Source: Escherichia coli (lineage in GTDB: Bacteria > Pseudomonadota > Gammaproteobacteria > Enterobacterales > Enterobacteriaceae). From it: a stretch of 64,000 nucleotides of DNA. Positions within the stretch are counted from its first letter, which is position 1. Every line of letters starts with the position of its first letter. The notes under the pieces are model-generated. The model worked only from the letters and a program-made list of their open reading frames with translations. It ran no database searches and had not been told where the DNA came from. Positions 1 to 64,000 of this stretch are shown here, piece after piece. Location of the stretch: the NCBI RefSeq assembly GCF_030013205.1, contig NZ_CP122648.1. The stretch is one strand, 5' to 3'. Made by a program: the position numbers and the translations under genes.

Positions 1-1
1 G

Positions 2-751
2 CAACACCGCGACTGGATCAGAACGTCCGGCGATCGCTTTGTCCTCGACCCGGGCATCCCTGAAGTTCAGGACTGGATCACATCAATAGTCGCGGAAGTG
101 GTTTCCCGCTATCCGGTAGATGGCGTGCAGTTTGACGACTATTTCTATACTGAGTCACCAGGTTCACGGCTAAATGATAACGAAACGTACCGCAAATACG
201 GAGGCGCATTTGCGTCAAAAGCAGACTGGCGGCGCAACAATACTCAGCAGTTAATTGCGAAGGTATCGCACACCATTAAAAGCATTAAGCCGGAAGTCGA
301 ATTTGGCGTTAGCCCGGCAGGCGTGTGGCGTAACCGATCACACGATCCGCTCGGTTCCGATACCCGAGGCGCGGCAGCCTATGACGAATCCTACGCTGAC
401 ACCCGTCGATGGGTGGAACAAGGATTGCTGGATTACATTGCTCCCCAAATTTACTGGCCGTTCTCACGGAGTGCCGCACGTTATGACGTTTTGGCAAAAT
501 GGTGGGCGGATGTCGTTAAACCGACCAGGACCCGCCTGTATATCGGTATCGCCTTCTATAAAGTGGGTGAACCTTCAAAGATAGAGCCAGACTGGATGAT
601 TAACGGCGGCGTACCGGAACTGAAAAAGCAGCTCGATCTTAACGATGCTGTACCCGAAATTAGCGGCACCATCTTGTTCCGTGAGGACTATCTGAATAAA
701 CCGCAGACTCAACAAGCGGTCAGCTATCTGCAAAGTCGTTGGGGCAGTTAA
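2..751 (+). CDS. yddW: 3' part of glycoside-hydrolase-like lipoprotein YddW; reading frame is open from the window edge, so the gene is 5'-truncated by the window
   Basis: Frame open from position 2 to stop at 749-751; translation matches YddW C-terminus; synteny upstream of dosC. Confidence 0.8.
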   Translation, partial: QHRDWIRTSGDRFVLDPGIPEVQDWITSIVAEVVSRYPVDGVQFDDYFYTESPGSRLNDNETYRKYGGAFASKADWRRNNTQQLIAKVSHTIKSIKPEVEFGVSPAGVWRNRSHDPLGSDTRGAAAYDESYADTRRWVEQGLLDYIAPQIYWPFSRSAARYDVLAKWWADVVKPTRTRLYIGIAFYKVGEPSKIEPDWMINGGVPELKKQLDLNDAVPEISGTILFREDYLNKPQTQQAVSYLQSRWGS

Positions 752-1127
752 ATTCCCATTCTTACTTTGTAACAAGCCGGTGCTTTACCCACTGGCTTGT
801 TACCCTCGTGAAATATCCCACTAGCAATCATGCTTACATAAGTCAAATTAACCACACAATTAACCACACTTAGTTAAACAGCCATAATTCCCCTAATAAA
901 AATGTATGAATATGAAAAAACATACGATATTCGCTGTCACCGAAAAATAATTACGATGGGCTATACTCTTCTGAAGAACAGTAGCGTAGATTGAAACTGT
1001 CCTAAGTCGCTTATTTGTTTTCAGTATATCTTCATATTTCAGGAGAATATGGTGCAGTTAGTCGATCTCGCACGTTGCGTTTCGTTTTGATTCCGTCTGC
1101 TTTTCCAGCCTTATAAGGGTGTGAATT

Positions 1128-2510
1128 ATGGAGATGTATTTTAAAAGAATGAAAGATGAGTGGACCGGGCTTGTCGAACAAGCAGATCCGCTCATTCGTG
1201 CTAAAGCCGCGGAAATTGCCGTTGCGCATGCCCATTATCTGAGTATTGAGTTTTACCGAATTGTCCGTATCGACCCGCATGCCGAAGAATTCTTGAGTAA
1301 TGAACAAGTTGAGCGGCAGTTGAAAAGTGCGATGGAACGCTGGATTATTAACGTGCTTTCTGCCCAGGTTGACGATGTCGAAAGGCTAATACAAATCCAG
1401 CATACCGTTGCGGAAGTGCATGCCCGCATAGGAATCCCGGTAGAAATTGTCGAGATGGGGTTTCGGGTGCTGAAAAAAATCCTCTATCCAGTCATCTTCT
1501 CTTCGGATTATTCCGCCGCAGAAAAACTTCAGGTCTACCATTTCTCTATTAACAGTATTGATATCGCGATGGAAGTGATGACCCGCGCGTTTACCTTTAG
1601 TGACAGTAGTGCCTCAAAGGAAGATGAAAACTATCGTATCTTCTCGTTACTGGAAAACGCCGAAGAAGAAAAAGAACGGCAAATAGCCTCAATACTTTCA
1701 TGGGAAATAGATATTATCTATAAAGTCCTGCTGGATTCTGATTTAGGCAGTAGTTTGCCTTTAAGCCAGGCTGATTTTGGCCTGTGGTTTAACCATAAAG
1801 GTCGACATTATTTTAGCGGCATAGCCGAAGTGGGCCATATCTCCCGTTTGATTCAGGATTTCGACGGTATTTTCAATCAAACCATGCGTAACACCAGGAA
1901 TTTGAATAACAGAAGTCTGCGGGTGAAATTTTTATTACAGATAAGAAATACCGTATCGCAAATTATTACCTTGCTGCGTGAATTGTTTGAAGAAGTATCG
2001 CGCCACGAAGTCGGTATGGATGTACTGACGAAATTACTTAACCGCCGTTTCCTGCCGACTATCTTCAAACGCGAAATTGCCCATGCCAACCGGACCGGTA
2101 CATCGCTGTCAGTGCTGATTATTGACGTTGATAAATTCAAAGAGATCAACGATACGTGGGGCCATAACACTGGCGATGAAATTCTGCGTAAAGTCTCTCA
2201 GGCCTTTTATGACAACGTCCGCAGTAGTGATTATGTTTTCCGCTACGGGGGCGATGAATTTATCATTGTTTTGACTGAAGCTTCGGAAAACGAAACGTTA
2301 CGTACCGCAGAACGTATTCGCAGTCGGGTGGAGAAAACCAAACTGAAAGCCGCAAACGGCGAAGATATTGCCCTCTCACTTTCCATCGGTGCCGCCATGT
2401 TTAATGGTCATCCTGACTATGAGCGCCTCATTCAAATAGCCGATGAAGCTCTGTATATCGCCAAAAGACGAGGTAGAAACCGTGTTGAACTCTGGAAAGC
2501 CAGTCTTTAG
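1128..2510 (+). CDS. dosC: Globin-coupled diguanylate cyclase DosC (460 aa), GGDEF motif RYGGDEF present
   Basis: ORF 460 aa with N-terminal globin sensor and C-terminal GGDEF domain; immediately upstream of dosP. Confidence 0.92.
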   Translation: MEMYFKRMKDEWTGLVEQADPLIRAKAAEIAVAHAHYLSIEFYRIVRIDPHAEEFLSNEQVERQLKSAMERWIINVLSAQVDDVERLIQIQHTVAEVHARIGIPVEIVEMGFRVLKKILYPVIFSSDYSAAEKLQVYHFSINSIDIAMEVMTRAFTFSDSSASKEDENYRIFSLLENAEEEKERQIASILSWEIDIIYKVLLDSDLGSSLPLSQADFGLWFNHKGRHYFSGIAEVGHISRLIQDFDGIFNQTMRNTRNLNNRSLRVKFLLQIRNTVSQIITLLRELFEEVSRHEVGMDVLTKLLNRRFLPTIFKREIAHANRTGTSLSVLIIDVDKFKEINDTWGHNTGDEILRKVSQAFYDNVRSSDYVFRYGGDEFIIVLTEASENETLRTAERIRSRVEKTKLKAANGEDIALSLSIGAAMFNGHPDYERLIQIADEALYIAKRRGRNRVELWKASL

Positions 2511-2534
2511 ATGCGCCAGGATGCAGAGGTAATC

Positions 2535-4934
2535 ATGAAGCTAACCGATGCGGATAATGCCGCCGATGGCATTTTTTTCCCCGCCCTTGAGCAAAATATG
2601 ATGGGCGCGGTGTTAATTAACGAAAATGATGAAGTGATGTTTTTCAACCCCGCCGCAGAGAAGCTCTGGGGGTACAAACGTGAAGAAGTTATTGGCAATA
2701 ACATTGATATGCTGATTCCGCGGGATTTGCGTCCCGCGCATCCTGAATACATCCGTCACAACCGTGAAGGCGGTAAAGCGCGCGTCGAGGGGATGAGTCG
2801 GGAGCTGCAGCTGGAGAAAAAAGACGGCAGTAAAATCTGGACCCGTTTTGCGCTATCGAAAGTGAGCGCCGAGGGGAAAGTTTATTACCTGGCGCTGGTA
2901 CGGGATGCCAGCGTAGAAATGGCGCAAAAAGAACAGACCCGACAATTGATTATTGCCGTTGACCATCTCGACCGACCAGTGATTGTCCTCGATCCGGAAC
3001 GCCATATTGTGCAGTGCAATCGTGCATTTACCGAAATGTTTGGTTACTGCATTAGCGAAGCCAGCGGTATGCAGCCCGATACACTCCTGAACATTCCAGA
3101 ATTCCCTGCTGATAACCGCATTCGTTTACAACAGTTGCTATGGAAAACCGCCCGCGATCAGGACGAATTTCTGCTGTTGACGCGCACCGGTGAAAAAATC
3201 TGGATTAAAGCCTCTATCAGCCCGGTCTATGATGTGCTCGCGCATCTGCAGAACCTGGTAATGACTTTCTCGGATATCACCGAAGAACGGAAAATCCGCC
3301 AGCTTGAAGGCAATATTCTCGCCGCCATGTGCAGCAGCCCGCCATTTCATGAAATGGGGGAAATTATTTGTCGTAACATCGAATCTGTACTCAACGAATC
3401 GCATGTTTCGCTGTTCGCGCTGCGCAACGGGATGCCGATACACTGGGCGTCATCTTCGCACGGTGCAGAAGTTCAAAATGCGCAAAGCTGGTCAGCGACC
3501 ATTCGTCAGCGTGATGGTGCGCCTGCGGGGATCCTGCAAATTAAAACCTCGTCAGGAGCAGAAACCAGCGCCTTTATCGAACGCGTGGCAGATATCAGCC
3601 AGCATATGGCCGCGCTGGCGCTGGAACAGGAAAAAAGCCGTCAGCATATTGAACAACTCATCCAATTTGATCCGATGACCGGTCTGCCAAATCGCAATAA
3701 CCTGCACAATTACCTCGATGACCTGGTCGACAAAGCCGTCTCTCCGGTGGTCTATCTCATCGGTGTTGACCATATTCAGGATGTGATTGATAGCCTTGGC
3801 TATGCGTGGGCCGATCAGGCATTGCTGGAAGTGGTCAATCGCTTTCGTGAAAAACTCAAACCGGATCAGTATCTCTGTCGTATCGAAGGTACGCAGTTTG
3901 TCCTCGTGAGCCTCGAAAACGACGTCAGTAACATTACCCAGATCGCCGATGAGCTACGGAATGTGGTCAGCAAGCCGATAATGATTGATGATAAACCATT
4001 CCCGCTTACCTTGAGTATTGGCATCAGCTACGACGTGGGTAAAAACCGCGATTACCTGCTCTCCACTGCTCACAATGCAATGGATTATATTCGCAAAAAT
4101 GGCGGTAACGGCTGGCAGTTCTTCAGCCCGGCGATGAACGAAATGGTAAAAGAGCGTTTGGTTTTAGGCGCGGCGCTGAAAGAAGCAATTAGCAATAACC
4201 AACTGAAACTGGTTTACCAGCCACAAATCTTCGCAGAAACGGGTGAACTGTACGGCATCGAAGCCCTTGCTCGCTGGCACGATCCCCTGCATGGTCATGT
4301 GCCCCCTTCACGGTTTATTCCTCTCGCAGAAGAGATCGGTGAAATCGAAAATATTGGACGCTGGGTCATCGCGGAAGCTTGCCGTCAGTTAGCAGAATGG
4401 CGTAGCCAGAATATTCATATCCCGGCGTTATCCGTTAACTTGTCGGCGTTGCACTTTCGCAGTAATCAGCTGCCTAATCAGGTGTCTGATGCAATGCACG
4501 CCTGGGGTATTGACGGCCACCAGCTGACGGTGGAAATCACGGAAAGCATGATGATGGAACACGATACCGAAATCTTTAAGCGCATTCAGATCCTGCGCGA
4601 TATGGGCGTGGGTTTATCGGTAGATGATTTTGGCACGGGCTTTTCCGGATTATCCCGCTTAGTCAGTCTTCCGGTAACGGAAATCAAAATTGACAAAAGT
4701 TTTGTCGATCGTTGTCTGACCGAAAAACGCATCCTTGCCTTACTTGAAGCCATTACCAGCATTGGGCAAAGCCTTAATTTAACCGTCGTGGCGGAAGGCG
4801 TCGAAACCAAAGAGCAATTTGAGATGCTACGCAAGATCCACTGTCGCGTTATTCAGGGATATTTATTTTCCCGCCCCCTGCCCGCCGAAGAAATTCCAGG
4901 CTGGATGAGCAGTGTGTTACCGCTGAAAATCTGA
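2535..4934 (+). CDS. dosP: Heme-regulated c-di-GMP phosphodiesterase DosP (PAS-PAS-GGDEF-EAL), 799 aa
   Basis: ORF in frame from ATG 2535 with GAGG RBS at 2526-2529; EAL domain at C-terminus; the ORF-track start 2511 is an upstream in-frame ATG without RBS. Confidence 0.9.
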   Translation: MKLTDADNAADGIFFPALEQNMMGAVLINENDEVMFFNPAAEKLWGYKREEVIGNNIDMLIPRDLRPAHPEYIRHNREGGKARVEGMSRELQLEKKDGSKIWTRFALSKVSAEGKVYYLALVRDASVEMAQKEQTRQLIIAVDHLDRPVIVLDPERHIVQCNRAFTEMFGYCISEASGMQPDTLLNIPEFPADNRIRLQQLLWKTARDQDEFLLLTRTGEKIWIKASISPVYDVLAHLQNLVMTFSDITEERKIRQLEGNILAAMCSSPPFHEMGEIICRNIESVLNESHVSLFALRNGMPIHWASSSHGAEVQNAQSWSATIRQRDGAPAGILQIKTSSGAETSAFIERVADISQHMAALALEQEKSRQHIEQLIQFDPMTGLPNRNNLHNYLDDLVDKAVSPVVYLIGVDHIQDVIDSLGYAWADQALLEVVNRFREKLKPDQYLCRIEGTQFVLVSLENDVSNITQIADELRNVVSKPIMIDDKPFPLTLSIGISYDVGKNRDYLLSTAHNAMDYIRKNGGNGWQFFSPAMNEMVKERLVLGAALKEAISNNQLKLVYQPQIFAETGELYGIEALARWHDPLHGHVPPSRFIPLAEEIGEIENIGRWVIAEACRQLAEWRSQNIHIPALSVNLSALHFRSNQLPNQVSDAMHAWGIDGHQLTVEITESMMMEHDTEIFKRIQILRDMGVGLSVDDFGTGFSGLSRLVSLPVTEIKIDKSFVDRCLTEKRILALLEAITSIGQSLNLTVVAEGVETKEQFEMLRKIHCRVIQGYLFSRPLPAEEIPGWMSSVLPLKI

Positions 4935-4946
4935 CAAATTCCTCTC

Positions 4947-4970
4947 GCCCGCACTCGCGGGTTTTCATTT
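4947..4970 (+). terminator. Putative intrinsic terminator after dosP (short GC stem cccgc/gcggg followed by TTTTCATTT)
   Basis: Inverted repeat plus T-run seen 13 nt after dosP stop. Confidence 0.45.
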
Positions 4971-5131
4971 AACGTGACACTGTCACTTAAATACTGTGAT
5001 TTCAGCTACGATTCCGGGAGATTCCTTCCTTAACTTCCCCTCTTGCACCAAAACTGCACTACGCTGCACAAATGTTGATCAAAAGTTAAAAAATATAACT
5101 TTAAGCCAGCATTCTGGCGCTTATCCCGGCA

Positions 5132-5147
5132 TGGCATGAGATCTGCA
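5132..5147 (+). promoter_or_regulatory. Candidate sigma-54 (-24/-12) promoter TGGCAT-N5-CTGCA upstream of ddpX
   Basis: Sequence tggcatgagatctgca matches TGGCAC-N5-TTGCA consensus with 2 mismatches, about 45 nt upstream of ddpX ATG. Confidence 0.5.
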
Positions 5148-5191
5148 TAAGCGGAAAGCGCAGCAATTTTTGTCTTATACAGGAACTGTTT

Positions 5192-5773
5192 ATGTCGGAT
5201 ACCACCGAACTGGTTGATTTAGCCGTGATCTTCCCTGATCTGGAGATCGAACTGAAATACGCCTGCGCTGATAACATCACAGGTAAAGCTATTTATCAGC
5301 AAGCGCGTTGTCTGTTACACAAGGATGCGATTACCGCGCTGGCGAAAAGTATCAGTATCGCCCAGCTGTCAGGCTTACAACTGGTGATTTACGATGCGTA
5401 TCGCCCACAACAAGCACAGGCGATGTTGTGGCAAGCCTGCCCAGACCCGCAATATGTTGTTGATGTGGCGGTCGGTTCTAATCACAGCCGTGGCACGGCG
5501 ATCGACCTGACGCTTCGTGATGAGCACGGGAACATCCTGGATATGGGTGCAGAGTTCGATGAAATGCACGAACGTTCCCATGCTTATCACCCTTCCGTCC
5601 CGCCCGCCGCTCAGCGCAATCGGCTGTTGCTGAATGCGATTATGACTGGCGGTGGCTTTGTCGGTATCCCGAGCGAATGGTGGCACTTCGAATTACCCCA
5701 GGCAGCGAGTTACCCACTACTCGCTGATCAATTCACCTGTTTTATATCCCCTGGCACACAGCACGCCAGTTAA
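5192..5773 (+). CDS. ddpX: D-alanyl-D-alanine dipeptidase DdpX (VanX homolog), 193 aa
   Basis: ORF translation; zinc dipeptidase motifs; first gene of ddp operon. Confidence 0.92.
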   Translation: MSDTTELVDLAVIFPDLEIELKYACADNITGKAIYQQARCLLHKDAITALAKSISIAQLSGLQLVIYDAYRPQQAQAMLWQACPDPQYVVDVAVGSNHSRGTAIDLTLRDEHGNILDMGAEFDEMHERSHAYHPSVPPAAQRNRLLLNAIMTGGGFVGIPSEWWHFELPQAASYPLLADQFTCFISPGTQHAS

Positions 5774-5786
5774 TCAGGAAACTGTC

Positions 5787-7337
5787 ATGAAGAGATCGAT
5801 ATCGTTTCGTCCTACATTGCTCGCGATCGTCCTTGCCACAACAATGCCGGTTGCGCACGCCGCCGTACCGAAAGATATGCTGGTGATCGGTAAAGCTGCC
5901 GACCCACAAACCCTCGACCCGGCGGTAACAATTGATAATAACGACTGGACAGTGACCTACCCGTCTTATCAGCGACTGGTTCAGTACAAAACGGACGGTG
6001 ATAAAGGCTCAACCGACGTTGAAGGCGATCTGGCTAGTAGCTGGAAAGCGTCTGACGATCAAAAAGAGTGGACGTTCACCCTGAAGGACAATGCTAAATT
6101 TGCCGATGGCACACCTGTCACTGCCGAAGCAGTAAAACTCTCTTTTGAGCGGTTACTAAAAATCGGCCAGGGGCCAGCAGAAGCATTTCCCAAAGATTTA
6201 AAGATTGATGCTCCCGACGAACATACAGTGAGGTTTACCCTTAGCCAGCCATTCGCACCGTTCCTCTACACGCTGGCGAATGACGGTGCATCCATTATCA
6301 ATCCGGCGGTCTTAAAGGAGCATGCGGCGGATGATGCCCGTGGTTTCCTCGCGCAAAATACCGCTGGCTCCGGACCGTTTATGCTGAAAAGCTGGCAAAA
6401 AGGTCAGCAATTAGTTCTGGTGCCAAATCCGCATTACCCCGGCAATAAACCGAATTTCAAACGGGTATCGGTAAAAATTATCGGTGAAAGTGCTTCCCGT
6501 CGCCTGCAGCTCTCCCGTGGCGACATTGACATTGCCGATGCGCTGCCGGTGGATCAACTCAACGCACTGAAGCAGGAAAACAAAGTCAATGTGGCAGAGT
6601 ATCCGTCACTGCGCGTCACCTATCTGTATCTGAATAACAGCAAAGCGCCACTTAATCAGGCGGATCTGCGTCGGGCCATTTCCTGGTCTACCGATTATCA
6701 GGGTATGGTTAACGGCATTCTGAGTGGTAACGGAAAACAAATGCGCGGCCCGATTCCGGAAGGCATGTGGGGATACGATGCGACGGCAATGCAATACAAC
6801 CATGACGAAACGAAAGCCAAAGCCGAATGGGATAAAGTGACGAGCAAACCCACCAGCCTGACGTTTCTCTATTCTGATAATGATCCGAACTGGGAGCCCA
6901 TTGCTCTGGCGACACAATCCAGTCTCAACAAGCTGGGCATCAATGTGAAGCTGGAAAAACTGGCGAACGCCACCATGCGCGACAGAGTGGGTAAAGGTGA
7001 TTACGACATCGCGATTGGCAACTGGAGTCCGGATTTTGCCGACCCGTATATGTTTATGAATTACTGGTTTGAGTCAGACAAAAAAGGTCTGCCGGGTAAC
7101 CGCTCGTTCTATGAAAACAGTGAGGTCGATAAGTTACTGCGCAATGCGCTAGCGACCACCGACCAGACGCAGCGTACCCGGGACTACCAGCAGGCACAGA
7201 AAATCGTCATTGATGACGCTGCTTATGTGTACCTGTTCCAGAAAAACTACCAACTGGCGATGAACAAAGAGGTGAAAGGCTTTGTGTTCAATCCCATGCT
7301 GGAACAGGTCTTCAATATCAATACCATGAGTAAATAA
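5787..7337 (+). CDS. ddpA: Periplasmic D,D-dipeptide-binding protein DdpA (516 aa) with signal peptide
   Basis: Internal ATG at 5787 gives MKRSISFRPTLLAIVLATTMPVAHA signal peptide; the ORF-track start 5652 overlaps ddpX and is rejected. Confidence 0.9.
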   Translation: MKRSISFRPTLLAIVLATTMPVAHAAVPKDMLVIGKAADPQTLDPAVTIDNNDWTVTYPSYQRLVQYKTDGDKGSTDVEGDLASSWKASDDQKEWTFTLKDNAKFADGTPVTAEAVKLSFERLLKIGQGPAEAFPKDLKIDAPDEHTVRFTLSQPFAPFLYTLANDGASIINPAVLKEHAADDARGFLAQNTAGSGPFMLKSWQKGQQLVLVPNPHYPGNKPNFKRVSVKIIGESASRRLQLSRGDIDIADALPVDQLNALKQENKVNVAEYPSLRVTYLYLNNSKAPLNQADLRRAISWSTDYQGMVNGILSGNGKQMRGPIPEGMWGYDATAMQYNHDETKAKAEWDKVTSKPTSLTFLYSDNDPNWEPIALATQSSLNKLGINVKLEKLANATMRDRVGKGDYDIAIGNWSPDFADPYMFMNYWFESDKKGLPGNRSFYENSEVDKLLRNALATTDQTQRTRDYQQAQKIVIDDAAYVYLFQKNYQLAMNKEVKGFVFNPMLEQVFNINTMSK

Positions 7338-7338
7338 C

Positions 7339-8361
7339 GTGACCTTCTGGAGTATTTTACGCCAACGCTGCTGGGGGCTGGTGCTCGTGGTGGCGGGCGT
7401 CTGTGTGATTACGTTTATTATCTCGCACCTGATCCCCGGCGATCCGGCGCGGTTACTGGCGGGTGACCGCGCCAGCGATGCTATCGTGGATAATATTCGC
7501 CAGCAACTGGGACTGGACCAGCCACTGTACGTACAGTTTTACCGCTACGTCAGCGACCTGTTTCAGGGTGACCTGGGAACATCCATTCGTACCGGGCGTC
7601 CGGTGCTGGAAGAGTTGCGCATATTTTTCCCGGCGACGCTGGAACTGGCTTTTTGTGCCCTGCTGCTGGCACTCCTGATTGGCATCCCGCTGGGCATACT
7701 CTCTGCAGTCTGGCGAAATCGCTGGCTGGATCATCTGGTGCGAATAATGGCCATTACCGGAATCTCCACACCTGCGTTCTGGCTTGGGCTGGGCGTCATT
7801 GTGCTGTTTTATGGTCATCTGCAAATTCTTCCCGGCGGCGGAAGGCTTGATGACTGGCTGGATCCACCAACGCACGTTACCGGCTTTTATCTGCTCGATG
7901 CGCTGCTTGAAGGTAACGGTGAAGTCTTCTTCAATGCGCTGCAACATCTCATCTTACCGGCATTAACGCTGGCGTTCGTTCACCTGGGGATTGTCGCTCG
8001 CCAGATCCGCTCAGCTATGCTGGAACAATTGAGTGAAGACTACATTCGTACCGCCCGGGCCAGCGGCTTGCCCGGCTGGTATATCGTTTTATGTTATGCG
8101 CTACCCAATGCGTTGATCCCCTCGATTACCGTATTGGGACTGGCGTTGGGCGATTTGTTGTATGGCGCAGTGCTCACCGAAACCGTTTTTGCCTGGCCCG
8201 GAATGGGTGCATGGGTAGTAACATCAATACAGGCGCTCGACTTCCCGGCAGTGATGGGCTTTGCCGTCGTGGTTTCATTTGCTTATGTGCTGGTGAACCT
8301 GGTGGTGGATTTGCTCTATTTGTGGATTGATCCGCGTATCGGACGTGGAGGTGGTGAATGA
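7339..8361 (+). CDS. ddpB: ABC transporter permease DdpB (340 aa), GTG start
   Basis: ORF translation, polytopic membrane protein of OppB/DppB type. Confidence 0.88.
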   Translation: MTFWSILRQRCWGLVLVVAGVCVITFIISHLIPGDPARLLAGDRASDAIVDNIRQQLGLDQPLYVQFYRYVSDLFQGDLGTSIRTGRPVLEELRIFFPATLELAFCALLLALLIGIPLGILSAVWRNRWLDHLVRIMAITGISTPAFWLGLGVIVLFYGHLQILPGGGRLDDWLDPPTHVTGFYLLDALLEGNGEVFFNALQHLILPALTLAFVHLGIVARQIRSAMLEQLSEDYIRTARASGLPGWYIVLCYALPNALIPSITVLGLALGDLLYGAVLTETVFAWPGMGAWVVTSIQALDFPAVMGFAVVVSFAYVLVNLVVDLLYLWIDPRIGRGGGE

Positions 8362-9254
8362 TGCTAAGCGAGGAAACGTCCGCCGTACGCCCACCAAAAC
8401 AAACGCGATTTAACGGTGCAAAACTGGTATGGATGCTGAAAGGCAGCCCGCTTACCGTGACCGGCGCAGTCATCATTGTATTAATGCTACTGATGATGAT
8501 TTTTTCACCGTGGCTGGCGACGCATGATCCCAACGCCATTGATTTAACCGCCCGCCTTTTGCCGCCTTCTGCGGCGCACTGGTTTGGCACCGATGAAGTG
8601 GGACGCGATCTGTTTAGCCGCGTACTGGTCGGCAGTCAGCAATCAATTCTCGCCGGATTAGTGGTAGTCGCCATTGCAGGTATGATGGGGTCGCTACTCG
8701 GGTGTCTATCCGGTGTGCTTGGCGGACGCGCAGACGCGATTATCATGCGCATCATGGACATTATGCTGTCGATTCCTTCGCTGGTGCTGACAATGGCACT
8801 GGCAGCCGCTCTCGGGCCGAGTTTGTTTAACGCCATGCTGGCGATTGCTATTGTGCGAATTCCCTTTTATGTGCGCCTGGCGCGGGGGCAAACATTAGTT
8901 GTTCGCCAGTATACCTATGTTCAGGCGGCGAAAACCTTTGGTGCGTCACGCTGGCATCTGATCAACTGGCATATTTTACGTAACTCCCTGCCGCCGCTGA
9001 TTGTGCAGGCATCGCTGGATATCGGTAGCGCGATTTTAATGGCCGCCACGTTGGGATTTATTGGCCTGGGTGCTCAACAACCGAGTGCTGAATGGGGGGC
9101 GATGGTGGCGAATGGTCGCAACTATGTACTCGATCAGTGGTGGTATTGCGCATTTCCGGGGGCAGCGATTTTGCTTACCGCCGTCGGGTTTAATCTCTTT
9201 GGTGATGGTATTCGCGATCTGCTTGACCCGAAAGCAGGAGGAAAGCAGTCATGA
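8358..9254 (+). CDS. ddpC: ABC transporter permease DdpC (298 aa); start overlaps ddpB stop (ATGA)
   Basis: ORF translation, DppC-type permease. Confidence 0.88.
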   Translation: MMLSEETSAVRPPKQTRFNGAKLVWMLKGSPLTVTGAVIIVLMLLMMIFSPWLATHDPNAIDLTARLLPPSAAHWFGTDEVGRDLFSRVLVGSQQSILAGLVVVAIAGMMGSLLGCLSGVLGGRADAIIMRIMDIMLSIPSLVLTMALAAALGPSLFNAMLAIAIVRIPFYVRLARGQTLVVRQYTYVQAAKTFGASRWHLINWHILRNSLPPLIVQASLDIGSAILMAATLGFIGLGAQQPSAEWGAMVANGRNYVLDQWWYCAFPGAAILLTAVGFNLFGDGIRDLLDPKAGGKQS

Positions 9255-10237
9255 CCCAACCCGTTCTGGACATTCAACAACTGCATTTGAGTTTCCCCGG
9301 TTTTAACGGTGATGTTCACGCGCTCAACAATGTGTCATTGAAAATCAACCGCGGTGAAATTGTCGGTCTGGTGGGAGAATCCGGCTCGGGTAAATCAGTC
9401 ACTGCAATGTTGATTATGCGTCTGCTACCGACGGGCAGTTATTGCGTACATCGGGGACATATTTCACTGCTGGGAGAAGATGCTCTTAACGCTCGGGAAA
9501 AACAGCTTCGTCAGTGGCGCGGCGCACGAGTGGCGATGATCTTTCAGGAACCGATGACCGCCCTTAATCCGACACGTCGAATAGGTCTTCAGATGATGGA
9601 CGTGATCCGCCATCATCAACCAATAAGTCGTCGGGAAGCCAGAGCTAAAGCGATTGCCCTGCTGGAAGAGATGCAAATCCCGGATGCCGTGGAAGTTATG
9701 TCGCGCTATCCGTTTGAGCTTTCAGGTGGTATGCGCCAGCGGGTAATGATTGCGCTGGCATTCTCCTGCGAGCCGCAGTTGATTATTGCCGACGAACCGA
9801 CTACGGCGCTGGACGTCACGGTACAGTTGCAGGTACTGCGTCTGCTTAAACATAAAGCCCGCGCCAGTGGAACTGCGGTACTGTTCATCAGCCATGATAT
9901 GGCCGTGGTGTCGCAACTGTGCGATAGCGTTTACGTGATGTATGCCGGAAGCGTGATTGAAAGCGGCGTGACGGCAGACGTTATCCATCATCCCCGGCAT
10001 CCGTATACCATTGGTTTGCTGCAATGCGCACCGGAACATGGAATACCGCGCCAGCCATTACCCGCCATTCCAGGGACGGTACCAAACCTCACCCATTTGC
10101 CTGACGGCTGCGCTTTTCGCGATCGTTGCTATGCGGCAGGTGCACAGTGTGAAAACGTCCCGGCGCTGACAGCGTGTGGTGACAACAACCACCGCTGCGC
10201 CTGTTGGTATCCTCAGCAGGAGGTCATTAGTGTCTGA
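9251..10237 (+). CDS. ddpD: ABC transporter ATP-binding protein DdpD (328 aa)
   Basis: Walker A GESGSGKS, ABC signature LSGGMRQR. Confidence 0.9.
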   Translation: MTQPVLDIQQLHLSFPGFNGDVHALNNVSLKINRGEIVGLVGESGSGKSVTAMLIMRLLPTGSYCVHRGHISLLGEDALNAREKQLRQWRGARVAMIFQEPMTALNPTRRIGLQMMDVIRHHQPISRREARAKAIALLEEMQIPDAVEVMSRYPFELSGGMRQRVMIALAFSCEPQLIIADEPTTALDVTVQLQVLRLLKHKARASGTAVLFISHDMAVVSQLCDSVYVMYAGSVIESGVTADVIHHPRHPYTIGLLQCAPEHGIPRQPLPAIPGTVPNLTHLPDGCAFRDRCYAAGAQCENVPALTACGDNNHRCACWYPQQEVISV

Positions 10238-11156
10238 CACGTTATTAACGTTACGCGACGTCCATATCAATTTCCCTGCCCGAAAAAACTGGCTTGGTAA
10301 AACTACGGAACATGTTCATGCCATCAATGGTATTGATTTACAGATCCGTCGTGGTGAAACCTTAGGGATCGTCGGTGAGTCAGGCTGCGGCAAAAGCACC
10401 CTCGCACAGCTTTTAATGGGTATGCTGCAACCGAGCCACGGGCAGTACATCTGTTCAGGATCACAACGCATTATGCAGATGGTGTTTCAGGACCCGCTCT
10501 CTTCGCTTAATCCGCGCTTACCGGTGTGGCGCATCATCACGGAACCGCTCTGGATTGCTAAGCGTAGTAGTGAACAACAGCGGCGAGCGTTGGCAGAGGA
10601 GCTGGCTGTGCAGGTGGGTATTCGTCCGGAGTATCTCGACCGCTTGCCTCATGCGTTCTCAGGCGGGCAGCGGCAACGTATCGCCATTGCCAGAGCACTC
10701 TCTTCGCAGCCTGACGTGATTGTGCTTGATGAACCAACCTCGGCGCTGGATATCTCCGTGCAGGCGCAGATCCTCAATTTACTGGTAACGCTACAGGAAA
10801 ATCGCGAGCTGACTTATGTGCTGATTTCACACAATGTCTCCGTGATACGTCATATGAGCGATCGGGTGGCGGTGATGTATCTCGGACAGATTGTGGAACT
10901 AGGAGACGCGCAACAGGTGCTGACAGCTCCGGCACATCCATACACCCGATTATTGCTGGATTCCCTCCCCGCCATTGATAAACCGCTGGAGGAAGAATGG
11001 GCATTACGTAAAACGGATCTACCAGGAAACCGCACGTTGCCACAAGGCTGTTTTTTCCGCGAACGCTGCCCTTTGGCAACCCACGGATGTGAAGTCCGGC
11101 AATCATTAACAATAAGGGAGGACGGACGTGAGATCCGGTGCTGGCGGGCGCTGTAG
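10230..11156 (+). CDS. ddpF: ABC transporter ATP-binding protein DdpF (308 aa), GTG start overlapping ddpD end
   Basis: Walker A GESGCGKST, signature FSGGQRQR; GTG at 10230 gives the expected 308 aa length. Confidence 0.85.
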   Translation: MSDTLLTLRDVHINFPARKNWLGKTTEHVHAINGIDLQIRRGETLGIVGESGCGKSTLAQLLMGMLQPSHGQYICSGSQRIMQMVFQDPLSSLNPRLPVWRIITEPLWIAKRSSEQQRRALAEELAVQVGIRPEYLDRLPHAFSGGQRQRIAIARALSSQPDVIVLDEPTSALDISVQAQILNLLVTLQENRELTYVLISHNVSVIRHMSDRVAVMYLGQIVELGDAQQVLTAPAHPYTRLLLDSLPAIDKPLEEEWALRKTDLPGNRTLPQGCFFRERCPLATHGCEVRQSLTIREDGREIRCWRAL

Positions 11157-11164
11157 AGACGCTA

Positions 11165-11205
11165 ACAACGCATCAGGCAATCACGCGCCTGACGCGTCAT
11201 CCGGC
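11165..11205. repeat. Degenerate REP-like palindromic element between convergent ddpF and osmC
   Basis: Sequence aacgcatcaggca ... gcctgacgcgtcatccggca resembles REP consensus. Confidence 0.35.
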
Positions 11206-11211
11206 AACGCT

Positions 11212-11643
11212 TTACGATTTCAACTGGTAATCAAGCGTAATTTCAGCTTTCAGTACCTGAGAAACCGGGCATCCTGCTTTTGCTTTCTGGATAATGCCGT
11301 CAAAAGTAGAGGCATCAATACCCGGCACCGCAACTTCGCTTTTCAGTGCGATTTTAGTAATCGCAAAACCGGCATCCACTTTATCCAGCGACACATCTGC
11401 GGTGGTATCAATCGATGTTGGCGTGAATCCCGCTTCCCCCAGCATTAATGAAAGCGCCATTGAGAAACATGCGGCATGCGCTGCGCCAATCAGTTCTTCA
11501 GGGTTGGTTCCTTTTTCGCCTTCAAAACGCGTGTTAAATCCATACGGCTGTTGGTTCAGCACGCCGCTCTCGGTGGATACTGTTCCCTTCCCGCGTTTGA
11601 TATCGCCTTCCCAGTGTGCCTGACCTTTCTTATGGATTGTCAT
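11212..11643 (-). CDS. osmC: Osmotically inducible peroxiredoxin OsmC (143 aa)
   Basis: ORF translation matches OsmC/Ohr family. Confidence 0.93.
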   Translation of the reverse strand: MTIHKKGQAHWEGDIKRGKGTVSTESGVLNQQPYGFNTRFEGEKGTNPEELIGAAHAACFSMALSLMLGEAGFTPTSIDTTADVSLDKVDAGFAITKIALKSEVAVPGIDASTFDGIIQKAKAGCPVSQVLKAEITLDYQLKS

Positions 11644-11987
11644 TGTTGCTCTCCTGTGGGCTTAAAAAGGAAATTATAGACTACGTGAGAAACCGCACGA
11701 GGATAAGCAGGATATTCCGAATAAAATCCGGCGAAAACATTATCTCTGAACTTAAATTAAATTCCCACAATAGATAACGGGGAATATATAATCCAAAAGA
11801 TATTGTATCAATATTAATCGGATCGCCCCAATTACAATCCCTATGAATATCATGGTGTTAAAATATAAAAATTATCAACCAGGACTAATCTTAACAACGA
11901 AGCGGCAAATATTTGCCATGCTGAATGTGCTTTATAAATCTGCGATCCGTAGCAGACACCAAAAATACACAGACACGGAGAATCGCT

Positions 11988-12203
11988 ATGTTTACTTATT
12001 ATCAGGCAGAAAATTCAACAGCAAAACCCGCTCTGGTTAATGCCATTGAGCAAGGCCTTCGGGCAGAGCACGGTGTTGTCACTGAAGATGACATTCTCAT
12101 GGAGCTGACCAAATGGGTGGAAGCTTCTGATAACGACATCCTCAGTGATATCTACCAGCAAACGATCAATTATGTGGTCAGTGGCCAGCACCCTACGCTT
12201 TAA
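11988..12203 (+). CDS. bdm: Biofilm-dependent modulation protein Bdm (71 aa)
   Basis: Internal ATG at 11988 gives MFTYYQAENSTAKPALV...; synteny next to osmC and sra. Confidence 0.85.
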   Translation: MFTYYQAENSTAKPALVNAIEQGLRAEHGVVTEDDILMELTKWVEASDNDILSDIYQQTINYVVSGQHPTL

Positions 12204-12304
12204 GGTGCTATGCTTGATCGGCAACCTAATTTAGGGGTTTAGCACGTGTTTCTTCGCTACGGCGATGTTGTCCTTAAAACTAGCAACAGGATTGAGGAGT
12301 TAAA

Positions 12305-12442
12305 ATGAAATCGAACCGTCAGGCACGTCATATTCTTGGACTGGACCATAAAATTTCTAACCAGCGCAAAATAGTTACCGAAGGTGACAAATCCAGCGTG
12401 GTAAATAACCCAACCGGCAGAAAACGCCCCGCTGAAAAGTAA
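12305..12442 (+). CDS. sra: Stationary-phase-induced ribosome-associated protein Sra (30S subunit protein S22), 45 aa
   Basis: Hand translation [52 protein letters not shown] upstream; below the ORF-track size cutoff. Confidence 0.85.
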
Positions 12443-12472
12443 TTCATAACCATCAGTCCTCAATGACGATTA

Positions 12473-12509
12473 AACACCATTGCCTGCGCAATGGTGTTTT
12501 TGTTTTTAT
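12473..12509 (+). terminator. Rho-independent terminator after sra (stem aacaccattg/caatggtgtt then T-run)
   Basis: Perfect 9-bp inverted repeat followed by TTTTTGTTTTT. Confidence 0.7.
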
Positions 12510-12598
12510 CTGCTTTATACTTGGGGCCGACGCCCTGGCGGTAAAGCAAAGACGATAAAAGCGTGCCAGGGATGGATATTCAAAAAAGAGTGAGTGAC

Positions 12599-14296
12599 AT
12601 GGAACCAAAAACAAAAAAACAGCGTTCGCTTTATATTCCTTACGCTGGCCCTGTACTGCTGGAATTTCCGTTGTTGAATAAAGGCAGCGCCTTCAGCATG
12701 GAAGAACGCCGTAACTTCAACCTGCTGGGGTTACTGCCGGAAGTGGTCGAAACCATCGAAGAACAAGCGGAACGAGCATGGATCCAGTATCAGGGATTCA
12801 AAACCGAAATCGACAAACACATCTACCTGCGTAACATCCAGGACACTAACGAAACCCTCTTCTACCGTCTGGTAAACAATCATCTTGATGAGATGATGCC
12901 TGTTATTTATACCCCAACCGTCGGCGCAGCCTGTGAGCGTTTTTCTGAGATCTACCGCCGTTCACGCGGCGTGTTTATCTCTTACCAGAACCGCCACAAT
13001 ATGGACGATATTCTGCAAAACGTGCCGAACCATAATATTAAAGTGATTGTGGTGACTGACGGCGAACGTATTCTGGGGCTTGGTGACCAGGGCATCGGCG
13101 GGATGGGCATTCCGATCGGTAAACTGTCGCTCTATACCGCTTGTGGCGGCATCAGCCCGGCGTATACCCTTCCGGTGGTGCTGGATGTCGGAACGAACAA
13201 CCAACAGCTGCTTAACGATCCGCTGTATATGGGCTGGCGTAATCCGCGTATCACTGACGACGAATACTATGAATTCGTTGATGAATTTATCCAGGCTGTG
13301 AAACAACGCTGGCCGGACGTGCTGTTGCAGTTTGAAGACTTCGCACAAAAAAATGCGATGCCGTTACTTAACCGCTATCGCAATGAAATTTGTTCTTTTA
13401 ACGATGACATTCAGGGCACCGCGGCGGTAACGGTCGGCACACTGATCGCAGCCAGCCGCGCGGCGGGTGGTCAACTGAGCGAGAAAAAAATCGTCTTCCT
13501 TGGCGCAGGTTCAGCGGGATGCGGCATTGCCGAAATGATCATCGCCCAGACCCAGCGCGAAGGATTAAGCGAGGAAGCGGCGCGGCAGAAAGTCTTTATG
13601 GTCGATCGCTTTGGCCTGCTGACGGACAAGATGCCGAACCTGCTGCCTTTCCAGACCAAACTGGTGCAGAAGCGCGAAAACCTCAGTGACTGGGATACCG
13701 ACAGCGATGTGCTGTCACTGCTGGATGTGGTGCGTAATGTAAAACCAGATATTCTGATTGGCGTCTCAGGACAGACCGGGCTGTTTACGGAAGAGATCAT
13801 CCGTGAGATGCATAAACACTGTCCGCGTCCGATCGTGATGCCGCTGTCTAACCCGACGTCACGCGTGGAAGCCACACCGCAGGACATTATCGCCTGGACT
13901 GAAGGTAACGCGCTGGTCGCCACTGGCAGTCCGTTTAATCCAGTGGTATGGAAAGATAAAATCTACCCTATCGCCCAGTGCAACAACGCCTTCATTTTCC
14001 CGGGCATCGGGCTGGGCGTTATTGCTTCCGGCGCGTCACGTATCACCGATGAGATGCTGATGTCGGCAAGTGAAACGCTTGCTCAGTATTCGCCGCTGGT
14101 CCTGAACGGCGAAGGCCTGGTACTACCGGAACTGAAAGATATTCAGAAAGTCTCCCGCGCAATTGCGTTTGCGGTTGGCAAAATGGCGCAGCAGCAAGGC
14201 GTGGCGGTGAAAACGTCTGCCGAAGCTTTGCAACAAGCCATTGATGATAATTTCTGGCACGCCGAATACCGCGACTACCGCCGTACCTCCATCTAA
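12599..14296 (+). CDS. maeA: NAD-dependent malic enzyme MaeA (565 aa)
   Basis: ORF translation from ATG 12599 ([10 protein letters not shown]...); malic enzyme family. Confidence 0.93.
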
Positions 14297-14301
14297 GCCT
14301 G

Positions 14302-14340
14302 CGCCCGGTGGTGAAAGCTGCCGGGCAATTTTCCTCTCCC
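14302..14340 (+). terminator. Putative terminator after maeA (gcccgg...ccgggc hairpin plus T-rich tail)
   Basis: Inverted repeat and downstream T-rich tract. Confidence 0.4.
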
Positions 14341-14429
14341 TTTTTCAGATCTCATCCATACTGGGTAGTGGCGAATAAATCTCATTTGCCTCACCTGCTA
14401 TGCAGAACATCATCCGAAAAGGAGGAACT

Positions 14430-15440
14430 ATGAAGGCTGCAGTTGTTACGAAGGATCATCATGTTGACGTTACGGATAAAACACTGCGCTCACTGAAACA
14501 TGGCGAAGCCCTGCTGAAAATGGAGTGTTGTGGTGTATGTCATACCGATCTTCATGTTAAGAATGGCGATTTTGGTGACAAAACCGGCGTAATTCTGGGC
14601 CATGAAGGCATCGGTGTGGTGGCAGAAGTTGGCCCAGGTGTCACCTCATTAAAACCAGGCGATCGTGCCAGCGTGGCGTGGTTTTACGAAGGATGCGGTC
14701 ATTGCGAATACTGTAACAGTGGTAACGAAACGCTCTGCCGTTCAGTTAAAAATGCCGGATACAGCGTTGATGGAGGGATGGCGGAAGAGTGCATCGTGGT
14801 CGCCGATTACGCGGTAAAAGTGCCAGATGGTCTGGACTCGGCGGCGGCCAGCAGCATTACCTGTGCGGGGGTCACCACCTACAAAGCCGTTAAGCTGTCA
14901 AAAATTCGTCCAGGGCAGTGGATTGCTATCTACGGTCTTGGCGGTCTGGGTAACCTCGCCCTGCAATACGCGAAGAATGTCTTTAACGCCAAAGTGATCG
15001 CCATTGATGTCAATGATGAGCAGTTAAAACTGGCAACCGAAATGGGCGCAGATTTAGCGATTAACTCACGCACCGAAGACGCCGCCAAAATTGTGCAGGA
15101 GAAAACTAGTGGCGCTCACGCTGCGGTGGTAACAGCGGTAGCTAAAGCTGCGTTTAACTCGGCAGTTGATGCTGTCCGTGCAGGTGGGCGTGTTGTGGCA
15201 GTCGGTCTGCCGCCGGAGTCTATGAGCCTGGATATCCCACGCCTTGTGCTGGATGGCATTGAAGTGGTCGGTTCTCTGGTCGGCACGCGCCAGGATCTAA
15301 CCGAAGCCTTCCAGTTTGCCGCCGAAGGCAAAGTGGTGCCGAAAGTCGCCCTGCGTCCGTTAGCGGACATCAACACCATCTTTACCGAGATGGAAGAAGG
15401 CAAAATCCGTGGCCGTATGGTGATTGATTTCCGCCGCTAA
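14430..15440 (+). CDS. adhP: Zn-dependent alcohol dehydrogenase AdhP (336 aa)
   Basis: ATG 14430 preceded by AAGGAGG RBS; GHEGIG and Zn-binding Cys motifs. Confidence 0.93.
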
Positions 15441-15556
15441 GAGGCCTTTGCTGCGACTGCCATGTTCGGGTCGCAGCATCGCACACTCTCCAACATGAAA
15501 TGGCTAAATGGATTATTGTTGCGTAGGAAGGAACGCTACTGAGAGTAAAGACACTA

Positions 15557-15841
15557 ATGAAAATGGCCAATCATCCCCGCCCGGGGGACATTATTCAGGA
15601 ATCACTGGACGAACTTAATGTCAGCCTGCGCGAGTTTGCCAGAGCAATGGAAATTGCGCCCTCAACGGCAAGCCGATTGCTGACCGGAAAAGCAGCTTTG
15701 ACACCAGAAATGGCGATTAAACTTTCCGTGGTGATCGGCAGTTCGCCGCAAATGTGGCTAAATCTGCAAAACGCCTGGAGTCTGGCAGAGGCAGAAAAAA
15801 CGGTGGATGTGTCGCGATTACGCCGTCTGGTTACGCAATAA
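15557..15841 (+). CDS. yddM: HigA-like XRE-family antitoxin/DNA-binding protein YddM (94 aa), apparently without a partner toxin
   Basis: ORF translation with HTH; no toxin-sized ORF in the 117 bp upstream or downstream. Confidence 0.8.
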
Positions 15842-15873
15842 AAAAAATGGCGCTTCTTAAAGCGCCATTTTCA
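15841..15873. terminator. Bidirectional intrinsic terminator between convergent yddM and fdnI
   Basis: Stem aatggcgct/agcgccatt flanked by A-run and T-run. Confidence 0.7.
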
Positions 15874-15892
15874 GCTTAAAGTTCAAAAGAGA

Positions 15893-16546
15893 TTATATCC
15901 CTTCTTCACTCTCTTTTTTCGCTTCTGCCTTCTCGATTTCACGATACCAGCGCGGATGGTGTTTCTTCGCCCAGCGACGGCTCACCTTCCCTTCGATCAT
16001 CCCTTTAATCGATCCTTTCACCCAGAAAGCCATATACATATGGATCAGGATGGCGTGGATCAGGATGATACCCGCAGCCGCATGGATCAGCAGGCTATAA
16101 CGGACAACCTGTATCGGGAAGTACTGCGCAAAGTACGGACGCCAGATAATCACCCCGGTCACCAGCAGCACGAAAATCATGCTCATGATTGACCAGAACA
16201 TCATCTTTTGCCCGGCGTTGTACTTACCGACATCCGCCACTTTGTGCTCATTGCCTTTTAATACTTCGACAATGTTCAACAGCCACGGAATATCTTTCTT
16301 ATCCGGGATGTTGTGATGCACAAAACGCACAAACATAAACATCAGCGCGACGAAAATCGCAATGCCGAAGAACGGGTGCAAAATGCGTCCCATCTGCGGC
16401 GTACCGAAGGTTTGCGTCAGCCATTGCAGCGTCGGGAAGAAGAACGAAATCCCGGACAGCGCCACCAGGAAGAAGCAAATCACCACGGTCCAGTGACAGG
16501 CGCGATCAATAAATTTGGTGCGCACAATCATTTTCGACTTACTCAT
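15893..16546 (-). CDS. fdnI: Formate dehydrogenase-N cytochrome b556 gamma subunit FdnI (217 aa)
   Basis: ORF translation from [12 protein letters not shown]...; 4-TM heme b protein. Confidence 0.9.
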
Positions 16547-17423
16547 GATGATCCTCCTCGTCATCGTCCACTTCCTTATTCGGGCCAATACCGATGTAGT
16601 GGAAAATCAACCCGGCAAAAGTGGCAATAAAGCCAGCCGCTGCCAGCGGTTTCAACGCGCCTTTCCACAGGCTTACCGAGGTATCGATCTTCGGATCTTT
16701 CGGCAGACCGTGATACAGCTCCGGCTGATCGGCGTGATGCAGCACGTACATAACGTGCGTACCACCGACCCCTTCCGGGTTGTAGACGTCAGCATGTTCG
16801 TAACCACGCGCTTTCAGTTTCGCCACGCGCTGTTCCGCCAGCTCCAGCATCTCCTTCTTGGTGCCGAAGTGGATAGCCCCGGTCGGACAGGTTTTCACAC
16901 AAGCCGGTTCCTGGCCGACGCTGACGCGATCGACGCAGAGCGTGCATTTATATACCCGGTTATCCTCTTTGTTGAGGCGCGGAATATTAAACGGACACCC
17001 GGCAATGCAGTAACCACAGCCGATGCAGTTTTCCGACTGGAAATCGACAATCCCGTTAGCGTACTGAATGATTGCACCAGCAGACGGGCACGCCTTCAGG
17101 CAGCCCGGATCTTCACAGTGCATACAGCCGTCTTTACGGATCAGCCACTCCAGCTTGCCGTTCTGTTCGGTTTCGCTAAAGCGCATCACCGTCCAGGACT
17201 TGGCGCTCAGATCTGCGGGGTTATCGTAAACCCCGACGCAGTGCCCCACTTCATCACGGATGTCGTTCCACTCCGAACACGCCACCTGACAGGCTTTACA
17301 GCCGATACAGGTGGAAACGTCGATAAGTTTTGCGACTTCTGCTTTGTAATCACGCACCTGAGAAGGCGGCGTGATGGAGTTAGTTGCGGACCTTTTGATA
17401 ATGTCCTGCGTTTCCATAGCCAT
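16539..17423 (-). CDS. fdnH: Formate dehydrogenase-N iron-sulfur beta subunit FdnH (294 aa)
   Basis: Four CxxCxxCxxxCP ferredoxin motifs, C-terminal TM helix. Confidence 0.93.
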
Positions 17424-17435
17424 CTGTTCGCCCCC

Positions 17436-20400
17436 TTACGCCTTCTCGATGTTGACTAAGAACGCTTTATATTCCGGCGTTTGCGAGTTTGCATCACCGA
17501 CATTCGGCGTCAGAGTGTTAGCGATATAACCTTTACGCGCGACACCCTCAAAGCCCCAGTGGATTGGAATACCCACCGTTTCAACCTGCTGACCGTTTAC
17601 ATTCAGCGGTTTCAGACGGCGCGTTACCACCGCCACCGCGCGGATAAAGCCACGCTTGCTTGAGACAGTGACACGATCGCCATTATTAATGCCTTTCGCC
17701 GCCGCCAGCGTTTCGCTGATTTCCACAAACTGTTCCGGCTGAGCAATTGCGTTGAGCAACGCGTGCTTGGTCCAGGTGTGGAAGTGCTCGGTCAGACGAT
17801 AGGTCGTACCCACATACGGGAACTGCTCTTTTTTACCCATCCGCAGCGCGTCTTGTTCATACAGACGAACGACCGGGTTAGACACCACGTTCGGATGCAG
17901 CGGGTTAGTGCCCAGCGGCGTTTCAATTGGCTCGTAGTGTTCCGGGAACGGACCTTCCGCCATTTTGTTGATGGCAAACAGGCGTCCCATCCCTTCCGGC
18001 TGCATGATAAACGGCCCGGTTGGCGTACCCGGCGCGGCATTGCCGAAGTCCGGAATATCGTTACCCGTCCACTTGCTGCCGTTCCACTGGATCAGCATCC
18101 GTTTCGGATCCCACGGTTTACCGCTGATATCCGCCGAAGCACGGTTGTAGAGTACGCGACGGTTGAGCGGCCACGCCCAGGCCCATCCCAGCGTATTCCC
18201 CAGACCGGACGGGTCGGAGTTATCGCGGTTAGCCATCTGGTTGCCCTGCTCTGTCCAGCTACCGGTGTAGATCCAGCAAGACGATGCGGTTGTACCGTCA
18301 TCACGCAGATGCGCAAAGCTACTCAGCAACTGACCTTTCTTCGCAATCAGCACGCCATTAGCATCATAGAGATCTTCCAGCGCATAGCCGTTATTCTCTT
18401 TCGCCACTTCGTCAGACTGCGGTTCGTGCGGCTGCTTGTAGTTCCAGCTCATCTTCATCAGCGGTTCTACGCCTTTACCACCTTCGGCCTGGTACAGCTC
18501 GCGCAGATGATGGTAGATACCCGCCAGAATTTCGCCGTCGTTACGCGCTTCGCCCGGCGCATCCTGACCTTTCCAGTGCCACTGCAACCAGCGACCGGAG
18601 TTAGCGATAGAACCATCTTCTTCAGCAAAGCAGGTCGAAGGCAGACGGAATACCTCAGTCTGAATAGACGCCGGATCGACATCGTTCGACTCGCCGTGGT
18701 TCTGCCAGAAGGTAGAAGTTTCAGTCACCAGCGGATCGATAACCACCATGTACTTCAGCTTGCTCAGGCAGCTCACCACTTTGTTTTTGTCCGGGAAGGA
18801 CGCAACCGGGTTAAAGCCCTGGCAGAAATAACCGGTGACTTTGCCTTCATCCATCATGTTGAAATACTTGATGACGTCGTAGGTCTGGTCCCACTTAGGC
18901 AGCCAGTCGTAGCCCCAGTTGTTCTCTTTCTGCGCGGCATCGCCGTAGAAAGATTTCATCAGGCTAACGAAGAACTTCGGATAGTTGCTCCAGTAGTTCA
19001 CCTGATCAGCCAGCGTCGCTTTCGGCGTGTTCGCTTCCAGATACGACTGCAAATCAACCTGTTTTTCTGACGGCAGCGTCAGATAACCTGGCAGGCTGGT
19101 AGAGAGCAGGCCTAAGTCAGTCAGGCCCTGAATGTTGGAGTGACCACGCAATGCGTTCACGCCGCCACCAGCCATACCCATGTTACCGAGCAGCAATTGG
19201 ATCATCGCCATGGTGCGGATGTTCTGCGCACCCACGGTGTGCTGCGTCCAGCCCAGCGCGTACAGGAAGGTGGTGGTGCGATCCGGCGCGCTGGTGGAGG
19301 CCAGCACTTCACACACTTTCAGGAAGTCGGCTTTTGGCGTACCGCAGATGTTTTCTACTACATCCGGCGTGTAGCGGGAAACGTGCTCTTTCAGCAGGTT
19401 CCACACACAGCGCGGATGAGTCAGTGTTTCATCGCGTTTCGCATAGCCGTTTTCATCGAACTGATAGTTCCAGGACGATTTATCGTACTGGCGTTTTTCA
19501 GCGTCGTAGCCGCTGAACAGACCGTCTTCGAAAGCAAAATCATCACGCACCAGCAGGCTGGCATTGGTGTAATGCTTAACGTATTCGGCATTGATTTTGT
19601 TGTTTTCGATCAGGTAGCGCAAAACGCCAGACAGGAACGTAATGTCCGTACCGGAACGAATAGGTGCGTAAATATCCGCTACAGAAGCGGTACGCGTAAA
19701 ACGGGGATCGACAACGATCAAGGTTGCATCGTTGTTGTTTTTCGCTTCCATCGCCCAGCGGAAACCGACGGGATGCGCTTCAGCAGCGTTACCGCCCATC
19801 ACCATCACGACGTTAGCGTTTTTGATATCCACCCAGTGGTTGGTCATCGCACCGCGACCAAATGTTGGAGCAAGACTTGCTACCGTTGGTCCGTGTCAGA
19901 CGCGCGCCTGGTTGTCTACCGCCAGCATCCCGAGGGAGCGGGCAAATTTCTGGGTCAGCATCCCGGTTTCGTTGCTGGCACCGGAGGCACACAGCATACC
20001 GGTAGAAAGCCAACGGTTTACCGTTACGCCCTGCTCGTTCTTTTCAATAAAGTTAGCGTCACGGTCAGCTTTCATCAGCTTCGCAATACGGGAGAATGCT
20101 TCTTCCCAGCTAATGCGCTGCCATTTGTCAGAACCTGGCGCACGATATTCCGGGTAGCGCAGACGGTTTTCGCTGTTGACGTAATCCAGCAAACCGGCCC
20201 CTTTCGGGCACAGCGCACCACGGCTTACCGGATGATCCGGGTCACCTTCAATGTGATAAATCGCTTCTCTGGCGTTTTTCGCGCCATCACCCAGGCTATA
20301 CATCAATAGCCCGCAACCTACGGAACAGTATGTGCAGGTGTTACGGATCTCTTTAGCGCGTAATAATTTGTAGTTTCGCGCCTGAGCCAGTGCTTGCTTT

Positions 20401-20483
20401 GGGGCAAAGCCCAATGCCGCTACTGTTGTTCCAGCCATACCGCCCGCGCAGATTTTAAAAAATTGTCTGCGACTGACGTCCAT
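17436..20483 (-). CDS. fdnG: Formate dehydrogenase-N catalytic alpha subunit FdnG (1015 aa) with in-frame TGA selenocysteine codon at 19896-19898 and Tat signal RRQFFK
   Basis: Two adjacent same-frame ORFs (19896-20483 and 17436-19847) separated only by one TGA; total length exactly 1016 codons; molybdopterin oxidoreductase motifs. Confidence 0.92.
19850..19895 (-). ncRNA. Bacterial SECIS stem-loop in fdnG mRNA immediately 3' of the UGA selenocysteine codon (cis element, not an independent gene)
   Basis: Position directly downstream of in-frame TGA; established requirement for SelB-dependent recoding; structure not computed. Confidence 0.5.
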
Positions 20484-20602
20484 TGCTTTCCTCTTTTTTC
20501 AGGGGTATTACTGCGCGAGGAAACTAACAGTAAAATTCTGAATCTTTTTGCGCGAAATCAAAAAGAACACGTGTTTGCCACAAAATAATCCGCCTGCGCA
20601 AA

Positions 20603-20616
20603 TTGACCTACCTCAA
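20603..20616 (-). promoter_or_regulatory. Candidate FNR box TTGAC-N4-CTCAA in the fdnG promoter region
   Basis: Near-consensus FNR half sites (TTGAT-N4-ATCAA) about 120 bp upstream of fdnG start. Confidence 0.35.
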
Positions 20617-20714
20617 TAGCGGTAGAAAAACGCACCACTGCCTGACAGGCCAGTTAAAAAAATGCTATAAAATTCAGCTTAATTTTTAACGGCAAGAGAG
20701 ACAAAACAGCGAGC

Positions 20715-21596
20715 ATGACACGACAAAAAGCAACGCTCATAGGGCTAATAGCGATCGTCCTGTGGAGCACGATGGTAGGATTGATTCGCGGTGTCAGTGA
20801 GGGGCTCGGCCCGGTCGGCGGTGCAGCTGCTATCTATTCATTAAGCGGGCTGCTGTTAATCTTCACGGTTGGATTTCCGCGTATTCGGCAGATCCCGAAA
20901 GGCTATTTACTCGCCGGGTGTCTGTTATTCGTCAGCTATGAAATCTGTCTGGCGCTTTCCTTAGGATATGCGGCGACCCGTCATCAGGCGATTGAAGTGG
21001 GTATGGTGAACTATCTGTGGCCCAGCCTGACAATTCTCTTTGCCATTCTGTTTAATGGTCAGAAAACCAACTGGCTGATTGTACCAGGATTATTATTAGC
21101 CCTGGTTGGCGTCTGCTGGGTGTTAGGTGGTGACAATGGGTTACATTATGATGAAATCATCAATAATATCACCACCAGCCCATTGAGTTATTTCCTGGCG
21201 TTTATTGGTGCGTTTATCTGGGCAGCCTATTGCACAGTAACGAATAAATACGCACGCGGATTTAACGGAATTACCGTTTTTGTCCTACTAACGGGAGCAA
21301 GTCTGTGGGTTTACTATTTTCTCACGCCACAACCAGAAATGGTATTTAGCACGCCCGTCATGATTAAACTCACCTCTGCGGCATTTACCTTAGGATTTGC
21401 TTATGCTGCATGGAACGTCGGTATATTACATGGCAACGTCACCATTATGGCGGTAGGTTCGTATTTTACGCCCGTCCTTTCCTCAGCGCTTGCAGCCGTG
21501 CTGCTCAGCGCCCCGCTGTCGTTCTCGTTCTGGCAAGGCGCGCTAATGGTCTGCGGCGGTTCCCTGCTCTGCTGGCTGGCGACACGTCGTGGCTAA
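20715..21596 (+). CDS. yddG: DMT-family aromatic amino acid exporter YddG (293 aa)
   Basis: ORF translation, 10-TM EamA-type transporter. Confidence 0.9.
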   Translation: MTRQKATLIGLIAIVLWSTMVGLIRGVSEGLGPVGGAAAIYSLSGLLLIFTVGFPRIRQIPKGYLLAGCLLFVSYEICLALSLGYAATRHQAIEVGMVNYLWPSLTILFAILFNGQKTNWLIVPGLLLALVGVCWVLGGDNGLHYDEIINNITTSPLSYFLAFIGAFIWAAYCTVTNKYARGFNGITVFVLLTGASLWVYYFLTPQPEMVFSTPVMIKLTSAAFTLGFAYAAWNVGILHGNVTIMAVGSYFTPVLSSALAAVLLSAPLSFSFWQGALMVCGGSLLCWLATRRG

Positions 21597-21854
21597 AATA
21601 ATTGTCGGGTCTACGGCCCGGCAGTTAATCAGATAAATTCCGACAATATAAAAAAATAAATTTCAAATACCAGTAGTTCACCTTATATCTCATTTCGACT
21701 TCGATCACATATCGATAAATAATATTATTTCATCTATTTTTCTCATTGTTTTTAATCACCATTCTATTTTAAAAACAGTATGTCATTTATAAATGACGCC
21801 GTTTAAAATTCGTTTAGAAAATACGTTTAACGATAATTAAAAGGATTCTGTTAA

Positions 21855-53423: not shown

Positions 53424-55079
53424 TTAACTCATCACGCGGTCGTCAACATACTGACGTTTATCCGGCGCTGGCGGGAAATACTGATACAGCCATGTTTCAC
53501 TGATAGCGTCGCCCTGACAACGCAGATACATCCGCATATCGACCGGATCAGTGGAGTCCGAAGTCGGATACCAGTCAAACTGAATACGATAACCATCAAT
53601 GGGTTCAATATAGAGAATTTCGATTTGCTTCGCTTCCCCACTGGAAAGCGTAATCACCGGCTCAATGCCTTTTGGCGCGGCAGCTTTCAGATCACCACCA
53701 ACGAAATCGACGGCAAAACGACGCGCCCATTTTTCGGGATAGTGTTCACCTGGCGCCCAACCTTCCGGGAAACCACCCATGCCGGTACGCGTCGCCATAA
53801 CGCGCGCTAATGGGCAATGAACAGGCGGTTGCGCACTCCAGTACAGACGATACTGGAATGCAAACTCATCACCCGCTTTTACAGCTTTTTCTGGCTGCCA
53901 GAAGCAGACAATGTTATCCAGCGTTTCGCCCGTTGTTGGGATTTCCATCAGGCCGATGGTGCCCTTACCCCACTTGTTACGCGGTTCCACCCACAGACTT
54001 GGGCGTTTGTTATACCAGCCCATAATGTCCTGATAATGAGAGAAATCACGATCCAGTTGCAATAGACCAAACCCTTTCGGGTTGTTGTCGGTGTAAGCAT
54101 TGAACTGCAATTTTTGCGGATTATTCAGCGGACGGCAAATCCACTCGCCATTGCCCCGCCACATGGACAGACGATCTGAGTCATGGATTTGCGGATGAAT
54201 GGTGTCGCACATCCGACGTTCATTAGTACCGCAGCTGAACATGCTGGTCATCGGCGCAATGCCCAGCTGTTTAATGTCTTTGCGCGCATACAGGTGATTT
54301 TCCACATCCATAATCACCTGACTTTTCTCACAATGGATAGTGAACTTATAGGCACCAGTAATGCTGGCGCTATCGAGCAACGCATAAACGGTAAAGGTGG
54401 TTGCCCCCGGTTTTACCGTATCAAACCAGAAGGCAGTAAAGTCGGGGAACTCTTCTTTACTGTCGGTGTAAGTGTCGATCGCCAGGCCGCGAGCCGATAG
54501 ACCGTATTGATATGTATCATCAACCGCGCGGAAATAACTCGCGCCGAGGAATGATACGACATCACGGCGCGCCAGTTCGGGGGCTTTAAACACGCGAAAA
54601 CCGGCAAAACCGAGATCGCTTTGCCCTTCTAATTGTTTGGTATCAACACCCGCATCGTTGTATTTGAACAACTCCGGGCGAAAGTGAATTTCACGCGCCA
54701 GATGTGTTGCGGGATCAACAGAAAACATACGAACGCGGCGACGGAATCCCATTCCCATATGGAAGAACTGAGCGTCCAGTTGACGGTTCTCAACGTTATG
54801 CCAGAGCGATTTTTCGGCGTCGTATTGAATACTGTTATAAGCCTGCGGCGTCATTGTCGCCAGCGTGTCAGGTAACGGACGAGGCGCACCACGCCACGCT
54901 GTTTGCGCTAAGTCGTGCGCCATTGACTGTAGAATGGAGAAGTCAAAACGTTGGGTTTGCCCGTCGGCAATATCAGAATCTGCCGCGAATGCCGCCTGAG
55001 AAAAAAGAGAAGCAATGCCGCTGGTACCGCACACGGCGGCCATAGCCATTGAACCTTTAATAAATCGTCTACGATCCAT
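53424..55079 (-). CDS. opgD: Periplasmic glucan biosynthesis protein OpgD (MdoD), 551 aa, Tat signal RRRFIK
   Basis: ORF translation; twin-arginine motif. Confidence 0.92.
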
Positions 55080-55303
55080 ACCTGAAAGTGAGTCCTTCTG
55101 GTGTTGTGAATGGTCCCGCGCTGGTCGTTTTCAGCGGCAAGAAAGTGCTTATTTATGACCGCTCACTCTAGACAATATTTATTAATAATCCAATTGTTGA
55201 ACTGAGAGAATATGCATAAATCGGCAATTTTTTTATGTCGATGGGATGAGCCTGATTCGTTTGTAAAATCAGGCAAATTTTTGCAAAGGCGGATGGTCAG
55301 AAT

Positions 55304-56647
55304 TTAAAGCAAACCACAGCGACGTTTACTGCGTTCTTCCGCTTCCTGATAAAGCTGGAACTCATCCAAAACCGGGCAGCCCAACGCCTGCTCAAATGCT
55401 TCGCGACTGGCATTACCGTGACTGCGTGCCTGCGTTTCATTACCCAGATTTGACTGGAAGATCCCCGCCGCGCTAACAGGCAAGAAATCTTCATAGGTAA
55501 TGGGTTGCGCCACTACCCAACCACGTTCAATTAAGGGCTGTGGATCGTCTCCGGAATGAATCGCCTGACGATGCGCCTCACCTGAAGGCGTCAGACGGTA
55601 CCGGAACCATGCCAACCCTTGCTGACGCATTAAAAACTCACTGTCAGGAAAAGTGCGGAAGGTTTCCTGTAAATGCATTTGGTGAGTGAGATTATCCTGC
55701 CCGGTTCCAGCGTTACGCAGAAGATCATCATACAGTTGTCGCCCTTTCGGCGTTAATGCCACACCACGCTGCTCTATTTCACCAAAGCGCGCGGTATGCG
55801 TACCCTGTTTCTGCCCTGCAAACAACACCGTCTCTTCCAGTGCTTTAAAGCTGGTCTGGCGTAGTAAAATCGGTACCTCGCGGCGCGGCGGCCCTTCGAT
55901 CAGAATTTTGGGTTCAATCCCGCATTCAGGCATCATCGACTGCACCCGGTCAATATCCAGCGTACGTGGCGTCAGGTGGTTGATATGGCATCCAGGAAAA
56001 CAGACCACATCAGCAATCAACCGATGTTCGTTGTGCAAGGCGCGATAGGTTTCTTCATCTACCGTTGCTGACTGGTGCCAACGAAACGTTTCCAGGGCTT
56101 CCTGCACAAACTCCTGTGCCTGTGTTTCGTTAAAACCGCCCCGCTGCTCATATTCCTCTAACAGTTGTCGACAACGTGGGGTGAAGATATCGCGCTGACG
56201 CAGAATCTCCTCCGCTTTCTGGCGCAAAATTTCGTTCTCGATAAGCTCAAGGCGGAGTAATGAAGTAAAAACGCGGAAGGGATTACGCGCCAGAGAAGCA
56301 TCATCAATGGGCCGAAATGCTGTGGAATGTACCGGCACTCCCGCCTGCGAGAGATCGTAATAGCTCACCGGGTACATCCCCATAATGGCAAACATCCGCC
56401 GAAGAGTAGCAAGCTCTTGTGCAGTCCCAACACGAATCGCCCCATGACGTTCAACATTCAGTCGCGCCAGCTCGTCTGCATTTACCATTTTTTCGTGCAG
56501 TTGAGGATTGTTTTCCAGCACAGCCAGATTCACATCAGCTACCAGTTCCAGCAGCGTGCCGTACTGCGGAACTTCTTGCTGGTACATGGCTGACATTGCC
56601 TGCGAAAACTGTTCCCGAATCTCATCCGCCGTGATGCTGTTCGCCAT
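55304..56647 (-). CDS. ydcJ: DUF1338 metalloenzyme-like protein YdcJ (447 aa)
   Basis: ORF translation and synteny. Confidence 0.85.
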   Translation of the reverse strand: MANSITADEIREQFSQAMSAMYQQEVPQYGTLLELVADVNLAVLENNPQLHEKMVNADELARLNVERHGAIRVGTAQELATLRRMFAIMGMYPVSYYDLSQAGVPVHSTAFRPIDDASLARNPFRVFTSLLRLELIENEILRQKAEEILRQRDIFTPRCRQLLEEYEQRGGFNETQAQEFVQEALETFRWHQSATVDEETYRALHNEHRLIADVVCFPGCHINHLTPRTLDIDRVQSMMPECGIEPKILIEGPPRREVPILLRQTSFKALEETVLFAGQKQGTHTARFGEIEQRGVALTPKGRQLYDDLLRNAGTGQDNLTHQMHLQETFRTFPDSEFLMRQQGLAWFRYRLTPSGEAHRQAIHSGDDPQPLIERGWVVAQPITYEDFLPVSAAGIFQSNLGNETQARSHGNASREAFEQALGCPVLDEFQLYQEAEERSKRRCGLL

Positions 56648-56863
56648 AGTGTCTGCCTCCAGTGGTCAGTAATCTGGAGTGTAGGTAACCGCATTCACTC
56701 CGGCGGGAAGAATTTACAAACTGTGATCTCGCCGCGAAAACATCAATATTATCCATTTTGCTGTAACATAATTGCTTTAATTGTTAATAATATTTTGCAA
56801 TCAAGTTATCATAATCAAACAACTTCACTTGTCAGCGACACCGCTTCGTTTTTAACATCGCTT

Positions 56864-57787
56864 ATGGAAAAAAATAGTCTGTTTAGTCAGCGCATCCGTT
56901 TGCGCCACCTTCATACATTCGTAGCTGTCGCACAACAAGGAACTTTGGGGCGCGCGGCTGAAACCCTTAATTTGAGTCAACCTGCGCTCTCTAAGACATT
57001 GAATGAACTGGAGCAGCTGACGGGCGCTCGCTTGTTTGAGCGTGGTCGTCAGGGGGCGCAACTTACTTTACCCGGCGAACAATTTTTAACGCATGCAGTC
57101 AGAGTTCTTGACGCCATCAACACTGCCGGACAGTCGCTTCATCGTAAAGAAGGTCTTAATAATGATGTCGTCAGGGTTGGTGCACTACCTACTGCGGCAC
57201 TGGGGATATTACCTTCGGTTATAGGTCAGTTTCATCAGCAACAAAAAGAAACGACCTTGCAAGTTGCGACAATGAGTAACCCTATGATTCTGGCGGGTTT
57301 GAAAACCGGGGAAATCGATATCGGCATTGGTCGGATGTCAGATCCTGAACTGATGACCGGGCTTAATTACGAACTGCTGTTTCTTGAATCGCTGAAGCTG
57401 GTTGTCCGCCCTAATCACCCGCTACTTCAGGAAAACGTAACGCTAAGCCGGGTGCTGGAATGGCCGGTCGTTGTATCACCAGAAGGCACTGCGCCACGCC
57501 AGCATTCAGATGCATTAGTGCAGAGCCAGGGATGTAAAATTCCTTCGGGTTGTATCGAAACGCTGTCTGCTTCGTTATCTCGTCAACTTACGGTTGAATA
57601 CGATTACGTGTGGTTTGTCCCTTCTGGCGCTGTAAAAGACGACCTGCGTCATGCCACGCTGGTGGCCCTGCCTGTTCCGGGACATGGTGCAGGCGAACCG
57701 ATTGGAATACTGACCCGCGTAGATGCGACGTTCTCTTCTGGTTGCCAGTTGATGATTAACGCTATTCGAAAATCAATGCCGTTCTGA
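56864..57787 (+). CDS. ydcI: LysR-family transcriptional regulator YdcI (307 aa)
   Basis: Start at internal ATG 56864 (MEKNSLFSQRIRLRHLHTFVAVAQQG...); the ORF-track N-terminal extension lies in AT-rich promoter DNA. Confidence 0.88.
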   Translation: MEKNSLFSQRIRLRHLHTFVAVAQQGTLGRAAETLNLSQPALSKTLNELEQLTGARLFERGRQGAQLTLPGEQFLTHAVRVLDAINTAGQSLHRKEGLNNDVVRVGALPTAALGILPSVIGQFHQQQKETTLQVATMSNPMILAGLKTGEIDIGIGRMSDPELMTGLNYELLFLESLKLVVRPNHPLLQENVTLSRVLEWPVVVSPEGTAPRQHSDALVQSQGCKIPSGCIETLSASLSRQLTVEYDYVWFVPSGAVKDDLRHATLVALPVPGHGAGEPIGILTRVDATFSSGCQLMINAIRKSMPF

Positions 57788-57824
57788 AAGGTGAAGGGAT
57801 CTGTCGATCCCTCCTTTAACATTT

Positions 57825-59465
57825 TCACACCGTAGCGAAACTAACTGGTTTATCAACTCCGCGAGGTTCTGCGGACACAGAATGTTTGTTCAGACGGAAT
57901 ACGTCCACCGCCTCAGTTAATCGTGCAGCCTGTTCTTCAAGGGACACCGCCGCTGCTGAGGCTTCTTCTACCAGAGAAGCATTCTGTTGCGTCACCTTAT
58001 CCATTTCAGAAATCGCCTGGCTAACCTGCGTTATGCCCCTACTTTGCTCATCCGAGGCGGCGGCAATTTCCTGCATGATATGTGTGACACTCGCGACGGC
58101 ATCAACAATAGTGCTCATGGTTTTCCCTGCCGTTGCCACCTCATCCGACCCCAGGTCAATTAACCTGACTGATTCACTGATCAAGCCTTCAATCTCTTTC
58201 GCCGCCTGAGCGCTGCGGCTTGCGAGTGTCCGTACTTCGCTGGCGACAACGGCAAATCCACGTCCTTGCTCACCCGCTCGCGCGGCTTCAACGGCAGCAT
58301 TCAATGCCAGAATATTCGTCTGGAAAGCAATACTGTTGATGACGGCGGTGATCTCGGAAATTTTCTTCGAACTCGTGGAGATAGCGCCCATCGTTTTTAC
58401 TACACCGGAAACCGTCTGCCCGCCATCGCTGGCTTTAATAGAAGCCTCCTGCGCCAGTTTGCTGGCATGATGCGCGTTATCTGCATTCTGTTTCACCGTC
58501 GCAGTGAGTTGCTCCATGCTGGCGGCAGTTTGTTCAATTGCCGCCGCTTGTTCTTCAGTGCGAGATGAAAGGTCCGCATTGCCAGCGGAAATTTCGCTGG
58601 TGCCACGATAAATCTCTTCCGCGCCCTGTCGAACGGTCCCTACTGTCATCCCCAGCGAATGCTGCATTTGCTGTAAATGACGACTTAAGCGACCGATTTC
58701 ATTACGACCCGCCGGTTCATCATTCAACGTCAGATCGCCACTGGCGATTTTTTCAATCCGTTGTGCGGCATGTTGCAGTGGACGAATGACAATCCGACGT
58801 AGCACCATAAATGTTATCAGTGTCATGACCAGAGCAAGCACAAACGCGCCAATCATGAACATCCCACCCAAGCGGGTGCGCTGATGGGCCAGTTCCGCCA
58901 GTTGGTTGGCTCTGGTGCTACGTATCTTAACGGCTTTGCTCAAAATATCGGTATAAGCATTATCCAGCGGTCGGATCTGCTCACTTTCATGATTGATAAT
59001 CGCTTCAAACATGCCATTTTTGGCATATTTCAACATCGGTTGCATACCCGTGATATAAGCCTGGAAGCGTTGATTTAATTCAGTGTCGAGGGCTTCATCA
59101 GCAGGTGTTTTCACCGACCGATTCTGATAAGCACGATAACCTTGCTGCGACTGTTTAATCTCCGATTCGGCTTGCGCAATATTTCGCTTCATTGCTTCCA
59201 TTTCCGCAATACGACTCGCAGCACCGGCCTGAATCATATTGATCCGGGCTGAACGCAAAAAATCTGAACTGTTCGCTAACCCGGTCCGAATCTCAATCTC
59301 CGCAGTAACATCACGCTGATCGCGATCGGCCTGCCAAAGGAAATAGCCGGCCAGGGCTGAACTTAATGCGAATAGAACTAAGATACCGCCAAGAATGCAG
59401 GCAAATAACGGAACCAGCCTGATGTGATGCAAAAAACCTAATCGCTGTGAGGGAGTTGTATTCAT
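57825..59465 (-). CDS. trg: Methyl-accepting chemotaxis protein III Trg (ribose/galactose sensor), 546 aa
   Basis: Two TM segments, HAMP, conserved MCP signalling domain. Confidence 0.92.
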
Positions 59466-59749
59466 TACCGTTGTCTCTCTTCCAGGTTTACTCCTGATAG
59501 AAAGTCATCGGCACTTGACGGTAATTTCTTACGACCAAAAACCTCTTTGCGTCACATTTTTACAACAATTATGGCAGAGAAGAATAATGCCATTGGAATG
59601 AAGAGAGTAACGAATGATTAAACTGGCTAAACCGAATGACGAAAAATTCTGGAAAACAGCACGCAATTTCGTGAAGTGATTATTTTCGTCCCTAAGGAAA
59701 CCTCATAGGATGCCTGCGGGTGCCTGAGACTTTCTGTTTTCAGGCTAAC

Positions 59750-59805
59750 CGGGAATCAGAAAGACGAAGGCCCCGACCGATATTTCTATCAACCGAGGCC
59801 AACGA

Positions 59806-59815
<10 letters not shown>
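59750..59815 (-). ncRNA. sokB: Probable SokB antisense RNA region of the hokB/mokB/sokB type I TA locus (coordinates approximate)
   Basis: Inferred from the hok/sok architecture (antisense overlapping the mok start); not directly delimited. Confidence 0.3.
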
Positions 59816-60013
<198 letters not shown>

Positions 60014-60084
60014 GGGCAAGCGCGGGGATTTTCCCCGCGCATCTGACTAGCAGATTCATTTTCTCATGGCACCCCTTTTACACT

Positions 60085-60258
60085 TCAGTTAGTGCATGTT
60101 TTTTTCGATGCACTAATAGAACCATCATTACAGACAAATTTGCCGCCTGCCGTACAGTGTGAGATCCCCCCTTTCGAACCAGAACAGGGTTTGCGCCCGG
60201 CATCGGCATAAAAGGAAACAAGCGTTCCCATAAACAAGATAAGTGCCAGTTTTTTCAT
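60085..60258 (-). CDS. ydcA: Small Cys-rich lipoprotein-like protein YdcA (57 aa)
   Basis: Hand translation MKKLALILFMGTLVSFYADAGRKPCSGSKGGISHCTAGGKFVCNDGSISASKKTCTN with GGAGG RBS. Confidence 0.7.
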   Translation of the reverse strand: MKKLALILFMGTLVSFYADAGRKPCSGSKGGISHCTAGGKFVCNDGSISASKKTCTN

Positions 60259-60428
60259 ATAACCTCCATGGTTTATCGAATCTTATGTTCGATTTGAACG
60301 TTATACGCTGGTTTATTTTGATACCGTTGATGAGATCAAAGATCGGGCGAATTGATTAAAGATAAGCCAGATGGACGTATGGATAAGGATTATGGTTTTA
60401 TTTGTCATACAAATAAATATAATAGGCG

Positions 60429-60493
60429 CTTCCGATGTAGACCCGTATTCTTCGCCTGTACCACGGGTCGGTTTTAGTACAGGCGTTTTCTTT
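60429..60493 (+). ncRNA. rydC: Hfq-dependent small RNA RydC (about 65 nt) ending in an intrinsic terminator
   Basis: Sequence cttccgatgtagacccgtattcttcgcctgtaccacgggtcggttttagtacaggcgttttcttt recognised from memory as RydC; terminator hairpin cctgtac/gtacagg plus T-run; convergent with cybB. Confidence 0.6.
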
Positions 60494-60502
60494 AAATATC
60501 CT

Positions 60503-61033
60503 TCAGGAACGTTTACGCGGCATCATGCGTAGAAGTGTGTTGTCCTTCCAGAAATAGTGGTGTGCCAGTGCAGCCGCAGCGTGCAACCCGATGACAAAAT
60601 ATCCCAGATTCGCCAGCGTCTCATGCCACGACTTTAAGCTATCAACCCGTTCGAAATTGGCCTCTGATGCATAAGGCATCGTCATACCAAACGCAAACCA
60701 CGGGTTACCCCGGTTATACATCATCACCAAACCAATCACTGGCAGCGCAATAAACAGGAGATAGATCACCAAATGTCCCAAATGCGCCAGTCCCGTCATC
60801 ATCGGTTTTGGCTTAGGTATAATCGGCGGGGTTGGGTATTTCAGCCTTAACAAAAGACGAACCACCATCAGCACGAGAATTGATATGCCACAGGAAACAT
60901 GAATCATGTTGATGAGTGGTCGATCGCTACGTGGGAAGAAACCCCGAAACTCCATTGCGCAATACGCTGCGATAACCAGCAAAAAGACCAGCCAGTGAAT
61001 GCTGATTTGTAACCTTGAGTATTTATTTTCCAT
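60503..61033 (-). CDS. cybB: Cytochrome b561 CybB (176 aa)
   Basis: Start at internal ATG 61033 (MENKYSRLQISIHWLVF...). Confidence 0.9.
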   Translation of the reverse strand: MENKYSRLQISIHWLVFLLVIAAYCAMEFRGFFPRSDRPLINMIHVSCGISILVLMVVRLLLRLKYPTPPIIPKPKPMMTGLAHLGHLVIYLLFIALPVIGLVMMYNRGNPWFAFGMTMPYASEANFERVDSLKSWHETLANLGYFVIGLHAAAALAHHYFWKDNTLLRMMPRKRS

Positions 61034-61221
61034 AACATTTCCTGCTTTAAAACAATTTTCCGTTAACATAACGAGCTTTTCTTAAAATTTCATTAAATAT
61101 TGTTCACCCGTTTTCAGTACGTTACGTTTCACTGTAAGAATGGAGATTGCCCATCCCACAATCCTGGGCTAAGCCTGGAAAGGATCAATTTTCATCCGAA
61201 CGTTCCTGACAGGAGAAAACC

Positions 61222-62223
61222 ATGAGTAAAGTTGGTATTAACGGTTTTGGTCGTATCGGTCGACTGGTGTTGCGTCGATTACTTGAAGTCAAAAGCAACA
61301 TAGACGTTGTCGCTATTAATGATCTCACTTCCCCAAAAATTCTCGCCTACCTGCTGAAACATGATTCAAACTACGGACCGTTCCCCTGGAGCGTTGATTT
61401 TACGGAAGATTCACTTATCGTTGATGGAAAAAGCATCGCGGTTTACGCCGAAAAAGAGGCTAAAAATATTCCGTGGAAAGCGAAAGGCGCAGAAATCATT
61501 GTCGAATGTACTGGCTTTTATACCTCCGCCGAGAAATCGCAGGCGCATCTTGATGCTGGTGCGAAGAAGGTGTTGATTTCCGCCCCTGCCGGTGAAATGA
61601 AAACCATCGTTTATAACGTCAATGACGACACACTGGATGGCAACGACACCATTGTTTCCGTGGCGTCATGCACCACTAATTGTCTTGCACCGATGGCCAA
61701 AGCCTTGCACGACAGTTTCGGAATAGAAGTCGGCACGATGACGACCATTCATGCCTATACCGGCACTCAGTCACTGGTGGATGGCCCGCGTGGTAAAGAT
61801 CTACGCGCTTCACGTGCAGCGGCAGAAAATATCATTCCCCACACTACGGGGGCGGCAAAAGCCATTGGTCTGGTGATCCCAGAACTGAGCGGCAAACTGA
61901 AAGGTCATGCACAACGCGTACCCGTGAAAACCGGTTCGGTGACTGAACTGGTGTCTATTCTTGGAAAAAAAGTGACTGCCGAAGAGGTGAACAACGCGCT
62001 TAAAAACGCGACAAACAATAACGAGTCATTTGGTTATACCGATGAAGAAATAGTCTCTTCTGATATCATAGGCAGCCATTTCGGGTCGGTGTTTGATGCC
62101 ACGCAAACCGAAATTACCGCCGTGGGCGATTTACAACTGGTGAAAACGGTCGCCTGGTACGATAACGAATATGGCTTCGTCACACAGCTCATTCGCACCC
62201 TCGAAAAATTCGCTAAACTCTGA
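61222..62223 (+). CDS. gapC: Intact glyceraldehyde-3-phosphate dehydrogenase GapC (333 aa); this gene is a split pseudogene in K-12
   Basis: Uninterrupted ORF with NAD-binding GFGRIGR and catalytic SCTTNC motifs. Confidence 0.88.
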
Positions 62224-62264
62224 CGCACACAGGCGGAGGAAAAAACCTCCGCCTCTTTCACTCA

Positions 62265-63704
62265 TTACGACTGTAAATAAACCACCTGGGTCTGCAGGTA
62301 TTCATGCAGGCCATGTTTGCCATCTGCGCCGCCAATACCGGATTTACGCCATCCGGCGTGGAATCCTTGCATAGCTTCGAAGTTTTCACGGTTGAAGTAA
62401 GTTTCACCAAACTTCAGCCCTTTAATGGCTTTCATCGCGACGTTCAGATTTTGGGTATAGATTGATGAGGTCAGGCCGTAATCACTGTCATTAGCCATTG
62501 CGATAGCATCTTCCAGCGTGTCAAATGCGACCACCGGCAGAACCGGGCCAAAGGTTTCCTCATGCATAATCGACATTTCCTGGCGAACATCCAGCAGCAA
62601 TGTCGGCGGATAATAATATCCTTTCCCCTCTACTGCTTTTCCACCCAACGCCACTCTCGCCCCTTCTTCTACTGCGCGCGCCACTTTTTGCTCGACCCTT
62701 TCCAGCGCCGCGGCGTTAATCAACGGCCCCATCGCAATGTCGTTGCGTTCAACGGGGTTACCAAATTGCACCGCCTGCATCGCTTCACCCAGCCGATTGA
62801 CAAACTGATCATAAATGCCTTTCTGTACATAAACACGTTCTGCACAGTTACACACTTGCCCACTATTAATGACGCGTGAATCAACGATGGCTTTGACTGC
62901 CAGTTCAAGATCGGCATCGTCCATTACGATAGCCGGTGCTTTACCCCCCAGTTCCAGGCACACTTTGGTGATGTTTTTCGCCGCAGTCGCCATAATCTTT
63001 TCACCTGCAGAGACGCTGCCTGTCATACTGACCATTGCGACCTTTGGGTTACCCGCCAGTTCTTGCCCAACGGTTTCACCACGCCCCAGAACAAGGTTAA
63101 ACACGCCGCGCGGAAGGCCTATTTCATCGACGATTTTGGCGAATGCAATCGCATTGTTTGGCGTAAATTCACTGGGTTTAATGACGATGGTATTACCGGT
63201 CAAAAGAGCGGGAGCCATTTTGCGGGCAATGAGGAAGAACGGGAAGTTCCACGGCAGAATGCCGGTAGTCACGCCAAGCGCACGTTTAAACAGAAGAATA
63301 TTTTCTCCTGGACGATCGCTTTGAATAATCTCGCCTTCATAACGCCGTGCCCACTCCGCCATGTAATCGATATAGTCCGCAGTAAAAGCCACTTCGACTT
63401 CAGCCAGCTGCTGGATCTTACCCCCTTCTTCAACAATCAGCGTACTGATTTCACTGGCGCGTTTGCGGATCCCGGCGGAGATTTTGCGCAACCAACTGGC
63501 GCGTTCAATAGCAGGCAACGCTTCCCATTCTGGTTGTGCACGTTCTGCTGCATCGATTGCCTTACGGGCATCCTCGGCCTGACCATCGGGAATGCGGGAA
63601 ATGACAGCCTCTGTAGCAGGGTTTACCACATCAATCCATGCGTCTCCACGCCAGGTAACAAACTGTCCATCAATATACATAGGATGTTGAACGGGTACTG
63701 ACAT
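62265..63704 (-). CDS. aldA: Lactaldehyde dehydrogenase AldA (479 aa)
   Basis: ORF translation; aldehyde dehydrogenase motifs. Confidence 0.92.
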   Translation of the reverse strand: MSVPVQHPMYIDGQFVTWRGDAWIDVVNPATEAVISRIPDGQAEDARKAIDAAERAQPEWEALPAIERASWLRKISAGIRKRASEISTLIVEEGGKIQQLAEVEVAFTADYIDYMAEWARRYEGEIIQSDRPGENILLFKRALGVTTGILPWNFPFFLIARKMAPALLTGNTIVIKPSEFTPNNAIAFAKIVDEIGLPRGVFNLVLGRGETVGQELAGNPKVAMVSMTGSVSAGEKIMATAAKNITKVCLELGGKAPAIVMDDADLELAVKAIVDSRVINSGQVCNCAERVYVQKGIYDQFVNRLGEAMQAVQFGNPVERNDIAMGPLINAAALERVEQKVARAVEEGARVALGGKAVEGKGYYYPPTLLLDVRQEMSIMHEETFGPVLPVVAFDTLEDAIAMANDSDYGLTSSIYTQNLNVAMKAIKGLKFGETYFNRENFEAMQGFHAGWRKSGIGGADGKHGLHEYLQTQVVYLQS

Positions 63705-63900
63705 GAGCGACTCCTGTGATTTATATGTTTGTTTTTGGTAAATGCATTGTTAATTAACATCAATCATCATAGAGACGGCATCATGAAAGGACAATTCTGT
63801 GAAGGGCTTCATAAAAACAAGTGTAAAAGGAATAAGAGGCAGAAATAAAAGGCAGGAGTTATGCCCGTTTGCAAACAAGTGGTTCACAAACGGGCAATTT

Positions 63901-64000
63901 TTAACGTAACGAGCGACTTTCCATAGCCTCGATGAGCACCGCATCGTGTTTCAGCGTTTGCCATGCATGGATGACTTCTGCCGGAAAATCAACGTGAACA
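63901..64000 (-). CDS. 3' end of a minus-strand gene running off the window edge (C-terminus ...[10 protein letters not shown]), probably the K-12 neighbour of aldA (ydcF)
   Basis: Open frame from the window edge to the stop at 63901-63903; identity by synteny only. Confidence 0.35.

Follow-up and report, generated by a model that had tools for sequence, protein, structure and literature searches.

A complete, ordinary copy of the Escherichia coli dosCP operon for oxygen-sensing c-di-GMP turnover

Positions 1128-4934 of the window, the whole stretch of 64,000 nucleotides of Escherichia coli DNA analyzed here, almost certainly constitute the chromosomal dosCP operon (dgcO-pdeO, formerly yddV-dos), with both genes at full length. 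The two genes encode a textbook pair of oxygen-sensing c-di-GMP enzymes, and the locus is an ordinary complete copy of a well-studied operon that adds nothing to what is already known; the initial annotation was right to label it established biology. The DNA is 100% identical to chromosomes of porcine ETEC/O139:H1 E. coli, and judged by this sequence the strain is a close relative of such isolates. In an identical RefSeq record (NZ_CP062203.1) dosC and dosP are annotated at exactly the same positions, in agreement with the two same-strand open reading frames that had been described as lying back-to-back, and the gene order gadC-digH-dosC-dosP-ddpX matches the synteny of K-12. The following features, all on the + strand, were assigned.

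961..967, +, CTATACT, a sigma-S-type -10-like element and candidate dosCP promoter, read from the sequence of the digH-dosC intergenic region
1049..1090, +, yddY, 13 aa, with AGGAG upstream; translation identical to K-12 YddY
1128..2510, +, dosC (dgcO/yddV), globin-coupled diguanylate cyclase, 460 aa plus TAG (Pfam, PDB, K-12 identity)
1203-1592, +, DosC Protoglobin domain, about aa 26-155 (Pfam, 41.5 bits, cutoff 25)
1665-1994, +, DosC middle domain, PF21118 DosC_2nd, aa 180-289 (167 bits, full profile length)
2016-2483, +, DosC GGDEF domain, aa 297-452 (Pfam, 173 bits)
2511..2534, +, dosC-dosP spacer, 24 nt, ATGCGCCAGGATGCAGAGGTAATC, identical to K-12
2535..4934, +, dosP (pdeO/yddU/dos), heme-PAS c-di-GMP phosphodiesterase, 799 aa plus TGA (NCBIfam, Pfam, PDB)
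2607-2906, +, DosP heme PAS domain, about aa 24-124 (Pfam)
2958-3290, +, DosP second PAS domain, aa 142-252 (Pfam)
3666-4109, +, DosP degenerate GGDEF domain, aa 378-525 (Pfam, 78 bits)
4173-4877, +, DosP EAL domain, aa 547-781 (Pfam, 233.6 bits)
4947..4969, +, intrinsic terminator after dosP, GCCCGC-ACTC-GCGGGT then TTTCATT (terminator scan)

The genes had been read as encoding a globin-coupled diguanylate cyclase and a heme-PAS phosphodiesterase, and a domain search returned the predicted domains in both proteins. DosC matches the crystallized DosC globin domain (PDB 4ZVA/4ZVB, E 1e-95 to 1e-100) and, for the middle domain, 4ZVC (E 2e-77); over 4ZVA/4ZVB/4ZVC/4ZVE the E-values range from 1e-77 to 1e-102, and the matched structures span 4ZVA-4ZVH. 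An identical protein is named DosC in RefSeq (WP_063085566.1), and orthology to K-12 b1490 is borne out by 457 identical residues out of 460 and by a position flanked by digH/yddY and dosP. DosP reaches 1642.5 bits against the NCBIfam equivalog NF008467 (cutoff 857), with residues 1-799 aligned on profile positions 1-800, and matches the heme-PAS structure 1V9Y (E 2e-92), 4HU3 (E 4e-179) as well as 9BGV/9CDR; across both proteins the structure E-values lie between 1e-77 and 0.

Are the enzymes also intact in the residues on which their chemistry depends? In alignments of up to 19 DosC and 10-11 DosP homologues the heme ligands and catalytic motifs proved to be conserved. DosC of the window contains the proximal heme ligand His98, the distal Tyr43/Gln60, and whole catalytic motifs, GGDEF at 374-378 and the I-site RSSD (RxxD) at 365-368. 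In the heme PAS domain of DosP His77 is the proximal ligand, Met95 the distal ligand and Arg97 the residue forming a hydrogen bond to O2 (PMC11543664); in this historical numbering they correspond to residues 69, 87 and 89 of the 799-aa form and are kept in all 11 aligned orthologues. The EAL (576-578) and DDFG (697-700) motifs of DosP are likewise kept, and a search of the protein for a GG[DE]EF motif found none, its GGDEF domain being degenerate. The statement that the module is intact therefore holds in the sense that both genes are full length with conserved heme ligands and active-site motifs, and DosC and DosP of the window are apparently functional. In K-12, DosC is a heme protein whose c-di-GMP synthesis is modulated by O2, the unliganded form making c-di-GMP from GTP, whereas in DosP O2 displaces Met95, is held by Arg97, and the O2-bound form hydrolyses c-di-GMP to pGpG (PMC11543664). 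Since unliganded DosC makes and O2-bound DosP breaks c-di-GMP, the pair would act as an oxygen-tuned source and sink. Both proteins are reported to act locally on PNPase within the RNase E degradosome (PMC11543664).

Nevertheless, a module that is present need not be functional, and one lineage-specific substitution among the seven that separate the window from K-12 could disable one of the partners. These are P22L, I200V and P326S in DosC and, in 799-aa numbering, Q253K, I313V, L501V and F777L in DosP. F777L in the EAL domain replaces an otherwise always aromatic residue (Phe or Tyr in nine of nine other aligned orthologues) and Q253K is unique to the allele of the window; moreover, loss or decay of the module is common in nature: about 20% of complete E. 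coli genomes have lost dosC, and E. albertii carries truncated dosC/dosP. However, all seven substitutions are conservative, and none of them touches the heme ligands, GGDEF, the I-site, EAL or DDFG. At three of the positions (DosC I200V, DosP I313V and L501V) the window has the residue found in most other Escherichia orthologues, so that K-12 is the exception there. The nucleotide differences from K-12 are mostly synonymous: 25 in dosC lead to three amino acid changes and 45 in dosP to four (795 of 799 residues identical), indicating purifying selection and thus real genes and not a chance pattern. Inactivation by one of the seven changes is thus extremely unlikely. A milder joint reading, in which the DosP allele with F777L and Q253K shifts the DosC/DosP balance and thereby the oxygen set-point of c-di-GMP while a yddY leader tunes dosCP, would be a long shot; if true, it would leave the identity of the locus unchanged. 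In this joint reading the tuning by yddY would go via translation of the open reading frame and not via the peptide.

The small open reading frame yddY upstream of dosC, on which the initial annotation was silent, ends 37 nt before dosC, is annotated in K-12 as b4746, and the tagged protein has been detected in K-12 (PMC6001520). Its Shine-Dalgarno sequence and ATG are conserved in Escherichia, but the length of the reading frame varies from 2 to 13 sense codons; two divergent E. coli as well as E. whittamii and E. albertii have just 2-3. Structure around yddY and the start of dosC (1040-1135) is no better than in shuffled sequences (z = +1.08).

Where does dosP start, and from where is it transcribed? 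The gap of 24 nt given in the initial annotation corresponds to the spacer 2511-2534, with a Shine-Dalgarno GAGG at 2526-2529, 5 nt before the ATG at 2535. The spacer length depends on the start codon chosen, because the dosP frame is already open from an in-frame ATG at 2511, which follows the dosC TAG without a gap (open reading frame 2511-4934), an alternative that the annotation did not mention. Initiation at this TAGATG would yield a protein of 807 aa, a spacer of 0 nt and stop-start translational coupling. Crystallographic and cryo-EM studies indeed used the 807-aa form (MRQDAEVI...), and the historical residue numbering follows it (PMC11543664; PDB 9BGV has 807 aa); the upstream ATG is also kept in K-12, in the window and in the loci L006 and L007. 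Yet the equivalent codon is ATT in genome CP089930.1 ("E. coli E69"), the equivalent stretch in Citrobacter, Phytobacter and Trabulsiella is without an in-frame ATG or contains in-frame stops, and the spacer length there varies by non-multiples of three (26, 27, 33, 35, 58 nt). Were these 24 nt coding, the sole changes in them within Escherichia would alter amino acids (Q to P, M to I). In contrast, a comparison of the junction in ten related loci, with spacers of 24, 26, 27, 33, 35 and 58 nt, found the ATG of the 2535 type (MKLTD...) and a GCAGAGGTAA Shine-Dalgarno box 5 nt upstream conserved throughout, that is in four genera (Escherichia, Citrobacter, Phytobacter, Trabulsiella), and the 799-aa start is the current choice of RefSeq and UniProt. 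As the ATG at 2535 and its Shine-Dalgarno box are conserved and the ATG at 2511 is not, 24 nt is the better-supported figure and the 807-aa start highly unlikely. The layout is otherwise that of an operon, with both genes on the same strand, a short spacer, a ribosome-binding site for the second gene, no intervening terminator and a terminator after dosP. The terminator scan of the 24-nt spacer gave no terminator-like site and no stable fold was detected there (z = +0.88), whereas the hairpin after dosP folds with -10.9 kcal/mol (z = -3.34), none of 200 shuffled sequences folding as well. On the other hand, dosP could be transcribed mainly alone, from a promoter in the 3' part of dosC, as a weak sigma-70-like site (ATGACA-17-TATGTT) is found inside dosC at 2209-2237 and dosP stays intact in genomes in which almost all of dosC is lost. 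The promoter scan, however, returned four sites versus 6.4 +/- 2.6 in shuffled sequence, i.e. fewer, which places the site at 2209-2237 at chance level. Moreover, the deletion found in genomes of the Nissle type removes this site but leaves the region upstream of dosC in place as far as yddY (1-1086), in line with a dependence of dosP on the upstream promoter, and the literature describes one operon (PMC11543664) that is sigma-S dependent (PMC6119863; PMC5635695). Separate transcription of dosP is therefore very unlikely.

The sequence is consistent with co-transcription of dosC and dosP from a sigma-S-dependent promoter, which published work reports outright (PMC11543664; PMC6119863; PMC5635695). 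Such a promoter would lie upstream of yddY, with CTATACT at 961-967 as candidate -10 element; K-12 and Nissle 1917 share the block containing it without any change, and it is also conserved in divergent E. coli as well as in E. whittamii and E. albertii. Translation of dosP would begin 24 nt past the dosC stop, served by a GAGG ribosome-binding site of its own, and transcription would end at the hairpin 4947-4962. A hairpin followed by a T-run inside dosP (2556-2573) was considered as attenuator and rejected (z = -1.18, 31 of 200 shuffled sequences as good). An Rfam search of positions 1-6000 at E <= 1 matched no RNA family, indicating that no known riboswitch or sRNA lies in or around dosCP.

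Beyond correct annotation the importance of the locus is small. That the module is intact is nevertheless informative, as the strain has the complete pair while in about a fifth of complete E. coli genomes dosP is all that remains of it. For the gene model, the cross-genus comparison favors the 24-nt spacer and the 799-aa DosP start over the historical 807-aa start, and in c-di-GMP models of the porcine-ETEC-like lineage DosC and DosP can count as present and, going by their conserved residues, probably active.

How does the locus compare with known systems? The dosCP operon of K-12 (dosC b1490, dosP b1489) has the same order and neighbors, gadC-digH-yddY-dosC-dosP-ddpX, the same gene lengths (460 and 799 aa) and an identical 24-nt spacer. 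Nucleotide identity is 97.8% over 4.6 kb and amino acid identity 99.3% for DosC and 99.5% for DosP; the digH-dosC intergenic region of the window differs from that of K-12 by a 12-nt duplication (aattaaccacac) and a 1-nt indel. Among 5,426 complete E. coli genomes, about 79% contain full-length dosC and about 98% full-length dosP; Nissle 1917, APEC O18 and similar strains have kept dosP with nearly all of dosC gone. More precisely, the locus of this type occupies the same chromosomal site, with intact dosP, the same terminator and the same sequence upstream as far as yddY, but lacks the segment corresponding to window positions 1087-2345 except for a retained 47-nt fragment (1769-1815), and dosC is reduced to its final 165 nt; the whole ddp operon (5011-11167) is also missing, whereas the window has both dosC and ddp. 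Pairing of cyclase and phosphodiesterase was seen in our sample only in Escherichia, some Citrobacter, Phytobacter and Trabulsiella. Stand-alone DosC homologues in Enterobacter, Kluyvera, Marinobacterium and Paenalcaligenes and some paralogues in Trabulsiella share the globin-middle-GGDEF architecture and, like DosC of the window, conserve His98, Tyr43, RxxD and GG(D/E)EF. Unlike in the window, no dosP-like gene follows them; no phosphodiesterase partner was found beside the distant homologues, the scanned flanking open reading frames being unrelated to c-di-GMP turnover, and their neighbors encode instead, for example, RecD, phosphatidylserine decarboxylase, a sigma-54 activator or a formate/nitrite transporter.

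Two genes of an oxygen-sensing c-di-GMP module lie back-to-back in the window, dosC (dgcO/yddV) for a globin-coupled diguanylate cyclase and dosP (pdeO/yddU/dos) for a heme-PAS phosphodiesterase, in the following arrangement (coding lengths of dosC and of the full dosP frame from the ORF list):

to 751, 3' end of digH/yddW, upstream of dosC
376 nt, AT-rich, digH-dosC intergenic region
1128-2510 (+), dosC ORF, 460 aa
2511-4934 (+), full open stretch of the dosP frame, 807 aa, same strand as dosC
2511-2534, dosC-dosP spacer ATGCGCCAGGATGCAGAGGTAATC, identical in K-12, with GAGG 5 nt before ATG 2535
2535-4934 (+), dosP from the internal ATG 2535, 799 aa
5192-5773, ddpX, 257 nt after dosP and followed by the ddp transporter genes

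The GC content is 40-47% in dosC and about 50% in dosP. The initial annotation had named a globin cyclase and a heme-PAS phosphodiesterase, and a domain search returned the predicted domains for both: Protoglobin (aa 26-155), the middle domain PF21118 (aa 180-289) and GGDEF (aa 297-452) in DosC, and two PAS domains, GGDEF and EAL in the 799-aa DosP. DosP moreover matches the NCBIfam DosP equivalog end-to-end (1642 bits, cutoff 857) and the solved E. coli structures 1V9Y (heme-PAS), 4HU3 (EAL) and 9BGV and 9CDR (full-length cryo-EM), as DosC matches 4ZVA-4ZVH (globin, middle and GGDEF domains). The module was also said to be intact, and indeed all heme-ligand residues and catalytic motifs checked are present, in DosC Tyr43, Gln60, His98, the RSSD I-site (365-368) and GGDEF (374-378), in DosP His77, Met95 and Arg97 of the historical numbering (69, 87 and 89 in the 799-aa form), EAL (576-578) and DDFG (697-700). 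In alignments these are kept across up to 19 DosC and 10-11 DosP homologues. A GG[DE]EF motif was not found in DosP, in keeping with the degenerate nature of its GGDEF domain.

Where does dosP start? The spacer opens with an ATG in the dosP frame immediately 3' of the dosC TAG, and the 807-aa protein starting there is the form behind the historical residue numbering and structural work (PMC11543664). We compared the junctions among loci that encode DosC in other species. Escherichia, Citrobacter, Phytobacter and Trabulsiella all retain the MKL-type ATG and the GCAGAGGTAA box. The upstream ATG, in contrast, reads ATT in one Escherichia genome, and the other three genera lack it or have it out of frame; spacer lengths vary (24, 26, 27, 33, 35 and 58 nt). 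A non-coding spacer that carries a ribosome-binding site shows just such a pattern, which argues that 2535 is the right start and that the 24 nt originally given between the genes are correct.

Within the 24-nt spacer a terminator scan found no terminator-like site and folding gave no stable RNA structure (z = +0.88); 3' of dosP a hairpin with T-run is found at 4947-4962 (-10.9 kcal/mol, z = -3.34). According to the literature, both genes are expressed as one operon (PMC11543664), which depends on sigma-S and shows strong stationary-phase induction (PMC6119863; PMC5635695). By resemblance, CTATACT at 961-967, kept across Escherichia, is a candidate sigma-S -10 box. The digH-dosC region also carries a tandem pair of the 12-nt unit aattaaccacac at 834-863 (+), present in two copies in Nissle 1917 as well and in one in K-12. 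The 13-aa small ORF yddY (PMC6001520) lies at 1049-1090 (+) behind an AGGAG box, and dosC begins 37 nt downstream. Its Shine-Dalgarno sequence and ATG are kept across Escherichia, but in E. whittamii, E. albertii and two divergent E. coli the ORF amounts to just 2-3 sense codons, so that the peptide itself is not conserved. Downstream, TGGCATGAGATCTGCA at 5132-5147 (+), 45 nt before the ddpX start, fits the sigma-54 -24/-12 pattern (TGGCAC-N5-TTGCA). The ddp operon is reported to be under NtrC/sigma-54 control.

Of 5426 complete E. coli genomes, 5304 carry 80% or more of dosP and 4293 the same share of dosC; frequent absence of DosC was reported earlier (PMC5635171). Nissle 1917, APEC O18 and similar strains lack 1087-2345 save a 47-nt fragment, keep only the final 165 nt of dosC in front of an intact dosP, and have also lost the ddp operon (5011-11167). 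Five dosCP-region matches fall on plasmid-labelled E. coli records, which may be mislabelled chromosomal contigs. In E. coli O157:H7 one record (H89) matches dosC nt 1-1239 only, and in two (H123/H124) the 2400-nt dosP query is matched by 2390 nt, suggesting that this lineage has a frameshift from the loss of 10 nt. Beyond Escherichia the pairing occurs in some Citrobacter, Phytobacter and one Trabulsiella paralogue pair, whereas in Enterobacter, Kluyvera and distant proteobacteria the DosC homologues are unpaired with dosP. In E. albertii NBRC 107761 a deletion (~5040-5056 of the fetched locus) fuses dosC, near codon 352, to dosP, near codon 453, the two parts being in differing frames, and the module appears destroyed. 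The dosP homologue of Phytobacter massiliensis JC163 (5417-7809 of its locus) gives two separate matches, aa 1-317 and 322-796, that lie in different frames, which indicates a frameshift or sequencing error.

Several porcine ETEC and O139:H1 chromosomes match window positions 700-5300 with 100% identity, and on them RefSeq annotation places dosC and dosP at exactly the same coordinates. Against NZ_CP062203.1 (K_EC180) there is a single mismatch up to 24,263, at 17252 inside fdnH, which K_EC180 annotates as a pseudogene with internal stop. Collinearity ends from 24264 (indel or rearrangement), beyond which K_EC180 carries copies of IS91 and narZ in truncated form; the window therefore comes from a close relative and not from NZ_CP062203.1 itself.

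The locus had been called established biology; it is already known in detail, and that observation and its interpretation are both correct. The small additions are comparative backing for where dosP starts, the presence of yddY, and the complete pair as the majority but not universal E. coli state. In K-12, unliganded DosC makes c-di-GMP, while in DosP O2 takes the place of Met95 at the heme-PAS, where Arg97 stabilises it, and turns on the EAL phosphodiesterase; the pair was proposed to set local c-di-GMP for PNPase in an RNase E degradosome (PMC11543664; PMC5635695). The K-12 MG1655 locus is 97.8% identical and shares the order gadC-digH-yddY-dosC-dosP-ddpX. Of 25 nucleotide differences in dosC and 45 in dosP, only 3/460 (P22L, I200V, P326S) and 4/799 (Q253K, I313V, L501V, F777L) residue changes result, so that most are synonymous, indicating that both genes are under purifying selection. 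F777L is the sole slightly unusual substitution, nine other aligned orthologues having Phe or Tyr there. As judged from their sequence, the window alleles suggest nothing that would point away from the K-12 mechanism.

Follow-up and report, generated by a model that had tools for sequence, protein, structure and literature searches.

A documented sigma-54 promoter of the Escherichia coli ddpXABCDF operon and a conserved upstream block that is probably its NtrC enhancer

What controls the ddpXABCDF operon of Escherichia coli from the 257-bp spacer that separates it from dosP, and is the same control region used by related bacteria? We examined these questions in a 64,000-nucleotide stretch of an E. 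coli chromosome (hereafter the window), in which the genes are arranged in the order digH-dosC-dosP-ddpX-ddpABCDF-osmC. A first-pass annotation of this DNA had proposed a sigma-54 promoter in front of ddpX and control of the operon by nitrogen limitation through NtrC. This proposal is right, but it is not new, because a sigma-54/NtrC promoter of ddpX is already documented. Indeed, the literature and databases already cover the promoter together with the sigma factor and activator it uses, as well as its physiological role in D-Ala-D-Ala scavenging during nitrogen starvation. The comparative results given below concern the upstream sequences and the history of this control region.

Gene annotations were taken from a RefSeq genome that is 99.9% identical to the window over positions 1–30295. 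This genome is not colinear with the window past 30.3 kb, and therefore its annotation was used for 1–30295 only. The adjoining segment of about 1.8 kb (30296–32121) carries an IS91-family transposase gene (ORF 30703–31935, with Y2_Tnp and Zn_Tnp_IS91 domains). Relative to strain CFSAN018748, this IS91-type segment replaces the region from the middle of narZ through the 5′ part of pqqU/yncD, such that narZ is truncated near position 30295 and about 25.6 kb of CFSAN018748 (narH through yncE) is absent from the window. No terminal inverted repeats were found for the 30296–32121 segment, as expected for IS91-type elements.

The features of the control region and the operon are collected in Table 1. 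A hairpin located just past dosP isolates ddpX from dosCP read-through, and the two overlapping terminator-like matches at this location compare with 0.3 expected in shuffled sequences. The ddpABCDF genes overlap or are tightly packed, which is consistent with their co-transcription with ddpX. A search against Rfam gave no RNA family in the dosP-ddpX spacer. Elsewhere in the window, matches above the gathering threshold were obtained for the SECIS element in fdnG (19843–19901, minus strand), the sok antitoxin RNA of a hok/sok locus (59718–59869, plus strand), and the sRNA RydC (60429–60492, plus strand). The spacer also includes a near-perfect palindrome at 4969–4991 (TTAACGTGACA-C-TGTCACTTAAA), about 170–190 nt upstream of the predicted ddpX transcription start, which is retained in two other Escherichia loci (L003 and L004). 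Its core, GTGAC-N3-GTCAC, is a misfit to CRP spacing, and a TGTGA-containing sequence is present at a similar place in Citrobacter and Enterobacter.

Table 1. Sequence features of the ddpX control region and operon, in window coordinates
Feature	Position	Strand	Basis or remark
Terminator-like GC hairpin and T-run	4944–4962	+	Just past the dosP stop (4934)
Conserved block TGCACCAAAACTGCACTACGCTGCACAAATGTTGATCAAAAGTTAA, about -114 to -69	5044–5089	+	18-taxon alignment
Sigma-54 -24/-12 element ATGGCATGAGATCTGCA (ddpXp)	5131–5147	+	Matrix score, identity to OS16, orthologous sites
Predicted transcription start	5158	+	12 nt past the C of the -12 GC; equals NC_000913.3 1563110
Shine-Dalgarno AGGA	5181–5184	+	7 nt before the ddpX ATG; read from the sequence
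ddpX, D-Ala-D-Ala dipeptidase (Peptidase_M15), first gene of the operon	5192–5773	+	PF01427, E = 5.9e-79
ddpABCDF, D,D-dipeptide ABC transporter	5787–11156	+	RefSeq annotation of the near-identical genome

The sequence TGGCATGAGATCTGCA at 5132–5147 of the plus strand is composed of TGGCAT (5132–5137), the spacer GAGAT (5138–5142), and CTGCA (5143–5147). Between the GG at 5133–5134 and the GC at 5145–5146 there are 10 bp, which is the canonical spacing of a sigma-54 -24/-12 element, and the two mismatches to TGGCACG-N4-TTGCA both fall at tolerated positions. The coordinates and the geometry assigned at first pass, TGGCAT-N5-CTGCA with correct spacing, are thus as read from the sequence, and its estimate of about 45 nt between the element and ddpX becomes 44 nt when the bases before the ATG are counted. 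The site is intergenic and in sense orientation, and its distance from the start codon is typical. The predicted transcription start gives a leader of 34 nt, in agreement with the 34-nt distance listed in Table 1 of Bonocora et al., whose rule places the start 19 bp from the motif centre (PMC4591121). This length falls inside the range of about 18–100 nt reported for the leaders of validated sigma-54 sites (PMC4591121). No mapped 5′ end for ddpX was found in the literature searched.

The motif is not rare enough to be convincing by its sequence. TGGCAY-N5-YTGCW occurs once in the 64-kb window compared to 0.61 occurrences expected, and at least one match was present in 40 of 100 shuffles. A 17-column weight matrix was built from 41 intergenic-sense sigma-54 ChIP-seq motifs (Bonocora et al. 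2015), with the ddpX site left out. On this leave-one-out matrix the ddpX site scores 15.9 bits, a mid-range value that ranks 22nd of 42 among the ChIP-validated sites. Matrix scoring, the check proposed with the first-pass annotation, places the site at the top of both strands of the real window (runner-up, 13.8 bits), though shuffled windows contain on average 0.54 sites of at least 15.9 bits, and 41% of them have at least one. By itself, the ddpX motif is therefore within what chance would produce, and the case for a promoter rests on position, experiment, and conservation.

Several lower-scoring sequences in the window also deserve mention. The next-best sigma-54-like sequences include ATGGGACGCATTTTGCA (16377–16393, minus strand, 13.8 bits), which lies inside fdnI, and CTGGCACTTATCTTGTT (60233–60249, minus strand, 13.7 bits), which lies near rydC. 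Both strings are missing from the main text and tables of Bonocora et al. (PMC4591121). The sequence TCGGCATGAATATTGCG (33368–33384, plus strand, 12.3 bits) is identical to the intragenic ChIP-seq site IS18 in yncD/pqqU, a fairly strong sigma-54 site with a fold-above-threshold value of 23 (PMC4591121). The 64-kb window thus holds two sigma-54 sites for which binding has been observed experimentally, this one and that of ddpX.

Conservation was assessed with 80 ddpX loci from one scan of species-representative genomes, which include Escherichia, Citrobacter, Enterobacter, Lelliottia, Franconibacter, Mixta, Pantoea, Erwinia, Serratia, Raoultella, Brenneria, and others. In 69 of these loci, a sense sigma-54 site scoring 12 bits or more lies at most 250 nt from the first gene of the operon, with a median spacing to the start codon of 57 nt. 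The same search found none on the antisense strand (0/80) and none in the coding control (0/80). The 35 distinct sites all have TGC, and all have TGGCA apart from one locus at which a neighboring site was picked; the spacer positions 7–13 vary freely. Invariant contact bases around a varying spacer are the signature of selection for sigma-54 binding, and this comparison shows the sigma-54 promoter to be an old feature of the ddp operon. When the search is restricted to the 300 nt next to ddpX itself, sites that reach 12 bits are found only at the two Escherichia loci and three others.

Experimental evidence is available for the K-12 strain. The dosP-ddpX spacer of the window is identical to that of K-12 MG1655 at 256 of 257 positions, and the motif corresponds to NC_000913.3 1563137–1563121 on the minus strand. 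Because the spacers are nearly identical, published experiments on K-12 apply directly to the window. By sigma-54 ChIP-seq, Bonocora et al. (2015) identified site OS16, which is exactly ATGGCATGAGATCTGCA upstream of ddpX (b1488), with a fold-above-threshold value of 10 and a predicted start 34 nt from the gene (PMC4591121). The ddpX promoter was listed as “predicted” in EcoCyc at that time, 2015 (PMC4591121). The ddpX-dos spacer was also recovered by genomic SELEX with RpoN holoenzyme, and gel shifts revealed binary complexes with NtrC and with the holoenzyme as well as a ternary complex with both (Shimada et al. 2021; PMC8743547). In the same study, ddpX mRNA increased by 104.5-fold on nitrogen depletion, and the authors concluded that the operon requires both RpoN and NtrC (PMC8743547).

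Binding of NtrC to this region in nitrogen-starved cells was reported by Brown et al. (2014), whose ChIP-seq peak at NC_000913.2 1561101–1561181 is assigned to ddpXABCDF (PMC4066584) and corresponds to window positions 5110–5190. NtrC peaks in that data set adjoin or cover the sigma-54 motif also at glnK, glnH, gltI, rutA, astC, and yeaG, and so the position of the ddpX peak does not locate the enhancer. A 2010 paper had already summarized the operon as induced by nitrogen limitation, preceded by a potential sigma-54 promoter, and serving D-Ala-D-Ala scavenging, and cited two earlier papers.

Taken together, the OS16 ChIP-seq site, the RpoN-holoenzyme SELEX and gel-shift results, and the 17-mer identical in K-12 bear out the sigma-54 promoter proposed at first pass, and its suggestion of NtrC control under nitrogen limitation agrees with the NtrC peak, the NtrC gel shift, and the strong induction in K-12. 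We conclude, with a probability of roughly 0.93, that ddpXp, the sigma-54 promoter of E. coli ddpXABCDF, has its -24/-12 element at bases 5131–5147. The earlier papers cited in the 2010 summary are said to be Zimmer 2000 and Reitzer & Schneider 2001. The element is the same as ddpXp of K-12 (b1488; EcoCyc/RegulonDB, OS16) in another strain, given that the 17-mer, the gene order, and the distance to ddpX are the same. The one difference is a T/C change at window position 5187, which lies between the Shine-Dalgarno sequence and the ATG, outside the promoter.

Where does NtrC act at this promoter? An alignment of the 125 nt upstream of the -24 element from 18 taxa (Escherichia, Citrobacter, Enterobacter, Franconibacter, Huaxiibacter, and Mixta) revealed the block at 5044–5089 as the sole conserved island besides the -24/-12 element, with the remainder of the region diverged. 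The block includes three TGCAC sequences that begin at 5044, 5055, and 5065, 10–11 bp apart, and has a conserved TTGATCA-N3-GTTAA at its 3′ end. Its distance to the -24 element falls into three classes: 68–70 nt in Escherichia and one MAG labelled Pantoea, 78–81 nt in 27 Citrobacter/Enterobacter-type loci, and 88–93 nt in Mixta, Franconibacter, and one MAG. These classes differ in steps of about 10–11 bp, or about one helical turn. In Huaxiibacter chinensis (L039), the block carries a 10-bp tandem duplication (CTGCACTACG twice) that creates a fourth TGCAC and keeps the 10-bp phase.

A search with the NtrC consensus TGCACCA-N3-TGGTGCA was calibrated on K-12 promoters. The glnAp2 boxes were recovered at -140 (13/14) and -108 (12/14), and good boxes were also found at glnH and nac. 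The best matches were 10/14 at -87 for glnK and 10/14 at -142 for rutA, and there was no match of at least 10/14 at gltI, yeaG, or argT, with none of at least 9/14 at yeaG. For ddpX, matches were located at -106 (9/14), -95 (9/14), -85 (10/14), and -45 (9/14). By chance, a stretch of 214 nt would contain about 0.55 matches of at least 9/14, and the overlapping ddpX matches at -106, -95, and -85 are individually weak. No canonical NtrC palindrome of at least 11/14 is present at ddpX. The enhancer search proposed at first pass thus yields a cluster of weak 9–10/14 sites between about -106 and -85, but not a strong canonical palindrome. An inverted repeat at 5105–5119, GCCAG-N5-CTGGC, was considered and set aside; it matches the consensus at 9/14 (17-mer 5105–5121) and is confined to Escherichia, with no conservation elsewhere. 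At the equivalent position in more distant genera, near-canonical NtrC boxes can be recognized by eye, including TGCACCGATTTTGTGCA in locus L050 and TGCACTTTCTTTGTGCA in Raoultella.

Judged from its sequence, the block at 5044–5089 is a conserved, correctly placed, NtrC-like element that matches the NtrC box weakly. It is probably the NtrC enhancer, and NtrC would presumably contact bases within it. The 3′ end of the block is possibly a bend or an IHF-type element. A specific IHF site in TTGATCAAAAGTTAA was not accepted, because inspection by eye places it one base off the register of WATCAA-N4-TTR, and it amounts to speculation. Overlapping the TGCAC block is CTTGCACCAAAACTGCA (5042–5058), which scores 12.9 bits on the sigma-54 matrix and ranks fourth in the window, with TG in place of GG at -24. 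We rejected this sequence as a second sigma-54 promoter because it is without the essential GG and is part of the conserved TGCAC block, but it might be the source of the extra holoenzyme bands seen with the Shimada ddpX probe.

Comparison with known promoters helps to place ddpXp. It shares with glnAp2, the archetypal NtrC-activated promoter, the -24/-12 geometry and NtrC-dependent activation from upstream, and its several putative NtrC sites are spaced such that they too would lie on the same helix face. However, glnAp2 has two strong palindromic NtrC boxes at -140 and -108, whereas ddpXp has TGCAC direct repeats of 9–10/14 that are closer to the promoter, at -106 to -85. ddpXp can also be compared with the low-affinity Ntr promoters glnK, rutA, argT, and yeaG, which are likewise NtrC ChIP-seq targets with sigma-54 ChIP-seq motifs and whose NtrC boxes are weak or unrecognizable. 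Unlike the upstream regions of these four promoters, the ddp enhancer block has its own sequence that is conserved across genera. The weak, clustered NtrC-like sites suggest that activation occurs only at high NtrC-P, i.e., under severe limitation.

Three other explanations for these observations were considered. One is that the motif arose by chance and that sigma-54 binds there with no consequence for transcription, which may also be true of many intragenic sigma-54 sites. Its frequency is indeed compatible with chance, and Bonocora et al. stress that binding is no proof of promoter function (PMC4591121). However, 69 of 80 loci keep the site at the 5′ end of the operon, where it varies only at noncontact positions, and the roughly 100-fold induction on nitrogen depletion is attributed to RpoN and NtrC by the authors who observed it (PMC8743547). 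Furthermore, no alternative promoter was detected: a simple -35/-10 consensus scan found no sigma-70-type promoter at 4850–5250, and the sigma-70 holoenzyme SELEX table has only an internal ddpA/ddpB promoter for the operon and nothing upstream of ddpX. This explanation is effectively refuted already. It is also quite improbable that the sigma-54 promoter is real but that another enhancer-binding protein, or an architectural protein such as IHF, acts at the upstream block in place of NtrC or together with it. Such an activator would fit the arrangement of TGCAC as direct repeats rather than inverted TGCACC-N5-GGTGCA, the consensus match of 9–10/14, and the conserved TTGATCA-N3-GTTAA, which is without counterpart in an NtrC box. 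Against such an activator stand the NtrC ChIP-seq peak (PMC4066584) and the NtrC gel shift and RpoN-plus-NtrC requirement (PMC8743547). Moreover, the NtrC ChIP-seq targets gltI, yeaG, and argT likewise have no matches of at least 10/14, and the near-canonical boxes seen by eye in L050 and Raoultella occupy the equivalent position.

The third explanation accepts the sigma-54 promoter and adds a second promoter in the spacer, dependent on sigma-S or sigma-70, that accounts for stationary-phase expression. Lessard et al. reportedly described RpoS-dependent stationary-phase expression of ddpX in 1998, which would imply a second input. The consensus scan and the SELEX table speak against such a promoter upstream of ddpX. 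Also, extra holoenzyme bands could stem from CTTGCACCAAAACTGCA, and induction in stationary phase could be an indirect effect of nitrogen exhaustion. We therefore consider a second promoter unlikely, although less so than either a different activator or a chance motif.

With the sigma-54/NtrC promoter as the preferred reading, we propose the following sequence of events. Sigma-54 RNA polymerase would bind at 5131–5147 as a closed, inactive complex, in line with the occupancy observed by ChIP-seq in K-12. When nitrogen becomes limiting, NtrC-P would bind upstream, where binding to the region has been demonstrated, and would presumably use the TGCAC block at 5044–5089 by assembling on one face of the helix. 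As in the established mechanism of sigma-54 activators, NtrC is expected to oligomerize, loop the DNA to contact the polymerase, and open the promoter with ATP; looping may be aided by the A/T-rich or IHF-like segment at 5076–5105. Transcription from near the predicted start would then yield the 34-nt leader followed by the coding regions for the D-Ala-D-Ala dipeptidase and the ABC importer. The outcome would be the salvage of D-Ala-D-Ala as a source of nitrogen and carbon.

Most other genera organize this region differently. About 15 nt upstream of ddpX, on the same strand, they have a gene of about 288 aa that encodes an RpiR-type HTH domain (PF01418). The arrangement was observed among loci L005–L081, at about 2046–2125 and 2120–2986 (e.g., L006 and L018). 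A strong sigma-54 site of 13–18 bits, for example ATGGCACGCGTCCTGCA, is located upstream of the rpiR-like gene. Of the 73 loci having a sigma-54 site, 59 also carry a TGTTA-N5-7-TAACA palindrome, compared to a background of 0.005 per equivalent stretch. It begins 1–3 nt after the -12 element in 51 loci, and in the other 8 the gap is 18 nt. The Escherichia loci and L038 (a MAG), in which no gene separates the promoter from ddpX, do not have the palindrome. Most simply read, TGTTA-N6-TAACA is presumably the operator of the RpiR-like regulator, and the two are probably a repressor-operator pair that forms a second layer of control.

The sigma-54 site of these rpiR-like-ddpXABCDF operons (Citrobacter, Enterobacter, Serratia, Pantoea, and others) is orthologous to that of E. 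coli, as is the enhancer block in the closer genera. In these operons the promoter precedes the regulator gene and is accompanied by the palindrome, whereas in Escherichia both are missing and the promoter abuts ddpX. The simplest reading of this distribution is that Escherichia lost the regulator gene and its operator, thereby joining the promoter to ddpX. We looked for a remnant of this gene in the E. coli leader. There is colinear similarity to the 3′ end of the rpiR-like gene, but it is not significant (shuffle p of about 0.04–0.5 per species), and hence the proposed 3′ remnant was rejected. A 12-mer in the leader matches the 5′ part of the gene. Because the leader similarity is not significant, deletion of the rpiR-like gene is no more than a plausible reading. 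On balance, we lean slightly toward the view that ddpXp is a derived and simpler form of a control region ancestral to the Enterobacterales, from which the RpiR-like gene and the palindrome were lost, leaving NtrC in sole control from an enhancer that is one helical turn closer and is a non-canonical array of direct-repeat NtrC sites.

Some E. coli strains lack the region altogether. The enhancer-promoter segment (5030–5195) is present at 95% identity or more in 4274 of 5426 complete E. coli genomes. The promoter region is absent from about 21% of complete genomes (1152/5426), and in three genomes without the segment (H10–H12) homology to the window ends at about 5010–5013. In ATCC 25922 (L083), dosP is followed directly by osmC, with ddpXABCDF and its control region missing, and dosC is a pseudogene. 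In E. coli CAVP880 (H26, NZ_CM176323.1), the match to the promoter region begins at query base 43 (window 5072) and dosC adjoins ddpX in the annotation, which suggests a strain-specific rearrangement that removed dosP and part of the enhancer block.

What the comparative results add to the documented biology is that the promoter is ancient and under selection across the Enterobacterales, and that the conserved enhancer block could guide footprinting. They further suggest that most relatives have a second, RpiR-type layer of control, which was lost from E. coli. This layer would be relevant when the regulation of peptidoglycan-dipeptide salvage in E. coli is extrapolated to other enteric bacteria.

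Follow-up and report, generated by a model that had tools for sequence, protein, structure and literature searches.

The HigB-HigA pair of the Proteus vulgaris plasmid Rts1 (PDB 4MCT/4MCX) is encoded toxin first. In type II systems, antitoxin autorepression usually relies on an operator that overlaps the -10 element. Losing the antitoxin before the toxin is lethal according to established toxin-antitoxin logic, so that loss of the toxin while the antitoxin stays is the expected order of events. Intact antitoxins that derive from canonical pairs and stand without a toxin have been described as solo antitoxins of the Klebsiella pneumoniae complex (PMC7354431). Records already exist for the Escherichia coli gene yddM as such, for its family and structure, and for the toxin partner that it has in uropathogenic strains. 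A review names the PDB entries 2ICP and 2ICT 'YddM from E. coli CFT073' (PMC3968373), and K-12 yddM (b1477) is listed as a putative DNA-binding regulator or HigA-family antitoxin.

Here, we examined the adhP-yddM-fdnI locus of E. coli in the window, i.e., the whole 64-kb stretch of DNA that was analyzed. The locus comprises the following features.

14430 to 15440, plus strand: adhP (alcohol dehydrogenase), upstream neighbor and left edge of the former higBA locus
15449 to 15478, plus strand: computed stem-loop with a 10-bp stem, just 3' of adhP
15516 to 15523, plus strand: TTGTTGCG box, conserved motif in the upstream part of the ancestral higBA control region, kept in the window
15527 to 15534, plus strand: single GAAGGAAC copy, scar of a 29-bp deletion
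15535 to 15551, plus strand: 17-nt leader segment GCTACTGAGAGTAAAGA, standing where the ribosome-binding site and coding region of the toxin would be
15552 to 15559, plus strand: CACTAATG, equal to the last toxin codon (His92) and TAA stop, overlapping the yddM ATG, of the toxin-bearing allele L010
15557 to 15841, plus strand: yddM, intact HigA-family antitoxin gene, 94 aa, XRE helix-turn-helix
15843 to 15872, no strand assigned: hairpin terminator common to the convergent yddM and fdnI, with a terminator-like site called on the minus strand
15893 to 16546, minus strand: fdnI (formate dehydrogenase-N gamma subunit), convergent and downstream of yddM

adhP is annotated in the 100%-identical record NZ_CP028192.1 and in every strain compared, and fdnI, the right edge of the higBA locus, is conserved across genera. 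A 901-bp query (15200-16100) was 100% identical to E. coli CFSAN018748 and found a match in 5,413 of the 5,426 complete E. coli genomes. The stem-loop at 15449-15478 is probably the terminator stem of adhP. It is followed by ATCGCACAC, without a U-tract, in the toxin-less allele of the window and by CTGTTTTGCG in toxin-bearing alleles; a consensus scan called no plus-strand terminator at this position.

On the other side of yddM, 51 bp (15842-15892) with a single hairpin terminator separate the gene from fdnI. The length of this spacer differs by strain. The window carries the terminator hairpin only, UTI89 and NCCP13907 carry one REP-containing unit (~178 bp; L001:1289-1516) and K-12 carries two such units in tandem, with a copy of the terminator hairpin at the boundary of each one (L003:971-1376); the hairpin at 15843-15872 borders the variable REP-containing insert in other strains. 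Elsewhere in the window, Rfam models scored above their gathering scores for the sok antitoxin RNA (59718-59869, plus strand, 113.8 bits), which implies a hok/sok type I toxin-antitoxin locus, and for the sRNA RydC (60429-60492, plus strand, 92.5 bits). A SECIS_3 selenocysteine insertion element (19843-19901, minus strand, 84.3 bits) lies at the in-frame UGA of fdnG, which is why the fdnG reading frame seemingly begins only at 19847 in the program-made list.

A preliminary description of this DNA had identified yddM as a HigA/VapI-type XRE-HTH gene, preceded by a gap of 117 bp and lacking any adjacent toxin-sized open reading frame. The family assignment was borne out. YddM reached 93.7 bits against the NCBIfam equivalog TIGR02607 'HigA family addiction module antitoxin' (cutoff 47.7), covering model positions 1-80 of 81, and 39.1 bits against Pfam HTH_3 (cutoff 23). 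It is 100% identical (94/94 residues) to 2ICP/2ICT, entered as 'antitoxin HigA', and so shares the fold of a HigA of solved structure; the next-best structural matches were the Proteus vulgaris HigA 4MCX (E = 1.3e-18), then other HigA entries. All sequence criteria therefore indicate a member of the HigA family. YddM presumably binds and neutralizes a HigB toxin, as judged from orthologues encoded in an operon with an overlapping HigB gene.

The upstream gap exists as well, at a slightly different length: since the adhP stop codon TAA occupies 15438-15440, the spacer runs from 15441 to 15556 and measures 116 bp. To search it for a toxin, a HigB profile was built from 22 orthologous toxins. The whole 64-kb window was translated in six frames, and each stop-to-stop piece was scanned with this profile while every HMMER filter was switched off. 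The best match had E = 1.8 and nothing was found near 15441-15556. The preliminary description had proposed tblastn with a HigB-type toxin against the spacer and its flanks; using UTI89 HigB against 12001-19000, this search returned no match at E <= 1e-3. An Rfam search at the locus yielded no family at gathering score, the sub-threshold matches falling on the terminator hairpin only. Four small open reading frames lie in or across the spacer, none of which has a Pfam match.

15462 to 15542, plus strand: 26 aa, in the spacer
15508 to 15618, plus strand: 36 aa, crossing the spacer
15382 to 15570, minus strand: 62 aa, crossing the spacer
in or across the spacer, minus strand: 39 aa

With neither a family match nor a frame kept across alleles, these were discarded as toxin candidates. 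The claim that no toxin-sized reading frame adjoins yddM therefore stands on both sides of the gene, including the 51 bp downstream.

A different picture emerged in other strains and species. In the B2-type strain UTI89, a 279-nt gene annotated as a RelE/ParE-family toxin lies between adhP and yddM (L001:726-1004); its TGA stop overlaps the yddM ATG and its product has 92 aa. The protein scored 63 bits against Pfam PF05015 (HigB-like_toxin), and the closest relative of solved structure was 4MCT_B (E = 1.2e-31), the Proteus vulgaris endoribonuclease HigB from Rts1. Aligning the two proteins showed conservation of the C-terminal YEDYH and of the LHPL-GDR segments, in which catalytic residues of Rts1 HigB lie. 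When one genome per species was scanned, HigB genes ending exactly at the yddM start were found in E. albertii, cryptic Escherichia lineages and more than 10 Citrobacter species, as well as in Cedecea, Buttiauxella, Pluralibacter and other Enterobacteriaceae. fdnI follows downstream in most of these loci and adhP precedes several of them. This overlap of HigB and yddM at the equivalent chromosomal position in many relatives indicates that the full higB-higA pair at the adhP-fdnI position is ancestral and the toxin-less state derived. Individual Citrobacter genomes have departed from it, too: in Citrobacter sp. FP75 the toxin is internally deleted and in C. portucalensis A60 it is frameshifted, both with an intact antitoxin gene.

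yddM is thus an orphan antitoxin from a degraded toxin-antitoxin pair, with an intact reading frame, no toxin nearby and the full pair in relatives. Of the three readings offered in the preliminary description, the orphan antitoxin agrees with the intact gene for a 92-aa HigB that lies directly upstream, its stop codon overlapping the yddM start, in B2-type E. coli and E. albertii as well as in Citrobacter and further genera. The partner of a decayed toxin was correct as to the lost partner and incorrect as to decay in place: the toxin was removed essentially whole, so that the search for a remnant came out negative even though the lost-partner reading is right. These two readings coincide here. 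The third, a plain regulator that was never an antitoxin, is excluded by synteny.

The toxin-bearing loci further revealed a conserved control region upstream of the toxin. In at least 7 genera it reads GTTGCG, ~6 nt, GGAACA-N10-TGTTCC, 5 nt and GA(A/G)GGAAC. GTTGCG is invariant or nearly so in 20 aligned loci from at least 7 genera, with flanks that are not conserved. The TTGTTGCG box of the window is possibly the -35 region, and the palindrome GGAACA-N10-TGTTCC, present in toxin-bearing and K-12-type alleles, is the presumed HigA operator, which would overlap the -10 element. A scan for sigma-70 consensus promoters with a 9-of-12 threshold found no site in the window, K-12 or UTI89 alleles, and the assignment of promoter and operator is therefore drawn from conservation.

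K-12-type toxin-less alleles keep the control region entire, followed by a 17-nt segment and then CACTAATG with yddM. They carry the arrangement GAAGGAAC-AATAATGATAGTGTTCCCAGT-GAAGGAAC, and the window has the two 8-bp direct repeats collapsed to one, with 29 bp less. This 29-bp deletion removes the palindrome, which at up to 2 mismatches is absent throughout the 64-kb window. Both the toxin and the presumed operator were tested for and both are absent; the window holds no HigBA toxin-antitoxin module. Strain 98222, whose yddM differs from that of the window by one synonymous change, still has the palindrome, which makes the 29-bp deletion young relative to toxin loss. Five other sampled genomes with the deletion have adhP 3' ends with 0 to 15 differences from the window over 381 positions, and yddM is intact in 5/5 of them.

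What the toxin left behind was examined at the junction with yddM. The 17-nt segment resembles neither the 3' end of the toxin (3480/20000 shuffles score as well, P ~0.17) nor the toxin leader plus 5' end (13993/20000 shuffles, P ~0.70) significantly. Long-gap global alignments allowed several breakpoints that fit equally well. The only possible trace of higB is CACTAATG, which at 8 nt is too short to serve as proof. An A/G polymorphism at this site, giving TAA or TGA, segregates in toxin-bearing and toxin-less alleles alike. Divergence from toxin-bearing alleles is far greater in the 17-nt leader and in the spacer's 5' half than in the flanking genes, and the toxin-less allele is therefore no simple one-step derivative of the sampled B2 allele. 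By inspection of the sequence, the Shine-Dalgarno ahead of the yddM ATG is a poor match. In a study of the MazF regulon, the yddM transcript is listed as one that is cut at an ACA located 6 nt before the AUG (PMC5001579). The window retains this ACA at 15550-15552, within GACACTAATG; a MazF cut at this point would produce a yddM mRNA with hardly any leader.

Allele states were then counted in the 5,426 complete E. coli genomes. Of these, 5,412 have yddM, 5,408 of them at full length, and 1,331 contain higB DNA. One shared 1-nt deletion at about codon 32 (CGCCACC-ACTCGC) frameshifts higB in 545 of the 1,331 higB-positive genomes, where the gene is annotated as a pseudogene (e.g., Ec55, L002:726-1003). 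In functional terms YddM is therefore an orphan in many toxin-bearing E. coli as well, and an intact toxin is possible in at most ~786 genomes. Among toxin-less alleles, the K-12-type spacer accounts for ~2,747 genomes, a count inferred from genomes matching the un-inverted 29-mer. Another 1,060 genomes have the 11-bp core inverted between TTGTT/AACAA inverted repeats. The 29-bp deletion of the window is found in 182 of the 5,426 genomes, counted by a 42-mer seeding only on the deletion junction; an earlier 81-nt junction query had been uninformative, as separate BLAST pieces were joined.

In the inversion allele, exemplified by E. coli 2017.15.01CC, O104:H4 and L3Cip3 (L005:541-686; L050/L053), TTGTT-GCGTAGGAAGG-AACAA is flipped between the 5-bp inverted repeats to TTGTT-CCTTCCTACGC-AACAA. 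The flip destroys the GTTGCG box and turns the left half-site into GCAACA, a variant that is natural in Pluralibacter and Enterobacter loci. O157:H7 TR01 (L006:602-746) retains the last 47 nt of higB, encoding ...VNGDAYILDYEDYH*. Its spacer combines B2-like with K-12-like sequence in a mosaic, and the break falls midway through the palindrome, where the higB 3' end is attached. Among matching genomes, coverage of the toxin query fell below 80% only in TR01 and one other. We read TR01 as a further allele in which the toxin was deleted independently; it could be a recombinant or an artefact of assembly. Mobile elements occasionally hit the locus: a Tn3-family TnAs1 insertion truncates yddM in E. 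coli E6474 (L054:1-2683), and several strains have IS200-family elements immediately 3' of yddM, some of them together with the window-type 29-bp deletion (L055, L056, L060). Overall, the alleles point to recurrent loss of the toxin with the antitoxin kept.

The coding sequence of yddM shows another pattern. Compared to the window, the gene has 5 synonymous differences in K-12, 8 in UTI89 and 12 in E. albertii, with 0 non-synonymous differences in each case. Across nine toxin-less alleles, 10 of the 13 variable sites are synonymous and 3 are non-synonymous (dN/dS ~0.10; binomial P = 1e-4 against neutrality), and 6/9 alleles encode a protein identical to E. albertii YddM. These values indicate that purifying selection continues to act on YddM where the toxin is missing. 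Part of the synonymous variation could have arisen before the toxin disappeared or have been transferred by recombination, and would then weaken the argument for selection after the loss.

We consider it highly probable that yddM is the surviving antitoxin half of an ancestral Rts1-type higB-higA operon, from which the toxin was deleted and, later in the sub-lineage of the window, the palindrome was lost. This chromosomal operon of the Rts1 HigBA type occupied the position between adhP and fdnI. Along the branch that gave rise to most non-B2 E. coli, it lost the toxin coding region essentially whole, with at most a His-stop (CAC TAA) left, and yddM now lies directly behind the old control region. 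A second deletion, of 29 bp between the two GAAGGAAC repeats, then took the palindrome in the sub-lineage of the window, and purifying selection has kept the YddM protein intact despite these deletions. In the window strain, YddM would no longer repress its own gene in cis. Expression of yddM is probably low and would come either from what promoter activity remains or from transcription reading through adhP, whose hairpin has no U-tract in this allele. Free YddM dimers would act only in trans, as a minor DNA-binding regulator, as a neutralizer of incoming HigB, or both.

Each of these roles in trans is plausible. YddM was among the candidate transcription factors tested in a K-12 ChIP-exo screen and was grouped with factors of few sites (PMC6237786), a candidate listing that weakly supports DNA-binding activity in toxin-less K-12. 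Genetic interactions of YddM with stress regulators have also been described (PMC9283627). That YddM is nothing but a plain transcription factor, merely HigA-like and never part of a toxin-antitoxin pair, nevertheless appears extremely improbable. Systems studies of E. coli K-12 do treat it as an orphan transcription factor and the HTH is the only domain that Pfam detects; against this, a HigB gene overlaps the yddM start at the equivalent chromosomal site in at least 7 genera, YddM scores as a HigA equivalog, and it is identical to the crystallized HigA of a putatively toxin-bearing strain, with synteny refuting the idea. No more credible is a cryptic or novel toxin that still adjoins yddM, for instance one of the spacer reading frames of 26, 36 (both plus strand) or 62 aa (minus strand). 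These frames do exist, but apart from their lack of Pfam matches and the silence of the HigB profile, all of them span the 29-bp indel; as 29 is not a multiple of three, the frames differ between the window and K-12-type strains.

The remaining explanations concern why yddM persists. It may be an anti-addiction or immunity gene, with orphan YddM kept to neutralize plasmid or phage HigB and thereby prevent post-segregational killing or toxin-based takeover. This is conceivable, if on balance rather unlikely. HigB homologues occur on 475 enterobacterial plasmid records, 91 of them from Escherichia, and on the E. coli phage GER2 (60.9% identity to the cognate toxin); orphan yddM appears to be under purifying selection; and reviews propose such a role for orphan antitoxins generally (PMC7354431). 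The plasmid HigBs, however, are all less than 60% identical to the cognate toxin, barring three records that resemble chromosomal DNA. Recognition between antitoxin and toxin is usually narrow, and operator loss together with weak translation signals speaks against high expression in the window strain. We regard as unlikely the related idea of a domesticated antitoxin, a near-universal core gene selected in trans for HigB immunity or stress-gene regulation, in which the 29-bp operator deletion of the window lineage and the hairpin-mediated inversion (~1,060 genomes) would be adaptive rewiring that frees YddM from autorepression rather than decay. The opposite position, that yddM has had no role since toxin loss and is a relic that has merely not decayed yet, draws on the same rearrangements: the control region was damaged independently by the 29-bp deletion (182 genomes), the inversion and the TR01 deletion, the leader has a weak Shine-Dalgarno match, and transposons or IS elements insert occasionally. 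The gene is also without a known complemented phenotype; the Keio yddM deletion was more susceptible to epetraborole in a manner that was not complementable (PMC12457515). What makes a relic improbable is the state of the gene: full length in nearly all genomes, with the bias to synonymous sites among toxin-less alleles (P = 1e-4), the E. albertii-identical protein in most of those sampled, and an intact frame in every other operator-deletion genome sampled. The surviving antitoxin half of a higB-higA operon therefore remains our preferred explanation of yddM.

As such, yddM fits a known category, the orphan antitoxin left by a degraded type II system (PMC7354431). The allele survey adds detail and no new kind of biology, and it matters little for discovery. 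yddM does provide a clean worked example of the erosion of a type II toxin-antitoxin system, in which the toxin goes first and the antitoxin persists species-wide, with the toxin lost in several independent ways, i.e., by whole-gene deletion, a shared frameshift and partial deletion. If YddM does neutralize mobile HigB or regulate host genes, the locus would be a tractable example of a domesticated antitoxin, set in the best-studied of all bacteria.

Comparison with the described systems places the locus as follows. The protein of the window equals the HigA of 2ICP/2ICT residue for residue, and gene and locus are the same as well. CFT073 is given as the source of that structure (PMC3968373), and sampled B2-type strains such as UTI89 keep the upstream HigB, whereas the window strain has lost the toxin gene together with 29 bp of the control region. 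Rts1 HigB-HigA shares the toxin-first gene order with the ancestral pair, and each half has its counterpart there, Rts1 HigB in the B2-type partner toxin with its conserved motifs and Rts1 HigA in YddM. The Rts1 pair is plasmid-borne, while the yddM locus is chromosomal and vertically inherited, and the window keeps the antitoxin only. K-12 yddM represents the same toxin-less locus with an identical protein, but retains the palindrome in a spacer of 145 bp, compared to 116 bp in the window, as well as the two REP-containing repeat units ahead of fdnI that the window does not have. With the solo antitoxins of the Klebsiella pneumoniae complex, yddM has in common an intact antitoxin without a toxin from a canonical pair (PMC7354431); it differs from them in that its ancestry is shown directly by orthologous loci and in being a near-universal core gene of E. 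coli.

Follow-up and report, generated by a model that had tools for sequence, protein, structure and literature searches.

The in-frame UGA codon of Escherichia coli fdnG and the conserved SECIS hairpin that follows it

In the stretch of Escherichia coli chromosomal DNA analyzed here (64,000 nucleotides, hereafter the window), the gene for the alpha subunit of formate dehydrogenase-N carries a TGA triplet far from its 3' end. The question raised by this locus is whether that triplet ends the protein or is recoded as selenocysteine under the direction of a hairpin in the mRNA. A mechanical list of open reading frames places two frames on the minus strand, one of 195 amino acids (19896..20483) and one of 803 amino acids when counted from the first downstream ATG (17436..19847). 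The triplet read from 19898 to 19896 is TGA, in frame with the ATG at 20483, and is contained within TCTGACACGG, the minus-strand letters 19900-19891. Translation of the entire interval yields 1016 codons with a terminal TAA, and the sole internal stop is codon 196; the gene therefore consists of 1015 codons, one of which is the UGA (Sec), plus the TAA stop. Beyond the TGA, the frame is open from position 19895 for 819 codons. The product accordingly amounts to 195 + 1 + 819 = 1015 residues, a length shared by the product of K-12 fdnG (3048 nt) and by chain A of PDB entry 1kqf, and the part located 3' of the TGA can be aligned with residues 197-1015, up to the end of that chain. An initial annotation of this DNA had claimed that fdnG is interrupted solely by one in-frame TGA and that its combined length is that of FdnG; the translation agrees with both statements. 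Near the N-terminus lies the twin-arginine motif SRRQFFK, which we take to be a Tat export signal. Residue Sec196, for which the alignment register is what we verified, is presumably the Mo ligand in 1kqf. The features of the locus are collected in Table 1.

Table 1. Features of the fdnG locus, in positions of the window.
Feature	Position	Strand	Basis
fdnG, formate dehydrogenase-N alpha (catalytic) subunit	17436..20483	-	translation; RefSeq identity; TIGR01553; 1kqf_A
Twin-arginine motif SRRQFFK, FdnG residues 4-10	20454..20474	-	seen in translation
UGA codon 196, recoded as selenocysteine (almost certain)	19896..19898	-	only internal stop; homologue alignment
SECIS_3 (RF01989) full match: 3 nt before UGA, UGA, hairpin, 10-nt tail	19843..19901	-	Rfam scan
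Entire SECIS hairpin (lower stem, internal loop, apical stem-loop)	19853..19895	-	Rfam consensus structure
Apical mini-hairpin GGUAGCAAGUCUUGCUCC, putative SelB-binding part	19867..19884	-	fold; homologue pairing; invariant bases
fdnH, iron-sulfur beta subunit	16539..17423	-	TIGR01582, 480 bits vs 334.7; RefSeq annotation
fdnI, cytochrome b gamma subunit	15893..16546	-	NF007558, 485.8 bits vs 339; RefSeq coordinates

The gene was assigned to fdnG, and not to fdoG, because of its RefSeq identity, its match to TIGR01553, the gamma-subunit models, its neighbors and its distances to the K-12 genes. Specifically, all 3048 nt are 100% identical to fdnG as annotated by RefSeq in several E. coli isolates from swine (ETEC), and among 5426 complete E. 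coli genomes, 5425 carry a copy of fdnG with at least 80% coverage. With Cys put in place of the internal stop, FdnG scored 1622.7 bits against the equivalog TIGR01553 (cut-off 814.2) over residues 2-1014. The fdnI product lies above the cut-off of NF007558, which describes the Fdh-N gamma subunit, and below that of NF007924 (269.8 vs 341), which describes another formate dehydrogenase gamma subunit, cytochrome b556. The gene order is yddG-fdnGHI-yddM-adhP, with maeA on the yddM/adhP side, and the same neighbors occur in K-12. Finally, the DNA identity of the window gene is 98.4% to K-12 fdnG vs 75% to K-12 fdoG. An identity as fdoG was considered and ruled out by the gamma-subunit models, the synteny and this difference in DNA identity.

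A scan against Rfam returned a match to the SECIS_3 family at the TGA. This match, 59 nt in length, spans model positions 1-59 of 59 and scores 84.3 bits (gathering score 63). Its E value, 1.3e-20 locally, becomes 1.4e-18 when the entire 64-kb window is scanned, and the latter value indicates that the match did not arise by chance. The Rfam seed probably contains the very SECIS sequence of the window, and the score is therefore close to recognition by identity. Eukaryotic and archaeal SECIS families (e.g., SECIS_1) gave no match to the fdnG element in the Rfam scan. The hairpin starts at the nucleotide right after the UGA and also codes for residues 197-212 (HGPTVASLAPTFGRGA). Within it, the apical mini-hairpin folds as ((.(((((...))))))) with an energy of -4.5 kcal/mol. 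When the U of UGA is numbered 1, this part contains a bulged U17 (19882) and the loop nucleotides G23 (19876) and U24 (19875). These three nucleotides were defined on the fdhF SECIS as determinants both of binding by SelB and of read-through at the UGA, and an apical stem-loop of 17 nt at nt 15-31, located 11 nt from the UGA, provides further determinants of both (review, PMC8659212). The interval 19850-19898, proposed initially for the recoding site, encloses the complete predicted hairpin together with its UGA, the SECIS_3 match being slightly wider. The accompanying claim of a SECIS hairpin just downstream of the UGA was borne out by the ViennaRNA fold and by a SECIS_3 score above gathering.

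The energy of the fold was less informative. In ViennaRNA, the 49-mer at the initially proposed coordinates gives -14.6 kcal/mol and a shape that is essentially that of the Rfam consensus structure; its z is -1.45, and 19 of 200 shuffled sequences fold equally well. The 43-nt hairpin alone has an MFE of -12.7 kcal/mol (z = -2.11), and z is -2.06 for the 18-nt apical hairpin. For the validated fdhF SECIS, z is -1.23 and 25 of 200 shuffles are as good. Fold energy was therefore rejected as a validator of SECIS elements, since z is no better for the validated fdhF element and does not discriminate; because the fold of that element is equally unremarkable, energy by itself proves nothing. The initial annotation had made the case depend on a stable hairpin with a conserved apical loop. 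The hairpin does form and its apical loop is conserved, but its energy lies within the shuffled range, and the case for a SECIS is carried by the conserved loop and by covariation, not by stability.

To collect homologues, we used a DNA pattern for the downstream protein motif GAMTNHW in which third positions were free and from which the UGA and hairpin were excluded. Among 118 usable homologues, the codon aligned to codon 196 is TGA in 115, TGT in two and TGC in one, the last three encoding Cys. U17 is present in 115/115 of the Sec sites, U24 in 114/115 and G23 in 84. The remaining 31 of the 115 have C23 and are of a deltaproteobacterial/Chloroflexi type, with a differently shaped element. 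None of the Cys homologues (n = 3, too few for statistics) has the combination of U17, G23 and U24. Within 41 distinct sequences of gamma/beta-proteobacterial type, by comparison, all three determinants are invariant.

These 41 sequences were aligned and base pairs were counted under the Rfam structure. Pairing is seen in 92.5% of the cells of this structure and falls to 26-50% once the 3' partners are displaced by 1-3 columns. In the same set, 99.7% of the apical helix is paired, and RNAalifold recovers this helix independently. Compensatory changes between GC and AU occur at apical columns 21/33 in 8 sequences, and between AU and CG at apical columns 24/30 in 8 sequences. Both partners of each covarying pair are synonymous third-codon positions (Val GTA/GTG and Ala GCT/GCC in the first pair, Ala GCA/GCC and Leu CTT/CTG in the second), which indicates that the helix has been kept while the protein is unchanged.

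Synonymous sites were then compared across 19 enterobacterial-type loci, which included Escherichia albertii, Citrobacter, Enterobacter, Providencia and Photorhabdus, and both paralogues. For codons 196-213, the fraction of these sequences that use the same synonymous codon as the window is 0.98, compared with 0.53 for the flanking codons. Most of the frozen codons at 198-207 are non-preferred (GGA, CCA, ACG, GTA, GCA, AGT, CTT, GCT, CCA, ACA), whereas codons 211-216 are preferred codons; codon 195, the GTC preceding the UGA, is likewise frozen in enterobacteria. The comparison of fdnG with fdoG gives a similar picture. Overall, the two genes are 75% identical in DNA and 77% in amino acids, and their longest identical run is 71 nt (gene nt 583-653), which extends from 3 nt before the UGA across the SECIS. 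Among informative synonymous codons (identical degenerate residues), 19/19 are identical between fdnG and fdoG within this run, vs 58% gene-wide. Together, these observations show that selection acts on the RNA at the fdnG SECIS, beyond the protein alone.

It might be argued that no RNA structure is under selection here and that the nucleotides following the TGA are conserved solely through constraint on the protein, biased codon usage or gene conversion involving fdnG and fdoG. The encoded peptide, HGPTVASLAPTFGRGAMTNHW, is indeed an almost invariant active-site segment, the 71-nt identity of the two genes looks like a conversion tract, and conservation at the preferred codons 211-216 may reflect codon bias. 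However, protein constraint leaves synonymous sites free, yet 98% of them are fixed, vs 53% in the flanks, from Escherichia to Yersinia, Providencia and Photorhabdus. Bias does not fit the mostly non-preferred codons that are fixed at 198-207, conversion between paralogues offers no explanation for conservation between genera, and in other lineages the synonymous changes come in helix-keeping pairs. We consider this explanation very improbable. Another possibility is that the TGA is a real stop, so that fdnG is a pseudogene or comprises two genes, one of 195 and the other of about 803 residues, with a hairpin present by coincidence. Such a reading would fit the output of mechanical ORF calling, which yields two ORFs, and the deposition of both fragments as separate proteins in public collections, but it appears extremely improbable given that the same codon is TGA in homologues of many phyla and Cys in the three exceptions, that a gene of at least 80% coverage is missing from a single complete E. 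coli genome out of 5426, that 819 open codons follow, that the 1kqf structure is a single 1015-residue chain across the site, and that a SECIS element lies exactly at the required place. A full-length, selenium-containing FdnG of 113 kDa has, in addition, already been reported for E. coli.

A different objection accepts that UGA196 is decoded but attributes this to near-cognate read-through (by Trp or Cys) or to the context of neighboring codons, with no contribution from the hairpin. The frozen GTC before the UGA hints that local context matters in enterobacteria. Against this, a low level of read-through would exert no selection for SECIS conservation, the U17/G23/U24 combination is missing from the three Cys homologues, and the hairpin presents all three SelB determinants (PMC8659212) at canonical spacing; the probability left to hairpin-independent decoding appears to be close to nil.

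The site is thus almost certainly the selenocysteine recoding site of E. coli fdnG, formed by the UGA codon together with its SECIS hairpin. The mechanism by which SelB and SECIS elements act is established for the E. coli formate dehydrogenases. Applied to fdnG, a ribosome reaching UGA196 would encounter a hairpin presented by the mRNA just downstream, the apical part of which (nt 15-32, in the numbering above) would display the bulged U17 and the loop nucleotides G23 and U24. SelB carrying Sec-tRNA(Sec) and GTP would bind this apical part, and the fixed spacing would put the tRNA at the A site, such that the UGA is read as selenocysteine and not as a stop. Translation would then proceed through the hairpin to give the full 1015-residue catalytic subunit. 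SelB binding and the actual insertion of selenocysteine at UGA196 are expected here from the literature, in which both the binding and a selB/selC-dependent insertion are known for E. coli Fdh-N (PMC3636253); the window allele has the same element as K-12. The genes selA, selB, selC and selD are located elsewhere in E. coli, outside the window, and a tRNA scan of the 64-kb window found none. According to the same publication, no proteins of E. coli other than Fdh-N, Fdh-O and Fdh-H use UGA as a codon for Sec (PMC3636253).

The lower part of the hairpin is less well defined than the apical part. In the Rfam register, 14 of the 16 pairs of the element are standard in the E. coli sequence, and the two non-standard ones, A-G and A-C, are in the lower helix. 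ViennaRNA instead favors a lower stem whose register is offset by one position, in which a G bulges out and the A of the UGA is also paired. Because of these two non-standard Rfam pairs and the shifted MFE register, the exact pairing of the lower stem is uncertain. Across homologues, 87% of the lower helix is paired and one of its pairs covaries, and covariation is unable to choose between the registers because the enterobacterial sequences are nearly invariant. When a context of 141 nt is folded, the MFE structure adds a CGUC/GAUG helix around the UGA; this helix pairs codon 195 with GCG-AUG (columns 1-3 with 54-56), and its lone variable pair is paired in 27 of the 41 sequences. The lower SECIS region contributes modestly to read-through (PMC8659212), and given this modest share the uncertainty of the lower stem leaves the main conclusion intact.

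In Enterobacterales, the frozen block extends from codon 195 to approximately codon 216, is wider than the mini-hairpin that would bind SelB and is identical in fdnG and fdoG. Codon bias at the preferred codons 211-216, together with a lower or extended stem, likely explains this width. It is also conceivable, although unlikely, that the block has an extra function at the RNA level beyond SelB docking, or that recurrent gene conversion matches the elements of both paralogues to one SelB. If an extra function were to exist, it could be, for example, an extended lower helix around the UGA that tunes ribosome pausing or competition with release factor.

As the initial annotation remarked, the recoding site is established biology: UGA196 and its SECIS are textbook material, the element is in Rfam, and the gene is correct in RefSeq. 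The selenocysteine signal of fdnG is already known, and scientifically nothing about it is new. The same annotation cautioned that automated callers split the gene in two. This applies to simple callers, and an exact-sequence look-up found the 195-aa fragment on at least 1000 contigs and GenBank accessions for the 803-aa fragment. However, RefSeq records contain a single uninterrupted fdnG CDS of 3048 nt, and for curated pipelines the caution is outdated. One member of the 195-aa protein cluster is misnamed "sulfate ABC transporter substrate-binding protein". Plain ORF callers, then, still split fdnG, and the resulting fragments persist in public protein collections. These data also illustrate that, for the validation of bacterial SECIS elements, fold energy alone is insufficient, whereas the freezing of synonymous sites and covariation suffice.

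The closest known system is fdnG of K-12 (b1474), from which the window allele differs at 50 of 3048 nt and 3 of 1015 residues. No differences fall within gene nt 313-755, and the UGA and SECIS are therefore identical in the two alleles. The operon and its neighbors are also equal; nothing relevant differs, and the window gene represents a strain-level allele. The SECIS of fdoG (formate dehydrogenase-O), which together with that of fdhF had been named initially as a suitable comparison, also belongs to SECIS_3 (RF01989). With both reference sequences taken from E. coli K-12, the fdoG element is identical to that of fdnG at 59/59 nt, has the same score of 84.3 bits on SECIS_3 and likewise follows a UGA at codon 196. 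It differs in that fdoG lies in another operon, fdoGHI, beside fdhD, and encodes a paralogous protein of 1016 aa.

The SECIS of fdhF (formate dehydrogenase-H) resembles that of fdnG in that no nucleotides separate its hairpin from the UGA, 20 of the 24 nt counted from the UGA onward (UGA included) agree, and the bulged U17 and the loop nucleotides G23 and U24 (determinants: PMC8659212) are shared at equal distances from the UGA. It nevertheless belongs to a sister family, SECIS_2 (RF01988), on which it scores 87.1 bits, whereas the fdnG element reaches 28.8 there against a gathering score of 70. The apical helix has 5 bp and a GUC loop in fdnG (or 4 bp and AGUCU), but 3 bp and a GGUC loop in fdhF, and the lower stem and 3' side of the fdhF element are unlike those of fdnG. 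The Sec codon of fdhF is codon 140, in a cytoplasmic enzyme of 715 aa. Periplasmic formate dehydrogenases of the deltaproteobacterial/Chloroflexi type (...ACUGUAGCGGCUCUGGCAGAGUCG...) share with fdnG the codon, the protein family, U17 and U24. Their SECIS differs in having C at position 23 (31 of the 115 Sec sites) and in forming merely 6-11 of the 16 SECIS_3 pairs. Eukaryotic and archaeal SECIS elements serve the same purpose of reading UGA as Sec, but they lie in untranslated regions and contain a kink-turn motif, and it is SBP2, not the elongation factor directly, that recognizes them.

We compared codons across enterobacteria around the UGA at codon 196 of fdnG, which is read as selenocysteine (Sec). 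Synonymous sites are frozen as far as codon 216, beyond the SECIS hairpin that directly follows the UGA, and the codon preceding the UGA likewise falls within the frozen block. The identical run between fdnG and its paralogue fdoG is 71 nt long and exceeds the 59 nt of the Rfam model for this element, SECIS_3. One 195-aa N-terminal fragment of FdnG, EFN8991448.1, is entered in its source record as 'sulfate ABC transporter substrate-binding protein', a name that seems to be a mistaken annotation carried over from the split fdnG.

fdnGHI is under anaerobic, nitrate-induced control. About 70 nt 5' of the fdnG start codon, the window sequence contains TTGATTTCGCGCAA, which resembles a pair of FNR half-sites and, as a candidate read from sequence, would fit this mode of control.

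An intact OmpC-family porin gene is flanked by yddG and a gene for an LRR protein; at the corresponding place K-12 presumably has only a porin pseudogene (yddL). Further along, narZ is truncated, with a break at approximately 30298, and is followed by an IS91-like element comprising a small ORF and then a transposase (approximately 30748-31935), beyond which lies an N-terminally truncated gene for a TonB-dependent receptor. Strain CFSAN018748 is colinear with the window up to 30298 and no further. The junction query was covered to at least 80% in only 6 genomes, and in full only in ETEC4079 (NZ_CP122643.1). This arrangement looks like an IS91-associated deletion that removed the remainder of the narZ operon together with neighbouring genes.

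Features located in the window, including two further RNA matches
Feature	Position	Strand	Remark
Codons 195-217 of fdnG, stretch with the frozen synonymous sites	19833-19901	-	
TTGATTTCGCGCAA, candidate FNR half-site pair upstream of fdnG	20530-20560	-	likeness to TTGAT-N4-ATCAA
OmpC-family porin gene, intact, 366 aa	21855-22955	+	RefSeq name 'porin OmpC'
Truncated narZ, IS91-like element and truncated TonB-dependent receptor gene	27497-33399	+	
Antitoxin RNA sok (hok/sok-type toxin-antitoxin locus)	59718-59869	+	Rfam gathering-level match, 113.8 bits
sRNA RydC	60429-60492	+	Rfam gathering-level match, 92.5 bits

Among the fetched homologues, one from a Dehalococcoidia MAG (L023) has the Cys codon TGT at the Sec position. 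Despite this codon, a hairpin, GGCGC-UCU-GGGCGC, lies 3' of the TGT and retains U17 and U24, two of the SelB determinants. This hairpin is similar to SECIS elements of the deltaproteobacterial/Chloroflexi type and may have been left over from a recent replacement of Sec by Cys.

Follow-up and report, generated by a model that had tools for sequence, protein, structure and literature searches.

The stretch of DNA analyzed here, called the window below, comprises 64,000 nucleotides of Escherichia coli contig NZ_CP122648.1, and all positions are counted from its first letter. Between ydcA and cybB the window carries the gene of the small RNA RydC, together with its promoter and a candidate operator. 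The features of this locus are listed below with their coordinates and strand.

60085-60258, minus strand: ydcA, encoding a 57-aa periplasmic protein, from its open reading frame (ORF) and annotation; divergent from rydC and 5' of it.
60400-60414: palindrome ATTTGTCATACAAAT (-29 to -15), candidate YieP operator of rydC and the divergent ydcA; core of a repeat at 60397-60417.
60418-60423, plus strand: -10 box TATAAT (-11 to -6) of the sigma-70 rydC promoter, read from the sequence; 5 nt before C60429.
60429-60493, plus strand: rydC, the Hfq-dependent sRNA RydC, 65 nt, starting at C60429; assigned from Rfam RF00505, identity to b4597 and single copy.
60429-60441, plus strand: 5' single-stranded seed, nucleotides 1-13 (CUUCCGAUGUAGA), unpaired in the Rfam consensus and the minimum free energy (MFE) fold; nucleotides 3-13 pair with cfa.
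60440-60469, plus strand: pseudoknot stem I, a 7-nt perfect inverted repeat in which GACCCGU (60440-60446) pairs with ACGGGUC (60463-60469); the helix of the Rfam model.
60453-60485, plus strand: pseudoknot stem II, serving at the same time as hairpin of the Rho-independent terminator, with CGCCUGUAC (60453-60461) as its 5' arm and GUACAGGCG (60477-60485) as its 3' arm.
60486-60493, plus strand: 3' U-rich tail UUUUCUUU, read from the sequence as the terminator T-tract and as the segment for the Hfq proximal face, a role taken from PMC4337610.
60503-61033, minus strand: cybB (cytochrome b561 / superoxide oxidase), a 531-nt ORF annotated in the identical stretch of NZ_CP062203.1 and in K-12.

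A scan of the whole window with Rfam 15 at gathering thresholds returned three matches, one of which was RF00505 (RydC) at 60429-60492 on the plus strand. It covered model positions 1-64 of 64 with a score of 92.5 bits (E 5.2e-17), where the gathering score is 48. An earlier sequence-only reading had recognized a 65-nt RydC at 60429-60493 and named a covariance-model scan as one way to check it; the scan was run, the score was nearly double the gathering score and the coordinates proved exact. The letters of this interval, read directly, are CTTCCGATGTAGACCCGTATTCTTCGCCTGTACCACGGGTCGGTTTTAGTACAGGCGTTTTCTTT, and they are identical at all 65 of 65 positions (100%) to rydC of E. coli K-12 MG1655 (b4597, NC_000913.3 1491442-1491506), whose curated record shows ncRNA rydC between cybB and ydcA. 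We are nearly certain that 60429-60493 is the rydC gene of Escherichia coli. What places this assignment beyond chance is the covariance-model score, the identity to a characterized gene and the covariation described below, and not folding energy.

Among 5426 complete E. coli genomes, a 1.7-kb query around rydC was matched in 5417, with 100% identity to several swine isolates, mostly ETEC. The 65-mer itself was present as a single copy in 5411 of the 5426, at an identity of at least 99% in 4063 of these. The region was also present on five E. coli records labelled as plasmids, which may be mislabelled chromosome fragments or chromosomal segments carried on large plasmids. That ORF-based annotation would overlook this RNA had been anticipated by the earlier reading, and RefSeq/PGAP records with the identical sequence indeed list no feature there; rydC is annotated in the curated K-12 record only.

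The gene order around rydC agrees with published synteny. As the sequence-only reading had described, RydC is convergent with cybB, which lies on the minus strand just past the RydC 3' end, with a gap of 9 nt to the cybB stop codon. On the 5' side, rydC and ydcA have in common an intergenic region of 170 bp. The same arrangement, cybB 3' and ydcA 5' of rydC, is reported for E. coli and Shigella, while in Salmonella the 5' neighbor is STM1638, not ydcA (PMC11340327). Compared with E. coli K-12 (b4597), the present locus has the same RNA, start, -10 box, pseudoknot/terminator, U-tail, seed and cybB/ydcA synteny. The RNA shows no difference; the 251-bp context aligned (60260-60510) contains five substitutions, all upstream of the transcription start, one of them being G60405, which is A in K-12.

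Three perfect inverted repeats were found within 60260-60520, namely stem I, stem II and a palindrome in the promoter. Stem II as DNA is a 9-bp perfect inverted repeat, CGCCTGTAC/GTACAGGCG (60453-60461 and 60477-60485), whose 5' arm falls within the loop of stem I, giving an H-type pseudoknot. RydC has been described as an H-type pseudoknot of S I and S II (PMC4337610, PMC3985669). The strong terminator hairpin and 5' single-stranded region noted earlier are thus both present, the latter as nucleotides 1-11, which both the Rfam consensus and the MFE fold leave unpaired, and the description can be refined in that the terminator hairpin doubles as stem II of the pseudoknot. In isolation the stems fold at -10.5 (stem I) and -13.7 kcal/mol (stem II). 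The nested MFE fold recovers stem II alone (-14.4 kcal/mol), which is also the centroid structure. The MFE of the 65-mer was no better than that of shuffled sequences (z -0.69; 43 of 200 shuffles folded at least as well). Since nested-only folding cannot score a pseudoknot, this z-score is uninformative and covariation was used instead.

Homologues were retrieved from species-representative genomes via an 18-nt seed pattern, and nine of the retrieved loci, from Escherichia, Salmonella arizonae and five Citrobacter species, gave Rfam RydC matches. Pattern matches in MAGs of Clostridia, Terrabacteria and Kiritimatiellae (L006, L009 and L015) had no Rfam RydC match and were treated as chance; we estimate that some tens of chance matches are to be expected for a 17-base pattern when about 6e11 positions are scanned. 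The S. diarizonae locus (L013) was left out because its sequence stops at the locus end. At the Citrobacter koseri locus (L007), a fluoride riboswitch (Rfam RF01734, 50.2 bits) was seen at 3981-4053 on the minus strand, about 4.6 kb from rydC.

Nucleotides 1-18 are invariant in the 10-sequence alignment, although the retrieval pattern itself fixes 17 of these 18. All seven pairs of stem I are likewise invariant in the eight distinct homologues, so that this helix is uninformative on pairing and has no covariation support of its own. Stem II is different: 100% of its alignment cells are paired, and compensatory double changes occur at four of the nine pairs among Escherichia, Salmonella and Citrobacter. 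None of 500 shuffles reached its covariation score, and in a control with a slid 3' partner its pairing fell to 27-47%. The S. arizonae RNA illustrates the compensatory pattern, with GCGU/ACGC in stem II where the present strain has UAC/GUA. Salmonella enterica RydC has an identical seed (nucleotides 1-18), stem I and architecture and keeps the U-U steps and the U-tail; Salmonella RydC differs from the present RNA by two 1-nt insertions.

The rydC promoter has a perfect TATAAT, no recognizable -35 box and a transcription start at CUUCCG, and it has been described likewise, with a perfect -10 and no -35 (PMC11340327). TATAAT is found in 10 of 11 aligned rydC promoters, the exception being C. 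koseri with TATACT, and sequence further upstream diverges. A consensus promoter scan did not report this promoter because the -35 is absent, and a simple promoter/terminator scan missed the RydC hairpin because of its 15-nt loop. Promoter and terminator were instead established from sequence, alignments and literature.

Directly upstream of the -10 box lies a perfect inverted repeat of 9+3+9 nt, TTTATTTGT-CAT-ACAAATAAA (60397-60417). Its core, ATTTGTCATACAAAT, overlaps the rydC promoter and, read as reverse complement, agrees with the ChIP-exo motif of YieP, atTTGTaTGAcaAAT (PMC7642389), at all 15 of 15 positions, and 60400-60414 is the sole site with fewer than three mismatches to this motif in the 64-kb window. 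For comparison, the best-characterized YieP target, yohJK, has in K-12 a 12/15 site a short distance before its start codon. Escherichia, Salmonella and Citrobacter all keep a YieP-like palindrome, with divergent sequence farther upstream; in C. koseri the motif is in the opposite orientation, ATTTGTATGACAAAT. The K-12 equivalent is ATTTATCATACAAAT, matching the motif at 14 of 15 positions with one mismatch. Position 60405 (plus strand), in the left half-site, is G here and A in K-12 MG1655, and it is the G that makes the palindrome perfect. K-12, the strain of the published genetics, thus carries an imperfect palindrome.

YieP is a GntR-family regulator, and deletion of yieP raises rydC'-lacZ 20-fold and renders RydC detectable (PMC11340327). 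The palindrome-motif match fits this published repression. PMC11340327 reports no YieP binding site, EMSA or footprint at rydC. Judging from the motif, 60400-60414 is probably the operator of YieP as a GntR/FadR-type repressor, bound at this exact site. We considered presenting the match as a new finding and dropped this, since rydC and ydcA are already named among the candidate YieP target operons chosen from combined ChIP-exo and RNA-seq data (PMC7642389). The match is a refinement of the published YieP result to base-level placement and not a discovery.

The seed of RydC can base-pair with the published site in the cfa 5' UTR, in line with the earlier description of this RNA as a regulator of cfa mRNA. 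Since cfa lies outside the window, the duplex was computed on the K-12 gene and not on that of the present strain; the cfa 5' UTR was found in 5424 of 5426 E. coli genomes. With RNAduplex, nucleotides 3-13 of the seed paired with -109 to -99 of the K-12 cfa leader (212 nt) in an 11-bp duplex of -18.3 kcal/mol, which was equalled by 10 of 1000 shuffled seeds. C5 pairs with G-101 in the computed duplex, a pair validated by the compensatory mutations C5G/G101C (10.1101/271551). When the 12-nt seed was looked for in the K-12 cfa leader as a plain reverse complement with at most two mismatches, no site was found; the real duplex uses nucleotides 3-13 and includes a G-U pair.

RydC requires Hfq, and in the crystal structure, which was obtained with Salmonella enterica RydC, the 3' U-tail lies in the proximal pore, U23/U24 and U46/U47 touch the rim and the 5' seed takes an extended form (PMC4337610). 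The contact nucleotides U23/U24 and U46/U47 and the U-tail are all present in our sequence, where their presence alone was tested. RydC activates the long cfa isoform via pairing with its 5' UTR, by which an RNase E site is protected and Rho is counteracted (10.1101/271551; PMC11340327). Activation of cfa by Salmonella RydC is credited to Frohlich et al. 2013 (in 10.1101/271551).

Drawing on this literature on the identical K-12 RNA and on the Salmonella RNA, the following course can be proposed. The sigma-70 promoter, with its perfect -10 box and without a -35 box, would drive rydC, which the GntR-family repressor YieP would normally hold off. The 65-nt transcript would end at the intrinsic terminator and fold into the H-type pseudoknot, leaving about 11 nt free at the 5' end. 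The proximal face of Hfq would then grip the 3' U-tail of the RNA and its rim would hold the steps U23/U24 and U46/U47, and the free seed could pair with the long, sigma-70-dependent cfa mRNA isoform at -109 to -99. Such pairing would mask the RNase E site and counteract Rho-dependent termination in the cfa 5' UTR, and the expected outcome would be more cyclopropane fatty acid synthase and altered membrane lipids. Further targets in the literature, weaker or repressive, are yejABEF, csgD, trpE and pheA, and RydC may act on these as well. For the present strain, expression of RydC, its binding to Hfq and the regulatory outcome are presumed from the literature and from the identity with the K-12 allele.

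Two other Hfq-dependent sRNAs act on the long cfa 5' UTR. The site of ArrS overlaps that of RydC and ArrS also activates (10.1101/271551), whereas CpxQ binds upstream and represses. Both are unrelated to RydC in sequence and locus, and neither is present at 60429-60493.

The identity, structure, covariation, promoter and synteny of RydC and the complementarity of its seed to cfa were observed in this analysis, and other accounts of the same letters can be weighed with these observations in hand. The product could be a small protein rather than an RNA, encoded by a plus-strand ORF of 41 aa (60352-60477) or of 53 aa (60371-60532), both of which are in the mechanical ORF list. However, 1-nt indels between homologues inside RydC (alignment columns 20, 35 and 44) shift any frame, and the substitutions are paired, compensatory and helix-preserving instead of codon-like, which together exclude a protein product to the point that we give it practically no chance. 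In addition, the N-terminal part of the ORFs would be encoded ahead of the promoter core, where the sequence is not conserved between genera, and the curated K-12 record has an ncRNA at this place.

It is also very improbable that the hairpins are merely the terminator or a 3' UTR structure of cybB, with no separate gene. Such a role would fit the gap of just 9 nt between RydC and the cybB stop codon, and a minus strand that folds stably too (-29.8 kcal/mol, z -2.5 over 60380-60510); cybB transcripts may stop here or continue across the region. Yet on the minus strand both hairpins lack a downstream U-tract, whereas the plus strand has a well-placed, conserved TATAAT promoter and a U-tail. Conservation is highest in the seed, for which a cybB terminator would have no use (the retrieval pattern covered nucleotides 1-18), and in Klebsiella and Enterobacter rydC is located away from cybB (PMC11340327). 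As a secondary role, the rydC region may serve as a barrier to cybB read-through. Finally, the sequence could be a decayed or silent copy that is non-functional in the present strain, an account in keeping with the report that RydC is barely detectable in the wild type under laboratory conditions owing to YieP repression (PMC11340327). We regard this as hardly conceivable for an RNA that is 100% identical to the functional K-12 allele and whose -10 box and transcription start are undamaged; moreover, 3962 of 5413 E. coli genomes agree fully with the window over the 51-nt promoter segment that includes the palindrome, which indicates purifying selection and not decay. A functional rydC gene is the reading that we retain, and none of our observations speaks against it.

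Other elements were seen near rydC. On the ydcA side lies a hokB/mokB/sokB type I toxin-antitoxin locus, with the hokB ORF at 59864-60013 and a mokB-like ORF at 59806-59973, both on the plus strand. The Rfam match RF01794 'sok' (113.8 bits, 59718-59869) is on the plus strand, the strand of the hokB mRNA leader, and thereby disagrees with the K-12 annotation, which maps sokB to about 59760-59816 on the minus strand of the window. The 22-aa ORF yncP, listed in RefSeq and K-12, is located at 59991-60059 on the minus strand (mapped from positions 1892-1960 of locus L001) and overlaps the hokB 3' end on the opposite strand. On the cybB side, a gapC-type glyceraldehyde-3-phosphate dehydrogenase gene at 61222-62223 (plus strand) has an intact 333-aa ORF. 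An intact 'gap' is annotated in the identical stretch of the related strain K_EC180, while gapC of K-12 MG1655 (b4493) is a pseudogene.

Further away, Rfam matched SECIS_3, a bacterial selenocysteine insertion element, at 19843-19901 on the minus strand (84.3 bits); judged by the gene order of K_EC180, it appears to lie inside fdnG, the gene of the formate dehydrogenase-N alpha subunit. In the region of about 27374-32130, narZ is apparently truncated, its 975-aa ORF ending at 30301, where a stretch aligned to IS91 repeats starts. Next to it is an element of the IS91 family that contains a transposase ORF (30703-31935) as well as a small ORF (30383-30748), and beyond this element come pqqU/yncD-ydcR-ydcSTUV-patD-curA. 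This arrangement suggests an IS91-associated deletion of the remaining narZ operon. K_EC180 has two IS91 copies and is without the 12.4 kb corresponding to window positions 32132-44567. Colinearity of the whole window with K_EC180, which is 100% identical around rydC, was considered and rejected; for the differing 12.5 kb the best full match was the swine ETEC strain ETEC4079 at 100%.

Since automated RefSeq/PGAP annotation omits rydC, a covariance-model pass is needed to recover it. Beyond annotation the significance of the gene is small: RydC belongs to the textbook Hfq-dependent sRNAs, its complex with Hfq has been solved, its main target (cfa) and its repressor (YieP) are known, and the RydC found here is already known and ordinary, with no new element in the RNA itself. 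The operator match provides a concrete hypothesis for direct repression of rydC by YieP and flags the variant half-site of K-12. It is conceivable, and we put this forward tentatively and at less than even confidence, that the palindrome at -29 to -15 serves both rydC and ydcA and that the G/A polymorphism tunes the repression of RydC and of cyclopropane fatty acid synthesis across E. coli lineages.

Follow-up and report, generated by a model that had tools for sequence, protein, structure and literature searches.

An intact gapC reading frame between cybB and aldA in a non-K-12 Escherichia coli genome

The gapC gene and its surroundings

The window, the whole stretch of DNA that was analysed, comprises 64,000 nucleotides of an Escherichia coli chromosome. 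Close to its end lies gapC, a gene for a type I NAD-dependent phosphorylating glyceraldehyde-3-phosphate dehydrogenase (GAPDH). Its coding sequence (61222..62223, forward strand) starts with ATG and runs through 333 codons to a TGA, uninterrupted in the open reading frame (ORF) listing of the window. The gene is flanked on one side by the divergent cybB, encoding cytochrome b561 / superoxide oxidase (60503..61033, reverse strand), and on the other by the convergent aldA, encoding aldehyde dehydrogenase A (62265..63704, reverse strand), both placed by the ORF listing and annotation. This is the locus that the gapC pseudogene b4493 occupies in K-12 MG1655 (NC_000913.3 1489713-1490713). In identical genomes the gene is annotated as ‘gap, type I GAPDH’ (WP_001578301.1).

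The original prediction held that gapC is intact here as a 333-aa ORF, and the ORF listing and a codon-level alignment agree with it: set alongside the K-12 gene and six further E. coli alleles, the window gene shows neither an in-frame stop nor a frameshift. The comparison with K-12 gapC had been proposed as a way of exposing a hidden frameshift, and none came to light.

The product carries both GAPDH domains at full length and above the gathering scores (Gp_dh_N PF00044, E 7e-36, 123 bits; Gp_dh_C PF02800, E 4e-58, 195.8 bits). It scores 446.8 bits on the NCBIfam model for type I GAPDH (TIGR01534, EC 1.2.1.12), where the cut-off is 367.2, far beyond chance. The NAD-binding and catalytic-cysteine motifs that had been predicted are indeed there. 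The former consists of a GxGxxG motif (G8/G10/G13) followed by Asp34, the acidic residue that favours NAD; the latter is SCTTNC, in which the catalytic Cys150 is encoded by TGC at 61669..61671 (forward strand). The catalytic His177 is encoded by CAT at 61750..61752 (forward strand). Read from the sequence, all of these align with the crystal structure 7C5F. More specialised models are not reached: the GapA-type model (NF011954 / PRK15425) gives 301.1 bits where its cut-off is 662, and the scores are 280.3 against 539 and 277.5 against 530.55 for the Epd models NF010058 and TIGR01532, and 306.8 against 450 for the ArsJ-associated GAPDH model NF033735, and the adjacent genes are cybB and aldA, with no arsJ next to gapC. 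Judged by sequence, the protein belongs to type I GAPDH, and within that family it is orthologous to E. coli GapC.

The gene is preceded by a Shine-Dalgarno element, AGGAG (61211..61215, forward strand), which lies 6 nt before the ATG and is identical across six E. coli lineages. The presumed gapC promoter would lie in the divergent cybB–gapC intergenic region (61034..61210). Over the six lineages, the 188-nt intergenic region has a mean column identity of 98%, and the region upstream of gapC is conserved beyond the level of synonymous sites. A simple promoter scan finds no sigma-70 consensus match upstream of gapC, which is compatible with the rpoS dependence of gapC transcription reported in K-12 derivatives (PMC2759082). 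Transcripts of gapC have also been reported in EPEC, where they are decreased in a csrA mutant (PMC6333774). At the other end, the gap between the convergent genes holds a GC-rich hairpin (62231..62254) with a 9-bp stem, GGCGGAGGA/UCCUCCGCC, and the loop AAAAAC. Its folding energy is -18.3 kcal/mol (z = -5.2 relative to shuffled sequences). The terminator scan leaves this hairpin unlisted because it narrowly misses the T-tract rule, having no strong T-tract; it is likely to be a terminator common to both genes.

Two small RNAs lie upstream of cybB as they do in K-12: RydC at 60429-60492 (92.5 bits) and, at 59718-59869, the sok antitoxin RNA belonging to hokB/sokB (113.8 bits).

Ancestry of the locus and strain background

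Pairwise Nei-Gojobori comparison of six intact alleles (those of the window, Nissle, O157:H7, O111:H8, ATCC 8739 and 980-2) gives dN/dS ratios of 0.01-0.06 at dS values of up to 0.21, and the ratio reaches 0.07 once frame-repaired K-12-type alleles enter the comparison. This shows that intact gapC alleles have been under strong, long-standing purifying selection. Orthologues of GapC extend well beyond the species: amino acid identity is 97% in E. albertii and 87-90% in Citrobacter, Klebsiella (the oxytoca/grimontii group), Trabulsiella, Enterobacter and others. The gene order is kept as well, with cybB-gapC-aldA-ydcF-hrpA in Citrobacter and gapC-aldA-ydcF in Klebsiella. Since both genera carry gapC at the same locus, the intact gene represents the ancestral state.

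A review calls gapC a ‘laterally acquired gene’ (PMC1796617). Recent acquisition finds no support here: the GC content of gapC (48.1%) matches that of its neighbours (47.8-51%), and synteny at the locus extends to Citrobacter and Klebsiella.

The window allele differs by 3-5% at the DNA level from most E. coli alleles. It is 95.2% identical to that of O157:H7, to which synonymous divergence reaches 0.21, and 96.7% identical to that of Nissle, whereas it is 100% identical to that of CFSAN018748; no more than 303 genomes match it at 99% identity or above. Divergence from K-12 is 3.9% for gapC and 2.2-2.5% for cybB, aldA and trg. The idea that the gene is an imported outlier can be discarded, as it stands only moderately above its flanks and the surrounding 25-kb stretch is itself rare: over 39001-64000, only 18 complete genomes reach 99% identity. 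The 3-5% divergence is therefore mostly a property of the lineage and not an event specific to gapC.

That lineage is a porcine one. The whole window differs by one base in 64,000 from the porcine ETEC4079 (NZ_CP122643.1 2623729-2687728; pig faeces, Belgium), and several further porcine ETEC and O139:H1 genomes match its last 25 kb (39001-64000) at an identity that rounds, at one decimal, to 100%. The background had been predicted to be other than K-12, and so it is: the window is 96-98% identical to K-12 and a single base away from ETEC4079.

The supporting observations offered with that prediction stand up too. The yddL porin is a complete 366-aa Porin_1 ORF (21855-22955, 448.6 bits); K-12 keeps only the first ~290 nt of yddL because it lacks window positions 22139-23670. 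The leucine-rich repeat (LRR) genes, said to be full-length, are two uninterrupted ORFs of 421 aa (23119-24384) and 430 aa (24407-25699; annotated from 24446, 417 aa). K-12 lacks 24003-24643, so its yddK region fuses sequence of the one to sequence of the other. IS609 (insQ/ydcM), described as absent, has a precise empty site at 48773/48774, which corresponds to K-12 1503161-1504908. This insertion is not specific to K-12, given that BL21(DE3) also carries IS609/insQ between ydcL and ydcO. The further statement that several K-12 pseudogenes are functional in this strain holds for the integrity of the ORFs; function itself is presumed, save for GapC, where it draws on the biochemistry of a 99.4%-identical protein. 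The window strain is no pristine ancestor: it has lesions of its own that K-12 lacks.

Elsewhere in the window, ydcO is split into 47546-47911 and 47950-48774; it is intact in K-12, where its last 4 nt lie within the end of IS609, and ‘frameshifted’ in the ETEC4079 annotation. The narZ gene is truncated at ~30298 and followed by a small ORF (30383-30748) and an IS91-family transposase (30748-31935), after which comes a 5'-truncated pqqU/yncD (32119-33399). Relative to CFSAN018748, ~25 kb are missing at narZ/pqqU, namely the remainder of narZ and everything up to and including yncE, with yddE, nhoA, pptA, the rhs/vgrG cluster and ansP among the losses. The ABC transporter permease gene ydcV (38807-38929) is a 114-nt remnant, with ~670 bp missing relative to CFSAN018748. 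For the first LRR ORF, PGAP calls only a 288-nt ‘incomplete’ fragment (23716-24003) in a near-identical RefSeq genome.

Loss of gapC in K-12 and in natural isolates

The K-12 pseudogene was reportedly described by Hidalgo et al. in 1996 and by Espinosa-Urgel and Kolter in 1998. Aligned with the window gene, to which it is 96.1% identical at the nucleotide level, it differs by 38 substitutions and one indel, and its two lesions can be placed precisely. Codon 39, AAA (Lys) in the window (61336..61338, forward strand), is TAA in K-12, and the A7 run in codons 248-250, encoding G-K-K (61965..61971, forward strand), is shortened to A6, which shifts the frame. K-12 gapC further carries R18G. The window allele has neither R18G, the K39 stop nor A6.

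How common these lesions are can be estimated from complete E. coli genomes, 5417 of 5426 of which contain gapC DNA in a nucleotide search. The alleles were counted with short queries in which each 28-nt megablast seed is forced across the diagnostic base, so that all counts are lower bounds. The intact codon 39 (AAA) is found in at least 3881 of the 5426 genomes, the K-12 stop (TAA) in at least 1155 (at least 21%) and the A6 frameshift in at least 1050; ~380 genomes are left unclassified by these queries because of SNPs nearby. In a spread sample of 39 genomes, 31 (~80%) have a full-length match of 1002 nt, and the other eight have one of 1001 nt, consistent with the allele counts. The gene is thus disrupted in K-12 and in roughly one in five sequenced strains, and whole in most others.

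Around two thirds of the stop carriers sampled are natural isolates; their sources are humans, pigs, cattle, poultry, a duck, pork and river water. Isolates from river, dog, pig and poultry are among the carriers of the stop or the frameshift. Two strains are particularly informative. In the river-water strain KFu023 the allele, annotated ‘frameshifted; internal stop’, matches that of K-12 exactly. In the pet-dog strain T28R, gapC is 1002 nt long and has the internal stop only. As natural isolates carry the K-12 lesions, the lesions arose in nature and not during laboratory passage; as T28R has the stop without the frameshift, the stop arose first and the frameshift later. Both the natural origin of the lesions and their order are essentially shown, and the notion that they are laboratory artefacts can be dismissed on the strength of KFu023 and T28R. 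A passage in one paper (PMC2949598), which cites Espinosa-Urgel & Kolter 1998, states that environmental isolates have an intact gapC and laboratory strains a truncated one, and names fresh water as the setting in which gapC is preferentially expressed. The origin of the lesions in nature refines the statement in that passage.

Independent gapC lesions are found in other lineages. In a raw-milk isolate (NZ_CP144926.1), an IS1A-associated deletion has taken out four-fifths of gapC from its 3' side, together with the 3' end of aldA. The AIEC strain LF82 (protein P0038) has a 19-residue in-frame deletion in GapC just before the catalytic cysteine. BL21(DE3) (NC_012971.2) retains an intact gapC ORF, with an IS1A copy between it and cybB, where the promoter is presumed to lie. 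In the O111:H8 strain 7-15 45A, aldA is annotated as frameshifted and the adjoining gapC is intact.

Several database entries of 383 aa (P0002-P0005 and P0007) might be mistaken for proteins with alternative starts. They are instead C-terminal variants, in which a frameshift ~4 codons before the stop adds an extension of ~50 aa across the terminator region. These products may be real variants or assembly errors; P0002 has the window-type N262/N265 allele.

GapC as a second GAPDH

The feature is, with high confidence, the intact ancestral gapC, encoding the second (‘prokaryote-type’) GAPDH of E. coli, on a chromosome of the porcine ETEC / O139:H1 type. Its product is a paralogue of GapA and probably serves as an auxiliary, condition-specific isoenzyme. 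In catalysis, Cys150 would attack glyceraldehyde-3-phosphate (G3P), His177 would assist hydride transfer to NAD+, and phosphate would cleave the thioacyl intermediate to yield 1,3-bisphosphoglycerate; for the window protein, this activity and mechanism are predicted from published work on a protein 99.4% identical to it. The gene would be monocistronic, with transcription starting in the conserved stretch between cybB and gapC; it has a strong ribosome-binding site, and its transcript would end at the hairpin common to the convergent aldA. In K-12 and its natural relatives, gapC was lost through a nonsense mutation and a subsequent 1-bp deletion. For the window strain we infer the promoter, the terminator, the expression and the physiological role of gapC.

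An intact ORF may nevertheless be cryptic: barely expressed, redundant with GapA and simply waiting for its first disabling mutation. Such a gene would explain why the promoter scan returns no sigma-70 consensus, why E. coli has lost gapC repeatedly (the K39* clade, making up at least 21% of complete genomes, the IS1 deletion and the in-frame deletion of LF82) and why BL21(DE3) tolerates an IS1 between cybB and gapC. It would not be expected, however, to show a dN/dS of 0.01-0.07 at dS up to 0.21, the mark of long-standing purifying selection, or to be kept together with its locus across genera behind an upstream region more conserved than synonymous sites, and transcripts have been reported in EPEC and in K-12 derivatives. 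A cryptic gapC is accordingly unlikely. Counting against the main reading, a large natural clade does without gapC, and separate losses have occurred elsewhere (the IS1 deletion, LF82); its contribution to fitness is therefore conditional.

It is very improbable that the primary substrate or role of GapC is a different one, whether as an Epd/GapB-like erythrose-4-phosphate (E4P) dehydrogenase or as an ArsJ-coupled GAPDH in arsenate detoxification. The protein does register on the corresponding models (280 bits on NF010058 and 307 bits on NF033735), but both scores fall far short of the curated cut-offs (539 and 450) while the general type I model is passed; there is no arsJ neighbour, and the near-identical enzyme uses G3P and NAD+ as substrates. 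The remaining concern is technical. The K-12 frameshift lies in a homopolymer, a classic site of sequencing errors, and an error of assembly or reading in the A7 run might in principle mask the same frameshift here. Yet the identical 1002-nt gene is present in the independently sequenced CFSAN018748, ETEC4079 and several ETEC and O139:H1 strains, and 31 of the 39 genomes in the spread sample have the 1002-nt full-length match, which makes an artefact the least credible of these readings.

An intact gapC is in itself already known: the K-12 pseudogene has been described, and the protein has a UniProt entry, crystal structures and a measured activity. The gene is also in use as a species marker for qPCR. 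That E. coli has an intact gapC by default matters little for genome annotation, and it is K-12 that is the exception at gapC, at yddL/yddK and at the IS609 site. Metabolic models based on K-12 leave out a second GAPDH encoded by most strains. The modest addition made here is the population count, according to which the K-12 lesions are common to about one fifth of complete genomes, natural isolates included; it corrects the common reading of these lesions as products of laboratory passage. The physiological role of GapC is a minor question. One tentative proposal, which we hold to be possible but less probable than not, is that GapC is a niche-specific GAPDH for life outside the gut or for slow-growth, RpoS-type conditions, and that its loss by K39* and then frameshift is natural and clade-defining in the K-12-related lineage. 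If so, one may speculate that the presence or absence of a functional gapC would mark an ecological split in E. coli.

Among known systems, the closest is the crystallised E. coli enzyme EcGAPDH1 (PDB 7C5F-7C5R, 7C7K), which is of the same length as the window GapC, shares 331 of its 333 residues and has the same Cys150/His177 pair. The two proteins differ at positions 262 and 265, N262 and N265 in the window GapC and Q262 and T265 in EcGAPDH1, which lie outside the catalytic motifs checked. The crystallised sequence is that of WP_000048667.1, found in BL21(DE3), ATCC 8739 and the O111:H8 strain. EcGAPDH1, 99.4% identical to the window GapC, is an active NAD-dependent GAPDH with a KM for G3P of 0.73 mM; its C150A variant is inactive, the activities of C150S and H177A are down 10^3-10^4-fold (~8000-fold for H177A), and its structures include the thioacyl intermediate (PMC8615399). 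The intact GapC of O157:H7 is represented by UniProt P58072 (PMC10614358).

GapA (b1779), the main glycolytic GAPDH, has the fold family, the SCTTNC motif and the reaction of the window GapC, but is only 46% identical to it; in a search of the PDB, a different set of GAPDHs from bacteria (482-415 bits) comes nearer to the window GapC than the GapA-like entries do. The erythrose-4-phosphate dehydrogenase Epd/GapB likewise belongs to the GAPDH superfamily and is similar in length, although the window GapC stays below the Epd model cut-offs and is not a member of that family. The K-12 gapC (b4493; formerly gapC_1/gapC_2) sits at the orthologous cybB/aldA locus, and it is set apart from the window gene by the change of K39 to a stop, the A7 to A6 frameshift and R18G.
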